The position numbers and the translations under genes were made by a program. This document shows, piece after piece, positions 1-63,507 of a DNA stretch of 63,507 nucleotides. The notes under the pieces were generated by a model. That model made no database searches. It saw only the letters and a list, made by a program, of their open reading frames with translations, and was not told where the DNA came from. The first letter of the stretch is position 1; each line of letters starts with the position of its first letter. The stretch is from Candidatus Omnitrophota bacterium (lineage in GTDB: Bacteria; Omnitrophota; Gorgyraeia; JAHIPI01): the NCBI GenBank assembly GCA_043800065.1, contig JAZDNG010000039.1:1-63507 (forward strand), given 5' to 3'.

Positions 1-399
<399 letters not shown>

Positions 400-1142
400 A
401 AGTAAAATGACCGTTTGCTGTCTTTAAAATTGGCCATATGCTGGAAAATCCGAGGATTACTCACTACTTGACAACCGAAATGAATAGAGATATAATATCT
501 CTATCATGTCAAGTGACAATGTGCAGTATGCGGACAATCAGCAGGTAAGCGGGAATAATAGAATCTCCGATGAATACTTTGCCGGCTTTGTTGATGGTGA
601 AGGATGTTTCTACGTGGGATTCAGTAAGCGAATAGATTTGCCTCTAAAGTGGCAAGTTATTACTGAATTTCACCTGAGTCAAAATCCAGGTGGTAAAAAT
701 ATTCTCGAAGGGTTTCAAGAGAGGTTAGGTTGTGGATATATAAAACCAAACCATCCTAAGAATCCAAGAGATAAATCGTGGGTTTTGATTGTGAAAGACA
801 GAAAAGATTTGTGCGAGAAACTCGTGCCTTTCCTTAAGAAGCATCCAGTTCATTCTGCTAAAGCAGGCGACTTTCGCATTTTTAGTCAAGTGCTCGAGAT
901 TATAAATAAAGGAGAGCATTTGAAGCGCGAAGGTTTCAACAAAGTGGTAGAATTGGTATTTAAATCATCCAAAGCAAAGTTTAAGCGATATTCAAAAGAG
1001 ATTCTTATAAATTCCTGAAACCTCAGAGACTATACGCCAATCATCTGAAAAAGATGAAGATATAGTCCGAGCTGCGTAGCGATACGCAGAGATTGGCAGA
1101 AATGTCCAATCCTCCCGCCAGTAGCGGGAAGTAACAAAGCTG
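400..1142 (+). mobile_element. Group I intron interrupting 23S rRNA (helix 93 region)
   Basis: Joining 399 to 1143 restores the conserved GAACGTCG-GNRA-GACAGT|TCGGTCTCTATCTGCC string. P1 is GACAGT (394-399) paired with GCTGTC (417-422), giving a U:G pair at the 5' splice site. The terminal intron nucleotide is G (1142). Core R-like TCAGAGACTATA (1023-1034) and S-like AAGATATAGTCC (1057-1068) are present. It carries a homing-endonuclease ORF. Confidence 0.85.
506..1018 (+). CDS. LAGLIDADG homing endonuclease, single-motif (I-CreI-like homodimer class), intron-encoded
   Basis: 170-aa ORF lying wholly inside the intron. It has one LAGLIDADG motif (YFAGFVDGEGCFYV) near the N-terminus. Size is typical of single-motif enzymes. 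The stop codon lies 4 nt before the intron R element. Confidence 0.85.
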   Translation: MSSDNVQYADNQQVSGNNRISDEYFAGFVDGEGCFYVGFSKRIDLPLKWQVITEFHLSQNPGGKNILEGFQERLGCGYIKPNHPKNPRDKSWVLIVKDRKDLCEKLVPFLKKHPVHSAKAGDFRIFSQVLEIINKGEHLKREGFNKVVELVFKSSKAKFKRYSKEILINS

Positions 1143-1440
1143 TCGGTCTCTATCTGCCATGGGCGCAGGAAATCTGCGAGGATACTTCCTCAGTACGAGA
1201 GGACCAGGAAGTACGTGCCACTGGTGCTCCAGTTATCGCGCCAGCGGTAAAAGCTGGGTAGCTATGCACGGAAAGGATAAGCGCTGAAGGCATATAAGCG
1301 CCAAGCCCCCCTCAAGACTAGATTTCCCTCCCCGCAAGGGGACTAAGACACCTTGAAGACTACAAGGTTGATAGGCCAGATGTGTAAGACCCGCGAGGGT
1401 TTGAGCTTACTGGTACTAATCTGTCGAAAGGCTTGACCAC
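1143..1440 (+). rRNA. rrl: 23S rRNA exon 2 (3' end of gene, end approximate)
   Basis: TCGGTCTCTATCTGCCATGGGCG, CAGTACGAGAGGACC (sarcin-ricin loop region) and GGTTGATAGGCC are read directly. The terminal TACTAAT...GGCTTGACC resembles the E. coli 3' end. Confidence 0.9.
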
Positions 1441-1511
1441 TTGTTATAATAGATAGAAGTACTCGATTTACTTCAATATATATTGTTAATTTTTGGATAA
1501 ACAAAAATATT

Positions 1512-1627
1512 GTCGGTGCTCATAGCGAAGGGGTCACACCCGTTCCCATCCCGAATACGGTAGTTAAGCCCTTCAGCGCCAATGGTACTTCAGTCGGAAG
1601 GCTGCGGGAGAGTAGGTTAGTGCCGGC
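1512..1627 (+). rRNA. rrf: 5S rRNA
   Basis: CCCGTTCCCATCCCGAATACGGTAGTTAAGC core. Helix I closes GTCGGTGC (5') with GTGCCGGC (3'). About 116 nt, 70 nt after the 23S end. Confidence 0.9.
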
Positions 1628-1635
1628 TTAAATTT

Positions 1636-1669
1636 GCCCCGCTGCATAAAGCAGCGGGGCATTTTTTTA
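1636..1669 (+). terminator. Intrinsic terminator of the rRNA operon
   Basis: Perfect 10-bp GC-rich stem GCCCCGCTGC/GCAGCGGGGC with a 5-nt loop, followed by a T7 run. Confidence 0.85.
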
Positions 1670-1769
1670 TTCTATATTCTTATCCTTGACAATTTTCTGC
1701 AATTACTATACTATAAACCATATATTGATATAATCGATCCTATTACGATTTGAAAAAAAGGAGCTGATC

Positions 1770-3830
1770 GTGGCGGAATATGACGCGAAAAATATACGGA
1801 ATATAGCAATACTCGGTCATTCCGGGGCGGGAAAAACATCGGCGGCGGAACACCTTTTAAGCGAAGGAGGCGCCATACCGAAGCCCGGAAGTATTAACGA
1901 AGGCAGTACTGTCAGCGATTATAACAAAGACGAGATAGAGCGGAAGATTTCAATAAATTCATCGGTACTCCACGTTGCCCGCGATGGTGTTAAGGTAAAT
2001 ATTATAGACACGCCCGGATATTCGGACTTTGTGGGCGAGGTCATATCGGCCATTTCGGTAGTAGAGGGGGCGGTTATAGTAGTGAATGCGGTGCACGGCA
2101 TAGAGACGGGGACCAATCAGGCATTTAAATTCATACAGAGTAAAAATATTCCGGCAGTAGTTTTCATAAATAAGATGGATAAAGAGAACGCCGATTTCAA
2201 TAAATGTGTAGAAGCGCTGCAGAATAAATTTGGCAAAAAATGCGTAGTTACCGGTTACCCCATAGGAAAAGAATCGTCCTTTAAGGGCGTGGCTAACCTT
2301 CTGACAAAAGAAGGGGTAGATTCTCTCAGCGGGACAAATAAAGACGACGCAAAGAAGGAAAGCGATATGCTGGTGGAGAGCGTTGCCGAATCTGACGATG
2401 CCCTTTTAGAGAAATACCTGGATAAAGGAGAGCTTTCGGCCGATGAAATCAAGGGCGCCTTCCGAAAAGGTGTAGTACAGGGCAAGGTTATACCTATCAT
2501 TGCCGGCTCAGCGGCAACTCATTTGGGCATAAAGGAGCTTTTAAATGCCGTAATAAATTATCTTCCTTCACCGGCGGATGTTGCGGCTCGTGAGGGCATT
2601 AATCTCAAAGACAATAGTTCCGCAAAGATAGAGATCGAGAAAGACGCGCCTTTCTCGGCATGCGTATTTAAGACGATATCAGATCCGTATGTAGGGCAGA
2701 TAACCATCTTTAAGGTATTTTCCGGATCCATCGCGGCAAATGCGACATTGTACAATGTGACTAAAAGGGCAAGAGAAAAAATAAGCCAGCTTTCCGTAAT
2801 GCAGGGAAAGCAATTAAAAGGTGTTGACGCGCTATCGGCCGGGGATATCGGGTGCGTCATGAAACTTAAAGATACCGGAACTAACGATTCTTTAGGCGAT
2901 GAGAAAAATCCTATACAATTTCCGCCGATAAGTTTTCCGGAACCGGCAATGTCATTTTCCATAAAACCAAAGACGCAGGCGGACGAAGACAAAATATCAA
3001 GCGCCCTACATCGCCTTGTTGCAGAAGATACGACCCTTAAAGCGGTGAGGGATGCCCAGACAAAAGAAGAAATAATATCAGGAATGGGAGACCTCCATTT
3101 AAACATAGTCATAAACCGCCTCAAGGATAGGTTTGGGGTGAGTGTTGATATCGGGACGCCCAAAGTGGCCTATAAAGAGACGATTATAACAAAGGGCGAC
3201 GCACAATACAGGCACAAAAAGCAGTCAGGCGGCGCAGGGCAATTTGCCGAGGTTTGGCTGAGGGTAGAACCGCTCCAACGGGGCGAGGGATTCCAATTTG
3301 TCAGCGAGGTCGTAGGCGGCTCCATTCCGGCGCCGTTTATAGTGAGTTGCGAAAAAGGCGTGAAGACCGCGCTCGATAACGGCAGTTTGGCCGGCTATCC
3401 GGTGGTTGATGTGAAGGTTGTGGTGTACGACGGAAAGACGCATCCTGTCGACTCAAAGGATATTGCGTTTCAGGTGGCTGCCAGGCAGGCATTTCGCGAG
3501 GCCTTTTTGAAAGCAAAGCCGATTCTCTTAGAGCCGATAATGGATGTAGACGTGACAGTGCCGGATGAATATATGGGGAGCATTACAGGGAGCCTCAATT
3601 CAAGACGCGGCAGGATTCTCGGCATGGAGCCGGGCGAGGGCGCGCAGACTATTAAGGCAAAAGTGCCGCTCGAGGAGATGTATAAATACGTAAATGAATT
3701 GAAGTCTATTACTGCAGGCAGAGGAACATATACCATGAAGTTCTCCCATCATGAACAGGTGCCGCCTAATGTAGCCCAGAATATTATCCAGAAGGCACAG
3801 GCGGCAAAGGTGGAGGAGAAGGAAGAGTGA
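1770..3830 (+). CDS. Elongation factor G paralog (EF-G2-like translational GTPase)
   Basis: GTG start with AAAGGAG upstream. G1 GHSGAGKTS, G3 DTPGYSDF, G4 NKMD, and EF-G domains II-V are recognizable. The N-terminus resembles EF-G2 (LVGHAGSGKTT type) rather than the canonical AHIDAGKTT of fusA. Confidence 0.8.
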   Translation: MAEYDAKNIRNIAILGHSGAGKTSAAEHLLSEGGAIPKPGSINEGSTVSDYNKDEIERKISINSSVLHVARDGVKVNIIDTPGYSDFVGEVISAISVVEGAVIVVNAVHGIETGTNQAFKFIQSKNIPAVVFINKMDKENADFNKCVEALQNKFGKKCVVTGYPIGKESSFKGVANLLTKEGVDSLSGTNKDDAKKESDMLVESVAESDDALLEKYLDKGELSADEIKGAFRKGVVQGKVIPIIAGSAATHLGIKELLNAVINYLPSPADVAAREGINLKDNSSAKIEIEKDAPFSACVFKTISDPYVGQITIFKVFSGSIAANATLYNVTKRAREKISQLSVMQGKQLKGVDALSAGDIGCVMKLKDTGTNDSLGDEKNPIQFPPISFPEPAMSFSIKPKTQADEDKISSALHRLVAEDTTLKAVRDAQTKEEIISGMGDLHLNIVINRLKDRFGVSVDIGTPKVAYKETIITKGDAQYRHKKQSGGAGQFAEVWLRVEPLQRGEGFQFVSEVVGGSIPAPFIVSCEKGVKTALDNGSLAGYPVVDVKVVVYDGKTHPVDSKDIAFQVAARQAFREAFLKAKPILLEPIMDVDVTVPDEYMGSITGSLNSRRGRILGMEPGEGAQTIKAKVPLEEMYKYVNELKSITAGRGTYTMKFSHHEQVPPNVAQNIIQKAQAAKVEEKEE

Positions 3831-3859
3831 TTTACAAGGTGCTATTTACGTGGTATAAT
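3831..3859 (+). promoter_or_regulatory. Candidate sigma70 promoter upstream of yebC
   Basis: TTTACA, 17-nt spacer, TATAAT, with TGG immediately 5' of the -10 (extended -10). Confidence 0.45.
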
Positions 3860-3870
3860 TTAATTGTATA

Positions 3871-3932
3871 GCGATTAGCGTCTGGCGTATAGTAAAACTA
3901 AACGCTAAACCCTATACGCTAAACGCTAAAGC
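3871..3932 (+). repeat. Heptamer-repeat hairpin: (GCGNNTA)x3 arm opposite (CTAAACG-like)x5 arm
   Basis: Five tandem heptamers CTAAACG/CTAAACC/CTATACG/CTAAACG/CTAAAGC (3898-3932). They are complementary, with G:U pairs, to GCGATTAGCGTCTGGCGTATAG (3871-3892). Confidence 0.6.
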
Positions 3933-3952
3933 AATTCTATCAGGGGTGCTAA

Positions 3953-4693
3953 ATGTCCGGACATTCGAAGTGGGCTACGATAAAACATAAAAAAGCTGCA
4001 ACAGACTCCAAAAGAGGCAAGCTTTTTACCAAGTTGATAAAGATGCTTACTGTCGCGGCGAAAAACGGAGGCGGTAGTCCCGATACAAACCCTTCTTTAC
4101 GTTTGGCTATAGATAAAGCCAAAGAAGCAAATATGCCGCAGGATAACATAGAAAGGGCGATAAAAAAGGGCACGGGAGAATTGCCCGGCGTTTCATACGA
4201 ATCGGTATCTTACGAAGGCTACGGCCCGGGCGGTGTCGCTTTTTACGTAGATGTGCTTACGGATAATAAAAATAGAGTGACCGCCGAAATAAGGACCATA
4301 TTTTCAAAAATCGGCGGCAACCTGGCCGGCGCGGGCGCAGTAAGCTGGCTTTTCGAGAAAAAAGGGCTTTTTATAGTAAACAAAAAAGACGCGTCCGAAG
4401 ATAAATTGATGTCCATAGTGTTGGATGCGGGCGCAGAAGATATGTCGGATGAGAGCGAGACATATGAGATTAAATGCCAGCCGGTGGATTACGAAAAGAT
4501 AAAAAAGGCGCTTGATACCGCTAAGATCAAAGTGGAATCTTCTGAAGTCACTTTTCTCCCGAAGAATACCGTTAAGGTGTCCGGCGATCAGGCAAAGCAG
4601 GTTCTGAATCTGGTAGAGCAGCTAGAGGATAACGACGATGTGCAGAACGTCTATGCCAACTTCGATATACCGGATGATATCCTGAATGCGTAG
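3953..4693 (+). CDS. yebC: YebC/PmpR family transcriptional regulator
   Basis: MSGHSKWATIKHKKA N-terminus and length are diagnostic. It sits directly upstream of ruvC, as in many bacteria. Confidence 0.9.
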   Translation: MSGHSKWATIKHKKAATDSKRGKLFTKLIKMLTVAAKNGGGSPDTNPSLRLAIDKAKEANMPQDNIERAIKKGTGELPGVSYESVSYEGYGPGGVAFYVDVLTDNKNRVTAEIRTIFSKIGGNLAGAGAVSWLFEKKGLFIVNKKDASEDKLMSIVLDAGAEDMSDESETYEIKCQPVDYEKIKKALDTAKIKVESSEVTFLPKNTVKVSGDQAKQVLNLVEQLEDNDDVQNVYANFDIPDDILNA

Positions 4694-4741
4694 TTCCGGA
4701 TAACCGGATTCAGCCAAAGGCTGATCCGCCTCAGGCGGAAA

Positions 4742-4761
4742 CCGGATATCCGGATATCCGG
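4742..4761. repeat. CCGGATATCCGGATATCCGG overlapping palindrome (intergenic copy)
   Basis: Exact 20-mer, repeated at 10412-10431 inside tgt. It is embedded in a run of small hairpins (TCCGGATAACCGGA, CAGCC-AAA-GGCTG, TCCGCC-TCA-GGCGGA) between yebC and ruvC. Confidence 0.7.
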
Positions 4762-4773
4762 AGCGAATAATAC

Positions 4774-5265
4774 ATGAAAATTCTTGGTGTTGACCCGGGA
4801 CTGGGTATTACGGGCTATGGCCTGGTGGATGATACTGCCCGAGGCGCTAAGCTTATAGAAGCGGGCGTCATAAGGACATCCGCCGAAAAAGGCATAATGG
4901 CGCGGCTCCTCAAAATATACGATGGCCTTTCCGAGATAATAGAAGAATACCGGCCCGAAGTTATAGTAATAGAAAAGATCTATTCTCATTATAAACATCC
5001 GCGAACCGCAATTCTAATGAGCCACGCCCGCGGTATCGTATGCCTTCTTGCGGGAAAATATAATCTCGAACTTATTAATTACGCCTCCACTCACGTAAAG
5101 AAAACCATAGCCGGACGGGGGCACGCGAGTAAAAATCAGGTTGCGGGTATGGTAAAGACGCTTCTTTCTTTAAAAGAAGTGCCGAAACCCGAAGACGTTA
5201 CCGATGCCCTGGCATTGGCTATGAGCCATTTGGACTTCATAAAAGTAAAGAGGCGGTATAAATGA
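4774..5265 (+). CDS. ruvC: Holliday junction resolvase RuvC
   Basis: MKILGVDPGLGITGYG N-terminus, about 160 aa, and the ruvC-ruvA-ruvB order. Confidence 0.9.
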   Translation: MKILGVDPGLGITGYGLVDDTARGAKLIEAGVIRTSAEKGIMARLLKIYDGLSEIIEEYRPEVIVIEKIYSHYKHPRTAILMSHARGIVCLLAGKYNLELINYASTHVKKTIAGRGHASKNQVAGMVKTLLSLKEVPKPEDVTDALALAMSHLDFIKVKRRYK

Positions 5266-5918
5266 TATCCCAGATATCCGGAAAACTGAAGCAGAAGAAG
5301 AATAATGCCGTATGGATAGACGTAAACGGCATTTCTTACGAAGTCCTCCTGCCGGGTGTTGTGATGAAGAAGGTAGAGTCCGCCATAGATGAAAACGGCT
5401 GTATAACATTAATCACTTATCATTATTTCCAATCGGACCCATCGCGCTCTATCCCCGTGCTTATAGGTTTCTTGAGCGAAATAGAAAAAGAATTTTTTGA
5501 AAGGTTCATAACTGTTTCGGGCGTCGGCCCTAAAGCGGCCTGTAAGGCCATGGAATTGCCTTTTTCTGCAATAGCGGATGCCATAGACAAGGGCGACATA
5601 GCCATACTTAAAAGCTTGCCGGGCATAGGTGAACAACGGGCGAGGGAAATAATAGCAAAACTGCAGGGCAAAATAGGCAAATATGGCCTCATACAGGATA
5701 AGGCAGCTTCAGGTGAGATATCAATAGAGGAAGATATTAAAAAAGAGGCCCTCGATGTACTTACTCAGCTTCAGTACGCGAAATCGGAAGCAAAAACCAT
5801 GATAGATGACGCGCTTGGCAGAAATCCAAAAGCCTCATCTTGCGAGGAGCTGCTCAATGAAATATATAAGCAAAAGCAGAAGCAGAAAAAAGAGGACATA
5901 AAGTATGCCGAAAGATAA
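5262..5918 (+). CDS. ruvA: Holliday junction branch migration protein RuvA
   Basis: ATGA overlap with ruvC. The HhH region SVSGVGPKAACKAM and LKSLPGIGEQRAREI is recognizable. Confidence 0.88.
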   Translation: MISQISGKLKQKKNNAVWIDVNGISYEVLLPGVVMKKVESAIDENGCITLITYHYFQSDPSRSIPVLIGFLSEIEKEFFERFITVSGVGPKAACKAMELPFSAIADAIDKGDIAILKSLPGIGEQRAREIIAKLQGKIGKYGLIQDKAASGEISIEEDIKKEALDVLTQLQYAKSEAKTMIDDALGRNPKASSCEELLNEIYKQKQKQKKEDIKYAER

Positions 5919-6945
5919 TGAATCTCCGAAAAGAGAGAGATTAATAGGCCTGGAAGAGGCAGAGGAAGATGTCCTCAGTTTATCCCTGCGTCCAAGCTCT
6001 CTTTCGGATTTTGTAGGGCAGAAGAGCGTAGTTGATAACCTCATCGTCGCCATAAAAGCCGCAAAGAAGAGGAGCGAGCCGCTTGAGCACGTGCTCTTTT
6101 CGGGCCCTCCGGGCCTTGGTAAGACTACCTTAGCGTACATAATCGCTCACGAAATGGGCACCAAGATGACTTCTACGAGCGGGCCGGCAATCGAACGGCC
6201 GGGAGATCTTATAGGAATATTGACCAATCTTTCAGAGGGGGATGTCCTGTTTATAGACGAAATCCACAGGATGTCAAAGGTTGTGGAAGAATTTTTATAT
6301 CCCGCGATGGAGAATTTTCAGATAGATTTTATAATAGATAAAGGGCCTTATGCCAAAACGATAAAATTTAATCTTAAACATTTTACTCTTATAGGCGCTA
6401 CCACGAGATCCGGGCTTTTGAGCGCGGCCCTGCGCGGCAGATTCGGGATGTTTTATCATATGGATTTCTATGAACCCGGCGAGCTTGTTAGTATAATAAA
6501 GCGCTCAGCTTCTATTCTTGGTATACATATTGATTCGGACGGAGCTCTTGAGGTCGCCAAAAGAGCGCGCGGGACTCCAAGGATAGCAAACCGGCTTTTG
6601 CGCAGGGTCAGGGACTGGACGGAAGTGAAAGCCGACGGCACCATTACAAAGGCGATAGCCGAAAAGGCGCTTAATGATCAGGGCATAGATACTCTGGGGC
6701 TTGATTCGGTAGACAGAAAGGTGATAAAAGCCATAATGGATTTTTATAAAGGCGGGCCCGTAGGCATAGAGTCGCTTGCCGCTACGTTAAACGAGGAAGA
6801 AGATACGATAGTGGATGTAGTCGAGCCATTTTTGCTCAAGATAGGATTTTTGAAGCGGACGCCGCGCGGCCGCGAATTAACGAGCCTCGCGTACGAGCAC
6901 ATGGGTGTTCTTGTAAGCCGCTCGTCTCAAAAAGAGCTTCTATAA
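5905..6945 (+). CDS. ruvB: Holliday junction DNA helicase RuvB
   Basis: LRPSSLSDFVGQ, Walker A GPPGLGKTT, Walker B LFIDEIHR, sensor GATTR. Confidence 0.93.
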   Translation: MPKDNESPKRERLIGLEEAEEDVLSLSLRPSSLSDFVGQKSVVDNLIVAIKAAKKRSEPLEHVLFSGPPGLGKTTLAYIIAHEMGTKMTSTSGPAIERPGDLIGILTNLSEGDVLFIDEIHRMSKVVEEFLYPAMENFQIDFIIDKGPYAKTIKFNLKHFTLIGATTRSGLLSAALRGRFGMFYHMDFYEPGELVSIIKRSASILGIHIDSDGALEVAKRARGTPRIANRLLRRVRDWTEVKADGTITKAIAEKALNDQGIDTLGLDSVDRKVIKAIMDFYKGGPVGIESLAATLNEEEDTIVDVVEPFLLKIGFLKRTPRGRELTSLAYEHMGVLVSRSSQKELL

Positions 6946-7490
6946 TGCGGGTACTGCTGCATGTCTGCTGCGCACCATGCTCCATCCATCCTTTACGGGA
7001 ACTATTAAAATATAAATCCGGGCATATTACCGGGTTTTTTTATAATCCGAACATACATCCCGCCGGAGAATACGAAAAGAGGCGCACTGCCCTCATAGAA
7101 TATTCTAAAGATGCTCATTTTGATGTTGTTTTCGGCAAATACGAGCCGGAAGTTTTTTTCAGTAAAATCAGTACGCGCACTCAAGCGCCGGAGCGCTGTA
7201 AGCTTTGTTGGCAGATGAGACTTGAAAAAACAGCCGAAAGTGCCAAAACCGGAGGATTTGACGCCTTTACCAGCACGCTTTTGGTAAGCCCCTACCAAGA
7301 CCAGGAAGAGATTATAAGAATAGGTTCAGAATTCGGAAAGAGATTCGGCGTTGAGTTTATATCTCGCAATTTCCGCGGCGGTTTCAGAGAGGCGCAGGAA
7401 GAAGCGAAAACCCGCGCCTTATACAGACAGAAATATTGCGGTTGTGTATTCAGCGAAAAAGAGAGATCAGAGAAAAGATGCCGGAAATAA
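6945..7490 (+). CDS. queH: Epoxyqueuosine reductase QueH (DUF208)
   Basis: LLHVCCAPCS N-terminus, FFYNPNIHP, CKLCWQMRL and C-terminal YRQKYCGC cysteine pattern. Adjacent to queA and tgt. Confidence 0.75.
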   Translation: MRVLLHVCCAPCSIHPLRELLKYKSGHITGFFYNPNIHPAGEYEKRRTALIEYSKDAHFDVVFGKYEPEVFFSKISTRTQAPERCKLCWQMRLEKTAESAKTGGFDAFTSTLLVSPYQDQEEIIRIGSEFGKRFGVEFISRNFRGGFREAQEEAKTRALYRQKYCGCVFSEKERSEKRCRK

Positions 7491-8677
7491 GAAACCTTAC
7501 TCGTATAATTTATTGTTTGGCGCTTCTTCTTGCCGCATATTCCTGCGTATGCGATAGGCTTTTTGCTGCCCCAGCTTCCCCGGGCGGAAGCTCATACGTG
7601 GTAAGAGTGGCGGTAATAAATGATGCGTCCGAAGTGGAATTGAGAGTTAAGGGGCGCTACAGTATACGCGCTCTTCCCCTGCTTGAGATACTGCGAGAAG
7701 ACTCTAATTTGAAAAAATGCCGTATAGTTCCTACCACGGGCGGCCTTTTGATGGGTACTGAACCTTTTGATATTTACGGGATCAGGATAAAACCTATCGG
7801 TGCGGCAACCATATATGTAAACGGACGGAAATTCAGAGGCGATATAGATGTAATAAGGACCGAGAAGATGAAGCTTCTGGTGATAAACCACGTTGACATA
7901 GAGGATTATGTGAGCGGGGTTTTGTATCACGAAGTATCGCACCTCTGGCCGATGGAGGCGCTTAAGGTGCAGGCGATATCCTCGCGGACTTTTGCTGTTT
8001 ATAAGACTATAGAGTCGCTCGGACGCGATTATGATTTGACAAACGATATATATTCGCAGGTTTACGGCGGCAGGACATCCGAGAAGTATAGGACGAGCAA
8101 GGCGGTGAGAGAGACAAAGGGTAAGATATTGATATACAAGAACAAAGTTCTGCCGGCTTATTTTCATGCCACGTGCGGGGGCCATACAGAAGACGCATCT
8201 TTGTTATGGAATGTCAAAATACCGTCGTTAAAGGGGGTGCCGTGTCCGTATTGCCAAAAATCGCCGCACTTTAAATGGACAGCGACTATTTCCCTTGCCG
8301 ATATAGAAGGAGGTCTAAATAGGGCCGGTTACAAAGTGGGCGATATAAAAGATATAAAAGTATTATCCAGGGATAATTCGGGCAGGGTCGTCAAGGTAGA
8401 CATTTCCAATGCTCTCGGCGAAGAAAAAATACCCGCCAATAAATTCAGATTGGCTGTGGGGCCCAATATTTTGCGGAGCGCCAATTTTGACGTGGCACTA
8501 AGAGGAAAGTCTGCACTTTTTACCGGAAGGGGCTGGGGGCATGGTGTAGGAATGTGCCAATGGGGCGCTTATTATATGTCTCGAGACGGATTTTCCGCAG
8601 AGGAGATATTAAAGTTTTATTATCCGGGGGCCAGCATAGCGAATATGAAGTATTTGTTAGAAGAGACCAATGAATAA
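7478..8677 (+). CDS. SpoIID/LytB-domain protein (secreted; putative peptidoglycan-remodelling)
   Basis: Start moved to the ATG at 7478, preceding a signal-like LTRIIYCLALLLAAYSC. DYVSGVLYHEV...EALKVQAISSRTFA and HGVGMCQWGA motifs. Confidence 0.75.
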   Translation: MPEIRNLTRIIYCLALLLAAYSCVCDRLFAAPASPGGSSYVVRVAVINDASEVELRVKGRYSIRALPLLEILREDSNLKKCRIVPTTGGLLMGTEPFDIYGIRIKPIGAATIYVNGRKFRGDIDVIRTEKMKLLVINHVDIEDYVSGVLYHEVSHLWPMEALKVQAISSRTFAVYKTIESLGRDYDLTNDIYSQVYGGRTSEKYRTSKAVRETKGKILIYKNKVLPAYFHATCGGHTEDASLLWNVKIPSLKGVPCPYCQKSPHFKWTATISLADIEGGLNRAGYKVGDIKDIKVLSRDNSGRVVKVDISNALGEEKIPANKFRLAVGPNILRSANFDVALRGKSALFTGRGWGHGVGMCQWGAYYMSRDGFSAEEILKFYYPGASIANMKYLLEETNE

Positions 8678-9698
8678 GCTTAGCGATTTTGACTACGACC
8701 TTCCTAAGGAACTTATAGCGCAGTATCCCGCCGAATCAAGAGATTCCTCCCGAATGCTTGTGCTTGACCGAAGAAGCGGCAAAATCACGCACAAGACATT
8801 TTTGGATTTTCCCGGTTACGTTAAAAAAGATGACATATTGGTGCTCAATAATACCAAGGTTATGAATGTGAGATTGGTAGGCCGCAGGTTGACAGGCGGT
8901 CGCACCGAAATATTTCTTACAGAAAAAATTGAAAACAGAATATTCAAAGCGCTGCTTAAGCCGTCTTCCAGGATCAGAGAAAGAGACGAAGTAATATTTG
9001 AGGGTTCGAAATTAAAGGCGCGGATACTCGCAAAGAAGGAAGCTAATAACGTAGTGGAATTCATATATCCCGGCGGAAATATTGACGAAGAATTGGCGCG
9101 GATCGGCAGCGTGCCGCTGCCGCCTTACGTTAAAAGAAGCGCTGAGGAGATAGATAAGGAGAGATATCAAACCGTTTACGCCAGAGAAGAAGGGGCTCGG
9201 GCTGCACCGACGGCCGGTCTGCATTTTACAGAATGTACGCTTAAGGAAATATCTTCCAAAGGCGCTAAATTGGCCTATGTTACGCTTCATGTAAACTATG
9301 GTACATTTGCGCCTGTAAAGACGGAGGATGTTACAAAACATAAGATGCACATCGAAGAATTTCGGCTGGGAGGTAAAGAGGCCGATGATATAAACACTGT
9401 CAAAAAAAGCGGTGGCAGGGTGTTTGCCGTTGGAACGACCTCGGTTCGCGTGCTGGAGGCATGTGCCAGGGGCAATCAAGTTGAGCCGCAAAGCGGGAAA
9501 ACGGACATATTTATCTACCCGCCGTATGAGTTTAAAATAGTCGATGCGCTTCTGACAAATTTCCATTTTCCGAAATCAACTCTTCTGATGCTGGTAAGTG
9601 CATTTGTGGGCCGGGAATTGATTCTGAAAGCGTACAAGGAGGCAATCCGCGAGCGGTACCGATTTTTTTCCTATGGCGACTGCATGCTTATTATATAG
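8670..9698 (+). CDS. queA: S-adenosylmethionine:tRNA ribosyltransferase-isomerase QueA
   Basis: LSDFDYDLPKELIAQYP N-terminus, PLPPYV, GTTSVRVLE, FFSYGDCMLI C-terminus. Confidence 0.93.
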   Translation: MNKLSDFDYDLPKELIAQYPAESRDSSRMLVLDRRSGKITHKTFLDFPGYVKKDDILVLNNTKVMNVRLVGRRLTGGRTEIFLTEKIENRIFKALLKPSSRIRERDEVIFEGSKLKARILAKKEANNVVEFIYPGGNIDEELARIGSVPLPPYVKRSAEEIDKERYQTVYAREEGARAAPTAGLHFTECTLKEISSKGAKLAYVTLHVNYGTFAPVKTEDVTKHKMHIEEFRLGGKEADDINTVKKSGGRVFAVGTTSVRVLEACARGNQVEPQSGKTDIFIYPPYEFKIVDALLTNFHFPKSTLLMLVSAFVGRELILKAYKEAIRERYRFFSYGDCMLII

Positions 9699-9706
9699 CG
9701 GAAAAA

Positions 9707-11010
<1,304 letters not shown>

Positions 11011-11056
11011 CGGTCGCGATGACTCAAAAAATGACTAAACCAGGAAAGGAGCAAAA

Positions 11057-11356
11057 ATGACACCTCAACAGCCCACGCTTGGCCCTTTTATAGTAATGGG
11101 CCTAATATTTTTCATATTCTATTTTCTCATAATAAAACCACAGAGGCAAAAGGAAGCGGATCATCAGAAAACGCTGAAAGCGCTCAATAAAAACGATGAA
11201 GTAGTTACTATAGGCGGGATCTACGGCACTGTTATAAACGTAAAGGATACGAGCGTAGTCCTGCGCATAGCCGATAACATAAAGATAGAAGTGCAGAAGA
11301 ATGCTATAGCAGGCCTGCAAAAGACAACAACAGACGTAGCGATCGAACCGAAATAG
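11057..11356 (+). CDS. yajC: Preprotein translocase subunit YajC
   Basis: About 99 aa with one N-terminal TM segment. Contains KPQRQKEADHQKTLKALNKNDEVVTIGGIYG. Position after tgt is classic synteny. Confidence 0.88.
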   Translation: MTPQQPTLGPFIVMGLIFFIFYFLIIKPQRQKEADHQKTLKALNKNDEVVTIGGIYGTVINVKDTSVVLRIADNIKIEVQKNAIAGLQKTTTDVAIEPK

Positions 11357-11367
11357 TTTTAACAAAA

Positions 11368-11393
11368 GTAGGGGAGGTTTAAACCTCCCCTAC
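11368..11393. repeat. GTAG...CTAC 26-nt perfect palindrome (REP-like family, copy a)
   Basis: GTAGGGGAGGTTTAAACCTCCCCTAC, 12 nt after the yajC stop. Confidence 0.75.
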
Positions 11394-11410
11394 TTAGAGA
11401 GTATATAGTT

Positions 11411-13129
11411 ATGCCGCAGAAGATATGGCAAATACTGGAAGGCAATAAGGTATTACGCGAGAAGCTTGCGGAGGAGTGTGGTATCTCACCTGTTACCGCC
11501 CAGATTTTGATAAATCGCGGCATGAAAGAATCCTCCGAAGTAGACAGTTTCCTAAAGGCCGACATAAGCGGCCTTCACGACCCTTTTCTCATGAAAGATA
11601 TGGAAAAGGCCGTTCTCCGCATAAAGAAGGCTGTATCCAAGGGCGAAAAGGTGATGGTCTACGGAGATTACGATGTCGACGGCATAAGCGCCGTTGCTAT
11701 TCTCAAAAGAGTTTTGCGCGACATCGGCTGTAATGTAATATCATATATCCCCCACAGGGTGGAAGAAGGTTACGGTCTTAACAATGAGGCCGTTAAAATG
11801 GCCCACAACCGCGAAATATCACTTCTTATAACGGTTGACTGCGGCGTAAGCGGCAAAAAGGAAGTAGAATATCTTAATAAGCTGGGCATAACCACAATAA
11901 TAACCGACCATCATAAGATAGTGGAAGAATTTTTTCCATATAGCGCCTATGCCGTTATTAACCCACTCCAAAAAGACTGCAGCTATCCTTTTAAATATCT
12001 ATCCGGTGTGGCGGTCGCTTATAAACTTGCCCAAGCCCTGACGCGTGATTATGGCTATAACATAGAGCAGCACCTTGACCTTGTGGCGCTGGGGACTATT
12101 CAGGATATGGTGCCGCAATTGGGGGAAAACAGAATTCTTACCAGGCACGGTCTCGCGCGCATAAATGAGAGCAAAAAAAAGGGAATACACGCACTAATAG
12201 CGATAGCGGGCCTGAAAGGCAAGACGATATCCACAAGGCAGATAGGGTATATGCTGGGGCCGCGCATAAATGCTGTAGGCAGAGTCAGCTCTGCTGATCT
12301 GGCATTGCGGCTCTTAGTTACAGAAGACGAGGAAGAGGCCGGTAACCTGGCCGACGTTCTGGATTCCGAAAATCGCAACCGCCAGAAGATAGAGAGCACC
12401 ATCCTGACGGAAGCCGTAAACAGGGTGGAGAACGAAATAAATTTTAAAGACGATAAAGTAATCGTCTTGGAAAGCGATGATTGGCATCCGGGCGTCATAG
12501 GCATAGTTGCCTCAAGGATAGCCGAGCGTTTTTCGAGGCCTACTGTGATGATATCGTTTAACAAGAATGAAGGCAAGGGTTCGGGCCGCTCAGTAAGGAA
12601 TTTTCATCTTTTCGAGGCGCTTAACGAATGCCGCGATTTCCTTTCCGGTTTCGGCGGGCATGCCGATGCATGCGGCCTGAAGATCGCGCGTAAAAATCTG
12701 GACGAATTCAGATTAAAATTTAATACCGTTGCTTCCAAGATGCTGGAAAAAAGCGATTTTATGCCACACCTTGCTATAGATATGGAAATGCCACTAAATT
12801 TACTGAAGGAGAACGTGGTCCAGGAAATAGAAAGCCTCGCGCCGTACGGTCCGGGTAATCGCAGGCCCGTTCTTTTGTCGCGTAAGCTCAGGTTGAAAAG
12901 TAGGCCCATATTTCTGCGTCGTGAGGGCATAAAGATGTGGGTGACAGACAGCAACACGACATGCGAGGCAATAGGTTTCAGGCTTGGGGAGGCGACGGAT
13001 GAAATAATGGAAAGTTCCAGCCTGGATATTGCGTATACGCCGTCTTTGAATATGTGGAAGGATGCTATTACTTTGCAGCTTGAAATCGCAGACTTAAAGG
13101 TAAACCCCGTTAGAGAACGTATTCTCTAA
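11411..13129 (+). CDS. recJ: Single-stranded-DNA-specific exonuclease RecJ
   Basis: DHH motifs (VYGDYDVDGISA, ITVDCG, ITDHH) and a DHHA1 region with GGHADACG. Confidence 0.92.
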   Translation: MPQKIWQILEGNKVLREKLAEECGISPVTAQILINRGMKESSEVDSFLKADISGLHDPFLMKDMEKAVLRIKKAVSKGEKVMVYGDYDVDGISAVAILKRVLRDIGCNVISYIPHRVEEGYGLNNEAVKMAHNREISLLITVDCGVSGKKEVEYLNKLGITTIITDHHKIVEEFFPYSAYAVINPLQKDCSYPFKYLSGVAVAYKLAQALTRDYGYNIEQHLDLVALGTIQDMVPQLGENRILTRHGLARINESKKKGIHALIAIAGLKGKTISTRQIGYMLGPRINAVGRVSSADLALRLLVTEDEEEAGNLADVLDSENRNRQKIESTILTEAVNRVENEINFKDDKVIVLESDDWHPGVIGIVASRIAERFSRPTVMISFNKNEGKGSGRSVRNFHLFEALNECRDFLSGFGGHADACGLKIARKNLDEFRLKFNTVASKMLEKSDFMPHLAIDMEMPLNLLKENVVQEIESLAPYGPGNRRPVLLSRKLRLKSRPIFLRREGIKMWVTDSNTTCEAIGFRLGEATDEIMESSSLDIAYTPSLNMWKDAITLQLEIADLKVNPVRERIL

Positions 13130-13135
13130 CGGGGT
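13104..13135. terminator. CCCCGTTAGAGA palindrome overlapping the recJ stop; likely bidirectional terminator between convergent recJ and rpmB
   Basis: CCCCGTTAGAGAA-CGTA-TTCTCTAACGGGG (13-bp arms). The recJ TAA lies in the 3' arm. There is no T run. The same arms recur at 39596-39663, with a relative at 28052-28080. Confidence 0.55.
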
Positions 13136-13156
13136 AAATTTAATTTAAACGAGGTG

Positions 13157-13387
13157 TTAAACGGCTTTTTTTACCTTGCCGGCTTTCAAGCATTTGGTGC
13201 AGACCTTGACTCTCTTTATTTTACCTTTAATTAATGCCCTGACCATTTTAAGGTTGGGCAGGAAACGTCTTCGGCTTATACCAGTGATACGCTGGCCTAC
13301 GCCGCCCTTCTTTTTGGCCAAGCCTCTTCGTTTTATCGTGCGCCCGGCCACAGGCCCTTTGCCGCATATTTCACAAAATCTTGACAT
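13157..13387 (-). CDS. rpmB: 50S ribosomal protein L28
   Basis: Start trimmed to MSRFCEICGKGPVAGR (76 aa). Basic, with a typical L28 N-terminus. Confidence 0.88.
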   Translation of the reverse strand: MSRFCEICGKGPVAGRTIKRRGLAKKKGGVGQRITGISRRRFLPNLKMVRALIKGKIKRVKVCTKCLKAGKVKKAV

Positions 13388-13447
13388 TTTAAAAACTCCT
13401 TTTTTAGATCTTAAACAGGGATAGATATTACCATAGTCGTCGGATAT

Positions 13448-15535
13448 ATGCAAGAAAAAAAAGAATTGAAAGAGAAGAAAGTTCAATACCTAAAAGGGGT
13501 TGGGCCTAAGCGGGCCGAGCAGCTTGCAAGGCTTGGCATACATACCGTATCTGACCTTTTATATTACCTGCCGCGGCGTTACGAAGACAGACGCGAGATA
13601 ATTTCAATAAAGGACGTTCAGCCGGACAGGCTTCATACGATAAAAGGCAGGATAAAACGCCACGGTGTATGGAAGAGCAAAAAGGGTATGCTGATATATG
13701 AGATGGTGGTAGAAGACCAGACAGCCAATATCCACGCAGTCTGGTATAACCAGCCCTATCTGAAAAAATATTTTAAGCCGGGTGATGAGATAATACTTTA
13801 CGGGAAAGTAGAAAAGTTCAAGTATTTACAGATCACTCATCCGGATTATGAAGTCCTTAAGAGAGACGAAGAATCGCCCGATATCATAAATATGGGAAGG
13901 ATAGTCCCTATCTACCCTCTAACGCAGGATGTCTCGCAGAAATACCTGCGCTTACTTATCGACTATGCACTTGGGAGCAATATAAGTCTTATTAGTGACG
14001 CCATACCTACGCAGGTGAGAGCACGATGCCGGCTGGCGGATGTAAAGTTCGCCGTCAAAAATATGCATTTTCCGGTCAATTTTGAAAGCTTGAAGATGGC
14101 CGAGCGCCGCATTATTTTCGAAGAATTCTTCATGCTGGGGACGGCACTTGCCTTAATAAAGAAAGAAAGGGAAAAACGGGGCGAGGGCTTGGCTCACGAA
14201 GTAAAGGACGGACTATTTGGTGATTTTAAAAATATGCTTCCTTTCGAGTTGACCAAGGAACAAGAGGCCGCTATAAAAAACATAGAAGCCGATATGATAT
14301 CGCCCAGGCCGATGAACAGGCTTCTTGAGGGCGAAGTAGGAAGCGGCAAAACAGTCGTGGCTATGTACGCGCTCCTTTTGACCATAAAGAACGGTTTTCA
14401 AGGAGCTGTTATGGTGCCTACGGAGATATTGGCTCAGCAGCATTATCTGACTTTGAGCGAATTTTTTGTTTCTTTGGGCATAAACGTGCGTCTCTTGACA
14501 GGCAGTACTCCGGACGACGAGAAAGAGGCGATAAAAGATGAGATGAAAAGGGGTAAAGCCAATATAATTATCGGTACGCACAGCCTGATACAAGAAGGCG
14601 TATCTTTTGAAAAAATCGGCCTTCTGGTCATAGACGAACAGCATAAATTCGGGGTTTCCGAAAGAGCGCTCTTGAGGAAAAAGGGCATTAATGCGGATGT
14701 TTTGATCATGACCGCTACGCCGATACCGCGCACCCTGGCCCTGACAGTTTACGGTGACCTCGATATATCGGAAATAAGAGAACTGCCGGAAGGAAGAGAG
14801 GCTATTTCCACATATTGGGTGGAGGAAGAGAGGAAGGACAAAGTATATAAATTTGTTAGAGAAGAGATTGTATCGGGCCGCCAGGCGTATATAGTCTGCC
14901 CGCGCATAGAAGAAAGCAAAAATAGCGATCTTGTGTCCGCAAAAAAGGTGTATGGTGAGCTTGCCGAAAAGATATTTCCGGAATTTAAGACAGCGCTTAT
15001 ACACGGCAGGATGAAATCCGTAGAAAAAGAAAAAATAATGAAGGATTTCAAAAAGAATAAGATAAATATTCTTGTTTCAACGACAGTGATAGAAGTGGGC
15101 ATAGATATCCCGAACGCGACCGTTATGATTATAGAAAATGCTGACCGCTTCGGCCTAGCCCAACTTCATCAGCTGCGCGGGAGAATCGGGCGGGGCGGCC
15201 ACAAATCCTATTGTATCCTTATTTCGAACCCTGAAAACGAAGATGCGAAAAAGCGGCTTCAGGCATTTGAACAGATGCAGAGCGGTTTTGATCTCGCGGA
15301 AGAGGATTTTTCAATAAGAGGGCCGGGCCAGATGTTCGGTACAAGGCAGCATGGCCTTCCGGAAATAAGATTCGGCGACTTAAAAGAGGATAAGGCCATT
15401 CTTGAGCTTGCGCGGAAAGAGGCATTTGGGTTGGTAGCCAAAGATAGTGGCCTGCGCGACGAGCGTAACCGCAATCTCCGCGACGCCGTCATCGAGCGGT
15501 ATAAAGGCAAGATGCAGTTTCTGAGTGTAGGATAG
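13448..15535 (+). CDS. recG: ATP-dependent DNA helicase RecG
   Basis: Wedge/OB N-terminal domain. Helicase motifs GEVGSGKT, DEQHKFG, MTATPIPRT and QLHQLRGRIGRG. Confidence 0.93.
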   Translation: MQEKKELKEKKVQYLKGVGPKRAEQLARLGIHTVSDLLYYLPRRYEDRREIISIKDVQPDRLHTIKGRIKRHGVWKSKKGMLIYEMVVEDQTANIHAVWYNQPYLKKYFKPGDEIILYGKVEKFKYLQITHPDYEVLKRDEESPDIINMGRIVPIYPLTQDVSQKYLRLLIDYALGSNISLISDAIPTQVRARCRLADVKFAVKNMHFPVNFESLKMAERRIIFEEFFMLGTALALIKKEREKRGEGLAHEVKDGLFGDFKNMLPFELTKEQEAAIKNIEADMISPRPMNRLLEGEVGSGKTVVAMYALLLTIKNGFQGAVMVPTEILAQQHYLTLSEFFVSLGINVRLLTGSTPDDEKEAIKDEMKRGKANIIIGTHSLIQEGVSFEKIGLLVIDEQHKFGVSERALLRKKGINADVLIMTATPIPRTLALTVYGDLDISEIRELPEGREAISTYWVEEERKDKVYKFVREEIVSGRQAYIVCPRIEESKNSDLVSAKKVYGELAEKIFPEFKTALIHGRMKSVEKEKIMKDFKKNKINILVSTTVIEVGIDIPNATVMIIENADRFGLAQLHQLRGRIGRGGHKSYCILISNPENEDAKKRLQAFEQMQSGFDLAEEDFSIRGPGQMFGTRQHGLPEIRFGDLKEDKAILELARKEAFGLVAKDSGLRDERNRNLRDAVIERYKGKMQFLSVG

Positions 15536-15793
15536 TAATATTGATACTTCCCTCGCTCCAAGCGAAATTCTTAACGCTTCTCACTTTGTCAAAAAGTGCC
15601 CTTCGGGCACTCCCCCTTACGCGGAATAACCTGAGGGGCGGGGACGAAATAACTCGGGGGCATTGCCATGCCCCCTCATCCGGCACCATAGGTGCCGGAC
15701 CGCTCCGCGGACATATTTCGTCCTTTTATAAACCGCTTTTTGACTTGCTCGAAGCTAAATTTCGCAGTCGCTCGGGAAGGTATTAATATTACT
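15534..15793. repeat. About 260-nt rod-like inverted-repeat element 1 (structured RNA or MITE)
   Basis: Outer stem AGTAATATTGATACTTCCC / GGGAAGGTATTAATATTACT (about 19 bp). Nested pairings GCGAAATT/AATTTCGC, GTCAAAAAG/CTTTTTGAC, GGACGAAAT/ATTTCGTCC. GC-rich internal hairpins GTGCCC-TTCG-GGCAC, GGGGCAT-TGCC-ATGCCCC, CCGGCACC-ATAG-GTGCCGG. Confidence 0.6.
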
Positions 15794-15826
15794 TATTACC
15801 TGTAACAGATCAAGGTATGGTATAAT

Positions 15827-16071
15827 CGAACTTGGTGTTCCAGCGAGCGAATTAAAATTTTAGCCTTGAGCAAGCCGAAAATCGGTTTCTAAAAGGGCGG
15901 GCGCTGTCCGCTATCATATTAGAAGGTCTGCGGCCCCGACAAGGCGCCTTATTGCATAGTAGTCGGGGTGAGGCGGCACGGCAGTGCCAGCCGAGTTCGG
16001 CCGCCCCCGATTTTCGGCGCCAGCGAGAGGCGTTAAAAAATTTTACCTGAGCGAGCGGAACACCAAGTTCG
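15827..16071. repeat. About 245-nt rod-like inverted-repeat element 2 (diverged, inverted relative of element 1); candidate 5' leader of rsmD
   Basis: Outer stem CGAACTTGGTGTTCC / GGAACACCAAGTTCG (perfect 15 bp). Long-range GCCGAAAATCGG (15873-15884) pairs with CCGATTTTCGGC (16007-16018). Internal hairpins CCCCGAC/GTCGGGG and GGCAC-GGCA-GTGCC. TGGTATAAT (extended -10) lies immediately 5' at 15818-15826. Confidence 0.6.
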
Positions 16072-16082
16072 ACAAGGATAAT

Positions 16083-16640
16083 ATGCGAATCATAGCCGGA
16101 AAATACAGATCGAGATTGATAAGGAGCCCGAGGGTGGAAGGCGTCAGGCCGACCAAGGACCGCATAAGAGAAGCGCTTTTTAATATAATACGCGAATACA
16201 TCGAAGGCCGGGATGTGCTTGACCTTTTTGCGGGATCGGGCGCATTCGGCATAGAAGCTATATCGAGAGGAGCGAATAAAGCCGTTTTTGTAGATAGCCA
16301 AAGAGAATGCATCAAGGCTATAGAAGGTAATCTGAATATGCTCGAGGTAGAAAAGGATAGATTTGGCATAATAAAAATGGATGTCTTCAAGGCCGTAGAC
16401 AGTCTTATTGGCGCGGGAAAAAAGTTCGATATAATCCTAATGGACCCCCCTTATTACAAAGAGATGGCAAAAAAATGCTTGATTAAGCTGAGTGAGCGTG
16501 ATATACTAAACCCTCGTTGCGTAATTATGGCCGAACATCACAAAAAAGATATTTTGCCGCAGGAGATAGGCGGTATAACTTCTTATCGTAGCGCGTGTTA
16601 CGGCGATATTTGTCTTACATTTTACAAATCGAAAGAGTGA
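16083..16640 (+). CDS. rsmD: 16S rRNA (guanine966-N2)-methyltransferase RsmD
   Basis: Start trimmed to MRIIAGKYRSR. Contains RPTKDRIREALFNI, LDLFAGSGAFGIEAISRGA and the DPPY motif. Confidence 0.88.
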   Translation: MRIIAGKYRSRLIRSPRVEGVRPTKDRIREALFNIIREYIEGRDVLDLFAGSGAFGIEAISRGANKAVFVDSQRECIKAIEGNLNMLEVEKDRFGIIKMDVFKAVDSLIGAGKKFDIILMDPPYYKEMAKKCLIKLSERDILNPRCVIMAEHHKKDILPQEIGGITSYRSACYGDICLTFYKSKE

Positions 16641-16646
16641 CATCGC

Positions 16647-17132
16647 ATGAAAAGGATAGCAGTATACGCAGGAAGCTTTGACCCCATAACATATGGCCAT
16701 ATAGATATCATAGAGCGCGCCGGCCGCATATTTGATCGCGTTATAGTAGCAGTGGCGCATAATACCGAGAAGAAGCCGCTTTTTACGGTAAGCGAACGCG
16801 TCGCCATGTTAAAGAAGGCCGTCCGGCATATGCCCAATATAGAAATAGACGATTTTACGGGCCTCGCCGTTGATTATGTGGTGCATAAGAAAGCCAATGT
16901 GCTTATAAGGGGAATTCGCATGCTGTCCGATTTTGAATATGAATTTCAGATGGCCCTTACGAACCGCAAGATAAACGGCAGTGTGGAGACGATATTTTTA
17001 ATGCCGCATGAGTCGTATTCGTATCTTTCGAGCACCCTGATAAAAGAGGCCGCGTTATTGGGCGCCGATTTAAAGAGTTTTGTTCCGGATTTTATAGAAA
17101 AGGAACTTAAGAAGAAGCTCAGGAAAAGATAA
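16647..17132 (+). CDS. coaD: Phosphopantetheine adenylyltransferase CoaD
   Basis: IAVYAGSFDPITYGHIDII (HxGH-type) and ISSTLIKE near the C-terminus, about 160 aa. Confidence 0.93.
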   Translation: MKRIAVYAGSFDPITYGHIDIIERAGRIFDRVIVAVAHNTEKKPLFTVSERVAMLKKAVRHMPNIEIDDFTGLAVDYVVHKKANVLIRGIRMLSDFEYEFQMALTNRKINGSVETIFLMPHESYSYLSSTLIKEAALLGADLKSFVPDFIEKELKKKLRKR

Positions 17133-17137
17133 TAAAG

Positions 17138-18145
17138 ATGGATCCGATAAAGTTCATAAGAGATAAGGCAAAAAAAGATTTAAAGACGATAGTCTTATCC
17201 GAGCCTGGCGACGCCAGAGTTTTAGAGGCTGCCGTTACGGTAGCTAAAGAAAAAATTGCGAAAATAATTTTTCTGGGCGATATAGAGAATACGAGAAAAG
17301 GTCTGCGGAAATTCGGCGAGTATGACGAGGGTATGATAAAAATAATCGACCCGAAAACATCCGACATGATTAATAAACTGGCAAAAGACCTGTCCCAAAA
17401 GCGCCACAACAGGTACCCTGACGAACAATACGCAAAGAAGATATTGTTGGATAACTATGTATTTTTTGGGGCAATGATGACAGCAGATAACCTGGCGGAC
17501 GGATTTGTAGCCGGAGCCAGCCATACGACGAGCGACGTGGCAAGAGCGGCTATTCACTGCCTTGAAGTCGACGAGTCTATCGGCGTAGCCTCAGGTTCTT
17601 TTGTCATGTACATAGAAAACTCTCATTATGGCGACAACGGACTCTTCGTCTTTGCCGATTGCGGGTTATTACCGGACCCGAACCCGCGCCAATTAGCGGG
17701 AATAGCGGTATCCTCAGCAGAATTATACCGCCGGCTGTTTGACAAAGAGCCTTACGTAGCCATGCTCAGTTATTCCACAAAATCGAGCGCCCAGGGGCAG
17801 CTCGTAGATAAGGTGAAGAAGGGCGTAGAAGAGGCAAGAGTGCTGGCCCCGGATATTTTAATCGACGGTGAATTCCAGGCAGACAGTGCCCTTGACTACG
17901 AAGTGGCGAAGATAAAAACAAGCATGAAGGATAGCAAGGTGGCGGGAAAAGCGAATGTACTGATATTTCCGAATCTTGACAGCGGGAATATAAGTTATAA
18001 ACTGGTACAAAGACTGACCAATGCAAGGGCTGTAGGCCCCATCCTGCAGGGGCTGAAGAAACCGGCGAGCGATCTTTCAAGGGGATGTATAATAGACGAT
18101 ATCATAGATGCTGTCGCTATCACAGCGGTAAGAGCGCAGAATTAG
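17138..18145 (+). CDS. pta: Phosphate acetyl/butyryltransferase (short Pta type)
   Basis: 335 aa. Contains AGASHTTSDVARAAI, FADCG, PNLDSGNISYKL and GPILQGL, typical of the PTA_PTB family. Confidence 0.8.
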   Translation: MDPIKFIRDKAKKDLKTIVLSEPGDARVLEAAVTVAKEKIAKIIFLGDIENTRKGLRKFGEYDEGMIKIIDPKTSDMINKLAKDLSQKRHNRYPDEQYAKKILLDNYVFFGAMMTADNLADGFVAGASHTTSDVARAAIHCLEVDESIGVASGSFVMYIENSHYGDNGLFVFADCGLLPDPNPRQLAGIAVSSAELYRRLFDKEPYVAMLSYSTKSSAQGQLVDKVKKGVEEARVLAPDILIDGEFQADSALDYEVAKIKTSMKDSKVAGKANVLIFPNLDSGNISYKLVQRLTNARAVGPILQGLKKPASDLSRGCIIDDIIDAVAITAVRAQN

Positions 18146-18209
18146 CGATTAGCGGCTAGCGATTAGCGTCTAGTAGTATGCTAGACGCTAGACCCTAGAC
18201 GCTAGACGC
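18145..18209 (+). repeat. Heptamer-repeat long hairpin downstream of pta / upstream of rpmF
   Basis: The 5' arm (GCGATTA)(GCGGCTA)(GCGATTA)(GCGTCTA)G pairs with the 3' arm (CTAGACG)(CTAGACC)(CTAGACG)(CTAGACG)C over 29 positions, including 2 G:U pairs and 4 mismatches. It starts at the last base of the pta stop codon. Confidence 0.65.
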
Positions 18210-18231
18210 TGAACAGAAGGAAAAATAACAA

Positions 18232-18432
18232 ATGCCAAATCCAAAACGGAGACATTCAAAAGCAAGAGGTAGATGGAGAAGGACGCATTATAAAGCGGAT
18301 ATACCGAACCCCTCTACCTGTCCAAACTGTAAAAAATCGAAGCTACCTCACCGAATATGCCCTAATTGCGGATATTATAACGGCAGGCCGGTTGTACAGA
18401 TTAAGCAGAAAGAAAAGAAAAAGAAAAAATAA
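18232..18432 (+). CDS. rpmF: 50S ribosomal protein L32
   Basis: MPNPKRRHSKARGRWRRTH N-terminus and the CPNC...CPNCG zinc ribbon. Upstream of plsX (classic synteny). Confidence 0.92.
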   Translation: MPNPKRRHSKARGRWRRTHYKADIPNPSTCPNCKKSKLPHRICPNCGYYNGRPVVQIKQKEKKKKK

Positions 18433-18440
18433 TCATTTTT

Positions 18441-18512
18441 CGTATTGCGTCGTGCGTATTGAGTATTGCGTAACAGCGTGAACGCGATACACAATACGCG
18501 ATACACAATACG
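18441..18512 (+). repeat. Heptamer-repeat long hairpin between rpmF and plsX
   Basis: CGTATTGCGTCGTGCGTATTGAGTATTGCGT (5' arm) lies opposite ACGCGATACACAATACGCGATACACAATACG (3' arm). There are about 31 positions with several G:U pairs and mismatches. Confidence 0.6.
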
Positions 18513-18535
18513 GCATATGAAATAGGAGTAAATGG

Positions 18536-19525
18536 ATGAGAATAGCTATTGACGGCATGGGTGGTGACCGAGCCCCACAGGTCGTAGTAGACGGCGTGGT
18601 GGCGGCGGCAAGAGAATACGATTATGACATGGTCCTTGTCGGCGATAAGACCATATTGCGAAGAGAGCTTTCCAGGTATAAAAGGTATCCGGATAATATA
18701 TTCATAGAGCACGCCCCGGAAGTTGTCTTAATGGACGAACCTCCTGCAATATCGGTAAGAAAAAAGAGAAATTCATCGATAGCTATTGGCATAGATCTTC
18801 TGAAAAACGGGGAAGCCGATGCCTTTGTATGCGCAGGTAATACCGGAGCGGTAGTCTGCTCCGCCACTTTGGGGCTTGGGCTTCTGCCCGGGATAGAGCG
18901 GCCGGGAATATCCATAGTGTTTCCTACTTTTAAAGGCGTTTCAATGATGATAGACGTAGGCGCCAATATAGACCCGAAGCCGTTGCACCTCTTGCATTAC
19001 GGCATAATGGGCGATGCGTACAGCAAATATATATTAAATAAATCGAAACCGATGATCGGCCTTCTTAGTATAGGCGAAGAGGCCACAAAAGGGACCGATT
19101 TTATCAAGGAGACCCACAAGCTTCTGGATGACAGCAGATTGAATTTTATAGGCAATGTTGAAGGCCGCGACGTGTTTACCGGAAGGTGCGACGTTGTCCT
19201 TTGCGACGGTTTCGTCGGAAACGTCGTATTAAAAGTTGCCGAGGGCATAGGAGGAGCGATTACAAAACTTCTTAAAAGTCAGATAAAAAACAGCGTTCTT
19301 GCTAAAATAGGCGCTTTAATGAGTAAGCCCGCCTTTCTAAGGCTTTGGAAAGACCTCGATTATTCCGAGTACGGAGGCGCGCCGCTTCTCGGCGTAGCCG
19401 GCCATGTGATCATAAGCCACGGGTCCTCAAGCGCAAAGGCGATAAAGAATGCCATAAGGAGAGGCGCGGAATATAAGGAGAATGAATTAAACAAGCGTAT
19501 AGTGGAAGAGCTGGAGAGCTACTAA
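18536..19525 (+). CDS. plsX: Phosphate acyltransferase PlsX
   Basis: MRIAIDGMGGDRAP N-terminus and GNVEG, GAPLLGV, ISHGSS motifs. Confidence 0.93.
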   Translation: MRIAIDGMGGDRAPQVVVDGVVAAAREYDYDMVLVGDKTILRRELSRYKRYPDNIFIEHAPEVVLMDEPPAISVRKKRNSSIAIGIDLLKNGEADAFVCAGNTGAVVCSATLGLGLLPGIERPGISIVFPTFKGVSMMIDVGANIDPKPLHLLHYGIMGDAYSKYILNKSKPMIGLLSIGEEATKGTDFIKETHKLLDDSRLNFIGNVEGRDVFTGRCDVVLCDGFVGNVVLKVAEGIGGAITKLLKSQIKNSVLAKIGALMSKPAFLRLWKDLDYSEYGGAPLLGVAGHVIISHGSSSAKAIKNAIRRGAEYKENELNKRIVEELESY

Positions 19526-19547
19526 CCAAGCATAACTTATCCACAGG

Positions 19548-19573
19548 GTAGCGGACGTTTAAACGTCCGCTAC
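19548..19573. repeat. GTAG...CTAC 26-nt perfect palindrome (REP-like, copy b)
   Basis: GTAGCGGACGTTTAAACGTCCGCTAC, 23 nt after the plsX stop. Confidence 0.75.
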
Positions 19574-19582
19574 TAATATCAA

Positions 19583-20584
19583 ATGAAAAAAAGAAAAGCG
19601 GCAAAAAATCAGAGAGTCGGTATAATAGGAGTTGGAAAATTTGTCCCCACCAGAGTCCTGACAAATGCCGACATCGAAAAAATGGTGGAGACCTCGAATG
19701 AGTGGATAATTACGCGAACGGGCATAAAAGAACGGCGGATCGCCGGAGAGGGTATTGCCGCGGCTTTTATGGGTTCCGAGGCCGCAAAGGAAGCGATCGA
19801 GAATGCCCACTTAAGCGCCGAAAATATAGACCTGATAATAACAGCTACAATAACCCCCGATATGCAGTTTCCTTCTACGGCATGCCTCATACAGAACAGG
19901 CTCGGCGCGGTAAACGCCACGTGTTTTGACATAAGCGCCGCCTGCGCAGGATATGTTTATGGCATAGCCATAGCCGAGCAATTTATAAAATCCGGCATGT
20001 ACCGTAATGCGCTTGTCATAGGTTCCGAGAAGATGTCGTCTGTTACGGATTGGAAGGACAGAAATACCTGCGTTTTATTGGGAGATGGCGCTGGCGCGTG
20101 TGTTATGAGTAAAGTAAAGACAGGAGGCATACTGTCGGTTTATTTGGGTTCGGACGGCAGAAACGCGCCTCTCTTAGAAATGCCGGCCGGCGGTTCACTC
20201 AGGCCGGCTACCCACGAAACAATAGATGAGAGATTGCACTATATGAAGATGAGCGGTGGGGAGCTGTTCAAGGAGGCCGTAAAGATAATGGCAGATGCCG
20301 GCAATAAGGCCATGGCCTTAAGCGGCATTAAATGCGGCGAAGTGGACCTTGTCATTCCGCACCAGGCAAATATGAGGATATTGATGGCGGTCGCGAAGAG
20401 GATGAACCTGCCGCCGTCAAAAGTATACTTAAATATAGAGCGATACGGTAATATGTCAAGCGCATCAACCGCGGTTGCGCTCACCGAGGCTGTTCAGGAA
20501 GGCAGGATTAAAAAAGGCAATAAGATAGTCTTAGATGCATTCGGCGCAGGCCTTGTCTGGGGCGCCATCGTAATAGAGTGGTGA
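19583..20584 (+). CDS. fabH: 3-oxoacyl-ACP synthase III FabH
   Basis: Active-site context ISAACAGY, HQANMRI, GNMSSAS and a GAGLVWGA C-terminus. Confidence 0.93.
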   Translation: MKKRKAAKNQRVGIIGVGKFVPTRVLTNADIEKMVETSNEWIITRTGIKERRIAGEGIAAAFMGSEAAKEAIENAHLSAENIDLIITATITPDMQFPSTACLIQNRLGAVNATCFDISAACAGYVYGIAIAEQFIKSGMYRNALVIGSEKMSSVTDWKDRNTCVLLGDGAGACVMSKVKTGGILSVYLGSDGRNAPLLEMPAGGSLRPATHETIDERLHYMKMSGGELFKEAVKIMADAGNKAMALSGIKCGEVDLVIPHQANMRILMAVAKRMNLPPSKVYLNIERYGNMSSASTAVALTEAVQEGRIKKGNKIVLDAFGAGLVWGAIVIEW

Positions 20585-20586
20585 CA

Positions 20587-21498
20587 ATGTCCAAAGTAGC
20601 GTTTATATTTCCGGGCCAGGGCGCTCAGTATGTAGGGATGGGCAAAGATCTTTACGATTCATTTCCCGCCGCTAAAGAAATATTCCTTAAAGCTAATGAT
20701 GTACTAGGTTTTAACATAGCGAAATTGTGCTTTGAAGGCCCCGCCGAAGAATTAACCACTACCAAAAACAGCCAGCCGGCTATACTTGTGATGAGCATAG
20801 CGGCTTTGCGCGCATTTCAATCATCCAAGGGAAAAGATATAACACCTTCGGTATGCGCCGGCCTGAGCCTGGGAGAATACTCCGCGCTTGTGGCGGCAGG
20901 ATGCATATCTTTTAAAGACGCAGTCGGGCTTGTCAGGCGAAGAGGCGAGCTTATGGAAGAAGCGGCATTGGAAAATCCCGGAAAGATGGCCGCCATTATA
21001 GGCCCTGAACTAGGAGCAGTTGAGGATGTAACTAAAAATGCCGGATGCGAGATCGCCAACCTAAACTGTCCCGGACAGGTTATTATATCAGGCACGATAG
21101 AAGCAGTCGATAATGCGATGGAAGTTGCCAAGGCGTCTCTTCAGGCAAAATGCATACCACTCGCCGTAAGCGGGGCATTTCACTCTTCGCTTATGACTAA
21201 AGCGAGTGATAAATTGAAAGAAGAACTCGCAAAAATCAAATTTACTAAACCGCAGGTTCCATTTATCAGCAATGTTACAGCTGCCTACCTGAGCGACCCC
21301 GGCTCCATAAAAGAAAATTTGGCACTCCAGGTCAATCACCGCACATTATGGGAACGCTCTATCCGCCTTATGATAAGGGATTGCATTAATGACTTTTATG
21401 AGATCGGACCGGGTAAAGTATTAAAAGGCCTCCTAAAAAAAATTGATAAAGATCTCAATAGTCACAACATAGAAACAGCCACTGACTTATCGGCTTAA
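20587..21498 (+). CDS. fabD: Malonyl-CoA:ACP transacylase FabD
   Basis: Start trimmed to the ATG at 20587 (MSKVAFIFPGQGAQYVGMG). Contains the GLSLGEYSAL nucleophile elbow and AFHS. Confidence 0.92.
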   Translation: MSKVAFIFPGQGAQYVGMGKDLYDSFPAAKEIFLKANDVLGFNIAKLCFEGPAEELTTTKNSQPAILVMSIAALRAFQSSKGKDITPSVCAGLSLGEYSALVAAGCISFKDAVGLVRRRGELMEEAALENPGKMAAIIGPELGAVEDVTKNAGCEIANLNCPGQVIISGTIEAVDNAMEVAKASLQAKCIPLAVSGAFHSSLMTKASDKLKEELAKIKFTKPQVPFISNVTAAYLSDPGSIKENLALQVNHRTLWERSIRLMIRDCINDFYEIGPGKVLKGLLKKIDKDLNSHNIETATDLSA

Positions 21499-21563
21499 TG
21501 TAATGATGCGAAAAAGAAGCGGCCTCGCTAAGTAGTTATGTATAAGGGGTCGGGAATCGAATA

Positions 21564-22805
21564 GTGAGCATTTATAAGCCTCCCCACAGCTCTATTATGA
21601 ATATCTCATTGCGGTTAATAATAATAAGCCTTATCCTGTGGTCCGTAGTATCGGTGTATATTATGCTTCCTCAGGAAGGGCAATTTATGAAGTCCGCTGA
21701 TGAAGGATATTATTTTAAATATGCAAGTCTGATTTTAAAGAATGGCATAACAGAATTTCCTTCTCTGATAGAATGGTATACTGGAAACGAAGAAGCGCAG
21801 TTGCATCCAAACCCTTCAAGGGTCGGTTATATTTTGTTTATCGCTTTGTCCTTTAAGATATTCGGTATCAGCTTTACATCGTTAGCTCAAGTTTCTTTTT
21901 TGTCATTTTTTTTATTTTTAGTCGTATCTTTTTATTTCAGCAATAAACATTTTGGCAAAAATACGGCTTTAATATATACCTTATTTTTATCATCCTCTCC
22001 TTTGATAATGGCTATGGCCAGGCGGGCATTATCGGACAGTTGCGGAAATCTATTTTATGCGCTAACCATATGGTTATTTTTTGACTTTTTAACGCAGAAT
22101 AATAAAATAAAATACAGCATTTTTTTACTGGCATACGCTTTATGTATAATGGTAAGAGAATCTTCTTTAGTGTTGTTGCCATTTTTTGCCGGCTTTTTTT
22201 GTTTATATAAATACGCATATAAAAGAAAAATTTCGCATCTTTATTTATGGGGCATTATGCTGATCCCCGTTTCAATCGTCGGTATATGTTATTTAATATT
22301 GTTCGCCGGTTTTAAAAATATGGCCCTTTTTATAGAAACATTATTTGGAATCCATTTCGGCGTCCAGGACAGTCAGTATGCTATTTTATTCTGTGGCGGC
22401 CCCTGGTATAGATATATTGTGGATTATATGGTGCTCGAACCTTTGACAATGTGTCTTTTTATTGGATATTTTATATATATTTTGCTAATAAAGAAATTCG
22501 ATTTTAAAACCATGTTCTTTGTTATATATTTTACTATAGTATTTCTGATTATGGGGAATCTACAGTATACAAAAGTATTGCGTCTCGTAATAAATTTAGA
22601 TATGGTCATCAATCTTTTTGCAGTATGGGCAATTTACGAATTGTTCAAACAGAAAAACAAAAATTATCAAAATTACTTTGTTTTTATATTTTCCATGATA
22701 ATTTTTATCGCAAATTACCTTACTTTTTTAGATCTCTTTATATGTAAAGAAATCTACGACCCAGTTAGTTATTGGCTATTAAAAGCAAGAGGATTTATAC
22801 CATGA
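21564..22805 (+). CDS. Polytopic GT-C type membrane glycosyltransferase (GT39/ArnT-like), tentative
   Basis: More than 10 predicted hydrophobic helices. DEGYY acidic motif in the first extracytoplasmic loop. Visibly AT-rich relative to the flanks. The start is uncertain (GTG 21564 or ATG 21597). Confidence 0.5.
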   Translation: MSIYKPPHSSIMNISLRLIIISLILWSVVSVYIMLPQEGQFMKSADEGYYFKYASLILKNGITEFPSLIEWYTGNEEAQLHPNPSRVGYILFIALSFKIFGISFTSLAQVSFLSFFLFLVVSFYFSNKHFGKNTALIYTLFLSSSPLIMAMARRALSDSCGNLFYALTIWLFFDFLTQNNKIKYSIFLLAYALCIMVRESSLVLLPFFAGFFCLYKYAYKRKISHLYLWGIMLIPVSIVGICYLILFAGFKNMALFIETLFGIHFGVQDSQYAILFCGGPWYRYIVDYMVLEPLTMCLFIGYFIYILLIKKFDFKTMFFVIYFTIVFLIMGNLQYTKVLRLVINLDMVINLFAVWAIYELFKQKNKNYQNYFVFIFSMIIFIANYLTFLDLFICKEIYDPVSYWLLKARGFIP

Positions 22806-22894
22806 GAGTTACTTTTGCGCATACTCGCATTGAATGAAATAAAAGGCATAAAATCTATACTGTCTCCGGCCTCAAATAAATAGGATACCGGTAT

Positions 22895-24883
22895 TTGAGA
22901 AAATACATTCTTATTATAATTCTGCTAAGCATTGCCGTATACGCCAATTCCGCTTTTAACGGTTTCGTATGGGATGACGAATTTCTTATTACTAAGAATC
23001 CCTCCATAATGTCCTGGAATTACGCGTGGATACATTTCGTATTGGACCTGTATCATTCTTTCTCTAATTATTACCGGCCCGCACAGATGATAACCTATAT
23101 GGTAGATTTCTCTTTTTGGCGGCTGGATCCTTTTGGGTATCACTGTACCAATATATTGCTTCATGCCATTTTATCGGTATTATTTTTTCTGTTTTTATTT
23201 TTAATATCCAAAGACAAGAGGATAGCGTTTGTAGGCGCTCTTTTTTATGCCGTCCATCCGGCGAATACGGGCGCAGTTGCATACATAGCGGGAAGGGCCG
23301 ACATCCTTGCGGCTATTTTTATGCTCGTATCATTTATCTTTTTTGACGCGCATTTTAAAGCCGCAAATCCCGGAAAAGCAGTGCGTTATTATTTTGCGTC
23401 GCTATTTTTTTTCCTTTTAGCGCTCTTATCGAAGGAAGCGGCGGTGATCATTCCCGCGCTCATATTCTTATATAGGATATTTTTTATAAGTGACGCCGAA
23501 ACGGAAAAAAGCAGAAGGATTATAAAATTCCATTATATATCGTGGTTTTTAATAATAACAGGCGTATATCTCATCCTGCGCTCGTACGCCTTGAATTTTC
23601 AGGAACTCGGCCTTTTCGAAAGTAAATATACGCTATATTCCAGATCGCTGACGTTTATCGAATCGCTCATGATATATATCGGCATAATATTTTTTCCCGT
23701 CGGGCTTCACATGGAGCGGAGCATAGATTACGCCGCGTCTTTTTGGGATAAAGGGGTTTTACTTTCGCTCATCGGGTTTCTACTTTTGATCTGGGCGGCG
23801 ATGCGGATAAAAAAAATCTCCAAGGAAGCATGCTTCGGATTAATATTTTTCTTTGTATCGCTCCTGCCCGTCAGCAATATATTTCCCATGAATAGCAACG
23901 TGGCCGAACATTGGCTTTATATGCCGCTTATGGGGATGGCAATATCGGTCTCCTTCCTCGGCATCTATCTGTGGGATAATAAGGCAGCTTTGCGGCCGTT
24001 ACTTGCGTTTTTCTTTGTAGGCTATCTTATTTTCTTTTCCTACCAGACGGTCGACCGGAATTTCGACTGGAAGGATAACTTTACTATCTACAGCCACACT
24101 TTAAGATATTCGCCCGACAGCATAAAGATGCTTAATAATATAGGTAATCTATACCACGCTAAAAGGGATTTTAAAAAGTCGCTTGAATTTCACAAGAAAG
24201 CAGTGGCCGCAAACCCACACGAACATAGGACGCGCGTGAACCTCGGTATAACCTACGAAGATATGGGAGATACCGACGAGGCCCTCAGGCAATACCAGAT
24301 AAGCATAGATTTCAGGCCGGATTACGCGCTGGCTTATCTGCATATAGGAAACATATATTTAAAGAAAGAGGATATCAAAAAGGCCGCGCTGTTTTTTAAG
24401 ATAGCGGTAAAATACGACGAGTTTAATATAGATGCGCGCAATAAACTCGGTAACATATATTTTGACGAAGGATTCTACGAAAAGGCCATGGGAGCTTATA
24501 ATAAGATATTGGAGATAGATCCTTATGCTCCCGGCGCGCACAATAATCTGGCAAATGCGCTTAGCAGGCTGGGGGAGAAGGATAAGGCTATCGAAGAATA
24601 CAAAAAAGCAATAGAATTGGATCCCGAGAACCCGGAATATTTCTTTAACCTGGGGACAGAATACGGCAAGGAAGGGATGTACGACGAAGCGATGGAGGCG
24701 TTAAAAGATGCGCACCGGCTAAACCCGAGATATGTGCCTGCTTTGCTAAATCTAGGCACAGCTTATTTCCAAAAAGGTGAATTTGTTTCTGCCAAAAAAG
24801 AATGGAAGAAGGTCCTGATCATAGATCCCCAGAATACCCTCGCACAAGATTATTTGAAGAAGATTGAAGCAGAAGTCGAGTAG
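22895..24883 (+). CDS. TMTC-like membrane glycosyltransferase domain fused to C-terminal TPR repeats
   Basis: N-terminal FVWDDEFLITKNP and YYRPAQMITY motifs (DUF1736/PMT_2-like), then about 10 TM helices. The C-terminal third holds about 7 TPR units (LGNIYHAKRDFKKSLEFHKKAV and similar). Confidence 0.7.
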   Translation: MRKYILIIILLSIAVYANSAFNGFVWDDEFLITKNPSIMSWNYAWIHFVLDLYHSFSNYYRPAQMITYMVDFSFWRLDPFGYHCTNILLHAILSVLFFLFLFLISKDKRIAFVGALFYAVHPANTGAVAYIAGRADILAAIFMLVSFIFFDAHFKAANPGKAVRYYFASLFFFLLALLSKEAAVIIPALIFLYRIFFISDAETEKSRRIIKFHYISWFLIITGVYLILRSYALNFQELGLFESKYTLYSRSLTFIESLMIYIGIIFFPVGLHMERSIDYAASFWDKGVLLSLIGFLLLIWAAMRIKKISKEACFGLIFFFVSLLPVSNIFPMNSNVAEHWLYMPLMGMAISVSFLGIYLWDNKAALRPLLAFFFVGYLIFFSYQTVDRNFDWKDNFTIYSHTLRYSPDSIKMLNNIGNLYHAKRDFKKSLEFHKKAVAANPHEHRTRVNLGITYEDMGDTDEALRQYQISIDFRPDYALAYLHIGNIYLKKEDIKKAALFFKIAVKYDEFNIDARNKLGNIYFDEGFYEKAMGAYNKILEIDPYAPGAHNNLANALSRLGEKDKAIEEYKKAIELDPENPEYFFNLGTEYGKEGMYDEAMEALKDAHRLNPRYVPALLNLGTAYFQKGEFVSAKKEWKKVLIIDPQNTLAQDYLKKIEAEVE

Positions 24884-24905
24884 CGGAGGTTTAAACCTCC
24901 GCTAC
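24880..24905. repeat. GTAG...CTAC 26-nt perfect palindrome (REP-like, copy c), containing the stop codon of the TPR gene
   Basis: GTAGCGGAGGTTTAAACCTCCGCTAC. The TAG of GTAG is the stop codon (24881-24883). Confidence 0.75.
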
Positions 24906-24913
24906 TCCAGCTC

Positions 24914-24971
24914 GGATCCTCGGCTTACGCCTCGGGATCAAGTCAAAATATGCAAAAAGCAGATTTTGACT
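24914..24971. repeat. Composite hairpins: CCTCGG...CCTCGGG type followed by AGTCAAAAT...ATTTTGACT
   Basis: GGATCCTCGGC-TTAC-GCCTCGGGATC (UC/UC internal loop), then a 9-bp stem AGTCAAAAT/ATTTTGACT. The same two-module layout occurs at 59116-59189 and 63227-63302. Confidence 0.55.
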
Positions 24972-25108
24972 TGACAAACCGTATAAAACCATTATACTTT
25001 ATATTACTGAAAAGCAATAAAATGCATTTTAGTTAATTATATGCATTTTAAGAGTAAGTAGTGTAAAAATACATAAAACGGTATAAAACAAGATAAATCT
25101 ATAATAAT

Positions 25109-25164
25109 CGCCCCTCGACGCACTTGGTTCGACTGTGCTCACCACAAGTCGTTTGCTCGGGGCG
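25109..25164. repeat. CCCCTCGACGC...TTGCTCGGGGCG hairpin (copy of the 59120 element with covarying interior)
   Basis: It shares the 12-nt 5' end and 13-nt 3' end with 59119-59170. The interiors differ (CACTTGG/CCACAAGT versus GCTCGC/GCGAGC) but remain self-complementary. TATAAT at 25100-25105 abuts it. Confidence 0.6.
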
Positions 25165-25219
25165 ATACTGAGCGGTTCTGCCTTAGCGGAACCGTCGAAT
25201 GTATCGCAAAGCAGGGAAC

Positions 25220-25414
25220 ATGGAAAAGACATTCTTCACAGTTCAAGAATTGGCCGAATATCTCAGGATGAAGCCGATTACTATATATAAGCATGCTTCC
25301 CGCGGAGACCTGCCGGGGTTTAAGGTGGGCGCGACGTGGAGATTTAAGAAATCTTCTATAGACAAATGGATTGACGAACAGGAGAGAAACATAACTAAAA
25401 ACAGCGCAAATTAA
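25220..25414 (+). CDS. Excisionase-type (MerR-superfamily HTH_17) DNA-binding protein
   Basis: Start trimmed to MEKTFFTVQELAEYLRMKPITIYKHASRGDLPGFKVGATWRF, the canonical helix-turn-helix_17 pattern. Confidence 0.75.
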   Translation: MEKTFFTVQELAEYLRMKPITIYKHASRGDLPGFKVGATWRFKKSSIDKWIDEQERNITKNSAN

Positions 25415-25422
25415 ATCATAAG

Positions 25423-26214
25423 ATGCCGAGCATAAAAGATACCCTAAAGGGACTTATGGATAAGTTGTATCCGCCTCGTAAATTTTCGAAAAGGCATGCT
25501 GACGTAGTGCAAAAAGAGAAGATGGCCTTTTTAGAGATGCTCGCCTCGGCAATTAATCATGAAATAGCCAATCCCCTTAGCATAGCAAGAGGCCAGTGCG
25601 AGGCATTTGTTTTAAGCTGGAAAGAGGGGCTGTATAAGGATAAATCTAAAGAAGAGGTTATAGAAAATAGTATCCGCATAATGGAGAGGGTTATACAAGA
25701 GGCCGACCGCATATCGGACATAACCAAGAGACTGACGGATTTTGTAAAATCCGGAAAAGCTACAAAGCCCCAGCCGGTTTATGTTATTGAGGAGATTGAC
25801 GAAGTACTTACCTTCCTAAATGCGGAGATAAAGCTTTCCGACATTCAGATTATAAAAGATATACCGCCAGGTTTACCACCCATAAGAGCCGACAAAAAAC
25901 ATATCCAGCAGATATTCTTTAATATAATAAAAAACGCAGCGCAGGCGCTTGGGGATACGCGCAGGATAGAGATGAGAGGATGGCGTGACGGCGCGGGGCT
26001 GTTTTTTGAGATTAAAGATACGGGTTCGGGCATAAAAGAAGAGGATTTAGATAAGATATTCATTCCTTTTTTTACTACAAAACCAAACGGAACGGGACTG
26101 GGGCTTTTTATAGTCAAGCAACTGACGGAGATAAACAAAGGCAGTGTGAGCATTGATAGTAAAGCCGGAACGGGCACTTCTTTCGTATTGCGTTTTCCGG
26201 CAGGCGGAGAGTAA
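25423..26214 (+). CDS. Soluble sensor histidine kinase (HisKA + HATPase_c)
   Basis: H-box SAINHEIANPL. N box NIIKNAAQA, G1 DTGSGI, G2 GTGLGL. No TM segments. Confidence 0.85.
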   Translation: MPSIKDTLKGLMDKLYPPRKFSKRHADVVQKEKMAFLEMLASAINHEIANPLSIARGQCEAFVLSWKEGLYKDKSKEEVIENSIRIMERVIQEADRISDITKRLTDFVKSGKATKPQPVYVIEEIDEVLTFLNAEIKLSDIQIIKDIPPGLPPIRADKKHIQQIFFNIIKNAAQALGDTRRIEMRGWRDGAGLFFEIKDTGSGIKEEDLDKIFIPFFTTKPNGTGLGLFIVKQLTEINKGSVSIDSKAGTGTSFVLRFPAGGE

Positions 26215-26215
26215 T

Positions 26216-26611
26216 ATGACCAGGATACTGCTTGTCGACGACGAATGGGACGTTTGCGATTTCATGATGAGGTTTTTTGCGGAGAGGAATTTCCAAGTAT
26301 TTACCGCCACAAGCGGCAGTGATGCGATATTGATGGCCGAACGAGACAAGCCGCACATCGTCCTTCTGGATATCAGAATGAAGGATATAAGCGGCATAGA
26401 GGTACTTAAGAAGATAAGGCGCATAAGCAAAGATCCGAAGGTTGTGATGGTTACATGCGTCAGCGACCTTGATGCCATGAAAGAGGCGAAATCACTCGGC
26501 GCAACGGCCTACATAACGAAACCGCTTGTCTTGGCGAACCTCATGGAAGTTGTGATGTCGAACCTCGGCAGGCGCAGAAATTTCTTTAATTTCGGGAGGC
26601 ATATCAACTGA
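26216..26611 (+). CDS. Stand-alone response-regulator receiver (CheY-like)
   Basis: Start trimmed to MTRILLVDDE. Phospho-acceptor context VLLDIRM and conserved KP near the end. No output domain. Confidence 0.85.
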   Translation: MTRILLVDDEWDVCDFMMRFFAERNFQVFTATSGSDAILMAERDKPHIVLLDIRMKDISGIEVLKKIRRISKDPKVVMVTCVSDLDAMKEAKSLGATAYITKPLVLANLMEVVMSNLGRRRNFFNFGRHIN

Positions 26612-27981
26612 TGCACTCGGCGAACCAGGATTATAATAACTGGAGGGAGATAGAGGACCTGTTTTTTAATAAAGTCCTAAAAGAAGATACGGATAAAATA
26701 TCCCCTAACACAACCGCTTATATCCGGGACAAATATGCCGCAAAGCACGCCGGGCTTCATCAAGAGTTGAAGTTGGGCAGGGATTGTCAGGAGGTGCTAT
26801 TCAGCGCCTCCAGGAGCATGATAAGGTTCAAAAAACCTCAGCATCTCATAAGGATGATAAGCAAGATAATAAACGAAAAGATCGGCCTTATACATCTGGC
26901 AGTGTTCCTTTACGATAACGACAGACATTCTTATATTCTTGTAGACTCAAGGGGCGAAAAGGGCCTTAAGATGCCCGTAGGATATATACGACTTGACCCA
27001 AACAGCCCCATCATCGGCCTTTTTAGCGAAAGAAAGAATAAGTTTATTTCTGACAGCGGAACCGTCAGCTTCAAAGAGCTCAAATGGATACTGGAGAGTG
27101 GCCAGCTTCTTACAAAAGACGCGTCGTTCCATAATAAACTGAGATTGGTACTCAGGGAAATGGAATTATTGGATGCGGAGTTGTGCGTGCCATGCTTCTT
27201 CAAGAACGAACTCCTCGGTATATTGATCCTGGGCAAAAAGTCCTCCGGCAAGGATTTTCTTCGCGAAGAAATGAATCTATTCGCCACTTTAGCGAATGAT
27301 GCGGCAATGGCAATAGCAAACGCAAGGCTCATAGATAACTTGCGCAGGAAGGTAGATGAGGTAGAGCATTTATACGAGAGAGAGCACACTTTATTCATAA
27401 ATACTGCCATTGCTTTGGCCAGGGCCATAGATGCCCGCGATGCTTATACGCACGGCCATGCGGAACGCGTGACAAAGTATTGTATGGCGATAACCGAAGA
27501 ATTGGGCGGCGTGCCGGAAATGCGCGCGAACGGTAGATTTAAAGAGATGCTGCGTATCACTGCGCTTCTGCACGATATAGGAAAGATCGGCATACCCGAT
27601 TCTATCCTTAATAAGAAAGGAAAATTGAGCATTAAAGAGAAGGATATAGTAGAAAAGCACCCCGAAGTGGGGGCGTCTATCATATCGCCCATACCCGAGC
27701 TTAGCGAAGTATCGCGTTTTGTAAGGCTTCACCAGGAATGGTATAACGGCAATGGCTATCCGGACGGGTTAAAAAGAGACGAAATACCCATAGTAGCAAG
27801 GATTATAAGTGTGGCAGATGCCTTTGATGCTATTACTTCAGATAGGCCCTATAGAAAGCGAATAAGCAATAAAGCAGCTCTGGAAAAGATAAAAGAGCGC
27901 GCCGGCACGCAATTTGACCCCCACGTCGTAGAGGCATTCATAAGGGCATATGATGAGGGAAAGATTGATAGCGGAGAATAG
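26611..27981 (+). CDS. GAF-domain HD-GYP phosphodiesterase (c-di-GMP hydrolysis)
   Basis: HGHAERV, LLHDIGKIGIP, HQEWYNGNGYPDGL (GYP) and DAFDAITSDRPY. TGATG overlap with the receiver gene. Confidence 0.85.
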   Translation: MHSANQDYNNWREIEDLFFNKVLKEDTDKISPNTTAYIRDKYAAKHAGLHQELKLGRDCQEVLFSASRSMIRFKKPQHLIRMISKIINEKIGLIHLAVFLYDNDRHSYILVDSRGEKGLKMPVGYIRLDPNSPIIGLFSERKNKFISDSGTVSFKELKWILESGQLLTKDASFHNKLRLVLREMELLDAELCVPCFFKNELLGILILGKKSSGKDFLREEMNLFATLANDAAMAIANARLIDNLRRKVDEVEHLYEREHTLFINTAIALARAIDARDAYTHGHAERVTKYCMAITEELGGVPEMRANGRFKEMLRITALLHDIGKIGIPDSILNKKGKLSIKEKDIVEKHPEVGASIISPIPELSEVSRFVRLHQEWYNGNGYPDGLKRDEIPIVARIISVADAFDAITSDRPYRKRISNKAALEKIKERAGTQFDPHVVEAFIRAYDEGKIDSGE

Positions 27982-27993
27982 CAGAAAAACTGT

Positions 27994-28022
27994 TTGACAA
28001 ACCTTTATCTTTGTGTTAAATT
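27994..28022 (+). promoter_or_regulatory. Candidate sigma70 promoter for fabG
   Basis: TTGACA, 17-nt spacer, TAAATT with TGT extended -10. Confidence 0.5.
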
Positions 28023-28051
28023 TTTTGAATAAACATAATAAAAAGCTAAAG

Positions 28052-28080
28052 CCTCGTTAGGCCTTAAAAGGTCTAACGGG
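28052..28080. repeat. CCTCGTTAGGCC...GGTCTAACGGG hairpin (relative of the CCCCGTTAGAGA family)
   Basis: Arms are related to 13105-13134 and 39596-39663. It lies in the fabG 5' leader. Confidence 0.45.
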
Positions 28081-28096
28081 ATAAAGAGGCATTAAG

Positions 28097-28837
28097 ATGG
28101 TACTAAAAAGTAAAGTTGGGTTGATAACCGGCGGCGCAAGGGGGATCGGCAAAGAGATGGCTCTTCTTTTTGCTCGGGAAGGCGCCGATATCTGTATATG
28201 CGATATTAACGACGAATCTATTCAAGCGGTAGTAAAAGAGATAGAGTCGCTCGGCGTAAAGGCCTTGGGGGTAAAAGTAGACGTAACAAATTATTCCGAG
28301 GTTCTTGAGATGGCCGGAAAAGTGCTTGACAAATTTTCAAAAATAGATATACTAATCAACAATGCGGGGATAACCCGCGACAATCTTTTGCTCAGAATGA
28401 AAGAAGAAGATTGGGATAGCGTATTGAACGTGAATCTTAAGGGTACGTTCAATTGCACGAAGGCCGTTTCCAAAATAATGATAAAACAAAGATGCGGCAA
28501 AATCGTTAATATAGCGTCTATAATAGGAATAATAGGCAACGCCGGCCAGGCAAATTACGCCGCTTCAAAAGGCGGCATAATAAGTTTTACCAAGAGTGTG
28601 GCGAAGGAGCTTGCTTCGCGTAATATAAATGTTAACGCGATAGCGCCCGGTTTCATAAAGACGGATATGACCGCAAAGCTTTCCGAGGAGATTAAGGACG
28701 GCATGCTTAAGCTGATTCCGCTGGGCAGGCTGGGCGACCCCCTGGATGTGGCAAAGCTGGCGCTCTTTTTGGCCAGCGATAATTCCGGATACATAACCGG
28801 CGAAGTAATAAAAGTAGACGGCGGCATGGTAATGTAA
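28097..28837 (+). CDS. fabG: 3-oxoacyl-ACP reductase FabG
   Basis: TGGARGIG Rossmann motif, NNAGI, catalytic YAASKGG, GYITGEVIKVDGGMVM C-terminus. Confidence 0.93.
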   Translation: MVLKSKVGLITGGARGIGKEMALLFAREGADICICDINDESIQAVVKEIESLGVKALGVKVDVTNYSEVLEMAGKVLDKFSKIDILINNAGITRDNLLLRMKEEDWDSVLNVNLKGTFNCTKAVSKIMIKQRCGKIVNIASIIGIIGNAGQANYAASKGGIISFTKSVAKELASRNINVNAIAPGFIKTDMTAKLSEEIKDGMLKLIPLGRLGDPLDVAKLALFLASDNSGYITGEVIKVDGGMVM

Positions 28838-28839
28838 GC

Positions 28840-28900
28840 GAGGTCATAACTTACGGAGTAATAGAATAATTTTCATGCAACGTAAGTTATAAGACCGAGC
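28840..28900 (-). repeat. ATAACTTATG-family element, copy D (inverted; carries compensatory T>C / A>G change)
   Basis: GGTCATAACTTACGGAG...CAACGTAAGTTATAAGACC. The reverse complement aligns with copy A. CTTACG/CGTAAG replaces CTTATG/CATAAG on both arms. Confidence 0.65.
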
Positions 28901-28904
28901 TTAT

Positions 28905-28933
28905 CCTTGACAATTTGTAAACAGATTGTCAAG
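28905..28933. promoter_or_regulatory. Perfect 10-bp-arm palindrome containing a TTGACA box upstream of acpP (candidate operator/promoter)
   Basis: CCTTGACAAT-TTGTAAACAG-ATTGTCAAGG, centred between inverted repeat copies D and A. Confidence 0.45.
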
Positions 28934-28940
28934 GGTTAAT

Positions 28941-29003
28941 TCGCACTTATAACTTATGTCGCAATAAGAAGGAAGCAGGGCTCCATAAGTTATGTGCTCA
29001 TTA
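28941..29003 (+). repeat. ATAACTTATG-family element, copy A, abutting the acpP ribosome-binding site
   Basis: TCGCACTTATAACTTATGTCGC-N-GCTCCATAAGTTATGTGCTCATT, followed directly by AAGGAGG and the ATG at 29015. Confidence 0.7.
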
Positions 29004-29014
29004 AGGAGGTAGAG

Positions 29015-29251
29015 ATGGCAGTTTCGGAGAAAGTAAAGTCGATTATAGCTGAGCAGTTGGGAGTAAAAAAAGAGGAAGTTACTGACGCGGCAAAATTTAT
29101 AGATGATCTTGGGGCAGATTCTCTGGATACGGTAGAATTGGTAATGGCGCTTGAAGAGGAATTTGGCATAGAGATTCCCGATGAAGATGCCGAAAAGATG
29201 GCGACCGTAAGCGAAGCTATTAAGTATATTGAGCAAAAAGCCAGCAATTAA
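29015..29251 (+). CDS. acpP: Acyl carrier protein
   Basis: Start trimmed to [11 protein letters not shown]. Contains the [20 protein letters not shown] phosphopantetheine site. Confidence 0.95.
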
Positions 29252-29287
29252 AGCGTCTATCGCGAATATAACTCTTTTTAACATATA

Positions 29288-30541
29288 ATGAAACCAAGAC
29301 GCGTCGTCATAACCGGTGTAGGTATCTTATCGCCTGTCGGAAACACAAAGGCAGACTTTCGGGATGCCGTATTTAACGGAAAGAGCGGAGCAGCAAAACT
29401 TACCTGCATCGATACTTCTTATTTTACGTCTCATATAGGCGCAGAGGTAAAGAATTTTAATCCCGCCTCATACGGTATAAACCCCAAAGAACTTAGGAGG
29501 ATGGATAGGTTTGTGCAGTTTGCTGTCTCGGCTTCTAAGATGGCTGTTGAAGATTCAGGTCTGGACCTTAACAAAGAAGACAGAAACAGGATAGGCGTGT
29601 ATGTAGGCTCAGGTATAGGCGGGCTTCATACTATTGAAGAACAGGTAACGGCTTACGCCGAGCGTGGTCCCGAAAAGGGCGCTTCCAAGATGTCGCCATT
29701 TTTAATCCCCATGCTCATAGTGAACATGGGCTCCGGTATGATATCCATTGCCTTAGGGTTGAAGGGCCCGAATTCCGCGGTAGCCACAGCCTGCGCTACC
29801 AGCAATAATGCCATAGGAGATGCATTCCGCCTGATTCAGAGGAATGACGCCGATATGATGGTGGCGGGCGGAGCGGAGGGCGCTCTTACCGCTATGGGAT
29901 TCGGCGGTTTCTGCGCGTTACGGGCTTTATCGACACGGAACGACGAACCGGAAAAGGCATCCCGACCGTTCGATAAGGAACGGGACGGATTTGTCATGGG
30001 AGAGGGGTCGGGCGTAGTGGTATTGGAAGAGCTTGAACACGCAAGAAGCAGGAAGGCGAATATTTATGCGGAAATGATAGGATACGGCATGAGTGGGGAT
30101 GCCTATCATATAACGGCACCGGATCCCGAGGGCGACGGCGCGGCAAGATGCATGAAAGCCGCCATAGATGACGCCGGGGTCAAGCCGGAAGAAGTCGATT
30201 ATATAAATGCCCACGGGACCTCGACGCAGCTGAACGATAAGATCGAGACATTAGCCATTAAGAAGGTCTTCGGAAAGCATGCTTATAAGCTTGCAGTAAG
30301 CTCCACCAAATCGATGATCGGGCACTTACTTGGCGCTGCCGGTGGAGCGGAATTGATAGCCACTGTGTTAGGAATAAAAGAAGAAATTATTTGCCCTACA
30401 ATAAATTATGAGTTCCCGGATCCCGAATGCGACTTAGATTATGTCCCGAATAAGGCGCGAAAGAAAGAGGTGAATGTGGCAATATCCAATTCACTCGGCT
30501 TCGGTGGCCATAATGCCACCTTGGTAGTACGGAAGTATTGA
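29288..30541 (+). CDS. fabF: 3-oxoacyl-ACP synthase II FabF
   Basis: VATACATSN active-site Cys, [36 protein letters not shown]. Confidence 0.95.
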
Positions 30542-30573
30542 TGTTAGGCGTGAAAAAAGCTTAATTTTCCTTC

Positions 30574-30602
30574 TTGAATTACTCTATATTGTGTGGTATA
30601 CT
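30574..30602 (+). promoter_or_regulatory. Candidate sigma70 promoter for the giant secreted protein gene
   Basis: TTGAAT, 17-nt spacer, TATACT with TGG extended -10. Confidence 0.45.
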
Positions 30603-30686
30603 TATATAGAGACTGGGAGGGACTTTTTTTTCTCTACTATTTTAGCTTATATTTAATGCATTTAGTAACTAAAAACGATAAACGCA

Positions 30687-33600
30687 ATGACTTCCCCCCA
30701 AGGAGAAGATGAAGTGAGGACCTTAGACTGTAAATGGATAAAAACCGTCTTTATAGGCAGTGTTTTATTCGTATCTTTGTTCACATCCGCCTATGCCGCC
30801 GTATCTCCTAATATTCTACTTGTGGATGATTTTTCAGACTATCTAGCTGATCCATATTCGGAGCTGAATCGTATGAAATATTGGACAGGCGGCGGCGAGG
30901 CTGACGAAGAGGGGAACGGCGGACTGCTGATGGACGTTGACGTCTCCGATCCTGCAATTTGTAACCCGTATCCCGCCTGTCATAAAATAACTTATACTGA
31001 AGACAATCCGGACACCCCCGGCATAAATGAGGGCCTTTACCAATGGTGGGCAACCTGTTTTTGGGATGGTCTTCATCCCGATACAAAGACAAGCCTTCTT
31101 AGGTATACTCATATCGCATTTGAGGTTAAAGGCGTTTCAGGCGGCGAGGATTTCTACGTTGGTTTACAGGAAACCAATAAGAAAAAGTTCGACCTGCAAA
31201 TTAAGGTAAGCGACTTTGTGCAAGACAGCGATATAAGCACGGATTGGAAAACAATCAGGATACCTCTGAATAAATTTATTGAGAAACTCGGAAACCCACC
31301 CGAACAACCGGGCGTAAATCTTAATTTAGTGCAGGCAATAGATTTTATGTTTTATGCGCCGGAGAGCCTATCAGGAACAATTTATTTTACAAATCTTAGA
31401 TTAGAAGGCGCTAAAATAGATGATTTTGAAGATCCGATAGAGAGCGAAAACCTTTTACGCCATCCTTCTTCCACAGGATCCGGCAGGATGGACGAATCGA
31501 GTGACATGATTGATCCTTTTAATCCCGATAATGAGTGTCACAAGCTTACTTGGGGAGAGAATAGCAGCCCAGATTTGCCCGGATTTTGGTATACGAAAAC
31601 TTATTTTGAGCCCTGGAACGTCGACGAGCCTACGGATATTTCGCTTTATACCCATTTGAATATCCGCGTCCGAGGCGAAACGGGGGGCGAGGCATTTAAC
31701 ATAGAATTCCAGGAAGCCGTTCAAGGCCAAGATCCTAATTTAATCTCTCTTCCGAGCACTAACTATATCAGCGTTACGGCAAGCTGGCAGGTTATGTCGA
31801 TTCCTTTAGCTGATTTTGTAGCAGCCGGCGTAGGCGATAAAAATAATATGGCGGCCATAGCGCTTCTTTTTCCTGAAGCAGATTCAAATCAGAAAACGAT
31901 ATATATCGATGATATCTCTTTATCATATCAGAATCACCCGCCCGTAATCTACAATGCGTCGATGAGAACCCTGTATGCTAATTATCCGAATTCATATTAC
32001 ATCTTGGGGGTTGACCCCGAGGATGACCACCTTATATTCTCAGCCGAAAATCTTCCGCAGGGGGCCGTCCTGGATCCTACAAGCGGCCTGATTATGTGGA
32101 AGCCGGATGATACTCAAAAATATCTTCATGGCGGAATAAAATTAAGGGTTAGCGACGGATACGTACAGGCACAAAAGACCATATCTATAGATGTGGTTGA
32201 TTTTCTCGGTTTTGAGAAACCGCAAAGCACCGGGCCTATCAGGCTAGAAAAGATCCAGCCTGCAGATCCACATGTTCCTGCGATCAGGAAGCTTTTTATA
32301 AACGGAAAAGAATTTAAGATAAGAGGAATTGGTTATGCGCCGGTACCCATAGGATATGACTCATCTACTGAAGACTGGGAATCTATGGTTGATCTTGAGG
32401 CCATTTATCAAAGAGACTTCCCTATTTTACGGGAGCTCCGTGTCAATACTATAAGGACATGGAATAGCGTCAATGAAACCCTGCTCGATTACGCAAATAG
32501 TTACGGCATTAAAGTGTGTGCTACCTTCCCCATTGATTCTGTCCAGAATTTTCAAGATCCATTAGTCCGCAGAACTCTTATCAATGACTTCAGGGCATAT
32601 GTAAATACCCGCAAAAGTCATCCTGCAATCTTGATGTGGATTCTCGGTAATGAAGTAGATTTTTCTAACTTAGGCGATACCGATAACCTAATTGCATGGT
32701 ACTCTCTCGCAAATGAAATGGCCAAAGCTGCGTACGAAATAGAAGGGCCGGCCTATCACCCCGTTGCCCTTTCTAGCGCTGTATTGAGGAATATCGGTAA
32801 TGCTGATTTGGGTGCGCATGACGGCGGGCTGAACTACGTTGACTTATGGGCGATGAATGCCTACATGGGGTATTCCTTCGCGTATAAATACTTCATATTA
32901 GAAAATGTCCTGCCCAATAGTTACTTCGGGGATTTTGCAATGTTAAGCGATAAGCCTCTTTTTATAGCGGAATACGGCATCGATTCGTACATTTCGACTG
33001 TGTATAACTCATCCGGCCAACCGACGGATGGTTATGAAGACGCTGCGACACAGGCGGCGTGGCTTGTTAATAGCACCCACGACTTATCGTATGAAATGGC
33101 CGAAGGAATATGCATAGGCAGTTCTATTATGAATTATACCGACGAATGGTGGAAGGCGGGGGATAAATACCAGCAAGGCCTAGCCGGCTACAGTACCGTC
33201 GGCATGGGCAACGATATACATCCGGATGATTTTGCAAATGAAGAACATTGGGGTATTTTTGCCATAGCTCCTGACGGAGCCGATCCTGATAATCTTGACG
33301 ACCTTATCAAAAAAGATGGCTATGATAGCGAAATGGTTCTCCGTTGCGCATACGATGACATCCGCGATCAATGTTTTAACGAAGCCCCTGTAATTGTCGA
33401 GCCGGAATCCGATTTGACATTCTATGCCGGAGAAAATAACGGATTTTATGTTATTGCCAAAGACAATAACGGCGATAAACTTGTGATGGACTGGGCTCCG
33501 CATGATATAGGCGACTTCCATCAGTGCGCTAACGCAAATTTCGGATATTTTACGTGGACGCCGGCCTCTCCTCAGGACATCGGGGATCACCAAGTAACAT

Positions 33601-35399
33601 TTGTGGCTACGGAAGACTGGAATGTCTACGGCGAGGATATTAAATCATGCGATAAGACGATAACAATAACCGTGGTCGATCCAAGTCCGGATCCCGGTGA
33701 TACCGAACCGCCTGTTGCCTCTGCCGGTAATGATATGACTGCATGCGAGGATACCTTTGTTGTATTTGACGGTTCAGCATCCACCGATAATGTCGGAATA
33801 CTCAGCTATCAATGGGACTTTAGTTACGACGGCGTTACATTTAATGCAGAAGGCGAAGGCCCGATCGTGGTTAATAAGTTTGAGGAGCCGGGTATTTATA
33901 TAATAGCCCTGCAGGTCAACGATGGGGCCGGTAACGGCCCTGTTATCGATACGCTGGAATTAACGGTAACCGAAGTCGAAGAGAGAATTAACGTAGTTAA
34001 TGATTATAACAGCATACAAGAAGTGATAGATCAATCTTCCTACGGCGATACGATTTATGTGCACAACGGCGAATACACAGAAAATATTACTATGAGGGAA
34101 GGCGTCTCTTTAAGAGGAAATGCCTTTGAAGAGGTTGTAATAAAAGGGAATATTCTATTTAACGGCATACTTGCCAAGATAGATGAGGAGCCCGTTATTT
34201 TTATCGAACGCTTTACAATTAAATATCCGGAACAGGGCTATATCAATATACAAAATGACGAGTACCCCGCCCCCGGCTTGGACCTGCTTAACGCTGCGGG
34301 CGTAACGCTTATTAATTCTAACGTTGCCGTTAAGAGCTGCGTTATCGTACCCGATTTAGAAAACATAAATCCCGAGCTAGACTATTACGGCAACGGCATA
34401 CAGATATTTAACTTGTACAAGATGGGCTATCTAGTCCCCAATATCCAAAATAATCTTATCCGTAATGCCGAGATCGGTATCTTTGAGTTCTCGCAGGCGA
34501 TGGGCGGAGAAATTTGGGGCCCCGTACAGGATAACACTTTGGACAACAACATATATGGCATAGTAGAGCGCATGCATAAAGAAAATCCGGCAATAAGAAA
34601 CAACATCATTACCGGAAGCAGCAAAGACGGAGTGCACCTTACCTATAAGGATTCTGCCGGCTTTCTCGCCGCCAGATTAGGCAATGTCCTTAATAGCTGT
34701 TTATGGGGCAACTTAAATAATGTCTGGTGCGATGAGACTCAATTACAAGAGACGCCCACCGGCGTCGGAAATATTTACGAAGATCCTCTATATATCGGTC
34801 CGCCTTTTGATTATACTCCCCTGAATCCGAATTGTAATGTAGAAGGCAATGAAATGGGATATAGGGCCGCAGATCCTCTACCGGTAGGCCCGCCGAAGAT
34901 ATTCGCGTTTGAGGAGAGTTTTGAGGACGACTGGGGGAGCTGGAGTCCGGATTATGAGGAAAACCCTTTAGTCTCCTATGGCGTAGATTTAAGTCAGGAC
35001 CAGGCATATTATGACGGGATATATTCTGTTAAGGTATCGATCGACGTGAATGAGGACGGGCAAATAGGTGTGGCATGGATACAAAGAGAGGTAGCTTTAT
35101 CTCCGCACACCTCATATATCGTGCACATGAGTTTCCAGGTATGGAGTCCTACAGACTCACCGATTACCTATTCATCCGTAATATCTTGCCTTAGCAAAAA
35201 TGACCCTGAAGTGGCTGGTGATTTTGCAATTATAGGCCAGGCCGACTTAGTTGCGGGCTGGCGGGAATATAACTATTCAGCAGAAATAACCACCGATGCG
35301 ACCGGTTCCGTTTATGCAGGTTGTGGTATAAGTACTCCATGGGAAGGAGTCGCTACCCATTATATAGATTCTATTAGTATCGATTTTGTCTCGTTTTAA
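30687..35399 (+). CDS. 1570-aa secreted multidomain protein: 2 CBM-like modules, Ig/cadherin-like, clan GH-A glycoside hydrolase, Ig-like, PKD, right-handed beta-helix, C-terminal CBM-like
   Basis: Signal peptide ...LFVSLFTSAYA|AV. A GTG at 30714 with AAGGAG upstream may be the true start. TIM-barrel signatures NTIRTWN, LGNEVD (acid/base) and LFIAEYG (nucleophile). PKD-like FDGSASTDNVGILSYQWDF. Beta-helix entry YGDTIYVHNGEYTENI. Confidence 0.7.
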   Translation: MTSPQGEDEVRTLDCKWIKTVFIGSVLFVSLFTSAYAAVSPNILLVDDFSDYLADPYSELNRMKYWTGGGEADEEGNGGLLMDVDVSDPAICNPYPACHKITYTEDNPDTPGINEGLYQWWATCFWDGLHPDTKTSLLRYTHIAFEVKGVSGGEDFYVGLQETNKKKFDLQIKVSDFVQDSDISTDWKTIRIPLNKFIEKLGNPPEQPGVNLNLVQAIDFMFYAPESLSGTIYFTNLRLEGAKIDDFEDPIESENLLRHPSSTGSGRMDESSDMIDPFNPDNECHKLTWGENSSPDLPGFWYTKTYFEPWNVDEPTDISLYTHLNIRVRGETGGEAFNIEFQEAVQGQDPNLISLPSTNYISVTASWQVMSIPLADFVAAGVGDKNNMAAIALLFPEADSNQKTIYIDDISLSYQNHPPVIYNASMRTLYANYPNSYYILGVDPEDDHLIFSAENLPQGAVLDPTSGLIMWKPDDTQKYLHGGIKLRVSDGYVQAQKTISIDVVDFLGFEKPQSTGPIRLEKIQPADPHVPAIRKLFINGKEFKIRGIGYAPVPIGYDSSTEDWESMVDLEAIYQRDFPILRELRVNTIRTWNSVNETLLDYANSYGIKVCATFPIDSVQNFQDPLVRRTLINDFRAYVNTRKSHPAILMWILGNEVDFSNLGDTDNLIAWYSLANEMAKAAYEIEGPAYHPVALSSAVLRNIGNADLGAHDGGLNYVDLWAMNAYMGYSFAYKYFILENVLPNSYFGDFAMLSDKPLFIAEYGIDSYISTVYNSSGQPTDGYEDAATQAAWLVNSTHDLSYEMAEGICIGSSIMNYTDEWWKAGDKYQQGLAGYSTVGMGNDIHPDDFANEEHWGIFAIAPDGADPDNLDDLIKKDGYDSEMVLRCAYDDIRDQCFNEAPVIVEPESDLTFYAGENNGFYVIAKDNNGDKLVMDWAPHDIGDFHQCANANFGYFTWTPASPQDIGDHQVTFVATEDWNVYGEDIKSCDKTITITVVDPSPDPGDTEPPVASAGNDMTACEDTFVVFDGSASTDNVGILSYQWDFSYDGVTFNAEGEGPIVVNKFEEPGIYIIALQVNDGAGNGPVIDTLELTVTEVEERINVVNDYNSIQEVIDQSSYGDTIYVHNGEYTENITMREGVSLRGNAFEEVVIKGNILFNGILAKIDEEPVIFIERFTIKYPEQGYINIQNDEYPAPGLDLLNAAGVTLINSNVAVKSCVIVPDLENINPELDYYGNGIQIFNLYKMGYLVPNIQNNLIRNAEIGIFEFSQAMGGEIWGPVQDNTLDNNIYGIVERMHKENPAIRNNIITGSSKDGVHLTYKDSAGFLAARLGNVLNSCLWGNLNNVWCDETQLQETPTGVGNIYEDPLYIGPPFDYTPLNPNCNVEGNEMGYRAADPLPVGPPKIFAFEESFEDDWGSWSPDYEENPLVSYGVDLSQDQAYYDGIYSVKVSIDVNEDGQIGVAWIQREVALSPHTSYIVHMSFQVWSPTDSPITYSSVISCLSKNDPEVAGDFAIIGQADLVAGWREYNYSAEITTDATGSVYAGCGISTPWEGVATHYIDSISIDFVSF

Positions 35400-35494
35400 T
35401 AAGAGAACCCCCTCTTCTTTTTAGGCCAAAATTAATTGAAATTCTCTCCTTCTTGTGCTACACTTATTATTATAATACGGAAAATAAGATAATT

Positions 35495-37207
35495 ATGGTA
35501 TTTAAAAAAGAACTCTTATTAGGCCAGTTGCTTGTAGACAGAAAACTTATAACTGTTGAACAGCTGGACGAGGCCATAAAGGAGCAGAAAAAAACGGGCG
35601 GTTTCCTGGGAAACATCCTTCTCAGGAAGGGGTACGTTTTAGAGGATAAGCTCTTCCCGATCATTGCCGGACAGCTGGACGTTGAGTATGTCAAGCTGAA
35701 GAATATCGAGATAGAGCCGGAAGTCATCGAAAAAGTTCCGGCGAAATTTGCCAGTCATTACAAGTTGATCCCCACGGATTTCAGCGATAATATCCTTACC
35801 ATAGCCGTTACGAACCCCCTTGATATCCATACCATAGACGATGTAAAACTCCTTTTAGGCTGCGAGACCAATATGGTTTTGGCAAGCGAAGAAGATATAA
35901 TCGATGCCATAAGAAAATATTACGGCGTAGGCGCCGATACCCTTGAAAAGATGATGGCCGGCGAGGGGGCAAAAGAGGAGTTTTCCCCAAGCGCGCCGAA
36001 GACCGAAGATATAGAAGATATGGCGCAGGATGCCTCAATAATAAAATTTGTCAACCAGCTTTTTCTACAGGCTTATAAAGACAGGGCCACTGATATTCAC
36101 ATAGAGCCGTATGAAGATGAAATGAAGGTAAGGTTCAGAATAGACGGCGTGCTTTATGACACCGCTATACCACCCAACATAAAGCATTTCCAGTCCGCGA
36201 TAATATCCAGAATAAAAATTATGTCAAACCTGAATATAGCGGAACGTCGCCTGCCGCAGGACGGCCGCATAAGAATAAAAGGCGCCAACTACGAATTGGA
36301 CCTTAGAGTCTCTATTTTGCCTACTCCTTACGGAGAAAGCGTGGATATCAGGCTTCTCGGCACCAACTTAAAATTCAGCCTGGAAAACCTAGGGCTCTTG
36401 CCAAGAGATCTTAAGATAATGGAGGAGATGATAAAAAAACCGCACGGTATTATTTTTGTAACGGGCCCGACAGGAAGCGGAAAGACGACCACCCTCTATG
36501 CCTGTCTTAACAGGATCAATTCCGAAGAAAAGAAGATCATAACGATAGAAGATCCGATAGAATATCAGATAAAAAATGTGACTCAGATCCAGGTGCACCC
36601 CCGCATAGGGTTGACTTTTGCGCAGGGGTTGCGCAGTATGCTGCGCCACGACCCAGACATAATGATGGTCGGCGAGGTCAGGGACTTTGAGACGGCAGAG
36701 ATAACGATAAGAGTGGCCCTTACGGGCCATCTTGTCTTCTCTACTTTACACACAAACGATGCCGCCGGCGGCATAACGCGATTGGTAGATATGGGTATTG
36801 AGCCGTTTCTTGCCGCATCAAGCGTGGAATGCTTCATAGCCCAGCGCCTGGTTCGGATCATATGCCCCTCATGTAAAAAAGAGATGAAACCGTCTACAGA
36901 AGTACTTAAAGAACTCGGAGTAGCAGATATAAAGGACATAGCGAAAGTCAAATTTTACGAAGGCGGAGGTTGTGACGAATGCAAATATACCGGATATAAA
37001 GACAGAACCGCTATATACGAAATTCTCGTCATAGATAGCGATATACGCGACCTCGTCATGGCCAGAAAATCGTCCGATATCATAAAAAAAATCGCCGTGC
37101 AGCACGGTATGCGCACCCTGCGCCAGGATGGATGGGAAAAGATAAAGATGGGCATAACTACGCCGTCGGAAGTGATGAGGGTAACCGAGGCCCAGGTAAT
37201 AGAATAG
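35495..37207 (+). CDS. gspE: Type II secretion / type IV pilus assembly ATPase GspE with N-terminal MshEN-type domain
   Basis: Start trimmed to MVFKKELLLGQ. Walker A GPTGSGKTT, Asp box, Walker B MMVGEVRD, His box TGHLVFSTLHTND, tetracysteine CPSC...CDEC. Confidence 0.9.
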   Translation: MVFKKELLLGQLLVDRKLITVEQLDEAIKEQKKTGGFLGNILLRKGYVLEDKLFPIIAGQLDVEYVKLKNIEIEPEVIEKVPAKFASHYKLIPTDFSDNILTIAVTNPLDIHTIDDVKLLLGCETNMVLASEEDIIDAIRKYYGVGADTLEKMMAGEGAKEEFSPSAPKTEDIEDMAQDASIIKFVNQLFLQAYKDRATDIHIEPYEDEMKVRFRIDGVLYDTAIPPNIKHFQSAIISRIKIMSNLNIAERRLPQDGRIRIKGANYELDLRVSILPTPYGESVDIRLLGTNLKFSLENLGLLPRDLKIMEEMIKKPHGIIFVTGPTGSGKTTTLYACLNRINSEEKKIITIEDPIEYQIKNVTQIQVHPRIGLTFAQGLRSMLRHDPDIMMVGEVRDFETAEITIRVALTGHLVFSTLHTNDAAGGITRLVDMGIEPFLAASSVECFIAQRLVRIICPSCKKEMKPSTEVLKELGVADIKDIAKVKFYEGGGCDECKYTGYKDRTAIYEILVIDSDIRDLVMARKSSDIIKKIAVQHGMRTLRQDGWEKIKMGITTPSEVMRVTEAQVIE

Positions 37208-37220
37208 GCAAACGCGATCA

Positions 37221-38438
37221 ATGCCGAAATTTACATACGTAGCAAAAAGAGGCCCTAAAGAAGAAATAAAAGGCTCAATAGAAGCTGAGAATAAGAATGC
37301 AGCCCTTCACCGCCTGACGGCGATGGGATATTTTCCCGTTTCTATAGAGCAGGAAGACATAGACCGGCCCACTTCTTTTGTAGGTACCATACCGGGATTT
37401 AAAAGAGTCAATATTCATGACCTCAGCATCTTTACCCGCCAGCTGGCAGATCTCCTGGAAGCAGGGTTACCGCTTGTGAAATCTTTAACAGTGCTGGAAA
37501 AACAGACGGAGAACAAGTACCTGAAAAGCGTTATTGCCGACCTCAGGAATTTTGTTCAGGACGGAAATACTCTCTCGGCTTCGCTGAAACGCCATCCCAA
37601 GATATTCCCGGAACTTTATGTGAGCATGGTGAGGTCTGGAGAAGTGGGCGGCAGCATGGAAAATGTCTTGATGCGCATAGCCGAGTTCCAGGAATCGCAG
37701 GAGGAGCTTACTTCAAAGGTCAAATCAGCGATGATCTATCCGGCTCTTATGGCCTCTGTGGGGGTCGTTACGATATTAGTATTGATCACTTTTGTCATAC
37801 CACGGATAGTATCCATGTTCAAAGACCTTAACCAGTCGCTTCCCATACCTACGGTGATATTACTTAGCATAAGCAATTTTATAAAGGACTTTTGGTTTAT
37901 ATTACTGGGAGCCATACTTGTTGCATCTTTAGCCTTTAAGCGATTGGCAGTTATCCATGAGGGGAAGATGGCTATGGATAGGTTTAAGCTGGGTGTTCCC
38001 GTGCTGGGGCGGCTTATTCTAAAGACGGAGATCGCCCGTTTTACAAAAACACTTGCGACTCTTTTGTCGAACGGCGTTCCTATTCTTGATGCCCTGGGCG
38101 TAGTAATGAATATTATGGAAAACGAAATCCTTAAGGAAGATATAAAAATTGCGCAGAAAGAGGTCAGAGAGGGCAGCGCATTGGCGGTGGGGCTTGCCAA
38201 AGGGGCCTATTTTCCAGTTTTTGTGAATAATATGATATCCGTAGGCGAAGAAAGCGGCGCGGTAGAAAAGGCACTTTTTAAGGTGGCGAGCGCTTACGAA
38301 AGAGAGGTTGACAGGGCTGTTAAGACGATGACCTCTTTATTAGAGCCGCTCATGATCTTGACGTTGGGGCTCGTAATAGGTTTTATTGTCATAGCGATGC
38401 TTTTGCCGATATTCGAGATTAGTTTTGTAGTGCGATAA
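37221..38438 (+). CDS. gspF: Type II secretion inner-membrane platform protein GspF
   Basis: 405 aa with two T2SSF repeats (FTRQLADLLEAGLPL and FTKTLATLLSNGVPIL) and three TM segments. Confidence 0.9.
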   Translation: MPKFTYVAKRGPKEEIKGSIEAENKNAALHRLTAMGYFPVSIEQEDIDRPTSFVGTIPGFKRVNIHDLSIFTRQLADLLEAGLPLVKSLTVLEKQTENKYLKSVIADLRNFVQDGNTLSASLKRHPKIFPELYVSMVRSGEVGGSMENVLMRIAEFQESQEELTSKVKSAMIYPALMASVGVVTILVLITFVIPRIVSMFKDLNQSLPIPTVILLSISNFIKDFWFILLGAILVASLAFKRLAVIHEGKMAMDRFKLGVPVLGRLILKTEIARFTKTLATLLSNGVPILDALGVVMNIMENEILKEDIKIAQKEVREGSALAVGLAKGAYFPVFVNNMISVGEESGAVEKALFKVASAYEREVDRAVKTMTSLLEPLMILTLGLVIGFIVIAMLLPIFEISFVVR

Positions 38439-38439
38439 G

Positions 38440-38500
38440 TGAGGCCATAACTTATGTCGCAAAAAGTAGATAAAGAGCTCCATAAGTTATGTGCTCATTT
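38440..38500 (+). repeat. ATAACTTATG-family element, copy B, in the gspG 5' leader
   Basis: GGCCATAACTTATGTCGC-N-GCTCCATAAGTTATGTGCTCATT. The ORF-track start at 38454 lies inside the element and is rejected. Confidence 0.7.
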
Positions 38501-38516
38501 AATAAAGGGGGGGACG

Positions 38517-38939
38517 ATGCTTAATAAAAAAGGTTTTACCTTAATCGAGCTCATGCTCGTAGTCATAATACTCGGCATTTTAGTTGCGATGGTTGTACCC
38601 CGCCTGGTAGGAAGAGGCGAGCAGGCCAGAAAATCAGCCGCCGAAGCGGATATCAGGTCTAATATAGCGCTTGCCCTGGATCTCTACGAACTGGATAACG
38701 GCTCCTATCCGGAGAAGCTGGAGGACCTGCTGAAAGATCCGGGAGAAAGCAAATCACCCAATTGGAACGGCCCGTATCTTAAGCGTAAACCCATAGATCC
38801 GTGGGGCCGCGAATATAATTATAAATGCCCCGGCCAATATTCAAAAGATTACGACTTATATTCATACGGATCCGACGGCGTTGAAGGCGGAGGCGACGAT
38901 GTTAAGAACTGGGAAGACGAGACGCAGGGCGCCGAGTAG
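38517..38939 (+). CDS. gspG: Major pseudopilin GspG
   Basis: Start trimmed to MLNKKG|FTLIELMLVV (prepilin G/F cleavage, E+5). Contains ADIRSNIALALDLYELDNGSYP and a C-terminal YSYGSDGVEGGGDD calcium-site-like motif. Confidence 0.9.
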   Translation: MLNKKGFTLIELMLVVIILGILVAMVVPRLVGRGEQARKSAAEADIRSNIALALDLYELDNGSYPEKLEDLLKDPGESKSPNWNGPYLKRKPIDPWGREYNYKCPGQYSKDYDLYSYGSDGVEGGGDDVKNWEDETQGAE

Positions 38940-38950
38940 GGCTTTAGTAA

Positions 38951-39098
38951 AAGGGGACGTTTCACTTTAACATAACATCTTCATAGGCAATGAGTTACAA
39001 TCTGGTGATTTCCAGTTATATTCGACGGTAAAAGCGAAAAATGCCTGTTTGTAACATATTGAAAAATAAAGGGTTGCAATAAAGTGAAACGTCCCCTT
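38951..39098. repeat. MITE-like element with perfect 19-bp terminal inverted repeats (GGGGACGTTTC family, copy 2)
   Basis: AAGGGGACGTTTCACTTTA (38951-38969) is the exact reverse complement of 39080-39098. The right half aligns with the copy at 9707-9863. It ends 3 nt before the next ATG. Confidence 0.7.
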
Positions 39099-39101
39099 GT
39101 A

Positions 39102-39575
39102 ATGAATAAGCGAGGGTTCACGCTTATCGAATTACTCATAGTCGCTTCTCTCATATTGGTTCTCGTGGTAGTGTCCACGCCACTTTTCAGGACTGCTTAC
39201 AGCAACCTGGAACTCAAAGATTCTGCTTATAATATCGGAAAGATGATGAGGTATGCCGAGGTGAGTGCAGTGATGGAAGAAAGAGCGTACAAGATGGTGC
39301 TCAACTTTGAAAATAGGGCATATTGGCTGCTTCGGGAAAACCAAAAAGACTCTAAAGGAGACTTTGAAAAAGTAGAAGGCAGATTCGGCGAAAAGTTTTT
39401 TTTACCGAAAAATCTATCGCTTTCCGGAGATAAGAGCGAATTAATTTTTTTACCCAACGGCCGGTCTACTAAAGCGACCGTATCGGTTATTGATAAAACG
39501 AAAAAGAAGGGCTTTGATATAAAAACTACAGGCCGGTCCGGCCAGATCGAGATATCGGATGTCAGCGAAAAATGA
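39102..39575 (+). CDS. Minor pseudopilin, GspH/FimT-like
   Basis: Start trimmed to MNKRG|FTLIELLIV. About 157 aa. Position after gspG. Confidence 0.65.
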   Translation: MNKRGFTLIELLIVASLILVLVVVSTPLFRTAYSNLELKDSAYNIGKMMRYAEVSAVMEERAYKMVLNFENRAYWLLRENQKDSKGDFEKVEGRFGEKFFLPKNLSLSGDKSELIFLPNGRSTKATVSVIDKTKKKGFDIKTTGRSGQIEISDVSEK

Positions 39576-40008
39576 AAAAACTTATAGCGGGTTTACCCCG
39601 TTAGAGATAAACCCTTATGGGACCGGTGGACGGTTGCCTAAAGGCAACCTATCTCTAACGGGGTTCATGCTTCTTGAGGTGATGCTGAGCGTTTTTGTCG
39701 TAACCGTCGGCGTAGTATTTGTAATAGGCTCTTTTACGACTTCCATAAAGGCGTCCAAGATGTCAAAAATATATGTTAACGCGCTTTATTTATTGGAAGA
39801 AAGCCTGTGGGAATACGAAGAAAAGGGAAAGATAGAGGACGGCCGCTATTCCGGTAAATTTGACGATTACAAAGGAGCCGAATGGGAGATAGAGGCAAAG
39901 GAATTAGAGGATATCCCCCTTCTGGAGACGGAAGCCGGAGTGGCCATAACAAAAGACGACCAAAAAAGATATTTTAAAATATCGACTTATTTTTTTAAGG
40001 AAGAGTAG
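39559..40008 (+). CDS. Minor pseudopilin, GspI-like, with abnormally long leader
   Basis: A prepilin motif TG|FMLLEVMLSVFVV is preceded by a 35-aa leader. That leader contains a second G|FxxxE match (SG|FTPLE). Confidence 0.6.
   Translation: MSAKNEKTYSGFTPLEINPYGTGGRLPKGNLSLTGFMLLEVMLSVFVVTVGVVFVIGSFTTSIKASKMSKIYVNALYLLEESLWEYEEKGKIEDGRYSGKFDDYKGAEWEIEAKELEDIPLLETEAGVAITKDDQKRYFKISTYFFKEE
39596..39663. repeat. CCCCGTTAGAGA-family palindromic element inserted in-frame in the pseudopilin leader
   Basis: CCCCGTTAGAGATA (39596-39609) pairs with TATCTCTAACGGGG (39650-39663). It encloses the GGTTGCC-TAAA-GGCAACC hairpin and is flanked by GGGTTT / GGGTTC. Confidence 0.7.
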
Positions 40009-40012
40009 AGTA

Positions 40013-40038
40013 GTAGGCACCACTTAAGTGGTGCCTAC
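40013..40038. repeat. GTAG...CTAC 26-nt perfect palindrome (REP-like, copy d)
   Basis: GTAGGCACCACTTAAGTGGTGCCTAC, 5 nt after the pseudopilin stop. Confidence 0.75.
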
Positions 40039-40067
40039 AATGAGAATTGTTTTCCGATGGATTAAGG

Positions 40068-40700
40068 ATGAATAAAAAAGGTTTTACTCTCATAGAGCTT
40101 CTTATCGCCCTCAGCATATTTGCCGTAGTCGCCATTACCCTTTACTCTACATTTTTTGCGGGCATATCCGTGTGGAAACGCTCCGGAGATACAAGCAGCG
40201 CTTATCAGGACATAAGGGTGGTCTTTGATGATATAGCGCGAGATCTTAAGGACATGATTTATTTCACAAAAGACGGTGAATCGGCTTATGCCTTTATTGG
40301 CGCGTCGGATAAAGTTATCTTTATGGCGCTTGAAGAATACGCCAGTGCCCAGATGAAGCCGGCTAAGGAAGTGGCAAGGATTTCATATTATTTCGATGCG
40401 GAAAAAAACGAGTTTGTAAAAAAGCGCGCCGGAATCTTGCTTGGTTTCGATATCGAAAAAGCGGAAGAAGATGTACTCCTCGAAGGAGTTGAAGATTTTC
40501 AGTTTGAATATTGTTATTATTCGGGCGATGAAGAGGAGCCTTACCTGTGGCAGGATGAGTGGAAAGATGACGAAGCGCGTGTACCCCGAGGCATAAGGAT
40601 AACCGCAGTTATGAATACCATAAAGTCCGGGGCCGATGCATCCAAGATCACGAGAGTGATATTTATACCGACCGGCGTGTTGGGCAAAGAAGAGCTATGA
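40068..40700 (+). CDS. Minor pseudopilin, GspJ-like
   Basis: Start trimmed to MNKKG|FTLIELLIALSIF. About 210 aa. Position before gspK. Confidence 0.65.
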   Translation: MNKKGFTLIELLIALSIFAVVAITLYSTFFAGISVWKRSGDTSSAYQDIRVVFDDIARDLKDMIYFTKDGESAYAFIGASDKVIFMALEEYASAQMKPAKEVARISYYFDAEKNEFVKKRAGILLGFDIEKAEEDVLLEGVEDFQFEYCYYSGDEEEPYLWQDEWKDDEARVPRGIRITAVMNTIKSGADASKITRVIFIPTGVLGKEEL

Positions 40701-41713
40701 GGCATTCAGACAAAGGCGCAATATTAATAACGACACTGTGGATACTTACTCTCCTTACGCTTTTGGCAATGGGAATCGGTATACGCGTGGGCGTAGACAT
40801 AAAGATAATAAGTTTCTTCGTAAATAGCCACAAGGCGCACTATATAGCCGAGGCGGGGATCAGAAATACTGTTTTTTTAATCGAAAAAGATGCCACCAAA
40901 ACCGCCGATTCACTGAACGAAATATGGAGCTCTGGCTACGACAGCGTTAAAGAAGAGTTTGTGCTGAAAGATGTTAAGGTCGGCGAAGGCATATTCACGG
41001 TAGGATATGAAATTGAAAAGGATGAAACGGGCAATCCCGTATATTTGTATGGCGCTATTGACGAGGGCGGCAAGATAAACATCAATGAAGCAGGCGGCGA
41101 CATACTTGCAAATCTGCCGGGTTTTTCTACCGATATAGCAGCAGCTGTGGCAGACTGGCGCGACGAAGATGACCTGTCAAATCCATCCGGCGCCGAAGGC
41201 GATTATTATGAAGGGTTGGATGCCCCTTACGAGTGTAAGGATGGCAGGTTTAGCGTTCCGGAAGAATTGATGCTGGTAAAAGGTGTTACAAGAGAAATCT
41301 ATGATGGCGTCGAAGGCCTTGTGACGCCTTACGGCGGAGATAAAGCGGTAAATATAAATACGGCGCCAAAAGAAGTGCTGGCGGTTTTAATAGGGCCCGA
41401 GTTCGAAGACCTGCCGGGGAAGATAGTCAATTACAGAAGAGGCGCCGACGGGATCATCGGCACGCAGGACGACAATATATTTACGGACATAAATACGATC
41501 GGCGCTAAGCTTACGTCGGCACTAGCAATCAATCGGGTAGAGTTTAACCGCATAGAGGAATTAAAAAACGCGGGGTACTTTAAAGTAATGTCCGCATGTT
41601 TCAGGATACGCTCGCGCGGTGAGGTTAAAAACGGCAGGGTAAAAAAGACAATAGAAGCGGTTATAAGAAGGACCGACAAGGGCTCGGAATTTTTGTATTA
41701 TTACGAGATTTAA
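40697..41713 (+). CDS. gspK: Minor pseudopilin GspK
   Basis: KGAILITTLWILTLLTLLA N-terminus without E+5. Contains DEGGKININ and ADWRDEDD. About 338 aa. ATGA overlap with the preceding gene. Confidence 0.75.
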   Translation: MRHSDKGAILITTLWILTLLTLLAMGIGIRVGVDIKIISFFVNSHKAHYIAEAGIRNTVFLIEKDATKTADSLNEIWSSGYDSVKEEFVLKDVKVGEGIFTVGYEIEKDETGNPVYLYGAIDEGGKININEAGGDILANLPGFSTDIAAAVADWRDEDDLSNPSGAEGDYYEGLDAPYECKDGRFSVPEELMLVKGVTREIYDGVEGLVTPYGGDKAVNINTAPKEVLAVLIGPEFEDLPGKIVNYRRGADGIIGTQDDNIFTDINTIGAKLTSALAINRVEFNRIEELKNAGYFKVMSACFRIRSRGEVKNGRVKKTIEAVIRRTDKGSEFLYYYEI

Positions 41714-41741
41714 CAGTGGTATAATGGAGCCGTTATAAATT

Positions 41742-43163
41742 ATGTTTTATAAATCCGAAAGACTGATAACCGGAATAGATATAACCGACGGCATTCTTAA
41801 GATACTCGCCATTTCCAAGAGTAAAAAGAATGGCGGCATCAGTGTCTTGGACTGCGTAAAATTGCCGTCCGAAGAAGATAAGGCGATAGCAAAAGAGATG
41901 CGTTCGCTTTTATTAAAAAATAAGATCTTGCATTCGCATTTTATAGCCGATTTTCCGCGGCATCTCGTCACCATAAAAAAGGTCAGGCTTCCCGCCACCC
42001 AGAATTCCGAAATAAAGAATATGGCCGAACTCCAGGCTATAAAGTATCTTCCTTATTCCCGGGAAGAGATAGTAGTAAGCTATAAGCTCATAAGTACGAC
42101 GCCGGAAGGTTATTCGGACATATTGCTGGTCCTTGCGCAAAGAAAACTTGTCGATAAATATGTCAACATATTCAAGATGGCGGGAGTAGGTGTTGACAAA
42201 ATAGGACTCAGTTCCGAAGGCATACACAATTGGTATCTCGGGCGGGATCCGGCCGGCGACGGCTCAGTCGCGATAATAGATGCGGATAGATACCACACGC
42301 ACATACAGATAGCCAAAGAGAGGGCCCTTTTGTTTAGCCGGTCCATATCTTTTGACGCCGGCGCCGTGAAACCCGAGAAAAGCGCGCTTTTAAAAGAGAT
42401 AAGGATGTCATTCGAGACGTATTTTAAGGAAAGGAACGAAGGGGTATCAAAGATCATCGTCTCCGGAGGAGAAGATTATGCTAAGGGCATATTTGACCTT
42501 CTGTGCAGTAATATCGCCACCCCCTGCGAGATCATTTTGCAAGAAGATTATGTAAAAGGGGAAAGATTCGGCGAGCAAGTCTTAATGCGGCTTAAGGAGT
42601 ATTCTTATACCTCTTTGCTTGGGCTGGCGTCACACCCTGAATTTGCCGAGATAAATCTTATGCCCGAAGAGATCGCCGCAAAGAAAAAAGAAGAGACGGC
42701 AAAAAGAGAATTGGCCAAAAGCGTCATATTGATCCTATGTATTCTTGTGGCGTTTTTCGCAATTCTGGAAAAGAAGATGCTTGAAAAGAGATTTTACCTT
42801 CAAAAATTGGACGAAAAACTGAAAGCTATCGGCCCGGAGGTAGAGCGATTATTGCGCTTTAAAGAAGGCACCGAGATCATAGACAATCAGCTTATGTTTA
42901 AAGGATCCTCCATAGATGTTATGCGCGAGATTTACAGCATACTCCCCAATGACTTATCTCTTACTTTGCTGGAATTTGATGACAGAGACAGGATCTTGCT
43001 TCGCGGAACCGCAAAAGAACTAAGCAGTGTATTCAACTTTCTGCCGGTGTTGGAAAAATCGCCTTATTTTGAAAATGCGAAAATAAATTATGCCACTAAA
43101 AGGATTTTTAGGAAAGCGGAATTTGCGGATTTTGAAATAGTATGCCAGATGACAAAGTTCTAA
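41742..43163 (+). CDS. PilM-like actin-fold domain fused to a PilN-like TM/periplasmic domain (GspL functional analog)
   Basis: N-terminal ITGIDITDGILKILAI ATPase-fold start. A single TM (SVILILCILVAFFAIL) near residue 330, followed by a coiled and ferredoxin-like C-terminal part. Confidence 0.6.
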   Translation: MFYKSERLITGIDITDGILKILAISKSKKNGGISVLDCVKLPSEEDKAIAKEMRSLLLKNKILHSHFIADFPRHLVTIKKVRLPATQNSEIKNMAELQAIKYLPYSREEIVVSYKLISTTPEGYSDILLVLAQRKLVDKYVNIFKMAGVGVDKIGLSSEGIHNWYLGRDPAGDGSVAIIDADRYHTHIQIAKERALLFSRSISFDAGAVKPEKSALLKEIRMSFETYFKERNEGVSKIIVSGGEDYAKGIFDLLCSNIATPCEIILQEDYVKGERFGEQVLMRLKEYSYTSLLGLASHPEFAEINLMPEEIAAKKKEETAKRELAKSVILILCILVAFFAILEKKMLEKRFYLQKLDEKLKAIGPEVERLLRFKEGTEIIDNQLMFKGSSIDVMREIYSILPNDLSLTLLEFDDRDRILLRGTAKELSSVFNFLPVLEKSPYFENAKINYATKRIFRKAEFADFEIVCQMTKF

Positions 43164-43175
43164 AGGAGACGACGA

Positions 43176-43709
43176 ATGTTTCGTAATATCACAAAAAGAG
43201 AGAGATTCCTAGCTCTCGCTACCATATCAGCAGCCCTAGCAGCCCTCGTATACAATTTTGTTATCGAACCGATTGCCGGCCAGTGGAGCGAATTAGACCG
43301 GAAAATAAGGGACAAAGAAGTCGTCTTGAGAAAATACTCCAGGATCTTGCGCGATAAAGATAATATAGAAAAGCAGAGAACCGAATATGCAAAGTATTTT
43401 AAGTCTCAAAAACTGACTCCCGAGGAAGAGAGCGCTGTTGCATTAAGCCGGATAGAGCGCTCGGCGCACGCTGCCAAAGTTCGGATAACGAATATAAAAC
43501 CGCTATCGTATAAATCATTTGAATATTACAATGAATCTACGTTTAGAGTGGCAACGGAATCCACGCTCGCCGAACTTACCAAATTTATTTACGACCTTCA
43601 ATCATCCGACCAATTGCTCAAAGTTGAGAGGATGGTATTGAGGGCAAAGGAGAACGAGCCCGCCGTAGTTAAATCAATCCTTAATATTACCAGAATATCC
43701 GTTTTTTGA
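43176..43709 (+). CDS. GspM/PilO-like bitopic assembly protein
   Basis: 177 aa, N-terminal TM (FLALATISAALAALVYNFVI), coiled segment, small C-terminal domain. The call rests mainly on position and topology. Confidence 0.45.
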   Translation: MFRNITKRERFLALATISAALAALVYNFVIEPIAGQWSELDRKIRDKEVVLRKYSRILRDKDNIEKQRTEYAKYFKSQKLTPEEESAVALSRIERSAHAAKVRITNIKPLSYKSFEYYNESTFRVATESTLAELTKFIYDLQSSDQLLKVERMVLRAKENEPAVVKSILNITRISVF

Positions 43710-43827
43710 CCTTCCACGCGTTTATTCGATAAAATCCTGCAATATATTGACAAATAAGCGGGGTATAGTGTATACTCTCTACTAGGAGAGTTGGCAGATA
43801 GCCAATCACTCTCTATATGGAGAGCAC

Positions 43828-44064
43828 TTGAATAACATATATCTATTGAAAGATGTTTCAAAAATTTCAGGCCATTCGGTCTATACCCTGAAGTACTATC
43901 TCAAACTCGGCATAATTAAAGAAATAGGCCGCTCTCCAGACACCAACTTCAGATTTTTTGACGATTCTACCGTAGATGCCCTTTCCAAGATCAGGGAAAT
44001 GAGGCTCAAAAAAATAAGCCTTAAAGAAATAAAGAATCTATTGACGTGGGAAGGTAAGGTATGA
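43828..44064 (+). CDS. Short MerR-family HTH protein (TTG start)
   Basis: YLLKDVSKISGHSVYTLKYYLKLGII...RFFDDSTVDALSKIREMR matches the MerR N-terminal HTH. GGAGAG lies 4 nt upstream of the TTG. There is a 4-nt overlap with the next gene. Confidence 0.6.
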   Translation: MNNIYLLKDVSKISGHSVYTLKYYLKLGIIKEIGRSPDTNFRFFDDSTVDALSKIREMRLKKISLKEIKNLLTWEGKV

Positions 44065-44876
44065 GCTATTACGAAGTGCTCAATATACATAAGGAGCCCT
44101 TTTCCACAAGCCCGGATCCGTACTTTTTTTACCGTTCCTCTGCCCACGAGACGGCTATGAGCCGGCTTGAGATAGCGGTGCGCTTGAGACGCGGCCTTAG
44201 CCTGATAATAGGCGATGTCGGCACCGGTAAGACGACACTTGGCAGGACGCTGCTTCAGAATTTTAATCAAGAAGACACCTTTGTATTCCATATGATACTG
44301 GATCCCACATACAAGTCGGAGTTCCAATTTCTTTCAAGCCTGGCCAAGATGTTCGGCGTGCCGCCCCACCTTAAGTCGACATTGGATTACAGGGACGCTA
44401 TAGAAAAATATCTTTTCCAGAAAGGAGTCGATGAAAATAAGACGATAATACTTTTAATAGACGAAGGGCAAAAGCTTACCCCGACATTTCTTGAGATATT
44501 GAGGACACTGCTTAATTACGAGACGAATGAATATAAGCTGCTTCAATTGATCATATTGGCGCAGATGGAGATCATGCCGAAGGTCAAAAAGATAAAGAAT
44601 TTTTTTGATAGGATCACCCTGAAATATATAATAAACCCCCTCGACGAAGAAGAGACAAAAGATATGATAGAATTCCGCTTAAGGCAGGCCGGATATAACG
44701 GCCCGGAAGGTTTTTTTTCAGACGGGGCAGTGAACCTTATACATGAACATACCATGGGCTATCCCAGAAAGATAGCGGTACTATGCCATAATGCGCTGGA
44801 GGTCGCCGTGATGAAGGACAAAAGGATTATAGACGAACCGATAATATTGGATATCATACGAAATGAGGTAATATAG
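44061..44876 (+). CDS. ExeA/GspA-like AAA+ ATPase (no TM or peptidoglycan-binding extension)
   Basis: FSTSPDPYFFYRSSAHETA, Walker A GDVGTGKTT, Walker B ILLIDEGQ, then LLNYETN...LQLILAQ, as in the ExeA family. Confidence 0.75.
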   Translation: MSYYEVLNIHKEPFSTSPDPYFFYRSSAHETAMSRLEIAVRLRRGLSLIIGDVGTGKTTLGRTLLQNFNQEDTFVFHMILDPTYKSEFQFLSSLAKMFGVPPHLKSTLDYRDAIEKYLFQKGVDENKTIILLIDEGQKLTPTFLEILRTLLNYETNEYKLLQLIILAQMEIMPKVKKIKNFFDRITLKYIINPLDEEETKDMIEFRLRQAGYNGPEGFFSDGAVNLIHEHTMGYPRKIAVLCHNALEVAVMKDKRIIDEPIILDIIRNEVI

Positions 44877-44877
44877 A

Positions 44878-45534
44878 ATGAAGAAAGATTTTTCACCCGA
44901 AGAGAAGCTTTTACGATTAATAAAGGGCTCCGCCCGCAAAGATGCCGAAAGAGAAAAGATTGATATAAAATCCGCAATGGCGTATAATGGCGCTGCCCCA
45001 TCTTCCTCCTATAAAGGAAACGGCCGGCCGGCGCAAAAATCGGCTTCCATGGCTTTGGCGTTTGATATTAGGGCCATCAGCACAAAAAACGTCAATCCTG
45101 TCCTTGTGGTTATTTTAATCGGTCTATTGATATATTTTTTGGCGGATATGATACATAATCCTTATCGCGGAAAAGAAGATGCGGTTGAATCTGCCGTGGC
45201 GCGGGAAACGCTCGGGGTTAAAGAAAAAGCCGATTCTTCCCAACTGTATTCTTATTACGCCGCCGGCACGGGCGGCAGAAATATATTCTTGCCGCAGGAG
45301 AGCGACACACCGGCGGTGCCAGAAGGCCCGTCAGTTGAAGAGATAGGCGCCAATTTATCTCTCATAGGTATAATAGCCGGGGATAAGCCTCAGGCGATTA
45401 TCGAAGATAAGAAGGCCGGGAAGTCATATTTTCTATATAAAGGGGGTTCAGCCGGCCAGGCAAAGATAGTGGAAATAATGGAAGACAGGGTATTAATGGA
45501 ATATAGAAACGAGACATTTGAACTCGTGCTTTAA
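44878..45534 (+). CDS. GspB/GspC-like bitopic protein (ExeB-like partner of ExeA)
   Basis: N-terminal FSPEEKLLRLIKG, a single TM (VLVVILIGLLIYFLADMI), and a C-terminal beta-rich module LSLIGIIAGDKPQAIIEDKKAGKSYFLYKGG...IVEIMEDRVLMEYRNETFELVL. Confidence 0.5.
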   Translation: MKKDFSPEEKLLRLIKGSARKDAEREKIDIKSAMAYNGAAPSSSYKGNGRPAQKSASMALAFDIRAISTKNVNPVLVVILIGLLIYFLADMIHNPYRGKEDAVESAVARETLGVKEKADSSQLYSYYAAGTGGRNIFLPQESDTPAVPEGPSVEEIGANLSLIGIIAGDKPQAIIEDKKAGKSYFLYKGGSAGQAKIVEIMEDRVLMEYRNETFELVL

Positions 45535-45550
45535 TCGGGGGGATATAATA

Positions 45551-47929
45551 ATGATAAATAAAAGGGCCGGACTCATAGCGTGTTTTTTATTGATTTCTTT
45601 AATCTTATTTCTTGGCACATATACATTTTCCGAAGACGGGGATGATCCGCCTCAGGATAGTATGTCGGAGGTCGAGACCTTGGAGGAGATGCTTAAAGAT
45701 GACACCATACCGCCCGAAATGAGACAGGAGATAGAAAGGATTATTAAAGATGGGCCCCCTGAGGAGGCGGCCGGGGATACGGACCTATTTTCTGACGAAA
45801 TAATGCTGCCTGCCGAAGATGTAGAATCGGATATGTCCGAAGAAGACTTGTCCGCTCAGGATGAACCTCTCCGCAGTGTAGGCACAGTACCAATCCCTGC
45901 GTCAAAAGCGCCTAAGCAAGAAGTCTCTTCATTGGCAAAGAACAAGATATCTCTGGACCTAAAAGGGGTCGATATAATAGATGTTCTTAAGATGCTTTCG
46001 GCAAGGAGCAATTTGAATATTGTCGCCGGTAAAAACGTAAGAGGCAAGGTTACGCTGTTTCTGAAAGATGTGGATATATGGGATGCCTTTGAAATAATAC
46101 TCGCATCCAATGACCTCGCGTACGAAAAGCGCGAAGATATAATCAATGTGATGACTGAAAGAGATTATGAACAGTTATACGGCGAAAGGTATTCCGATAA
46201 GAAAAAAGTAAAGATTTTCAGGCTTGAATACGCGAAAGTGGCAGACGTAGCGAAGGCGCTTAATCAGACAAAGTCGAAGATAGGAAAAATAGTGGTGGAT
46301 GAGCCTTCCAATACGATCGTGATTATAGATGCCCCCCAGCCCATCAAACAGATGGAAAAGATAATAGCGAAGATGGATATGCCGACAGAGACTAAGATAT
46401 TCAGCCTAAATTATGCCAAGGCAGAAGACATCAAGACAAAGATAACCGATATTCTGACAAAAGGCGTAGGCGCGATACAGGTCGATGAAAGGACAAATAA
46501 AATAGTAGTGACCGACCTGGTAATAAAGATGCCGGATATAGTAAATGTTATCGCCGCCATGGACGAAAAGCACAAGGTAGTTCTTATAGAGGCAAAGATA
46601 ATCGAAATAGAACTGACCGACGAGTTTAGGTACGGCGTTGATTGGGGCAGATTCTTCAAAAATATCGCTAATACAAGTTTAGATTTTAATTTCGCGGACT
46701 TAGGGGATGTGTCGACCGGCCTAGTTACGGGAAGTTCTATCACGATTGGAAAATTAGCGCACGCGTCGTTAGACGGTGCAATTAGAGCACTGACTACAGT
46801 CGGGAAGACCAATGTCATATCAAGCCCAAGGATTACAGTGCTGAATAACGAAGAGGCGAAGGTATTGATAGGAACAAACCAGCCTTATGTGACATCGACT
46901 ACGACAGTTCCGTCTGCCGGGAGCCCCGTAACATCCGAATCGGTTACTTATATAGATGTAGGTATAACCTTAAGAGTTACGCCGACAATAAATAATGACG
47001 GATTTGTCACTATGAAGATAAAACCGGAAATCAGTTCGCTGGGTACGCCCATCGAGACTGCTCATGCAGCAGGCGCTACAGGCAATCAAATACCGGTAGT
47101 CTCTAAATCGGAAACCGATACTACGGTAATGGTGAAGGATGGCACGACCATACTTATAGCGGGCCTGATACAAGACAGGGACATAGAGACTATAGATAAA
47201 GTTCCCATACTTGGCGATATTCCAATTATAGGATATGCCTTCAAAAGCCAGAGCAAAGGTTCCACCAGCAGTACTTCAAACCAGCCGGAAAAGAAAGAGA
47301 TCGTAATTTTTCTGACGCCTTACATCATGGATGGTACCGAATCCTTCCCTGAAGCAGCTAATACCTTCTACGGCGATAGAGTGACGCAGCGCAAGCTCAT
47401 GGAAGAGCAGATTACTCATGCGGTTGAGGGCATTAAACGCCAACAACTCGTAGGAGACATGCCGGAGGAAAAGAAAATAGATACCAATACCCATATCTCT
47501 AAAGACTTAAACTGGTTCGGGAAAAGGGGCGAAGGGATAGGAGTTGAGGAGAAACCGAAAAAAGAGCCGGCTTTCAAGCAAAAAGAAGAGGGCAAAAAGG
47601 GAGATACGGTCATACCGCCTACCAATCTCATTATGCCCATGATGGGCGGCTACTACAGTTATTACGAAAATTTGAGGAATAAGATATTCTGGATGGCAAA
47701 GGATAATTATCCCGAAGTCCCCGAAAAAGGGGAGAAAGACGTCAGGTTATTATTTACCTTGACGGATAACGGTAAATTGAAGGGCGAGCCGCAGGTCCTG
47801 AATGAAGTGGATGCGAAACTGGCCGCGGCCGCAAAAGAAGCGGTGAAAAACGCTTCTCCGTTTCCGCCGTTTCCAAGGACAATGGAAAAGCGAGAGGCGG
47901 CATTCAGGGTTACGATCAGTTACGAATAA
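45551..47929 (+). CDS. gspD: Secretin GspD/PilQ-family outer-membrane channel with C-terminal TonB-C-like domain
   Basis: Start trimmed to MINKRAGLIACFLL (signal peptide). N0-like ISLDLKGVDIIDVLKMLS. Secretin core VISSPRITVLNNEEAKVLIG...VPILGDIPIIGYAFK. The last 96 aa resemble TonB_C. Confidence 0.85.
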   Translation: MINKRAGLIACFLLISLILFLGTYTFSEDGDDPPQDSMSEVETLEEMLKDDTIPPEMRQEIERIIKDGPPEEAAGDTDLFSDEIMLPAEDVESDMSEEDLSAQDEPLRSVGTVPIPASKAPKQEVSSLAKNKISLDLKGVDIIDVLKMLSARSNLNIVAGKNVRGKVTLFLKDVDIWDAFEIILASNDLAYEKREDIINVMTERDYEQLYGERYSDKKKVKIFRLEYAKVADVAKALNQTKSKIGKIVVDEPSNTIVIIDAPQPIKQMEKIIAKMDMPTETKIFSLNYAKAEDIKTKITDILTKGVGAIQVDERTNKIVVTDLVIKMPDIVNVIAAMDEKHKVVLIEAKIIEIELTDEFRYGVDWGRFFKNIANTSLDFNFADLGDVSTGLVTGSSITIGKLAHASLDGAIRALTTVGKTNVISSPRITVLNNEEAKVLIGTNQPYVTSTTTVPSAGSPVTSESVTYIDVGITLRVTPTINNDGFVTMKIKPEISSLGTPIETAHAAGATGNQIPVVSKSETDTTVMVKDGTTILIAGLIQDRDIETIDKVPILGDIPIIGYAFKSQSKGSTSSTSNQPEKKEIVIFLTPYIMDGTESFPEAANTFYGDRVTQRKLMEEQITHAVEGIKRQQLVGDMPEEKKIDTNTHISKDLNWFGKRGEGIGVEEKPKKEPAFKQKEEGKKGDTVIPPTNLIMPMMGGYYSYYENLRNKIFWMAKDNYPEVPEKGEKDVRLLFTLTDNGKLKGEPQVLNEVDAKLAAAAKEAVKNASPFPPFPRTMEKREAAFRVTISYE

Positions 47930-48018
47930 GAATAAACCCGTTCGGCTGCGCTCAGGGTTTATGATGAGGGGCGCAATATTGCTTTTATCACAAATTGCGC
48001 CATCGAACCATAAAACCG

Positions 48019-48047
48019 TTGACATTGCCTAAATGCTAGGATAAAAT
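48019..48047 (+). promoter_or_regulatory. Candidate sigma70 promoter for the acyl-CoA dehydrogenase/ETF cluster
   Basis: TTGACA, 17-nt spacer, TAAAAT. Confidence 0.5.
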
Positions 48048-48085
48048 ATTTTTTTCGCAAACAGCACAAAAATACCGGAGGAGAT

Positions 48086-49246
48086 ATGGTAGATTACCTG
48101 TTGAATGAAAATCAGATTATGATACGGGATCTTGCGCGCCAGATCGCGGAGGAGAAGATACGTCCCGTAGCCGCCCATTATGATGAGACAGAAGAATTCG
48201 CCTGGCCTATCGTCAAAGTGCTGGCCGAAAGCGATATGTGCGGTATATATATTCCTGAGGAGTACGGAGGTACGGGCGGCGGAGTAATGGAATTGTGCGT
48301 AGCGACAGAAGAGCTGTCGAAGGCATGCGGCGGTATCGCGCTCGCGTTCGCGGCAACCGCGCTCGGGACATATCCTATAATACTTTACGGAAATGACGAA
48401 CAGAAGAAAAAATATCTACCTGATATAGCAAAAGGTAAAAAGCTGGCGGCATTCGCCATTACCGAAGCAGAGGCGGGTTCGGACGCCGGCAGCATAAAGA
48501 CTACTGCAAAGAAAGACGGCGATCATTATATATTGAACGGGACGAAACAATGGATAACGAACGCCGGAGAGGCAGAGACCTACACGGTTATAGCCATGAC
48601 GGATAAGACGAAAGGCGCGCGCGGCGCAAGCGCGATTATAGTCGAAAAGGATACGCCCGGATTTACTTTCGGAAAGAAAGAGAAGAAGATGGGGATACGC
48701 GCCTCCGCCACAAGAGAACTCATCTTTCAGGACTGCAAGGTGCCTAAAGAGAATATCCTTGCGAGAGAAGGCATGGGCTTCATAGTCGCGATGAAGACAT
48801 TCGATAATTCCCGGCCCGGGGTCGCGGCGCAGGCAGTAGGCATAGCGCAGGGCGCTTTTGACCTTACGCTAAAATATGTGCATGAAAGACAGCAATTCGG
48901 GCAATCCATCAGCAGTTTTCAAGGCGTTCAGTTTATGCTGGCCGACATGGCCACGCAAATAGAAGCAGCGAGGGCGCTGGTACTTTCCTCGGCAAGGATG
49001 ATAGACTCAGGCGCTAAAGACGTTGCCACGGCTTCTGCTATGGCAAAGATGTACGCGAGCGACGTCGCGATGAAAGTTACTACCGATTGTGTGCAGTTAT
49101 ACGGCGGTTACGGCTATATGAGGGATTATCCCGTAGAAAAATATATGCGCGACGCAAAGATAACCCAGATATACGAAGGTACAAACCAGATACAGCGCAG
49201 CGTTATCGCTAATGCGCTGATAAAAGGATTGGTTAAGAAGCGATAG
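48086..49246 (+). CDS. Short-chain (butyryl-CoA type) acyl-CoA dehydrogenase
   Basis: FAITEAEAGSDAGS, KQWITNAG, QLYGGYGYMRDYPVEKYMRDAKITQIYEGTNQIQR with the catalytic Glu context. Confidence 0.9.
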   Translation: MVDYLLNENQIMIRDLARQIAEEKIRPVAAHYDETEEFAWPIVKVLAESDMCGIYIPEEYGGTGGGVMELCVATEELSKACGGIALAFAATALGTYPIILYGNDEQKKKYLPDIAKGKKLAAFAITEAEAGSDAGSIKTTAKKDGDHYILNGTKQWITNAGEAETYTVIAMTDKTKGARGASAIIVEKDTPGFTFGKKEKKMGIRASATRELIFQDCKVPKENILAREGMGFIVAMKTFDNSRPGVAAQAVGIAQGAFDLTLKYVHERQQFGQSISSFQGVQFMLADMATQIEAARALVLSSARMIDSGAKDVATASAMAKMYASDVAMKVTTDCVQLYGGYGYMRDYPVEKYMRDAKITQIYEGTNQIQRSVIANALIKGLVKKR

Positions 49247-49254
49247 GCGATGGC

Positions 49255-50037
49255 ATGAATATAATTGTTTGCATAAAACAGGTACCGGATACCACCGACG
49301 TAAAAATAGATCCCGCTACCAATACTCTTATACGCGAAGGCGTGGCTTCTATCATAAATCCTTTCGATACTTATGCCATAGAAGAAGCCGTCAGGCTTAA
49401 AGAGAAATTCGGCGGGAAGGTCATAGTTCTTACTATGGGGCCGCCGCAGGCCCAGCAGGCGCTTCGCGAGGCGATTTCACTAGGCGCCGACGAAGCCATA
49501 CTTCTTTCCGATAGGGCCTTTGCCGGCAGCGATACCCTTGCTACGAGCTATGCCCTTGCCAGCGGTATCAAAAAGATAGGCAGTTTTGATATAATACTCT
49601 GCGGCAAGCAGGCATCCGATGGTGACACGGCGCAGGTGGGGACCGGCATATCCACTCATCTCGATATACCGCAAGTTACCTATGTAAAAAAGATAGAAGA
49701 GATAACGAACGGCAAGGCCAGAGTCGAGCGGATGGTCGAGGAAGGTTATGAGATAATAGAAATACCGCTACCCTGCCTCATGACCGTGGTAAAAGAGATA
49801 AATGAACCGCGGCTTCCCTCACTGAAGGGCAAGATGAAGGCCAATAAGGCAGAGATAACCACATGGACATCTCAAGATCTGGGGCTCGAGCCTTCACGGG
49901 TGGGATTAAACGGCTCACCGACAAAGGTCGTTAAGATATTTACGCCTCCGGCGCGCGCAGGGGGGCAGATGTTGGATGGCGAGCCGAACGAAGTAGCAAA
50001 TAAATTGGTAGAATTGCTAAAAAATGATGTGATATAA
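49255..50037 (+). CDS. etfB: Electron transfer flavoprotein beta subunit
   Basis: MNIIVCIKQVPDT, INPFDTYAIEEAVRLKE, ILCGKQASDGDTAQVG. Confidence 0.92.
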   Translation: MNIIVCIKQVPDTTDVKIDPATNTLIREGVASIINPFDTYAIEEAVRLKEKFGGKVIVLTMGPPQAQQALREAISLGADEAILLSDRAFAGSDTLATSYALASGIKKIGSFDIILCGKQASDGDTAQVGTGISTHLDIPQVTYVKKIEEITNGKARVERMVEEGYEIIEIPLPCLMTVVKEINEPRLPSLKGKMKANKAEITTWTSQDLGLEPSRVGLNGSPTKVVKIFTPPARAGGQMLDGEPNEVANKLVELLKNDVI

Positions 50038-50050
50038 GAGATCTTTCTAA

Positions 50051-50977
50051 ATGAATTCACGCGACAGGATGAAGAAAACCCTGAGTTTTGAAGTGCCGGA
50101 CACGCTCGGCATTGCGGATGATTTTACCGAAGCCACGATAAAAAAGTGGCGTGATCGCGGCAAACTGCCAAAGGATGCTAAGGCGGAAGAATATTTCGGT
50201 TTTGACATACGCCTTTTCGGTTTCAACCAGGATTTTGACCCTGCTGCCAAGAATAAGATAACGACGGAACGCTTTGCGAGGCCGAGCACGGGCGAGGCCC
50301 TGGCAGATACTTATGCGGAGGCCGAATCCGGCGAGAGATTTCTGGCACTATCCTGCGTTGAGCCGTTTGAGCATATATCCGGCATACTTGGAAGGGAAAA
50401 AGTGCTGACCATGATGGCGGAAGATGCCGGTAAGGCCTCCGGTGTGTTTGCAAAATCCGCCGAGTTCACACTTAAGCTATGTCAGCTGGTGCTGGATAGG
50501 GGCTACAAATTTGACGGCGCATGGCTGTGGGGGGACATGGGGTGTAAAGCAGGCCTTATTTTTTCTACGGATTATTATAATGCTTTTCTCTTTGATTTGC
50601 ATAAGGAGTTCTGCGATTTTTTCGCCAAAAAGAACCTGCCCGTAATTTTTCATTCTGACGGAAACATAGGCAAACTTATACCCCGCCTCATAGAAGCGGG
50701 CGTGCGGGCGTTGGAGCCGCTTGAAAGCGATGTAGATATGGATATCTTCCGGCTTAAAACTGAATATGGCAGGGATTTGGTTCTTTTTGGCGGCATAGAT
50801 GAAAAGGCTTTTATCAGCGCGGATAACGTGGAAGACGAAATCAGGACTAAATTGAACGGCCTTATGAAAGGCGGCGGATATATATACCACGCCGATAGCC
50901 CCATTACGGAAGATATAAGTTTTGAGAATTATAAGAAAGCGCTGGAATTAGTTAGAAAGTACGGCAGTTATGTTTAG
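50051..50977 (+). CDS. Uroporphyrinogen-decarboxylase-fold (URO-D/MtaA-like) protein
   Basis: MNSRDRMKKTLSFEVPD N-terminus and WLWGDMGCKAGLIFS...PVIFHSDGNIGKLIPRLIEAGVRALEPLE, typical of the URO-D family TIM barrel. Confidence 0.6.
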   Translation: MNSRDRMKKTLSFEVPDTLGIADDFTEATIKKWRDRGKLPKDAKAEEYFGFDIRLFGFNQDFDPAAKNKITTERFARPSTGEALADTYAEAESGERFLALSCVEPFEHISGILGREKVLTMMAEDAGKASGVFAKSAEFTLKLCQLVLDRGYKFDGAWLWGDMGCKAGLIFSTDYYNAFLFDLHKEFCDFFAKKNLPVIFHSDGNIGKLIPRLIEAGVRALEPLESDVDMDIFRLKTEYGRDLVLFGGIDEKAFISADNVEDEIRTKLNGLMKGGGYIYHADSPITEDISFENYKKALELVRKYGSYV

Positions 50978-51058
50978 AAATACACAACAAGCGATTGTGA
51001 TGGCCCAAAAGACTAAAGATTGCGGTAAAGACGAGAGGGGGACATTTTCCGACATGTA

Positions 51059-51084
51059 GTAGCCGACACTTAAGTGTCGGCTAC
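51059..51084. repeat. GTAG...CTAC 26-nt perfect palindrome (REP-like, copy e) nested inside a GGGGACATTTTCC / GGAAAGTGTCCCC outer stem
   Basis: GTAGCCGACACTTAAGTGTCGGCTAC. The outer 13-bp stem (51038-51050 with 51091-51103) resembles the GGGGACGTTTC terminal repeats. Confidence 0.7.
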
Positions 51085-51115
51085 GGTAAAGGAAAGTGTC
51101 CCCGACAAAGGAAAG

Positions 51116-52429
51116 ATGCCAATAAGAGTAATACTAGACAAATGCACCGGTTGTAAACTCTGCGTAAGGGCGTGTCTGTTTGGCGCTATAGAGATAAAAC
51201 CCGTTAGAGAACTATGCTCTCCAACAGTCGACGTCGACGACAGCATTTCCGTCAAAGGAGGAGCCCATTCGGGGAAAAAACCGTCGTCGACTTTCTCTAA
51301 CGGGTTAAAAGAAAAAAAGGCCATAATAGATCTCAATAAATGTAATCTCTGCGGCGCCTGCGTCGATCCGTGCAAATTTAAGGCGATAGAATTAAAAAAA
51401 GACACCGCCCAAGTCCGGCCGGTATCCGGCAAGCCGAGTAAGGATGTGTGGGTATTCTGCGAGCAGAAGAAGAGCGTTATACAAACTGTCTCGTGGGAGC
51501 TCCTGGGGAAGGGGAGAGAGCTGGCGGATAAGTTAGGGATGAAATTATGCGGCGTACTTTTAGGGAATAATATAAAAGATAAAGCCGGTGAGATCTTCGA
51601 AAGAGGCGCGGACAAGGTTTACCTGGTAGATTCCCCGAAACTGGGCGCCTATCAGGACGAACCGTATACGGAAGCGATCGTCAAATTAATAGAAAAATAT
51701 TCCCCTGAAATACTTTTATGCGGCGCGACGACGATGGGAAGAAGCCTCATATCAAGAATAGCCGTAAGGATAGGCACCGGACTTACTGCGGATTGTACGG
51801 GGCTTGATATAGACCCCAAAGATAAGCTTCTTTTGCAAACGAGGCCTGCTTTCGGCGGAAATATAATGGCGACCATCATTACCCCCCACCACAAGCCGCA
51901 GATGGCGACCGTGCGGCATAAGGTGATGAAAGAAGCCCAGGCCGCAGCGGGAAAAAAAGGCGAGTTGATAGAAGAGAAGATAGACGATTCGCTTTTATCA
52001 TCAAAGACAAAACTGCTGGATATCGTGGAAGAGATAGAGTCTACGGTCAACCTCTCGGAAGCCGACATAATAGTTTCCGGCGGCCGCGGAATAGGGGCCC
52101 CGGAGAATTTTAAAATTATAAAAGAGTTGGCATTGACGATAGGAGGAGCGGTAGGTGCCTCGCGCGCAGCCGTTGACTCCGGCTGGATACCGTACTCTCA
52201 CCAGGTAGGGCAGACCGGAAAGACCGTATGCCCGAAAATTTATATTGCCTGCGGAATAAGCGGCCAAATACAACATTTGATAGGTATGCAATCAGCAAAA
52301 ATAATCATAGCTATAAACAAGGACCCCGACGCGCCCATTTTTAAAATCGCCACTTACGGCATTTGCGACGATATCTTTAAGGTCGTCCCGGAGCTCACGA
52401 AGGCATTTAAAAAAATCACAGGAAAATAA
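51116..52429 (+). CDS. etfA: Electron transfer flavoprotein alpha subunit with N-terminal 2x[4Fe-4S] ferredoxin domain
   Basis: Start trimmed to MPIRVILDKCTGCKLCVRAC. Second cluster motif CNLCGACVDPC. ETF-alpha core IVSGGRGIG and PKIYIACGISGQIQH. Confidence 0.85.
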   Translation: MPIRVILDKCTGCKLCVRACLFGAIEIKPVRELCSPTVDVDDSISVKGGAHSGKKPSSTFSNGLKEKKAIIDLNKCNLCGACVDPCKFKAIELKKDTAQVRPVSGKPSKDVWVFCEQKKSVIQTVSWELLGKGRELADKLGMKLCGVLLGNNIKDKAGEIFERGADKVYLVDSPKLGAYQDEPYTEAIVKLIEKYSPEILLCGATTMGRSLISRIAVRIGTGLTADCTGLDIDPKDKLLLQTRPAFGGNIMATIITPHHKPQMATVRHKVMKEAQAAAGKKGELIEEKIDDSLLSSKTKLLDIVEEIESTVNLSEADIIVSGGRGIGAPENFKIIKELALTIGGAVGASRAAVDSGWIPYSHQVGQTGKTVCPKIYIACGISGQIQHLIGMQSAKIIIAINKDPDAPIFKIATYGICDDIFKVVPELTKAFKKITGK

Positions 52430-52473
52430 CCCGTCTTGACTTTTACGTCGGGATGGTATATATTAGTTATGTC

Positions 52474-55400
52474 ATGTATTTTAAAAAATTAGAAATAGTA
52501 GGATTTAAATCTTTTGCCGAAAAGACGAAGCTTTATTTCGAGCCCGGCATAACTACGGTAGTAGGCCCGAACGGCTGCGGCAAAAGCAATATTATTGACG
52601 CCATAAAATGGGTATTAGGCGAGCAGTCCGTCAAGTCTTTGCGCGGTTCCACAATGGAAGATGTCATATTTAACGGGACCGACGACAGAGAGCCGATAAA
52701 TATGGCCGAGGTCTCGCTTACCTTATCAAATAAAGATAGAAACCTTTCGATCGATGTCGATGAAGTCGTAGTATCCCGCCGATTATTCCGCTCAGGAGAG
52801 AGTGAATATCTTATAAACAAGGCCCCCGTCCGGCTCAAGGACGTCAACGAACTATTTATGGGTACGGGCATAGGGGCCGAGGCATATTCCATCATAGAGC
52901 AGGGCAAGATAGACCTCATAATAAGCAGCCGTCCCGAGGACAGGCGTTTTATTTTTGAAGAGGCCAGCGGGATAACCAAGTACAAATCCAAGAGAAGGGA
53001 AGCGATAAGAAAGCTGGAAGATACCGACAATAACCTTCTCAGGGTAAATGATATAGTTACAGAGGTAAAGCGCCAGATAGATTCAATAACGAGGCAGGCG
53101 AGGAAAGCGGAGCGCTATAAAGAGCGTTTTGACCGCCTTAAGGACCTGGAATCTAAAACGGCATTTTATGAATATGAGATCCTTAAGCGCGAAAGAGAAG
53201 AAAAGGAATCCGAGGCATCCGAAATAAAAGATGAGATCACCAGGATATCCCGCGACATAGAAGACCTCTCATCAAATCTTGATTCGGAAAGGATATCCTT
53301 TGCCGGTATAGACGCGAAGTTTGCCCAACTGCAGAATTCCAAATTCTCCAAGGAGTCGTTAATAGAGCAGAATAAGAATAGGATAATCGTAGACAAAGAG
53401 CGGATTGCCGAGCTCTCGGCAAGGATCGAAAGCCTAAAAGCCGAAATAATTTCTATAGAATCGAGGCACCTCTCTGCACAAAAACTTATAGAAGCGCTTG
53501 AAAACGAATTTGCCGTAATTTCCGATTCCGAAGGCGCAAAAGTGCGTGTTTTGGAGGATGAAGAAAAGCGGCTTTTGGAGATGGAAGCGGAAATAAGGAC
53601 GAGTGAAAAGAATGTGATAGATGGCCGTAAAAACCTCGTCAACTATATGGCAGAGCGGTCAAAATCCAAAAATGAGATTATAAAACTTACGAGCGATATA
53701 CAGAATAGATCTGTGCGTTTAAGGCGTCTTAGCATGGAAGCGGAAAAGGTGGATGAGGAGACAAGGGCCGCAAAAGAGAAGCTGGCGGAGGCCGATAGGG
53801 ACTTTAAGGATACGGAAAACCGGCTTAACAATATCCGCGCGGAAAAAGATAGGATACTTGGCGAAAAAGAAGCGCTTCTTACGTCTGTCAAGGCCTCGGA
53901 AGATGAGCTGCAGAAAGAACGGGACGCGCTTATTACGCTTGAATCCAAAAAATCTTTTTTGGAAGATCTCATAAAGAAACATGAAGGATTTATAGGCGGC
54001 ACAAAAGCGCTTTTAGAATCGCTTGATAAGGGCGATTTAAAGATAGAAGGCATAGAGGGCGTTTTGGGCAATATGGTCGAGGCAAAGAGAGGGTTTGAAA
54101 GGGCAGCCGAGGCAGCGCTCGGCGATTATATCCAGTGTGTAGTGGCAAAAGACAGAGAGAGCGCTTTAAAGGCGGCCGAATACCTGGAGACGACTAAAAA
54201 AGGACGCGCAACTTTCATAGTATCCAATGAGATAACAGATTCGAACGAGGCCGCGGCATCTCATCTTTTAAAAGACGATATCGTAGGCAGGTTAAGCGAC
54301 TTTATTACAGCTAAAGACAGCCTTAAAAAGGTAGTGGCAGGGCTTCTCGGCAATACTTATCTTGTTGAAAGTGTAGACAAGGCCGAAAAGATACTACATT
54401 ATATTTCCCCGGATTCCTCAGCTAACGTAAGGCTGGTGACCAAAAAGGGCGAGGTTCTAGCGCGAGGTTTTATAGCGGGGGGGTCGGGAGCATTCGGAGA
54501 GGACGAGGGTATTATCGGCAGAGAATTGCGCCTGAAAGAGGCCTCCTTCGCCATAGAATCTACGAGGGATATTATCGGCAAAATGGAAGCGGCGAAAGGG
54601 GATTTAAGCGCAAAACTTTTAAGCCTTGAAGAAAAGATCGTCTCCTTGGAAAGTATCCTCAGGGAAGAAGAGACGGAATATCACAGTAAAAAGAGCCGCC
54701 TATTATCGGTCGGAGAAGAGGATGAGAGGCTCTCCGAAGAATTATCGCTCCTTAATCTCGAAAGGGGAGAAATACAGGACGAAGTGAACGACATTTCCTC
54801 CAAGAAGAATGACCTGGAAAAGTGCTTGGTGGAGATCGAGACGGAGGAGAATAATACCCATAATCTTCTTGTCAATTCCGAAGAGGCAATAAAAAATATT
54901 TCCAGAGAGCGTGAAGAGATAGTAATACTGATAACAAAGGTCAAAACAGAGATTCAGGCTATTTCCAAAGAAAAGGCCACGCTTTCACAGAACATAGAAG
55001 CCCAAAGAGAGTCCTTTAATACTTACAGTCTGTCTCTCGCGCAGAAAAAAGACGAGATAGAGTCTTCCATGAGACGGGCGGATGAGCTTTCTTCGGAGAT
55101 AGAAGAGCTGGGAGCGGAGATAGTCGAACTATCTAACGAAATAAGGACAATAACCGAAGAGATCGCGCGAATAAGTGCCAACAAAGAGAAAAATTCTTCG
55201 GCTATAGAAATGATAGAAAAGCGCCTGGCCGAGCTATACAAGTTGTCAAACGAAGATAAAGATAAAGACCACAACTTGAATATGAAAAGTTCCGAGATAT
55301 CTTTTAAGGCAGAGACGCTTAGGAATAGAATGGCCCAACTTTACAAGGTCGATATAGACCATGATAAGGTGGAATACGACCCGTCTTCGGACTGGGAATC

Positions 55401-56169
55401 ATTCCGAGGAGAAATAGAAGAGCTTAAGCGCAAGCTCGAGTCAATGGGGACCGTAAATTTGGTAGCGATAGAAGAGCATAAAGAGCTGGAAGACAGGTTT
55501 AACTTTTTGAGCCAACAGCGCGAAGATCTTGTAAAAGCAAAAGAATCGCTCAAGGAAGCTATATCCAAGATAAACAAGACGACACGCAAGCTCTTCATGG
55601 AGACATTTGAAAAGATACAATTCGAGTTTAAAAATTATTTCCGGTATCTCTTCGGAGGCGGGCAGGCTGAGGTATTTCTTTTGGATGAACACGATGTCCT
55701 TGAATCGGGTATAGAAATAGCTGTCAGGCCGCCCGGAAAGAGACTGCAAAGTATCACCCTTCTTTCAGGCGGAGAAAAGGCGCTTACGGCGATATCGCTG
55801 ATATTCGCAATATTTAAAGTAAATCCGAGTCCGTTCTGCCTTTTAGACGAGGTCGATGCCCCCTTAGACGAATCTAATGTGGAGCGTTTTACCAAAGCGA
55901 TAAGGGAATTTACCAAGACATCGCAGTTTATCGTAGTTACCCATAACAAGCGCACTATCACGATGGCCGATGTTATGTACGGCATCACAATGGAGAAATC
56001 CGGTATATCCAAAATAGTTTCGGTAAAATTCCACGATGAAGCGAGAGCGCAGGCCGTGGCTTCGGAAGAGAAAGAGAAGGAACCCGTTCGACAAGCTCAG
56101 GGTTCGTCCCGAGTAGAGTCGGGGGACGAAGAGAAGAAAACGGCCGAGTCAGAGAAACTCCTCACCTAA
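52474..56169 (+). CDS. smc: Chromosome partition protein SMC
   Basis: Start trimmed to MYFKKLEIVGFKSF. Walker A GPNGCGKSN, long coiled coils, hinge, signature LSGGEKALTAISL, Walker B LLDEVDAPLD. Confidence 0.93.
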   Translation: MYFKKLEIVGFKSFAEKTKLYFEPGITTVVGPNGCGKSNIIDAIKWVLGEQSVKSLRGSTMEDVIFNGTDDREPINMAEVSLTLSNKDRNLSIDVDEVVVSRRLFRSGESEYLINKAPVRLKDVNELFMGTGIGAEAYSIIEQGKIDLIISSRPEDRRFIFEEASGITKYKSKRREAIRKLEDTDNNLLRVNDIVTEVKRQIDSITRQARKAERYKERFDRLKDLESKTAFYEYEILKREREEKESEASEIKDEITRISRDIEDLSSNLDSERISFAGIDAKFAQLQNSKFSKESLIEQNKNRIIVDKERIAELSARIESLKAEIISIESRHLSAQKLIEALENEFAVISDSEGAKVRVLEDEEKRLLEMEAEIRTSEKNVIDGRKNLVNYMAERSKSKNEIIKLTSDIQNRSVRLRRLSMEAEKVDEETRAAKEKLAEADRDFKDTENRLNNIRAEKDRILGEKEALLTSVKASEDELQKERDALITLESKKSFLEDLIKKHEGFIGGTKALLESLDKGDLKIEGIEGVLGNMVEAKRGFERAAEAALGDYIQCVVAKDRESALKAAEYLETTKKGRATFIVSNEITDSNEAAASHLLKDDIVGRLSDFITAKDSLKKVVAGLLGNTYLVESVDKAEKILHYISPDSSANVRLVTKKGEVLARGFIAGGSGAFGEDEGIIGRELRLKEASFAIESTRDIIGKMEAAKGDLSAKLLSLEEKIVSLESILREEETEYHSKKSRLLSVGEEDERLSEELSLLNLERGEIQDEVNDISSKKNDLEKCLVEIETEENNTHNLLVNSEEAIKNISREREEIVILITKVKTEIQAISKEKATLSQNIEAQRESFNTYSLSLAQKKDEIESSMRRADELSSEIEELGAEIVELSNEIRTITEEIARISANKEKNSSAIEMIEKRLAELYKLSNEDKDKDHNLNMKSSEISFKAETLRNRMAQLYKVDIDHDKVEYDPSSDWESFRGEIEELKRKLESMGTVNLVAIEEHKELEDRFNFLSQQREDLVKAKESLKEAISKINKTTRKLFMETFEKIQFEFKNYFRYLFGGGQAEVFLLDEHDVLESGIEIAVRPPGKRLQSITLLSGGEKALTAISLIFAIFKVNPSPFCLLDEVDAPLDESNVERFTKAIREFTKTSQFIVVTHNKRTITMADVMYGITMEKSGISKIVSVKFHDEARAQAVASEEKEKEPVRQAQGSSRVESGDEEKKTAESEKLLT

Positions 56170-56184
56170 ACGAAGGATCCCCCT

Positions 56185-57432
56185 TTACATAGCCGGTTCG
56201 TGCATTATTATCAGGTCTTTTCCCGCCTTTTTCGCCTTGTAAAGGGCGGCGTCAGCGGTTTTTATCAACGCGTCTTTATCCGCAACATCCTTAGGAAAAG
56301 TAGATATGCCGCAGCTGAAGGTAAATACCTTTTTAGGCTGGTATTCCTGGTTCGGGAAAAAATACTGTTGGACTTTTTCTCTTAACCTATGAGCTATGTG
56401 GTTGGCATCGTCTTTTGTGGTTTGAGGTAGAATGATGGCGAATTCCTCGCCGCCGTAGCGACAGACGCAATCTTTTTTACGGGATGCCTCGACCATAACT
56501 TTCGCCATCTCCTTTATTATAAAATCTCCGGCGACATGGCCGAAACGGTCATTATAGTTTTTAAAATCGTCGATATCCATCATGAGGAGGCTCAATGGCA
56601 TATCGGTTTCACGGGCCTTCTTTATCTCATTTGTCAGGGCAACTTGGAAATGACCGTGATTCCATAATTTTGTAAGCCAATCGGTATTCGATAAGTATAC
56701 GGTCTCTTCGTAAAGCCGCGAATTTTCTATAGCCAGTCCTGCGTGGTTGGCAAAAAGATTGAGCATGCGTACATCGGCTTTAGTAATAGGTTCTTGGGTA
56801 AATATATTGTCGGCCAATACTACTCCCACAACCTTGTCCTTTGCTTTTAAGGGCGCCGTAACAAAGTATTTTGTTCCGAGCATCTGCAAGTATCTATCTT
56901 CGGATTGCAAGCGCACTTCTTCCGCCAGGATTTCAAAAGACATGCCTTCCAGTGCGGTCAGGGCGATTATACCCTGGTTTTTGGTCATCGTGATTATGCC
57001 CTGTCCTTCGCTGAGCGGAATCCTTACGCTTTTTATAAGATTATGAAGCTGCGAATTCGAATCGCGCCTGAAGTTATCATAAGCATTTATCAGGTCTTCA
57101 AGAGCCATCTTTTTATCTTCTATACCCTTCCATATTCTTGTGGCCTCTTCGATGCTATGGGGGCCTATGCCCATTTTACCATCAAGTGTCTTGTCTTTTT
57201 CATTTAGCAGAAAGAGCATAGCCCTGTTAAATCCGAGCCCTTCGTGGGAAGTAACGGCCGTCAATATGATGTATAATATCTGTTCCAGCTCAAGAGTGGT
57301 CCGCATGGCATTAGAGACTTCGTAGAGAAGCGATAGCTCTGCCTTGACTCTTTCGAGCTCTTCCTTCAGCAGGGCGACTTGATCTTTGTCGCCTTTTCCC
57401 GTATTTTTCAGTTTCTCGCCTTCGCCGTTCAT
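56185..57432 (-). CDS. GAF-domain diguanylate cyclase (GGDEF)
   Basis: RYGGEEFAIILP active site, DIDDFKNYNDRFGH, and an N-terminal coiled coil plus GAF region. Convergent with smc (15-nt gap). Confidence 0.88.
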   Translation of the reverse strand: MNGEGEKLKNTGKGDKDQVALLKEELERVKAELSLLYEVSNAMRTTLELEQILYIILTAVTSHEGLGFNRAMLFLLNEKDKTLDGKMGIGPHSIEEATRIWKGIEDKKMALEDLINAYDNFRRDSNSQLHNLIKSVRIPLSEGQGIITMTKNQGIIALTALEGMSFEILAEEVRLQSEDRYLQMLGTKYFVTAPLKAKDKVVGVVLADNIFTQEPITKADVRMLNLFANHAGLAIENSRLYEETVYLSNTDWLTKLWNHGHFQVALTNEIKKARETDMPLSLLMMDIDDFKNYNDRFGHVAGDFIIKEMAKVMVEASRKKDCVCRYGGEEFAIILPQTTKDDANHIAHRLREKVQQYFFPNQEYQPKKVFTFSCGISTFPKDVADKDALIKTADAALYKAKKAGKDLIIMHEPAM

Positions 57433-57509
57433 ATGGACTATCTAATATACCCCAATAAGCAGGGAATGTCAATAGCGGCAGAAATGACGTAACCTTAATG
57501 TTATTTTAT

Positions 57510-57538
57510 TTGACATGCGGGAGATGGTAAGGTATAAT
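57510..57538 (+). promoter_or_regulatory. Consensus sigma70 promoter of the rib operon
   Basis: TTGACA, exactly 17 nt, TATAAT. It lies 8 nt upstream of the riboswitch. Confidence 0.7.
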
Positions 57539-57545
57539 ACCACCG

Positions 57546-57715
57546 ATCTTCGGGGTGAGGTGACCCGCCTTCGCCGTAGTAGAAACTTCATAGATGATAT
57601 GCTTCGGCGGACAGGGAATTCCTCGACCGGTAGTGAAAGCCTACGAGCCTTGCAATAGCGGGGCAGACCCGGCGCGATTCCGGGGCCGATAGTAAAGTCT
57701 AGATGGAAGAAGATT
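57546..57715 (+). promoter_or_regulatory. FMN riboswitch (RFN element)
   Basis: CTTCGGCGGACAGGGAATTCCTCGACCGGTAGTGAAAGCCTACGAGCC ... GGCAGACCCGGCGCGATTCCGGGGCCGATAGTAAAGTCTAGATGGAAGAAG matches the RFN consensus blocks. It sits upstream of ribBA. Confidence 0.85.
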
Positions 57716-57744
57716 AAAAACATGTGATTTTCGACTATTTTGCC

Positions 57745-57782
57745 ATGCCCCGGAGAAATGTCTACGGGGCATTGTTTTTTTA
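57745..57782 (+). terminator. Riboswitch expression-platform intrinsic terminator
   Basis: ATGCCCCG / CGGGGCAT 8-bp stem with a 12-nt loop, followed by TTGTTTTTTTT. Confidence 0.75.
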
Positions 57783-57846
57783 ATGAGCACATAACTTATG
57801 GAGCATTATTAGGCAATGGAGCGACATAAGTTATAGGTGCGAATTA
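57782..57846 (-). repeat. ATAACTTATG-family element, copy C (inverted), between riboswitch terminator and ribBA
   Basis: AATGAGCACATAACTTATGGAGC-N-GCGACATAAGTTATAGGTGCGA. The reverse complement aligns end to end with copies A and B. Confidence 0.7.
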
Positions 57847-57908
57847 ATCCCGCCGAGTGCGGGGTTGTCTGAGAAATATAATTCTTACGAGGCGGGATAA
57901 GGATTGAC

Positions 57909-59111
57909 ATGAAAGCCAATAACATGCAGGATATCATACGGGATCTAAAAGCCGGCAAAATGGTAATCGTCATGGATGACGAAAAGAGAGAGAACGAAGG
58001 CGATCTTGTCATGGCTGCGCCCAAAGTCCGGGCTGAGGATATAAATTTTATGGTCAGATACGGCCGGGGGCTTGTTTGCGTGCCCATGGAAGGGGCTATG
58101 CTGGATAGGCTGGGTATTTACTCAATGGTAGGGTCTCCGGGAGATCCTTTTAAGACTGCGTGGGCGGTATCTGTTGACGCAAAAAAAGGCGTTACTACGG
58201 GTATATCCGCAAAAGATAGGGCCCGTACCATACGGCTTTTAGGCAGTAAAAATACAAAGCCCGCAGACCTCGTAAAACCCGGTCATGTATTTCCATTAAG
58301 GGCGCGGGAAGGCGGCGTTCTTGTGAGAGCCGGCCATACGGAGGCGTGCGTTGACCTTATGAGGGTATCTTCGCTTTATCCTGCCGGAGTAATATGCGAA
58401 ATCTTAAATGAAGACGGTACAATGGCGCGCAGCCACCATTTGGATAAATTTGCCTTGAAATACGGCCTTAAGATATGCACTATAGCCGAGATCATAGAAT
58501 ACAGAAGAAAGCGCGAGAAGTTAGTGGAGAAATTGACAGAGACCCACATACCGACAGATGCCGGCAAATTCAAACTGGCAGTTTACGAATCCAAGATCGA
58601 CAAATCGCACCACCTTGCGCTGATAAAAGGAGAATGCGGGAAAAAACCTGTATTGGTCCGCGTGCACTCAGAATGCCTTACAGGTGACGTGTTCGGCTCG
58701 CACCGCTGTGATTGCGGGGAACAGCTTAAGCGCGCATTGAGGATTATCAGCAAGAATGGGAAAGGCGTCTTTCTGTATATGAGGCAGGAGGGAAGAGGTA
58801 TAGGCCTTGCCAATAAGCTTAAGGCGTACGCCCTTCAGGATGGCGGGCTTGACACGGTAGAAGCAAATGCCGCGCTTGGTTTTGATGCTGATCTTAGGGA
58901 TTATGGCATAGGCGCACAGATTTTGGCGGATCTGGGACTCAAAGAGATAATGCTTATCACGAACAATCCGAAAAAGATAATAGGATTGGAGGGTTACGGC
59001 CTGAAAGTGGTAGAGCGCGTACCGCTTGTGGTATCGCCAAATAAGGCCAATAAGAGATATCTGGAGACAAAAAAAGAAAAATTAGGACATTATTTAACAG
59101 TGCAAAAATAG
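57909..59111 (+). CDS. ribBA: Bifunctional DHBP synthase / GTP cyclohydrolase II RibBA
   Basis: DDEKRENEGDLVMAA and HTEACVDL (RibB half). VRVHSECLTGDVFGSHRCDCG and YMRQEGRGIGL (RibA half). Confidence 0.93.
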   Translation: MKANNMQDIIRDLKAGKMVIVMDDEKRENEGDLVMAAPKVRAEDINFMVRYGRGLVCVPMEGAMLDRLGIYSMVGSPGDPFKTAWAVSVDAKKGVTTGISAKDRARTIRLLGSKNTKPADLVKPGHVFPLRAREGGVLVRAGHTEACVDLMRVSSLYPAGVICEILNEDGTMARSHHLDKFALKYGLKICTIAEIIEYRRKREKLVEKLTETHIPTDAGKFKLAVYESKIDKSHHLALIKGECGKKPVLVRVHSECLTGDVFGSHRCDCGEQLKRALRIISKNGKGVFLYMRQEGRGIGLANKLKAYALQDGGLDTVEANAALGFDADLRDYGIGAQILADLGLKEIMLITNNPKKIIGLEGYGLKVVERVPLVVSPNKANKRYLETKKEKLGHYLTVQK

Positions 59112-59115
59112 ATAG

Positions 59116-59189
59116 GTAGCCCCTCGACGCGCTCGCATGCGTAAAAGCGAGCTCGCTTGCTCGGGGCGAATTTTTGCACGCAAAAATTC
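59116..59189. repeat. GTAG-prefixed CCCCTCGACGC...TTGCTCGGGGCG hairpin followed by GAATTTTTGC/GCAAAAATTC hairpin
   Basis: GTAG at 59116-59119. The imperfect hairpin has a UC/UC internal loop. It is followed by a perfect 10-bp palindrome ending at the ribH Shine-Dalgarno. Confidence 0.6.
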
Positions 59190-59199
59190 GGAGGCCAAT

Positions 59200-59664
59200 A
59201 TGGGAAATGTGGTGAAGGTCAATCTGATAGCAAAGGATAAGAAGTTCGGCGTAGTCGTTTCGCGCTTTAACGAGTTTCTTAGCTCAAAGCTCGTTGAGGG
59301 CGCGCTCGATACGCTTAAGCAGCATGGCGCCGATGATAAGTCAATAGACGTAATCTGGGTGCCGGGTTCTTTTGAAATTCCCATCGTGGCGCAGAAAATA
59401 GCTAAGTCAAAGAAATATGACGCGGTTATATGCCTTGGGGCGGTAATCCGCGGCGATACTCCGCATTTTGACTATATAGCAGGCGAAGTAGCCAAAGGAG
59501 TAGCCAAGGTTTCACTTGATACCGGCATACCCTGCATTTTCGGTGTGATAACTGCCGATAATCTGGAACAGGCGATAGAGAGGACAGGGGCGAAACAGGG
59601 CAATAAAGCGAGAGACGCAGCGCTCAGCGCTATTGAGATGGCGAATCTCCTTGAAAAAATCTAA
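59200..59664 (+). CDS. ribH: 6,7-dimethyl-8-ribityllumazine synthase RibH
   Basis: Start trimmed to MGNVVKVNL with GGAGG upstream. Contains [20 protein letters not shown] and [18 protein letters not shown]. Confidence 0.93.
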
Positions 59665-59678
59665 ACGGAGCCTATAAC

Positions 59679-60092
59679 ATGAGAAAAAGGACAAAAGCGC
59701 GCGAATACGCCCTAAAGGTTCTTTACCAGATAGAGATGACAAAGGACGGCTATGCGGATGCTTTGAAATCTTTCTGGGAAAGGGAATCTGAAAAAGAAGA
59801 TTCTATCGGTGAATTCGCAGGCCAGCTTGTAAAAGGCGTGGTCGAAAACATGAAAGAGATAGACGCGACCATAACAAAATACGCAACCAACTGGCAGATA
59901 GACAGGATGGCAGTCGTAGATAGAAATATACTCAGAATAGCTGCTTTTGAGATACTTCATCTTGACGATATCCCTCCGAAGGTCTCCATAAATGAGGCCG
60001 TAGATATAGCAAAAAAGTACGGGGACAAGGATTCGGGCAAATTTGTTAACGGCGTACTCGACAAGATAAACAAAATGAAAGAAAAGAAATGA
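59679..60092 (+). CDS. nusB: Transcription antitermination factor NusB
   Basis: RTKAREYALKVLYQ, DRMAVVDRNILRIAAFE, INEAVDIAKKYG. Follows ribH as usual. Confidence 0.9.
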   Translation: MRKRTKAREYALKVLYQIEMTKDGYADALKSFWERESEKEDSIGEFAGQLVKGVVENMKEIDATITKYATNWQIDRMAVVDRNILRIAAFEILHLDDIPPKVSINEAVDIAKKYGDKDSGKFVNGVLDKINKMKEKK

Positions 60093-60946
60093 AGAAGTTC
60101 GCAGATTTGCACGTCCATACCTTTCATTCTGATGGTACTTTTACTCCGGAGGAGGTCGTGAAAGTTGCTCATAAAAAGGGGCTATCGGCAATAGCGATTA
60201 CCGACCACGACTCGGTAGACGGGATAACGCCTTCCATGGCAGCGGCTAAAGAATATGGCATGGAGATAATACCCGGCGTAGAATTGACGGCCGAGGAAGA
60301 GAATCTCGAGATACACATACTCGGTTATTTTATCGATTGGAAAGCCGAGTGGTTTGAAGATAAACTAAAAAAGATACGCCAGGCGCGGCTCGAGCGTATT
60401 TACGCCATGGTGGATAAACTAAAAAGCGCAGGAGTGGACATAGACGCTGAAAAGGTTTTCAAGGTGAGCGGGCCGGGCGCGGTAGGAAGACTGCATTTAG
60501 CGATGGCCTTATACAATGAAGGTATTACGGCGTCAATAAGCGAAGCGTTCAGAAAATACATAGGAAATAAGTCGCCCCATTACGTTAGAAAATATAAGCT
60601 TACGCCCAAAGAGGCAGCAGATATGATAATAAAATTGGGCGGTGTCCCCGTATTGGCGCATCCGCGCGTATTGGCGAGAGATGACCTTATAGCGCGTTTT
60701 GTCGAAGACGGTATTCGCGGCATAGAAGTATACCATACCGAGCATGTCCCAAATGTTATGACGCGTTACGAAGAGATGGCATCGCAGCACGGTTTGCTGA
60801 TCACCGGCGGTTCCGATTGTCACGGTACCGGCAAAGGCGAGGTCCTTTTGGGTAAGGTCAAGATACCTTATTCGTTCGTGGAGGCCCTGAAAAAGGAAGC
60901 GGATAATATAAAAATGCAAAATGAAAATATTCCACCCGCGAGATAG
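60089..60946 (+). CDS. PHP-domain phosphoesterase (TrpH/YciV-like)
   Basis: ADLHVHTFHSDGT, ITDHDSVDG, AHP, GGSDCHG metal-ligand pattern. Confidence 0.8.
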   Translation: MKKFADLHVHTFHSDGTFTPEEVVKVAHKKGLSAIAITDHDSVDGITPSMAAAKEYGMEIIPGVELTAEEENLEIHILGYFIDWKAEWFEDKLKKIRQARLERIYAMVDKLKSAGVDIDAEKVFKVSGPGAVGRLHLAMALYNEGITASISEAFRKYIGNKSPHYVRKYKLTPKEAADMIIKLGGVPVLAHPRVLARDDLIARFVEDGIRGIEVYHTEHVPNVMTRYEEMASQHGLLITGGSDCHGTGKGEVLLGKVKIPYSFVEALKKEADNIKMQNENIPPAR

Positions 60947-62027
60947 AAAATATATGGCAATAGCCCTCTCTTTGGCCGAAAAGGGCACCGGCATGACTGC
61001 GCCGAATCCCGTCGTGGGCGCAGTTTTGGTGAAAAACGGCAGGATAGTAGCGGCTGATTACCACAGGAAAGCAGGCGCGGGGCACGCAGAAGCCCTAGCA
61101 ATAAAGCGGGCCGGCAAGGATGCGCGAGGCGCCACCTTGTATTGCACGCTCGAAGCATGCGCGCATTATGGGAAAACACCGCCGTGCGCTGATCTGGTAA
61201 TAAAAAGCGGCATAAAAAGAGCGGTCTTTGCGATGAAAGACCCCAACCCGCTAAACGATGGAAAAGGCCTGACTTGCCTAAAAAAAGCCGGCATAAAGAC
61301 AGAATGCGGCCTATTGGAGGATGAGGCGAGGAGCCTCAACCGTCCTTTTATAAAATTTATGAAAAAGCGCCTGCCGTACGTGACATTAAAGATTGCGCAA
61401 AGCCTGGACGGTAAGATAGCGGACAAAGAGGGACGCTCAAAATGGATCAGTTCGGAGGAATCGCGGCACCTTGTCCATAAATTACGCGCGCTAAATGACG
61501 CTGTTATGGTGGGCGTAAACACATTGATGAAAGACGACCCTCTTTTGAATAACAGGCATTGCCCCGCTTTTAAGAAACAGCCTTTACGGATAATTTTAGA
61601 TACCGATCTTCGCACTCCCAAGGCAAGCCGCATATTAAAAAACTCAAAAGGAGACGGCGCCATTTTAATAGCCTGCGGCAGGGGAGCTTCTTTAAAGAAG
61701 AAGAGGTCGCTGGAAAATAAGGGCGCAGAGGTTGTTCTTTTGCCGCGTGAAAATGGGCGCGTAAAGCTGATATCGCTTTTGAGATATCTATATGCTAGGG
61801 GAATTGTATCTCTTTTGTGCGAAGGCGGAAGCGAGTTATGCGCATCGCTGGTAAATAATCGGCTGGCCGACGAGGTATATTTTTTTATATCACCAAAAAT
61901 AATAGGCGGTAGATCCGCCCCCACAGCCTGCGGCGGGTCCGGTAGTTCCATAAAAGATGCGGCAGGGCTCAAAGATGTCAGAGTCGAGACGTGCGGGCCG
62001 GATATTGTAATAAGAGGAGAGTTTTGA
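60921..62027 (+). CDS. ribD: Bifunctional riboflavin biosynthesis deaminase/reductase RibD
   Basis: DRKYMAIALSLAEKG, PNPVVGAVLV, HAEALAI, TLEACAHYGKTPPC. Reductase half has the VTLKIAQSLDGKIA motif. Confidence 0.9.
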   Translation: MKIFHPRDRKYMAIALSLAEKGTGMTAPNPVVGAVLVKNGRIVAADYHRKAGAGHAEALAIKRAGKDARGATLYCTLEACAHYGKTPPCADLVIKSGIKRAVFAMKDPNPLNDGKGLTCLKKAGIKTECGLLEDEARSLNRPFIKFMKKRLPYVTLKIAQSLDGKIADKEGRSKWISSEESRHLVHKLRALNDAVMVGVNTLMKDDPLLNNRHCPAFKKQPLRIILDTDLRTPKASRILKNSKGDGAILIACGRGASLKKKRSLENKGAEVVLLPRENGRVKLISLLRYLYARGIVSLLCEGGSELCASLVNNRLADEVYFFISPKIIGGRSAPTACGGSGSSIKDAAGLKDVRVETCGPDIVIRGEF

Positions 62028-62662
62028 TGTTTTCAGGCATAGTGGAAGAGAGAGCGTTAGTCGAGAGGGTGGCAAGGAATATGTCCGGTGTAAAACTTTA
62101 CCTGAAGGCCGAACGTTTATCCCATGGCGCGAAAGTAGGCGACAGTATAGCCATAAACGGCATCTGCCTTACCATTGCTTCAATCGACAGGGACATTCTG
62201 CAATTTGATATTATGGCCGAAACATTAGAGGCGACGACGCTTTCCGATATAAAAGACCGCGATATAGTCAATGCCGAACGGTCGTTAAAGGTGGGCGATA
62301 GGATATCCGGACATTTTGTTACGGGCCACATAGATTGCGTGGGTGTTATAGGCGCAGTAAAAAAAGAGACAAACAATTATAAAGTTGAAATACGAGTCCC
62401 TGAAGACAAGGTGAGATACATTGTTCCTAAGGGGTCCGTTTCGGTTGACGGCGTAAGCCTTACGGTCACAGAAATCGCGCAGAGGTCTTTCAAAATAGCG
62501 CTCATACCTCTCACTTTGAAAGAGACATCGCTAAGCTCCAAGAAATCAGGAGATAGGGTCAATATAGAGTGCGATATTCTTGCCAAATATGCGCACGCCG
62601 GCATCGGAAGGGCCTCAGGCGATATAGATGCCGAGTTTCTGAAAAAGCACGGCCTCTTTTAA
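62027..62662 (+). CDS. ribE: Riboflavin synthase alpha chain
   Basis: Start trimmed to MFSGIVEE (TGATG overlap with ribD). Duplicated lumazine-binding repeats (GDSIAINGICLT and GSVSVDGVSLT). Confidence 0.92.
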   Translation: MFSGIVEERALVERVARNMSGVKLYLKAERLSHGAKVGDSIAINGICLTIASIDRDILQFDIMAETLEATTLSDIKDRDIVNAERSLKVGDRISGHFVTGHIDCVGVIGAVKKETNNYKVEIRVPEDKVRYIVPKGSVSVDGVSLTVTEIAQRSFKIALIPLTLKETSLSSKKSGDRVNIECDILAKYAHAGIGRASGDIDAEFLKKHGLF

Positions 62663-62676
62663 TACTTCCTATCCTC

Positions 62677-62704
62677 TTGACATTTGGGGAAATTAGATTA
62701 TACT
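62677..62704 (+). promoter_or_regulatory. Candidate sigma70 promoter
   Basis: TTGACA, 16-nt spacer, TATACT, 52 nt upstream of the 62756 ATG. Confidence 0.4.
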
Positions 62705-62755
62705 ATAGATATAGTCGAGTAATTGCAAGGGTGTACTTTTAAAACGGAGGAGATA

Positions 62756-63094
62756 ATGGGAAAAAAGATGGTAGTCATAGTAGTATCTGTGGTTCTTATA
62801 GGCCTATTTTCTATACAATCCACATGTTTTGCCCAGAACATGTTGAGAAAACTTGGCCGCGGATTGGCCAATGTTGCCACGGGCGCCATTGAGATTCCCA
62901 AAGCAATTCAGGATACCTTTTATGATGAGGGGCCGGTTGCTGCCGGAAGCTGGGGGCTAATAGACGGAATTTACAAATTTTTTGCAAGGACCCTGGTAGG
63001 GGTTTATGAGGTAGTCACTTTTCCGATACCGTTCCCTGCCGATTATGCACCTATTGTAGAGCCTGAATTTTTGTTTTCTCCGCACGAACAATAG
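62756..63094 (+). CDS. Small secreted protein resembling the exosortase-associated TIGR04073 family (tentative)
   Basis: Start trimmed to MGKKMVV with GGAGG upstream. Signal peptide ...CFAQN. KLGRGLANVATGAIEIPK and GVYEVVTFPIPFP motifs as I recall them for that family. Confidence 0.5.
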   Translation: MGKKMVVIVVSVVLIGLFSIQSTCFAQNMLRKLGRGLANVATGAIEIPKAIQDTFYDEGPVAAGSWGLIDGIYKFFARTLVGVYEVVTFPIPFPADYAPIVEPEFLFSPHEQ

Positions 63095-63171
63095 AATAGC
63101 CGCAATTTTGCTTATAGGGCCAGATCCTAAAAACGTAGTTAACATAACTAGGGTCTGACCCTCTTTTTTGG

Positions 63172-63200
63172 TTGACTGCGCCCTACATAAATACTATAAT
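63172..63200 (+). promoter_or_regulatory. Consensus-like sigma70 promoter with no downstream plus-strand ORF (faces hairpin elements and the antisense of tRNA-Ser)
   Basis: TTGACT, 17-nt spacer, TATAAT. Confidence 0.35.
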
Positions 63201-63226
63201 TTTCTATTACGGTACGATTATATAAT

Positions 63227-63302
63227 GTAGTCCCTCGGTTGCTCTTACTCATCGCAACCTCGGGATCAAATTTTGCTTGACGAAGTCTATAGGCAAAATT
63301 TG
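63227..63302. repeat. GTAG-prefixed TCCCTCGGTTGC...GCAACCTCGGGA hairpin followed by CAAATTTTGC/GCAAAATTTG hairpin
   Basis: Same two-module architecture as 59116-59189 and 24914-24971. The second hairpin ends 1 nt from the 3' CCA of the minus-strand tRNA. Confidence 0.6.
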
Positions 63303-63303
63303 G

Positions 63304-63397
63304 TGGCGGAGAGGCAGGGATTTGAACCCTGGATACAGGTTTGACCCCGTATAGCGGTTTAGCAAACCGCCGCCCTCGACCACTAGGCGACCTCTCC
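63304..63397 (-). tRNA. tRNA-Ser (anticodon GCT), CCA encoded
   Basis: Reverse complement reads GGAGAGG...CCTCTCC-G-CCA acceptor. Anticodon arm GCGGT-TTGCTAA-ACCGC. Long variable arm. T arm CAGGG-TTCAAAT-CCCTG. Confidence 0.9.
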
Positions 63398-63507
63398 GAT
63401 TTACTATAGTCTAACTCTGGTAAATCGTCCCGATCCGCCGAAGGCGGAGAGGGACTTTTGTTATTTTTTACGTTTCTTTTTAAAAAATTCTTTCATGACA
63501 AAGGCGC

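Follow-up and report, generated by a model that had tools for sequence, protein, structure and literature searches.

Insertions at position 2604 of the 23S rRNA have been described in bacteria of the Candidate Phyla Radiation (CPR), where LAGLIDADG_1 proteins predominate at this site (Tsurumaki et al. 2024, J Bacteriol, PMC11270868). By list order the position is 23IS13, among the group I intron sites called new for bacteria; the biochemistry of that study concerned I-ShaI, at the different site 23IS7, and for site 2604 the paper gives no RNA structure, splice-site pairings or enzyme description (PMC11270868). Bacterial 23S group I introns with a single-motif LAGLIDADG protein of ~170 aa are also represented by I-TnaI (PDB 5GKK, named after the entry title as reached through Foldseek) and the Thermotoga 23S rRNA introns (Nesbo & Doolittle 2003, as cited in PMC3984707). 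The single-motif enzymes I-CreI (Cr.LSU, L2593, Chlamydomonas chloroplast), I-MsoI and I-CvuI are likewise associated with group I introns, in helix 93 of the large subunit rRNA, whereas the fungal mitochondrial enzymes I-OnuI, I-LtrI and I-SmaMI are two-domain monomers of ~300 aa found in protein-coding or rns genes. We take the I-TnaI intron to be inserted at about L1931, in domain IV and not in helix 93.

The window analysed here, a stretch of 63,507 nt from an uncultured bacterium, very probably contains a mobile group I intron at L2604 that interrupts the 23S gene of a Candidatus Omnitrophota bacterium, with splicing, DNA cleavage and homing as predicted below. It has in common with the CPR class the site 2604, an RNA resembling a group I intron and an ORF for a single-domain LAGLIDADG_1 protein, and differs in its host, which is Candidatus Omnitrophota rather than CPR. 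The intron is a well-formed member of a kind already catalogued in 2024 rather than the first of a new one. The first-pass annotation had supposed position 2604 to be missing from the catalogued sites; this was mistaken, as it is listed by Tsurumaki et al. 2024 (PMC11270868) and the same intron occupies the junction in 44 species-representative genomes. Outside the CPR, the searchable literature yielded no description of an L2604 intron, the site names L2604, bL2604 and L2605 included.

The elongation factor EF-G encoded in the window is 96% identical to a Candidatus Omnitrophica MAG protein, nearly all named top matches are Omnitrophota, and the window and Omnitrophota contigs have synteny in common. 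The EF-G matches and synteny thus place the host outside the CPR. Among the window genes, a SpoIID domain and a one-strand gene bias were also observed; these had suggested a Firmicute host, a reading set aside in favour of Omnitrophota on the EF-G and synteny evidence.

The insertion divides the 23S gene into two exons:

1..399, + strand: 23S rRNA 5' exon, E. coli 2207-2604 (Rfam LSU alignment, BLAST against rrlB, counting on rrlB)
400..1142, + strand: group I intron of 743 nt, without P2, last base G1142 (Rfam partial match, covariation, score of the ORF-less allele)
1143..1438, + strand: 23S rRNA 3' exon, E. coli 2605-2902 (Rfam LSU alignment, BLAST against rrlB)

Window positions 1-1427 were aligned by the Rfam LSU_rRNA_bacteria model with one large insert (758 nt against 15 model positions, 385-1142), BLAST against E. 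coli K-12 rrlB returned two colinear pieces (1-399 matching 2207-2604 and 1143-1438 matching 2605-2902), and direct counting on rrlB placed the T of GACAGT at position 2604. Together they give an exactly colinear junction, 2604|2605, and support the insertion between U2604 and U2605 in helix 93 that the first-pass annotation had proposed by alignment to the E. coli numbering. The last base of the 5' exon, U2604, belongs to the 3' strand of helix 93. In the Rfam consensus structure the junction separates the U's paired with A2590 and A2589, a location that adjoins the peptidyl-transferase centre. By comparison, the 23IS2- and 23IS4-type sites of intervening sequences presumably lie in helices 25 and 45, not in helix 93. 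The GCAA loop noted earlier as a replacement for GUGA is present in the sequence, and the expected ligated exon junction reads ...GCAAGACAGU|UCGGUCUCUAUC... Because the intron interrupts the gene, the 23S looks broken in a gathering-threshold Rfam search, where its match stops at 437.

Within the intron, the following elements were identified:

392..424, + strand: P1, exon 392-399 with internal guide 417-424, U399.G417 at the 5' splice site (sequence, 29-intron alignment)
409..413, + strand: P10 5' strand GACCG, pairing with 3' exon CGGUC 1144-1148 (sequence, compensatory variants)
429..434, + strand: P3 5' strand AUUGGC, pairing with GCCAAU 1036-1041 and crossing P7 to give a pseudoknot (covariation)
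439..543, + strand: P4-P5 domain, with P4 439-443/539-543 and P5 449-452/531-534
within 439..543, + strand: P5a 459-464/521-527, P5b 466-473/507-514 and a distal hairpin 484-504
536-545, + strand: Q element AAUCAGCAGG
544..556, + strand: 5' strands of P6 (544-545/1021-1022) and P6a (551-556/1011-1016), the ORF body being the P6a loop
1023..1068, + strand: 3' half of the catalytic core (Rfam alignment, covariation)
1023-1034, + strand: R element TCAGAGACTATA (read from the sequence)
1057-1068, + strand: S element AAGATATAGTCC (read from the sequence), with J8/7 at 1057-1060
within 1023..1068, + strand: P7 1026-1034/1061-1068, P3' 1036-1041 and P8 1042-1056
1072..1129, + strand: peripheral 3' hairpins P9 1072-1089, P9.1 1091-1111 and P9.2 1113-1129 (covariation)
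1142..1142, + strand: terminal guanosine (omega-G) at the 3' splice site (G in 45/45 complete introns, window included)

The sequence features proposed by the first-pass annotation, namely P1 between GACAGU (394-399) and GCUGUC (417-422) with U399.G417, the R-like and S-like elements and G1142 as the last intron base, were all found in place. Structural conservation was examined by applying a hand-built structure to 29 homologous introns from which the ORF had been removed, using slid partners and 500 shuffles as controls. Overall, 84.2% of cells were paired against 36-41% with slid partners, 52 of the 82 pairs had changed on both sides, and the observed value was reached by none of the 500 shuffles on four of five measures and by one on the fifth. 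These introns therefore have a conserved P3-P9 core with a P3/P7 pseudoknot that is maintained by compensatory changes, and every core pairing is intact in the window copy.

In P1, all 29 aligned sequences keep the six GACAGU/GCUGUC pairs and one more unchanged, and only 7 of them form the outermost pair, 392-424. The U.G at the 5' splice site is kept in 41 loci and replaced by an isosteric C.A wobble in all three loci with an exon C. The P10 strand lies 3 nt upstream of the guide and has compensatory variants, GUCCG/CGGAC in locus L005 and GGCC/GGCC in L013. Changes on both sides were found for five of six pairs in P3 (98.9% of cells paired), and compensatory pairs for 3/4 in P5, 6/6 in P5a, 6/8 in P5b, 5/5 in P8, 3/8 in P7 (97.8% paired) and 6/7 in P9 (99.5% paired); P4 and P6 are invariant. 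In the predicted guanosine-binding P7, G1026, the bulged A1027 and G1028-C1067 are invariant in 29/29 sequences. P9.1 and P9.2 also covary, although partly misaligned, and the loops of P9 (a GCGA tetraloop) and P9.1 (CAGAAAUG) are conserved. P6a, P9.1, P9.2 and P10 are paired in only 30-72% of cells in the automatic alignment and are correspondingly less well supported. Support for P6a is weak: all six columns have changed on both sides, yet only 59.8% of cells are paired. The low pairing of these variable regions likely reflects misalignment, and that of P6a likely a MAFFT misregister.

The Rfam Intron_gpI model (RF00028, gathering score 50 bits) recognised only the 3' half of the window copy (951-1089; 43.5 bits, E 2.3e-9), below the threshold because the ORF splits the core. 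No Intron_gpI at the gathering threshold was obtained in the window or in the CPR locus L002, and the model misses ORF-containing copies. In the covariance-model check suggested earlier, the threshold was exceeded by the homologous ORF-less allele of a sister genome (locus L058; 76.0 bits, E 3e-19). With the covarying core and the Pfam match described below, the earlier identification of the 743-nt insert as a genuine group I intron carrying a homing-endonuclease ORF with a single LAGLIDADG motif is supported. Lacking P2, and with no space left for P7.1/P7.2 between P3' and P8, the intron looks IB-like in subgroup.

The protein-coding part of the intron is a single feature:

506..1018, + strand: ORF for a predicted 170-aa single-motif LAGLIDADG_1 homing endonuclease (Pfam, PDB, AF2/Foldseek, dN/dS)

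As anticipated, the ORF is 170 codons long and terminates 4 nt upstream of the R element, and the protein matches LAGLIDADG_1 (PF00961; 62.2 bits against a cut-off of 23.1, E 9.2e-17, residues 26-129); NCBIfam has no model for it. Its motif, FAGFVDGEG at residues 25-33, contains the acidic residue E32, and 26 homologues show no variation at G31, E32 or G33. The AF2 model (pLDDT 87.3) has the elements H22-32, E33-41, E49-59, H61-74, E78-81, E92-96 and H99-112 in that order, corresponding to an alpha-beta-beta-alpha-beta-beta-alpha core fold. With a dN/dS of 0.08-0.18, the ORF is under purifying selection. The reading frame is embedded in the RNA structure: it starts within the P5b 3' strand, runs through P5/P4/P6 strands over codons 1-17, and stops in the P6a 3' strand. 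Upstream of the ATG, itself enclosed in the P5b stem, there is no obvious Shine-Dalgarno sequence. Since the ORF is read through the P4/P6 core strands, its expression and the folding of the intron are in conflict.

The best Foldseek match was I-TnaI (target-normalised TM 0.85, 32% identity), with a probability of 1.00 to I-TnaI, I-LtrI, I-SmaMI, I-OnuI and I-Vdi141I. Sequence searches of the PDB likewise returned I-TnaI, the best full-length single-domain match (E 2.5e-24), and the domains of I-OnuI, I-LtrI and I-SmaMI, to which similarity was highest (E 1e-31 to 1e-21, with either domain). The catalytic motif of the fungal enzymes is likewise of the glutamate form, and they too carry the helix motif IPFF..K.P....K..DF, but they differ from the single-domain protein studied here in their two-domain architecture; I-TnaI differs in its hyperthermophile host and in an identity of only 32% to the 170-aa protein. 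The I-CreI family is distant in sequence (E 1e-7 to 1e-5), with I-CreI and I-CvuI derivatives matching at only 2.5e-7 and 1.1e-5, and its site at 2593 is 11 nt from L2604, so that two 22-bp target windows would overlap. The locus is therefore neither at LSU 2593 nor closest in kinship to I-CreI, and the earlier label "I-CreI-class" applies to the architecture, one motif and a presumed homodimer, but not to the kinship, which by sequence and predicted fold is nearest to I-TnaI and the I-OnuI family.

Having a single motif, the protein would presumably work as a homodimer. The DNA target predicted for it is the partly symmetric AGACAGT|TCGGTCT of intron-less 23S rDNA (GAACGTCGCAAGACAGTTCGGTCTCTATC as the substrate for the predicted cleavage; GAACGTCGCAAGACAGTTCGGTCTCTATCTGCC as the empty allele of locus L059), symmetric at only five of seven inner position pairs about the insertion point, with a chance expectation of ~1% by hand calculation. 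In all 44 loci this sequence is identical or one base different.

In the mechanism that we propose, the intron would be transcribed within the pre-rRNA, where the guide GCUGUC and the exon GACAGU would form P1 with its U.G wobble. The first attack, after U399, would come from an exogenous guanosine bound in P7; P10 (GACCG with CGGUC) would then align the 3' exon, and the freed 3'-OH of U399 would attack after G1142, ligating the exons and restoring helix 93. The LAGLIDADG homodimer would cut intron-less 23S rDNA at its predicted target, and the intron would be copied into the break during repair on an intron-carrying template (homing). A further role of the protein may be to aid splicing, which its relative I-TnaI is reported to do.

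Related genomes present the site in several states. The sister genome L058 carries a 301-nt ORF-less intron at L2604 (L058 5045-5345) between 23S exons that are 100% identical to those of the window, and has 98% of the 5' 52 nt and 96.7% of the 3' 122 nt of the intron in common with the window copy. An unconstrained fold of this allele recovered P1, P4-P9 and P9.1/9.2 (z = -6.7), its P6a arm being a short hairpin. In a more distant relative (L059) the site is empty, with flanks of 24 + 12 nt identical to the window exons, and another Omnitrophota contig (L060) has an intron at L2593 but lacks the one at L2604. The sister genomes contain different intron sets, involving L1931, L2263, about L2479, L2593 and L2604.

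It is possible, though unlikely, that the intron is a true group I intron that does not self-splice autonomously: for efficient splicing it would depend on host factors, on its own LAGLIDADG protein acting as a maturase, or on both, and the ORF would be retained chiefly for that purpose and not for homing. The purifying selection on the ORF would be consistent with such a role, as would the lack of P2, the need for translation to unfold P4-P6, and the identity of the closest solved relative, I-TnaI, given the maturase-like activity reported for a related Thermotoga 23S intron protein (PMC3984707). However, L058 keeps an ORF-less version at the same essential site between identical exons, and the core would therefore be removable without a cis-encoded protein, unless one is provided in trans. 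The protein also retains its catalytic acidic residue, E32, and an intact predicted fold, as expected for an active nuclease.

We consider it very improbable that the intron is decaying or splicing-dead, resides in a non-functional rRNA gene copy, or results from an assembly chimera. The window begins inside the 23S gene and so shows neither how many copies there are nor whether the remainder of the operon is intact, but the exons, besides being identical to those of the sister genome, score 616 bits against the bacterial LSU model, and the operon goes on normally to a 5S gene, a terminator-like hairpin and conserved syntenic genes. All core pairings are intact in the window copy, the ORF is uninterrupted and under purifying selection, and copies 86-90% identical occur in the same context in independent assemblies. 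Least credible of all is an intervening sequence excised by RNase III-type cleavage without ligation, leaving a fragmented 23S rRNA: such sequences exist in bacterial 23S and may account for some uncharacterised CPR insertions (PMC11270868), but the insertion sites that coincide with known RNase III-cleaved positions are 23IS2 and 23IS4, those of group I introns being 23IS6-14, in the direction of the 3' end (PMC11270868), and the insert studied here has ends that do not pair with each other in MFE and centroid folds, hence no long terminal stem for RNase III, and possesses P1 and P10, a catalytic core that covaries and a G as its last base.

Returning to a mobile group I intron as the preferred reading, a scan of species-representative genomes found the same intron and endonuclease at the L2604 junction in all 44 complete loci, labelled as CPR, Omnitrophota, Planctomycetota, Actinomycetota, Armatimonadota and others. 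The CPR loci at this junction include L002-L008, L010, L020, L024 and others, and the CPR ORFs (Levyibacteriota, Roizmanbacteria, WWE3, Berkelbacteria, others) are 37-67% identical. A plasmid collection contained no match to positions 380-1160, and exact-sequence look-ups of the window's endonuclease and RuvB returned no entry. We see an even chance that the L2604 intron and its endonuclease are one lineage, horizontally mobile among very distant uncultured bacteria and still cycling in Omnitrophota, whose enzyme has an uncharacterised specificity for AGACAGT|TCGGTCT.

Nothing in this finding is conceptually new. It extends to Omnitrophota the host range of site 2604, which had been described only for the CPR, and the related loci show rRNA introns to be common, beyond the CPR, in a number of uncultured phyla. 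For this genome, 23S-based phylogeny or annotation must splice out positions 400-1142. The 170-aa protein is a candidate for a new meganuclease specificity, and the ORF-containing, ORF-less and empty alleles, together with the differing intron sets of sister genomes, provide a compact natural example of the cycle of homing-endonuclease gain, degeneration and loss in free-living bacteria.

Aligned with the Rfam bacterial LSU model, window positions 1-1427 scored 616 bits with a single large break (758 nt against 15 model positions, window 385-1142), and BLAST against E. coli K-12 rrlB returned two colinear pieces, window 1-399 corresponding to residues 2207-2604 and 1143-1438 to 2605-2902. In the E. 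coli locus carrying rrlB, GAACGTCGTGAGACAGTTCGGTCCCTATC begins at position 2729 and rrlB at 142, and therefore the T of GACAGT is residue 2604; the residue count and the colinear exons thus define an insert at 400-1142 (743 nt) between U2604 and U2605, which in E. coli are the neighbouring pseudouridine pair Psi2604 and Psi2605. Both junction uridines pair with A2590 and A2589 in the Rfam consensus structure, so the junction falls within the 3' strand of helix 93. These results uphold the placement proposed in the first-pass annotation, and the sequence marks it listed (GCAA loop, P1, terminal G, R and S elements, ORF stop 4 nt before R) were all found as described. Scanning species-representative genomes with the ORF yielded 48 loci, 44 of them with both flanks, and the insert lies at exactly ...GACAG(U/C)/...G/UCGG... 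in 44 of these 44.

A complete group I architecture was derived from the window sequence.

Elements of the L2604 intron (window coordinates, forward strand)
P1: 392-399 / 417-424; U399.G417 at the 5' splice site
P10: 409-413 / 1144-1148; GACCG with CGGUC
P3: 429-434 / 1036-1041; pseudoknot, crosses P7
P4: 439-443 / 539-543
P5: 449-452 / 531-534
P5a: 459-464 / 521-527
P5b: 466-473 / 507-514
P6: 544-545 / 1021-1022; P6a: 551-556 / 1011-1016, its loop being the ORF body
P7: 1026-1034 / 1061-1068; A1027 bulged
P8: 1042-1056
P9: 1072-1089; GCGA loop
P9.1: 1091-1111
P9.2: 1113-1129
Omega-G: 1142

As read from the sequence, this structure lacks P2 and the space for P7.1/P7.2. When the hand-derived structure was counted on an alignment of 29 of the homologous introns with the ORF body cut out, 84.2% of cells were paired, versus 36-41% with the 3' partners slid by 1-3 columns, and both sides had changed in 52 of 82 pairs; shuffles reached the observed value in 0/500 cases on four of five measures and 1/500 on the fifth. 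Covariation was strongest in P3 (5/6 pairs), P5a (6/6), P8 (5/5) and P9 (6/7), while P1, P4 and P6 were invariant except for the outermost P1 pair, formed in just 7 of 29; P6a, P9.1, P9.2 and P10 were less well supported in this automatic alignment. The splice-site wobble itself covaries: all three loci in which 23S residue 2604, the exon-terminal nucleotide, is C (L011, L014 and L020) carry a guide A for G, so that the 5' splice site is marked by a C.A wobble rather than the canonical U.G. Compensatory P10 variants occur at L005 (GUCCG/CGGAC) and L013. The architecture and the covariation together support the proposed group I identity.

The suggested Rfam Intron_gpI search gave a partial answer for the window copy, a match of 43.5 bits (E 2.3e-9) against a gathering score of 50 that covers only 951-1089, because the ORF parts the two core halves. 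The sister Omnitrophota genome L058 (GCA_022013075.1), whose protein genes share ~94% nucleotide identity with those of the window and whose 23S exons are 100% identical (342 + 288 nt aligned), has a 301-nt ORF-less intron at the 2604 junction, 98% identical to the window intron over its first 52 nt and 96.7% over its last 122 nt. Against Intron_gpI this allele reached a score of 76.0 bits with E 3e-19; P3-P9 as assigned by the model match those derived from the window, and an unconstrained thermodynamic fold yields P1, P4-P9 and P9.1/9.2 (z = -6.7).

The ORF (506-1018, 170 aa) was verified as a LAGLIDADG protein by its Pfam LAGLIDADG_1 match (E 9.2e-17).

PDB sequence matches of the L2604 endonuclease
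I-OnuI, I-LtrI, I-SmaMI and relatives, either domain: E 1e-31 to 1e-21
5GKK, 170 aa, single domain: E 2.5e-24
I-Vdi141I: E 2e-9
I-CreI / I-CvuI derivatives: E 1e-7 to 1e-5

Its AlphaFold2 model (pLDDT 87.3) has an alpha-beta-beta-alpha-beta-beta-alpha core, and the top Foldseek match, 5GKK (target-normalised TM 0.85, 32% identity), is I-TnaI, a Thermotoga 23S-intron enzyme. The label "I-CreI-class" thus holds for the single motif and presumed homodimer but not for sequence or predicted fold, in which the nearest PDB relatives are I-OnuI-type domains and I-TnaI. The motif FAGFVDGEG retains the acidic E32, invariant in 26 homologues, and dN/dS is 0.08-0.18 against relatives 86-90% identical. The predicted target, AGACAGT/TCGGTCT, is partly symmetric around the insertion point: of the inner 7 position pairs, 5 match (chance ~0.013, hand count). 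The N-terminal tail, residues 1-17, is predicted as disordered and contains the invariant D10-N11-Q12-Q13; the codons of these four residues, GAC AAU CAG CAG (window 533-544), are J5/4 and the P4 3' strand, GACAAUCAGCAG, and the conservation is therefore attributed to the RNA, which appears to set the constraint on a dual-coding stretch. The ORF-less allele retains identical RNA motifs without any ORF.

The window EF-G is 96% identical to a Candidatus Omnitrophica MAG protein, with named top matches nearly all from Omnitrophota, and the gene order 23S-5S-EF-G-YebC-RuvCAB-QueH-SpoIID-QueA-Tgt is common to the window and Omnitrophota contigs. A Firmicute host, initially suggested by the SpoIID-domain gene and strand bias, was rejected in favour of Omnitrophota on this marker and synteny evidence. 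The + strand holds 31 of the 34 ORFs of at least 250 aa (window 1770-62027).

Other features in the window
1512-1628: 5S rRNA
1636-1668: G+C-rich hairpin GCCCCGCUGC...GCAGCGGGGC and seven T's, directly after the 5S rRNA
57596-57718 (+): FMN riboswitch, 83 bits, above gathering score
63307-63397 (-): tRNA gene

The hairpin looks like the rRNA operon terminator, and several weak Rfam sRNA matches there are probably merely this hairpin.

Relatives show the site in three states: ORF-containing (the window, L049-L055, and P0001-P0003 at 86-90% identity), ORF-less (L058) and empty (the more distant L059, with 24 + 12 nt around the site identical to the window exons).

23S insertions in the window and its relatives
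L058: 1931, 2263, 2604
L050: about 1932, 2263, about 2479, 2604
L060: 2593, plus one between 2474 and 2501; 2604 unoccupied
L059: none
Window: 2604 occupied, 2263 uninterrupted; the window begins at 23S position 2207, any introns farther upstream lying outside view

Near-identical rRNA genes therefore differ in intron content, as 2263 is occupied in L058 and uninterrupted in the window. The additional L058 inserts span 2708-3468 (761 nt, E. coli 1931/1932) and 3801-4702 (902 nt, 2263; compare window 1-57). The 23S genes of L049 and L050 (2847-6513; endonuclease 86% identical) hold four LAGLIDADG ORFs: one 172-aa LAGLIDADG_1, two 218-aa LAGLIDADG_2 and the L2604 one. L060, another Omnitrophota contig, has inserts in 488-911 and 1005-1704, with 700 nt at the classical I-CreI site 2593/2594. 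The L2593 insert was absent from all 44 complete L2604 loci; occupancy of either site might protect against the other, because the 22-bp target windows would overlap.

Outside Omnitrophota, going by record labels, hosts of the same intron include CPR lineages as well as Planctomycetes, Actinomycetota, Armatimonadetes, Nitrospirae and Methylomirabilota, among others. Some of the MAG labels are probably unreliable. One endonuclease (P0086, 65% identical), on a 1.9-kb contig labelled Candidatus Hadarchaeaceae archaeon, reflects either an archaeal member of the L2604 lineage or a piece of bacterial rRNA gene that was binned wrongly. The 2018 archaeal group I intron catalogue gives LSU sites 1923, 1931, 2500 and 2593, with 2604 missing. 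The CPR rRNA insertion survey of Tsurumaki et al. 2024 (PMC11270868) lists position 2604 among 23S sites dominated by LAGLIDADG_1 ORFs; the site is therefore already catalogued, contrary to the initial impression. By the order of its lists, 2604 corresponds to 23IS13, and for 23IS9-11, 13 and 14 the survey describes the group I introns as unreported in known bacteria; its biochemistry concerns I-ShaI, at a site other than 2604. No publication that mentions rRNA introns from Omnitrophota turned up in our literature search. The L2604 element is real, well formed and almost certainly functional, with splicing, cleavage and homing that we infer; as a mobile group I intron carrying a homing endonuclease it is ordinary, and the window copy adds a new host phylum, Omnitrophota, to a catalogued intron site.
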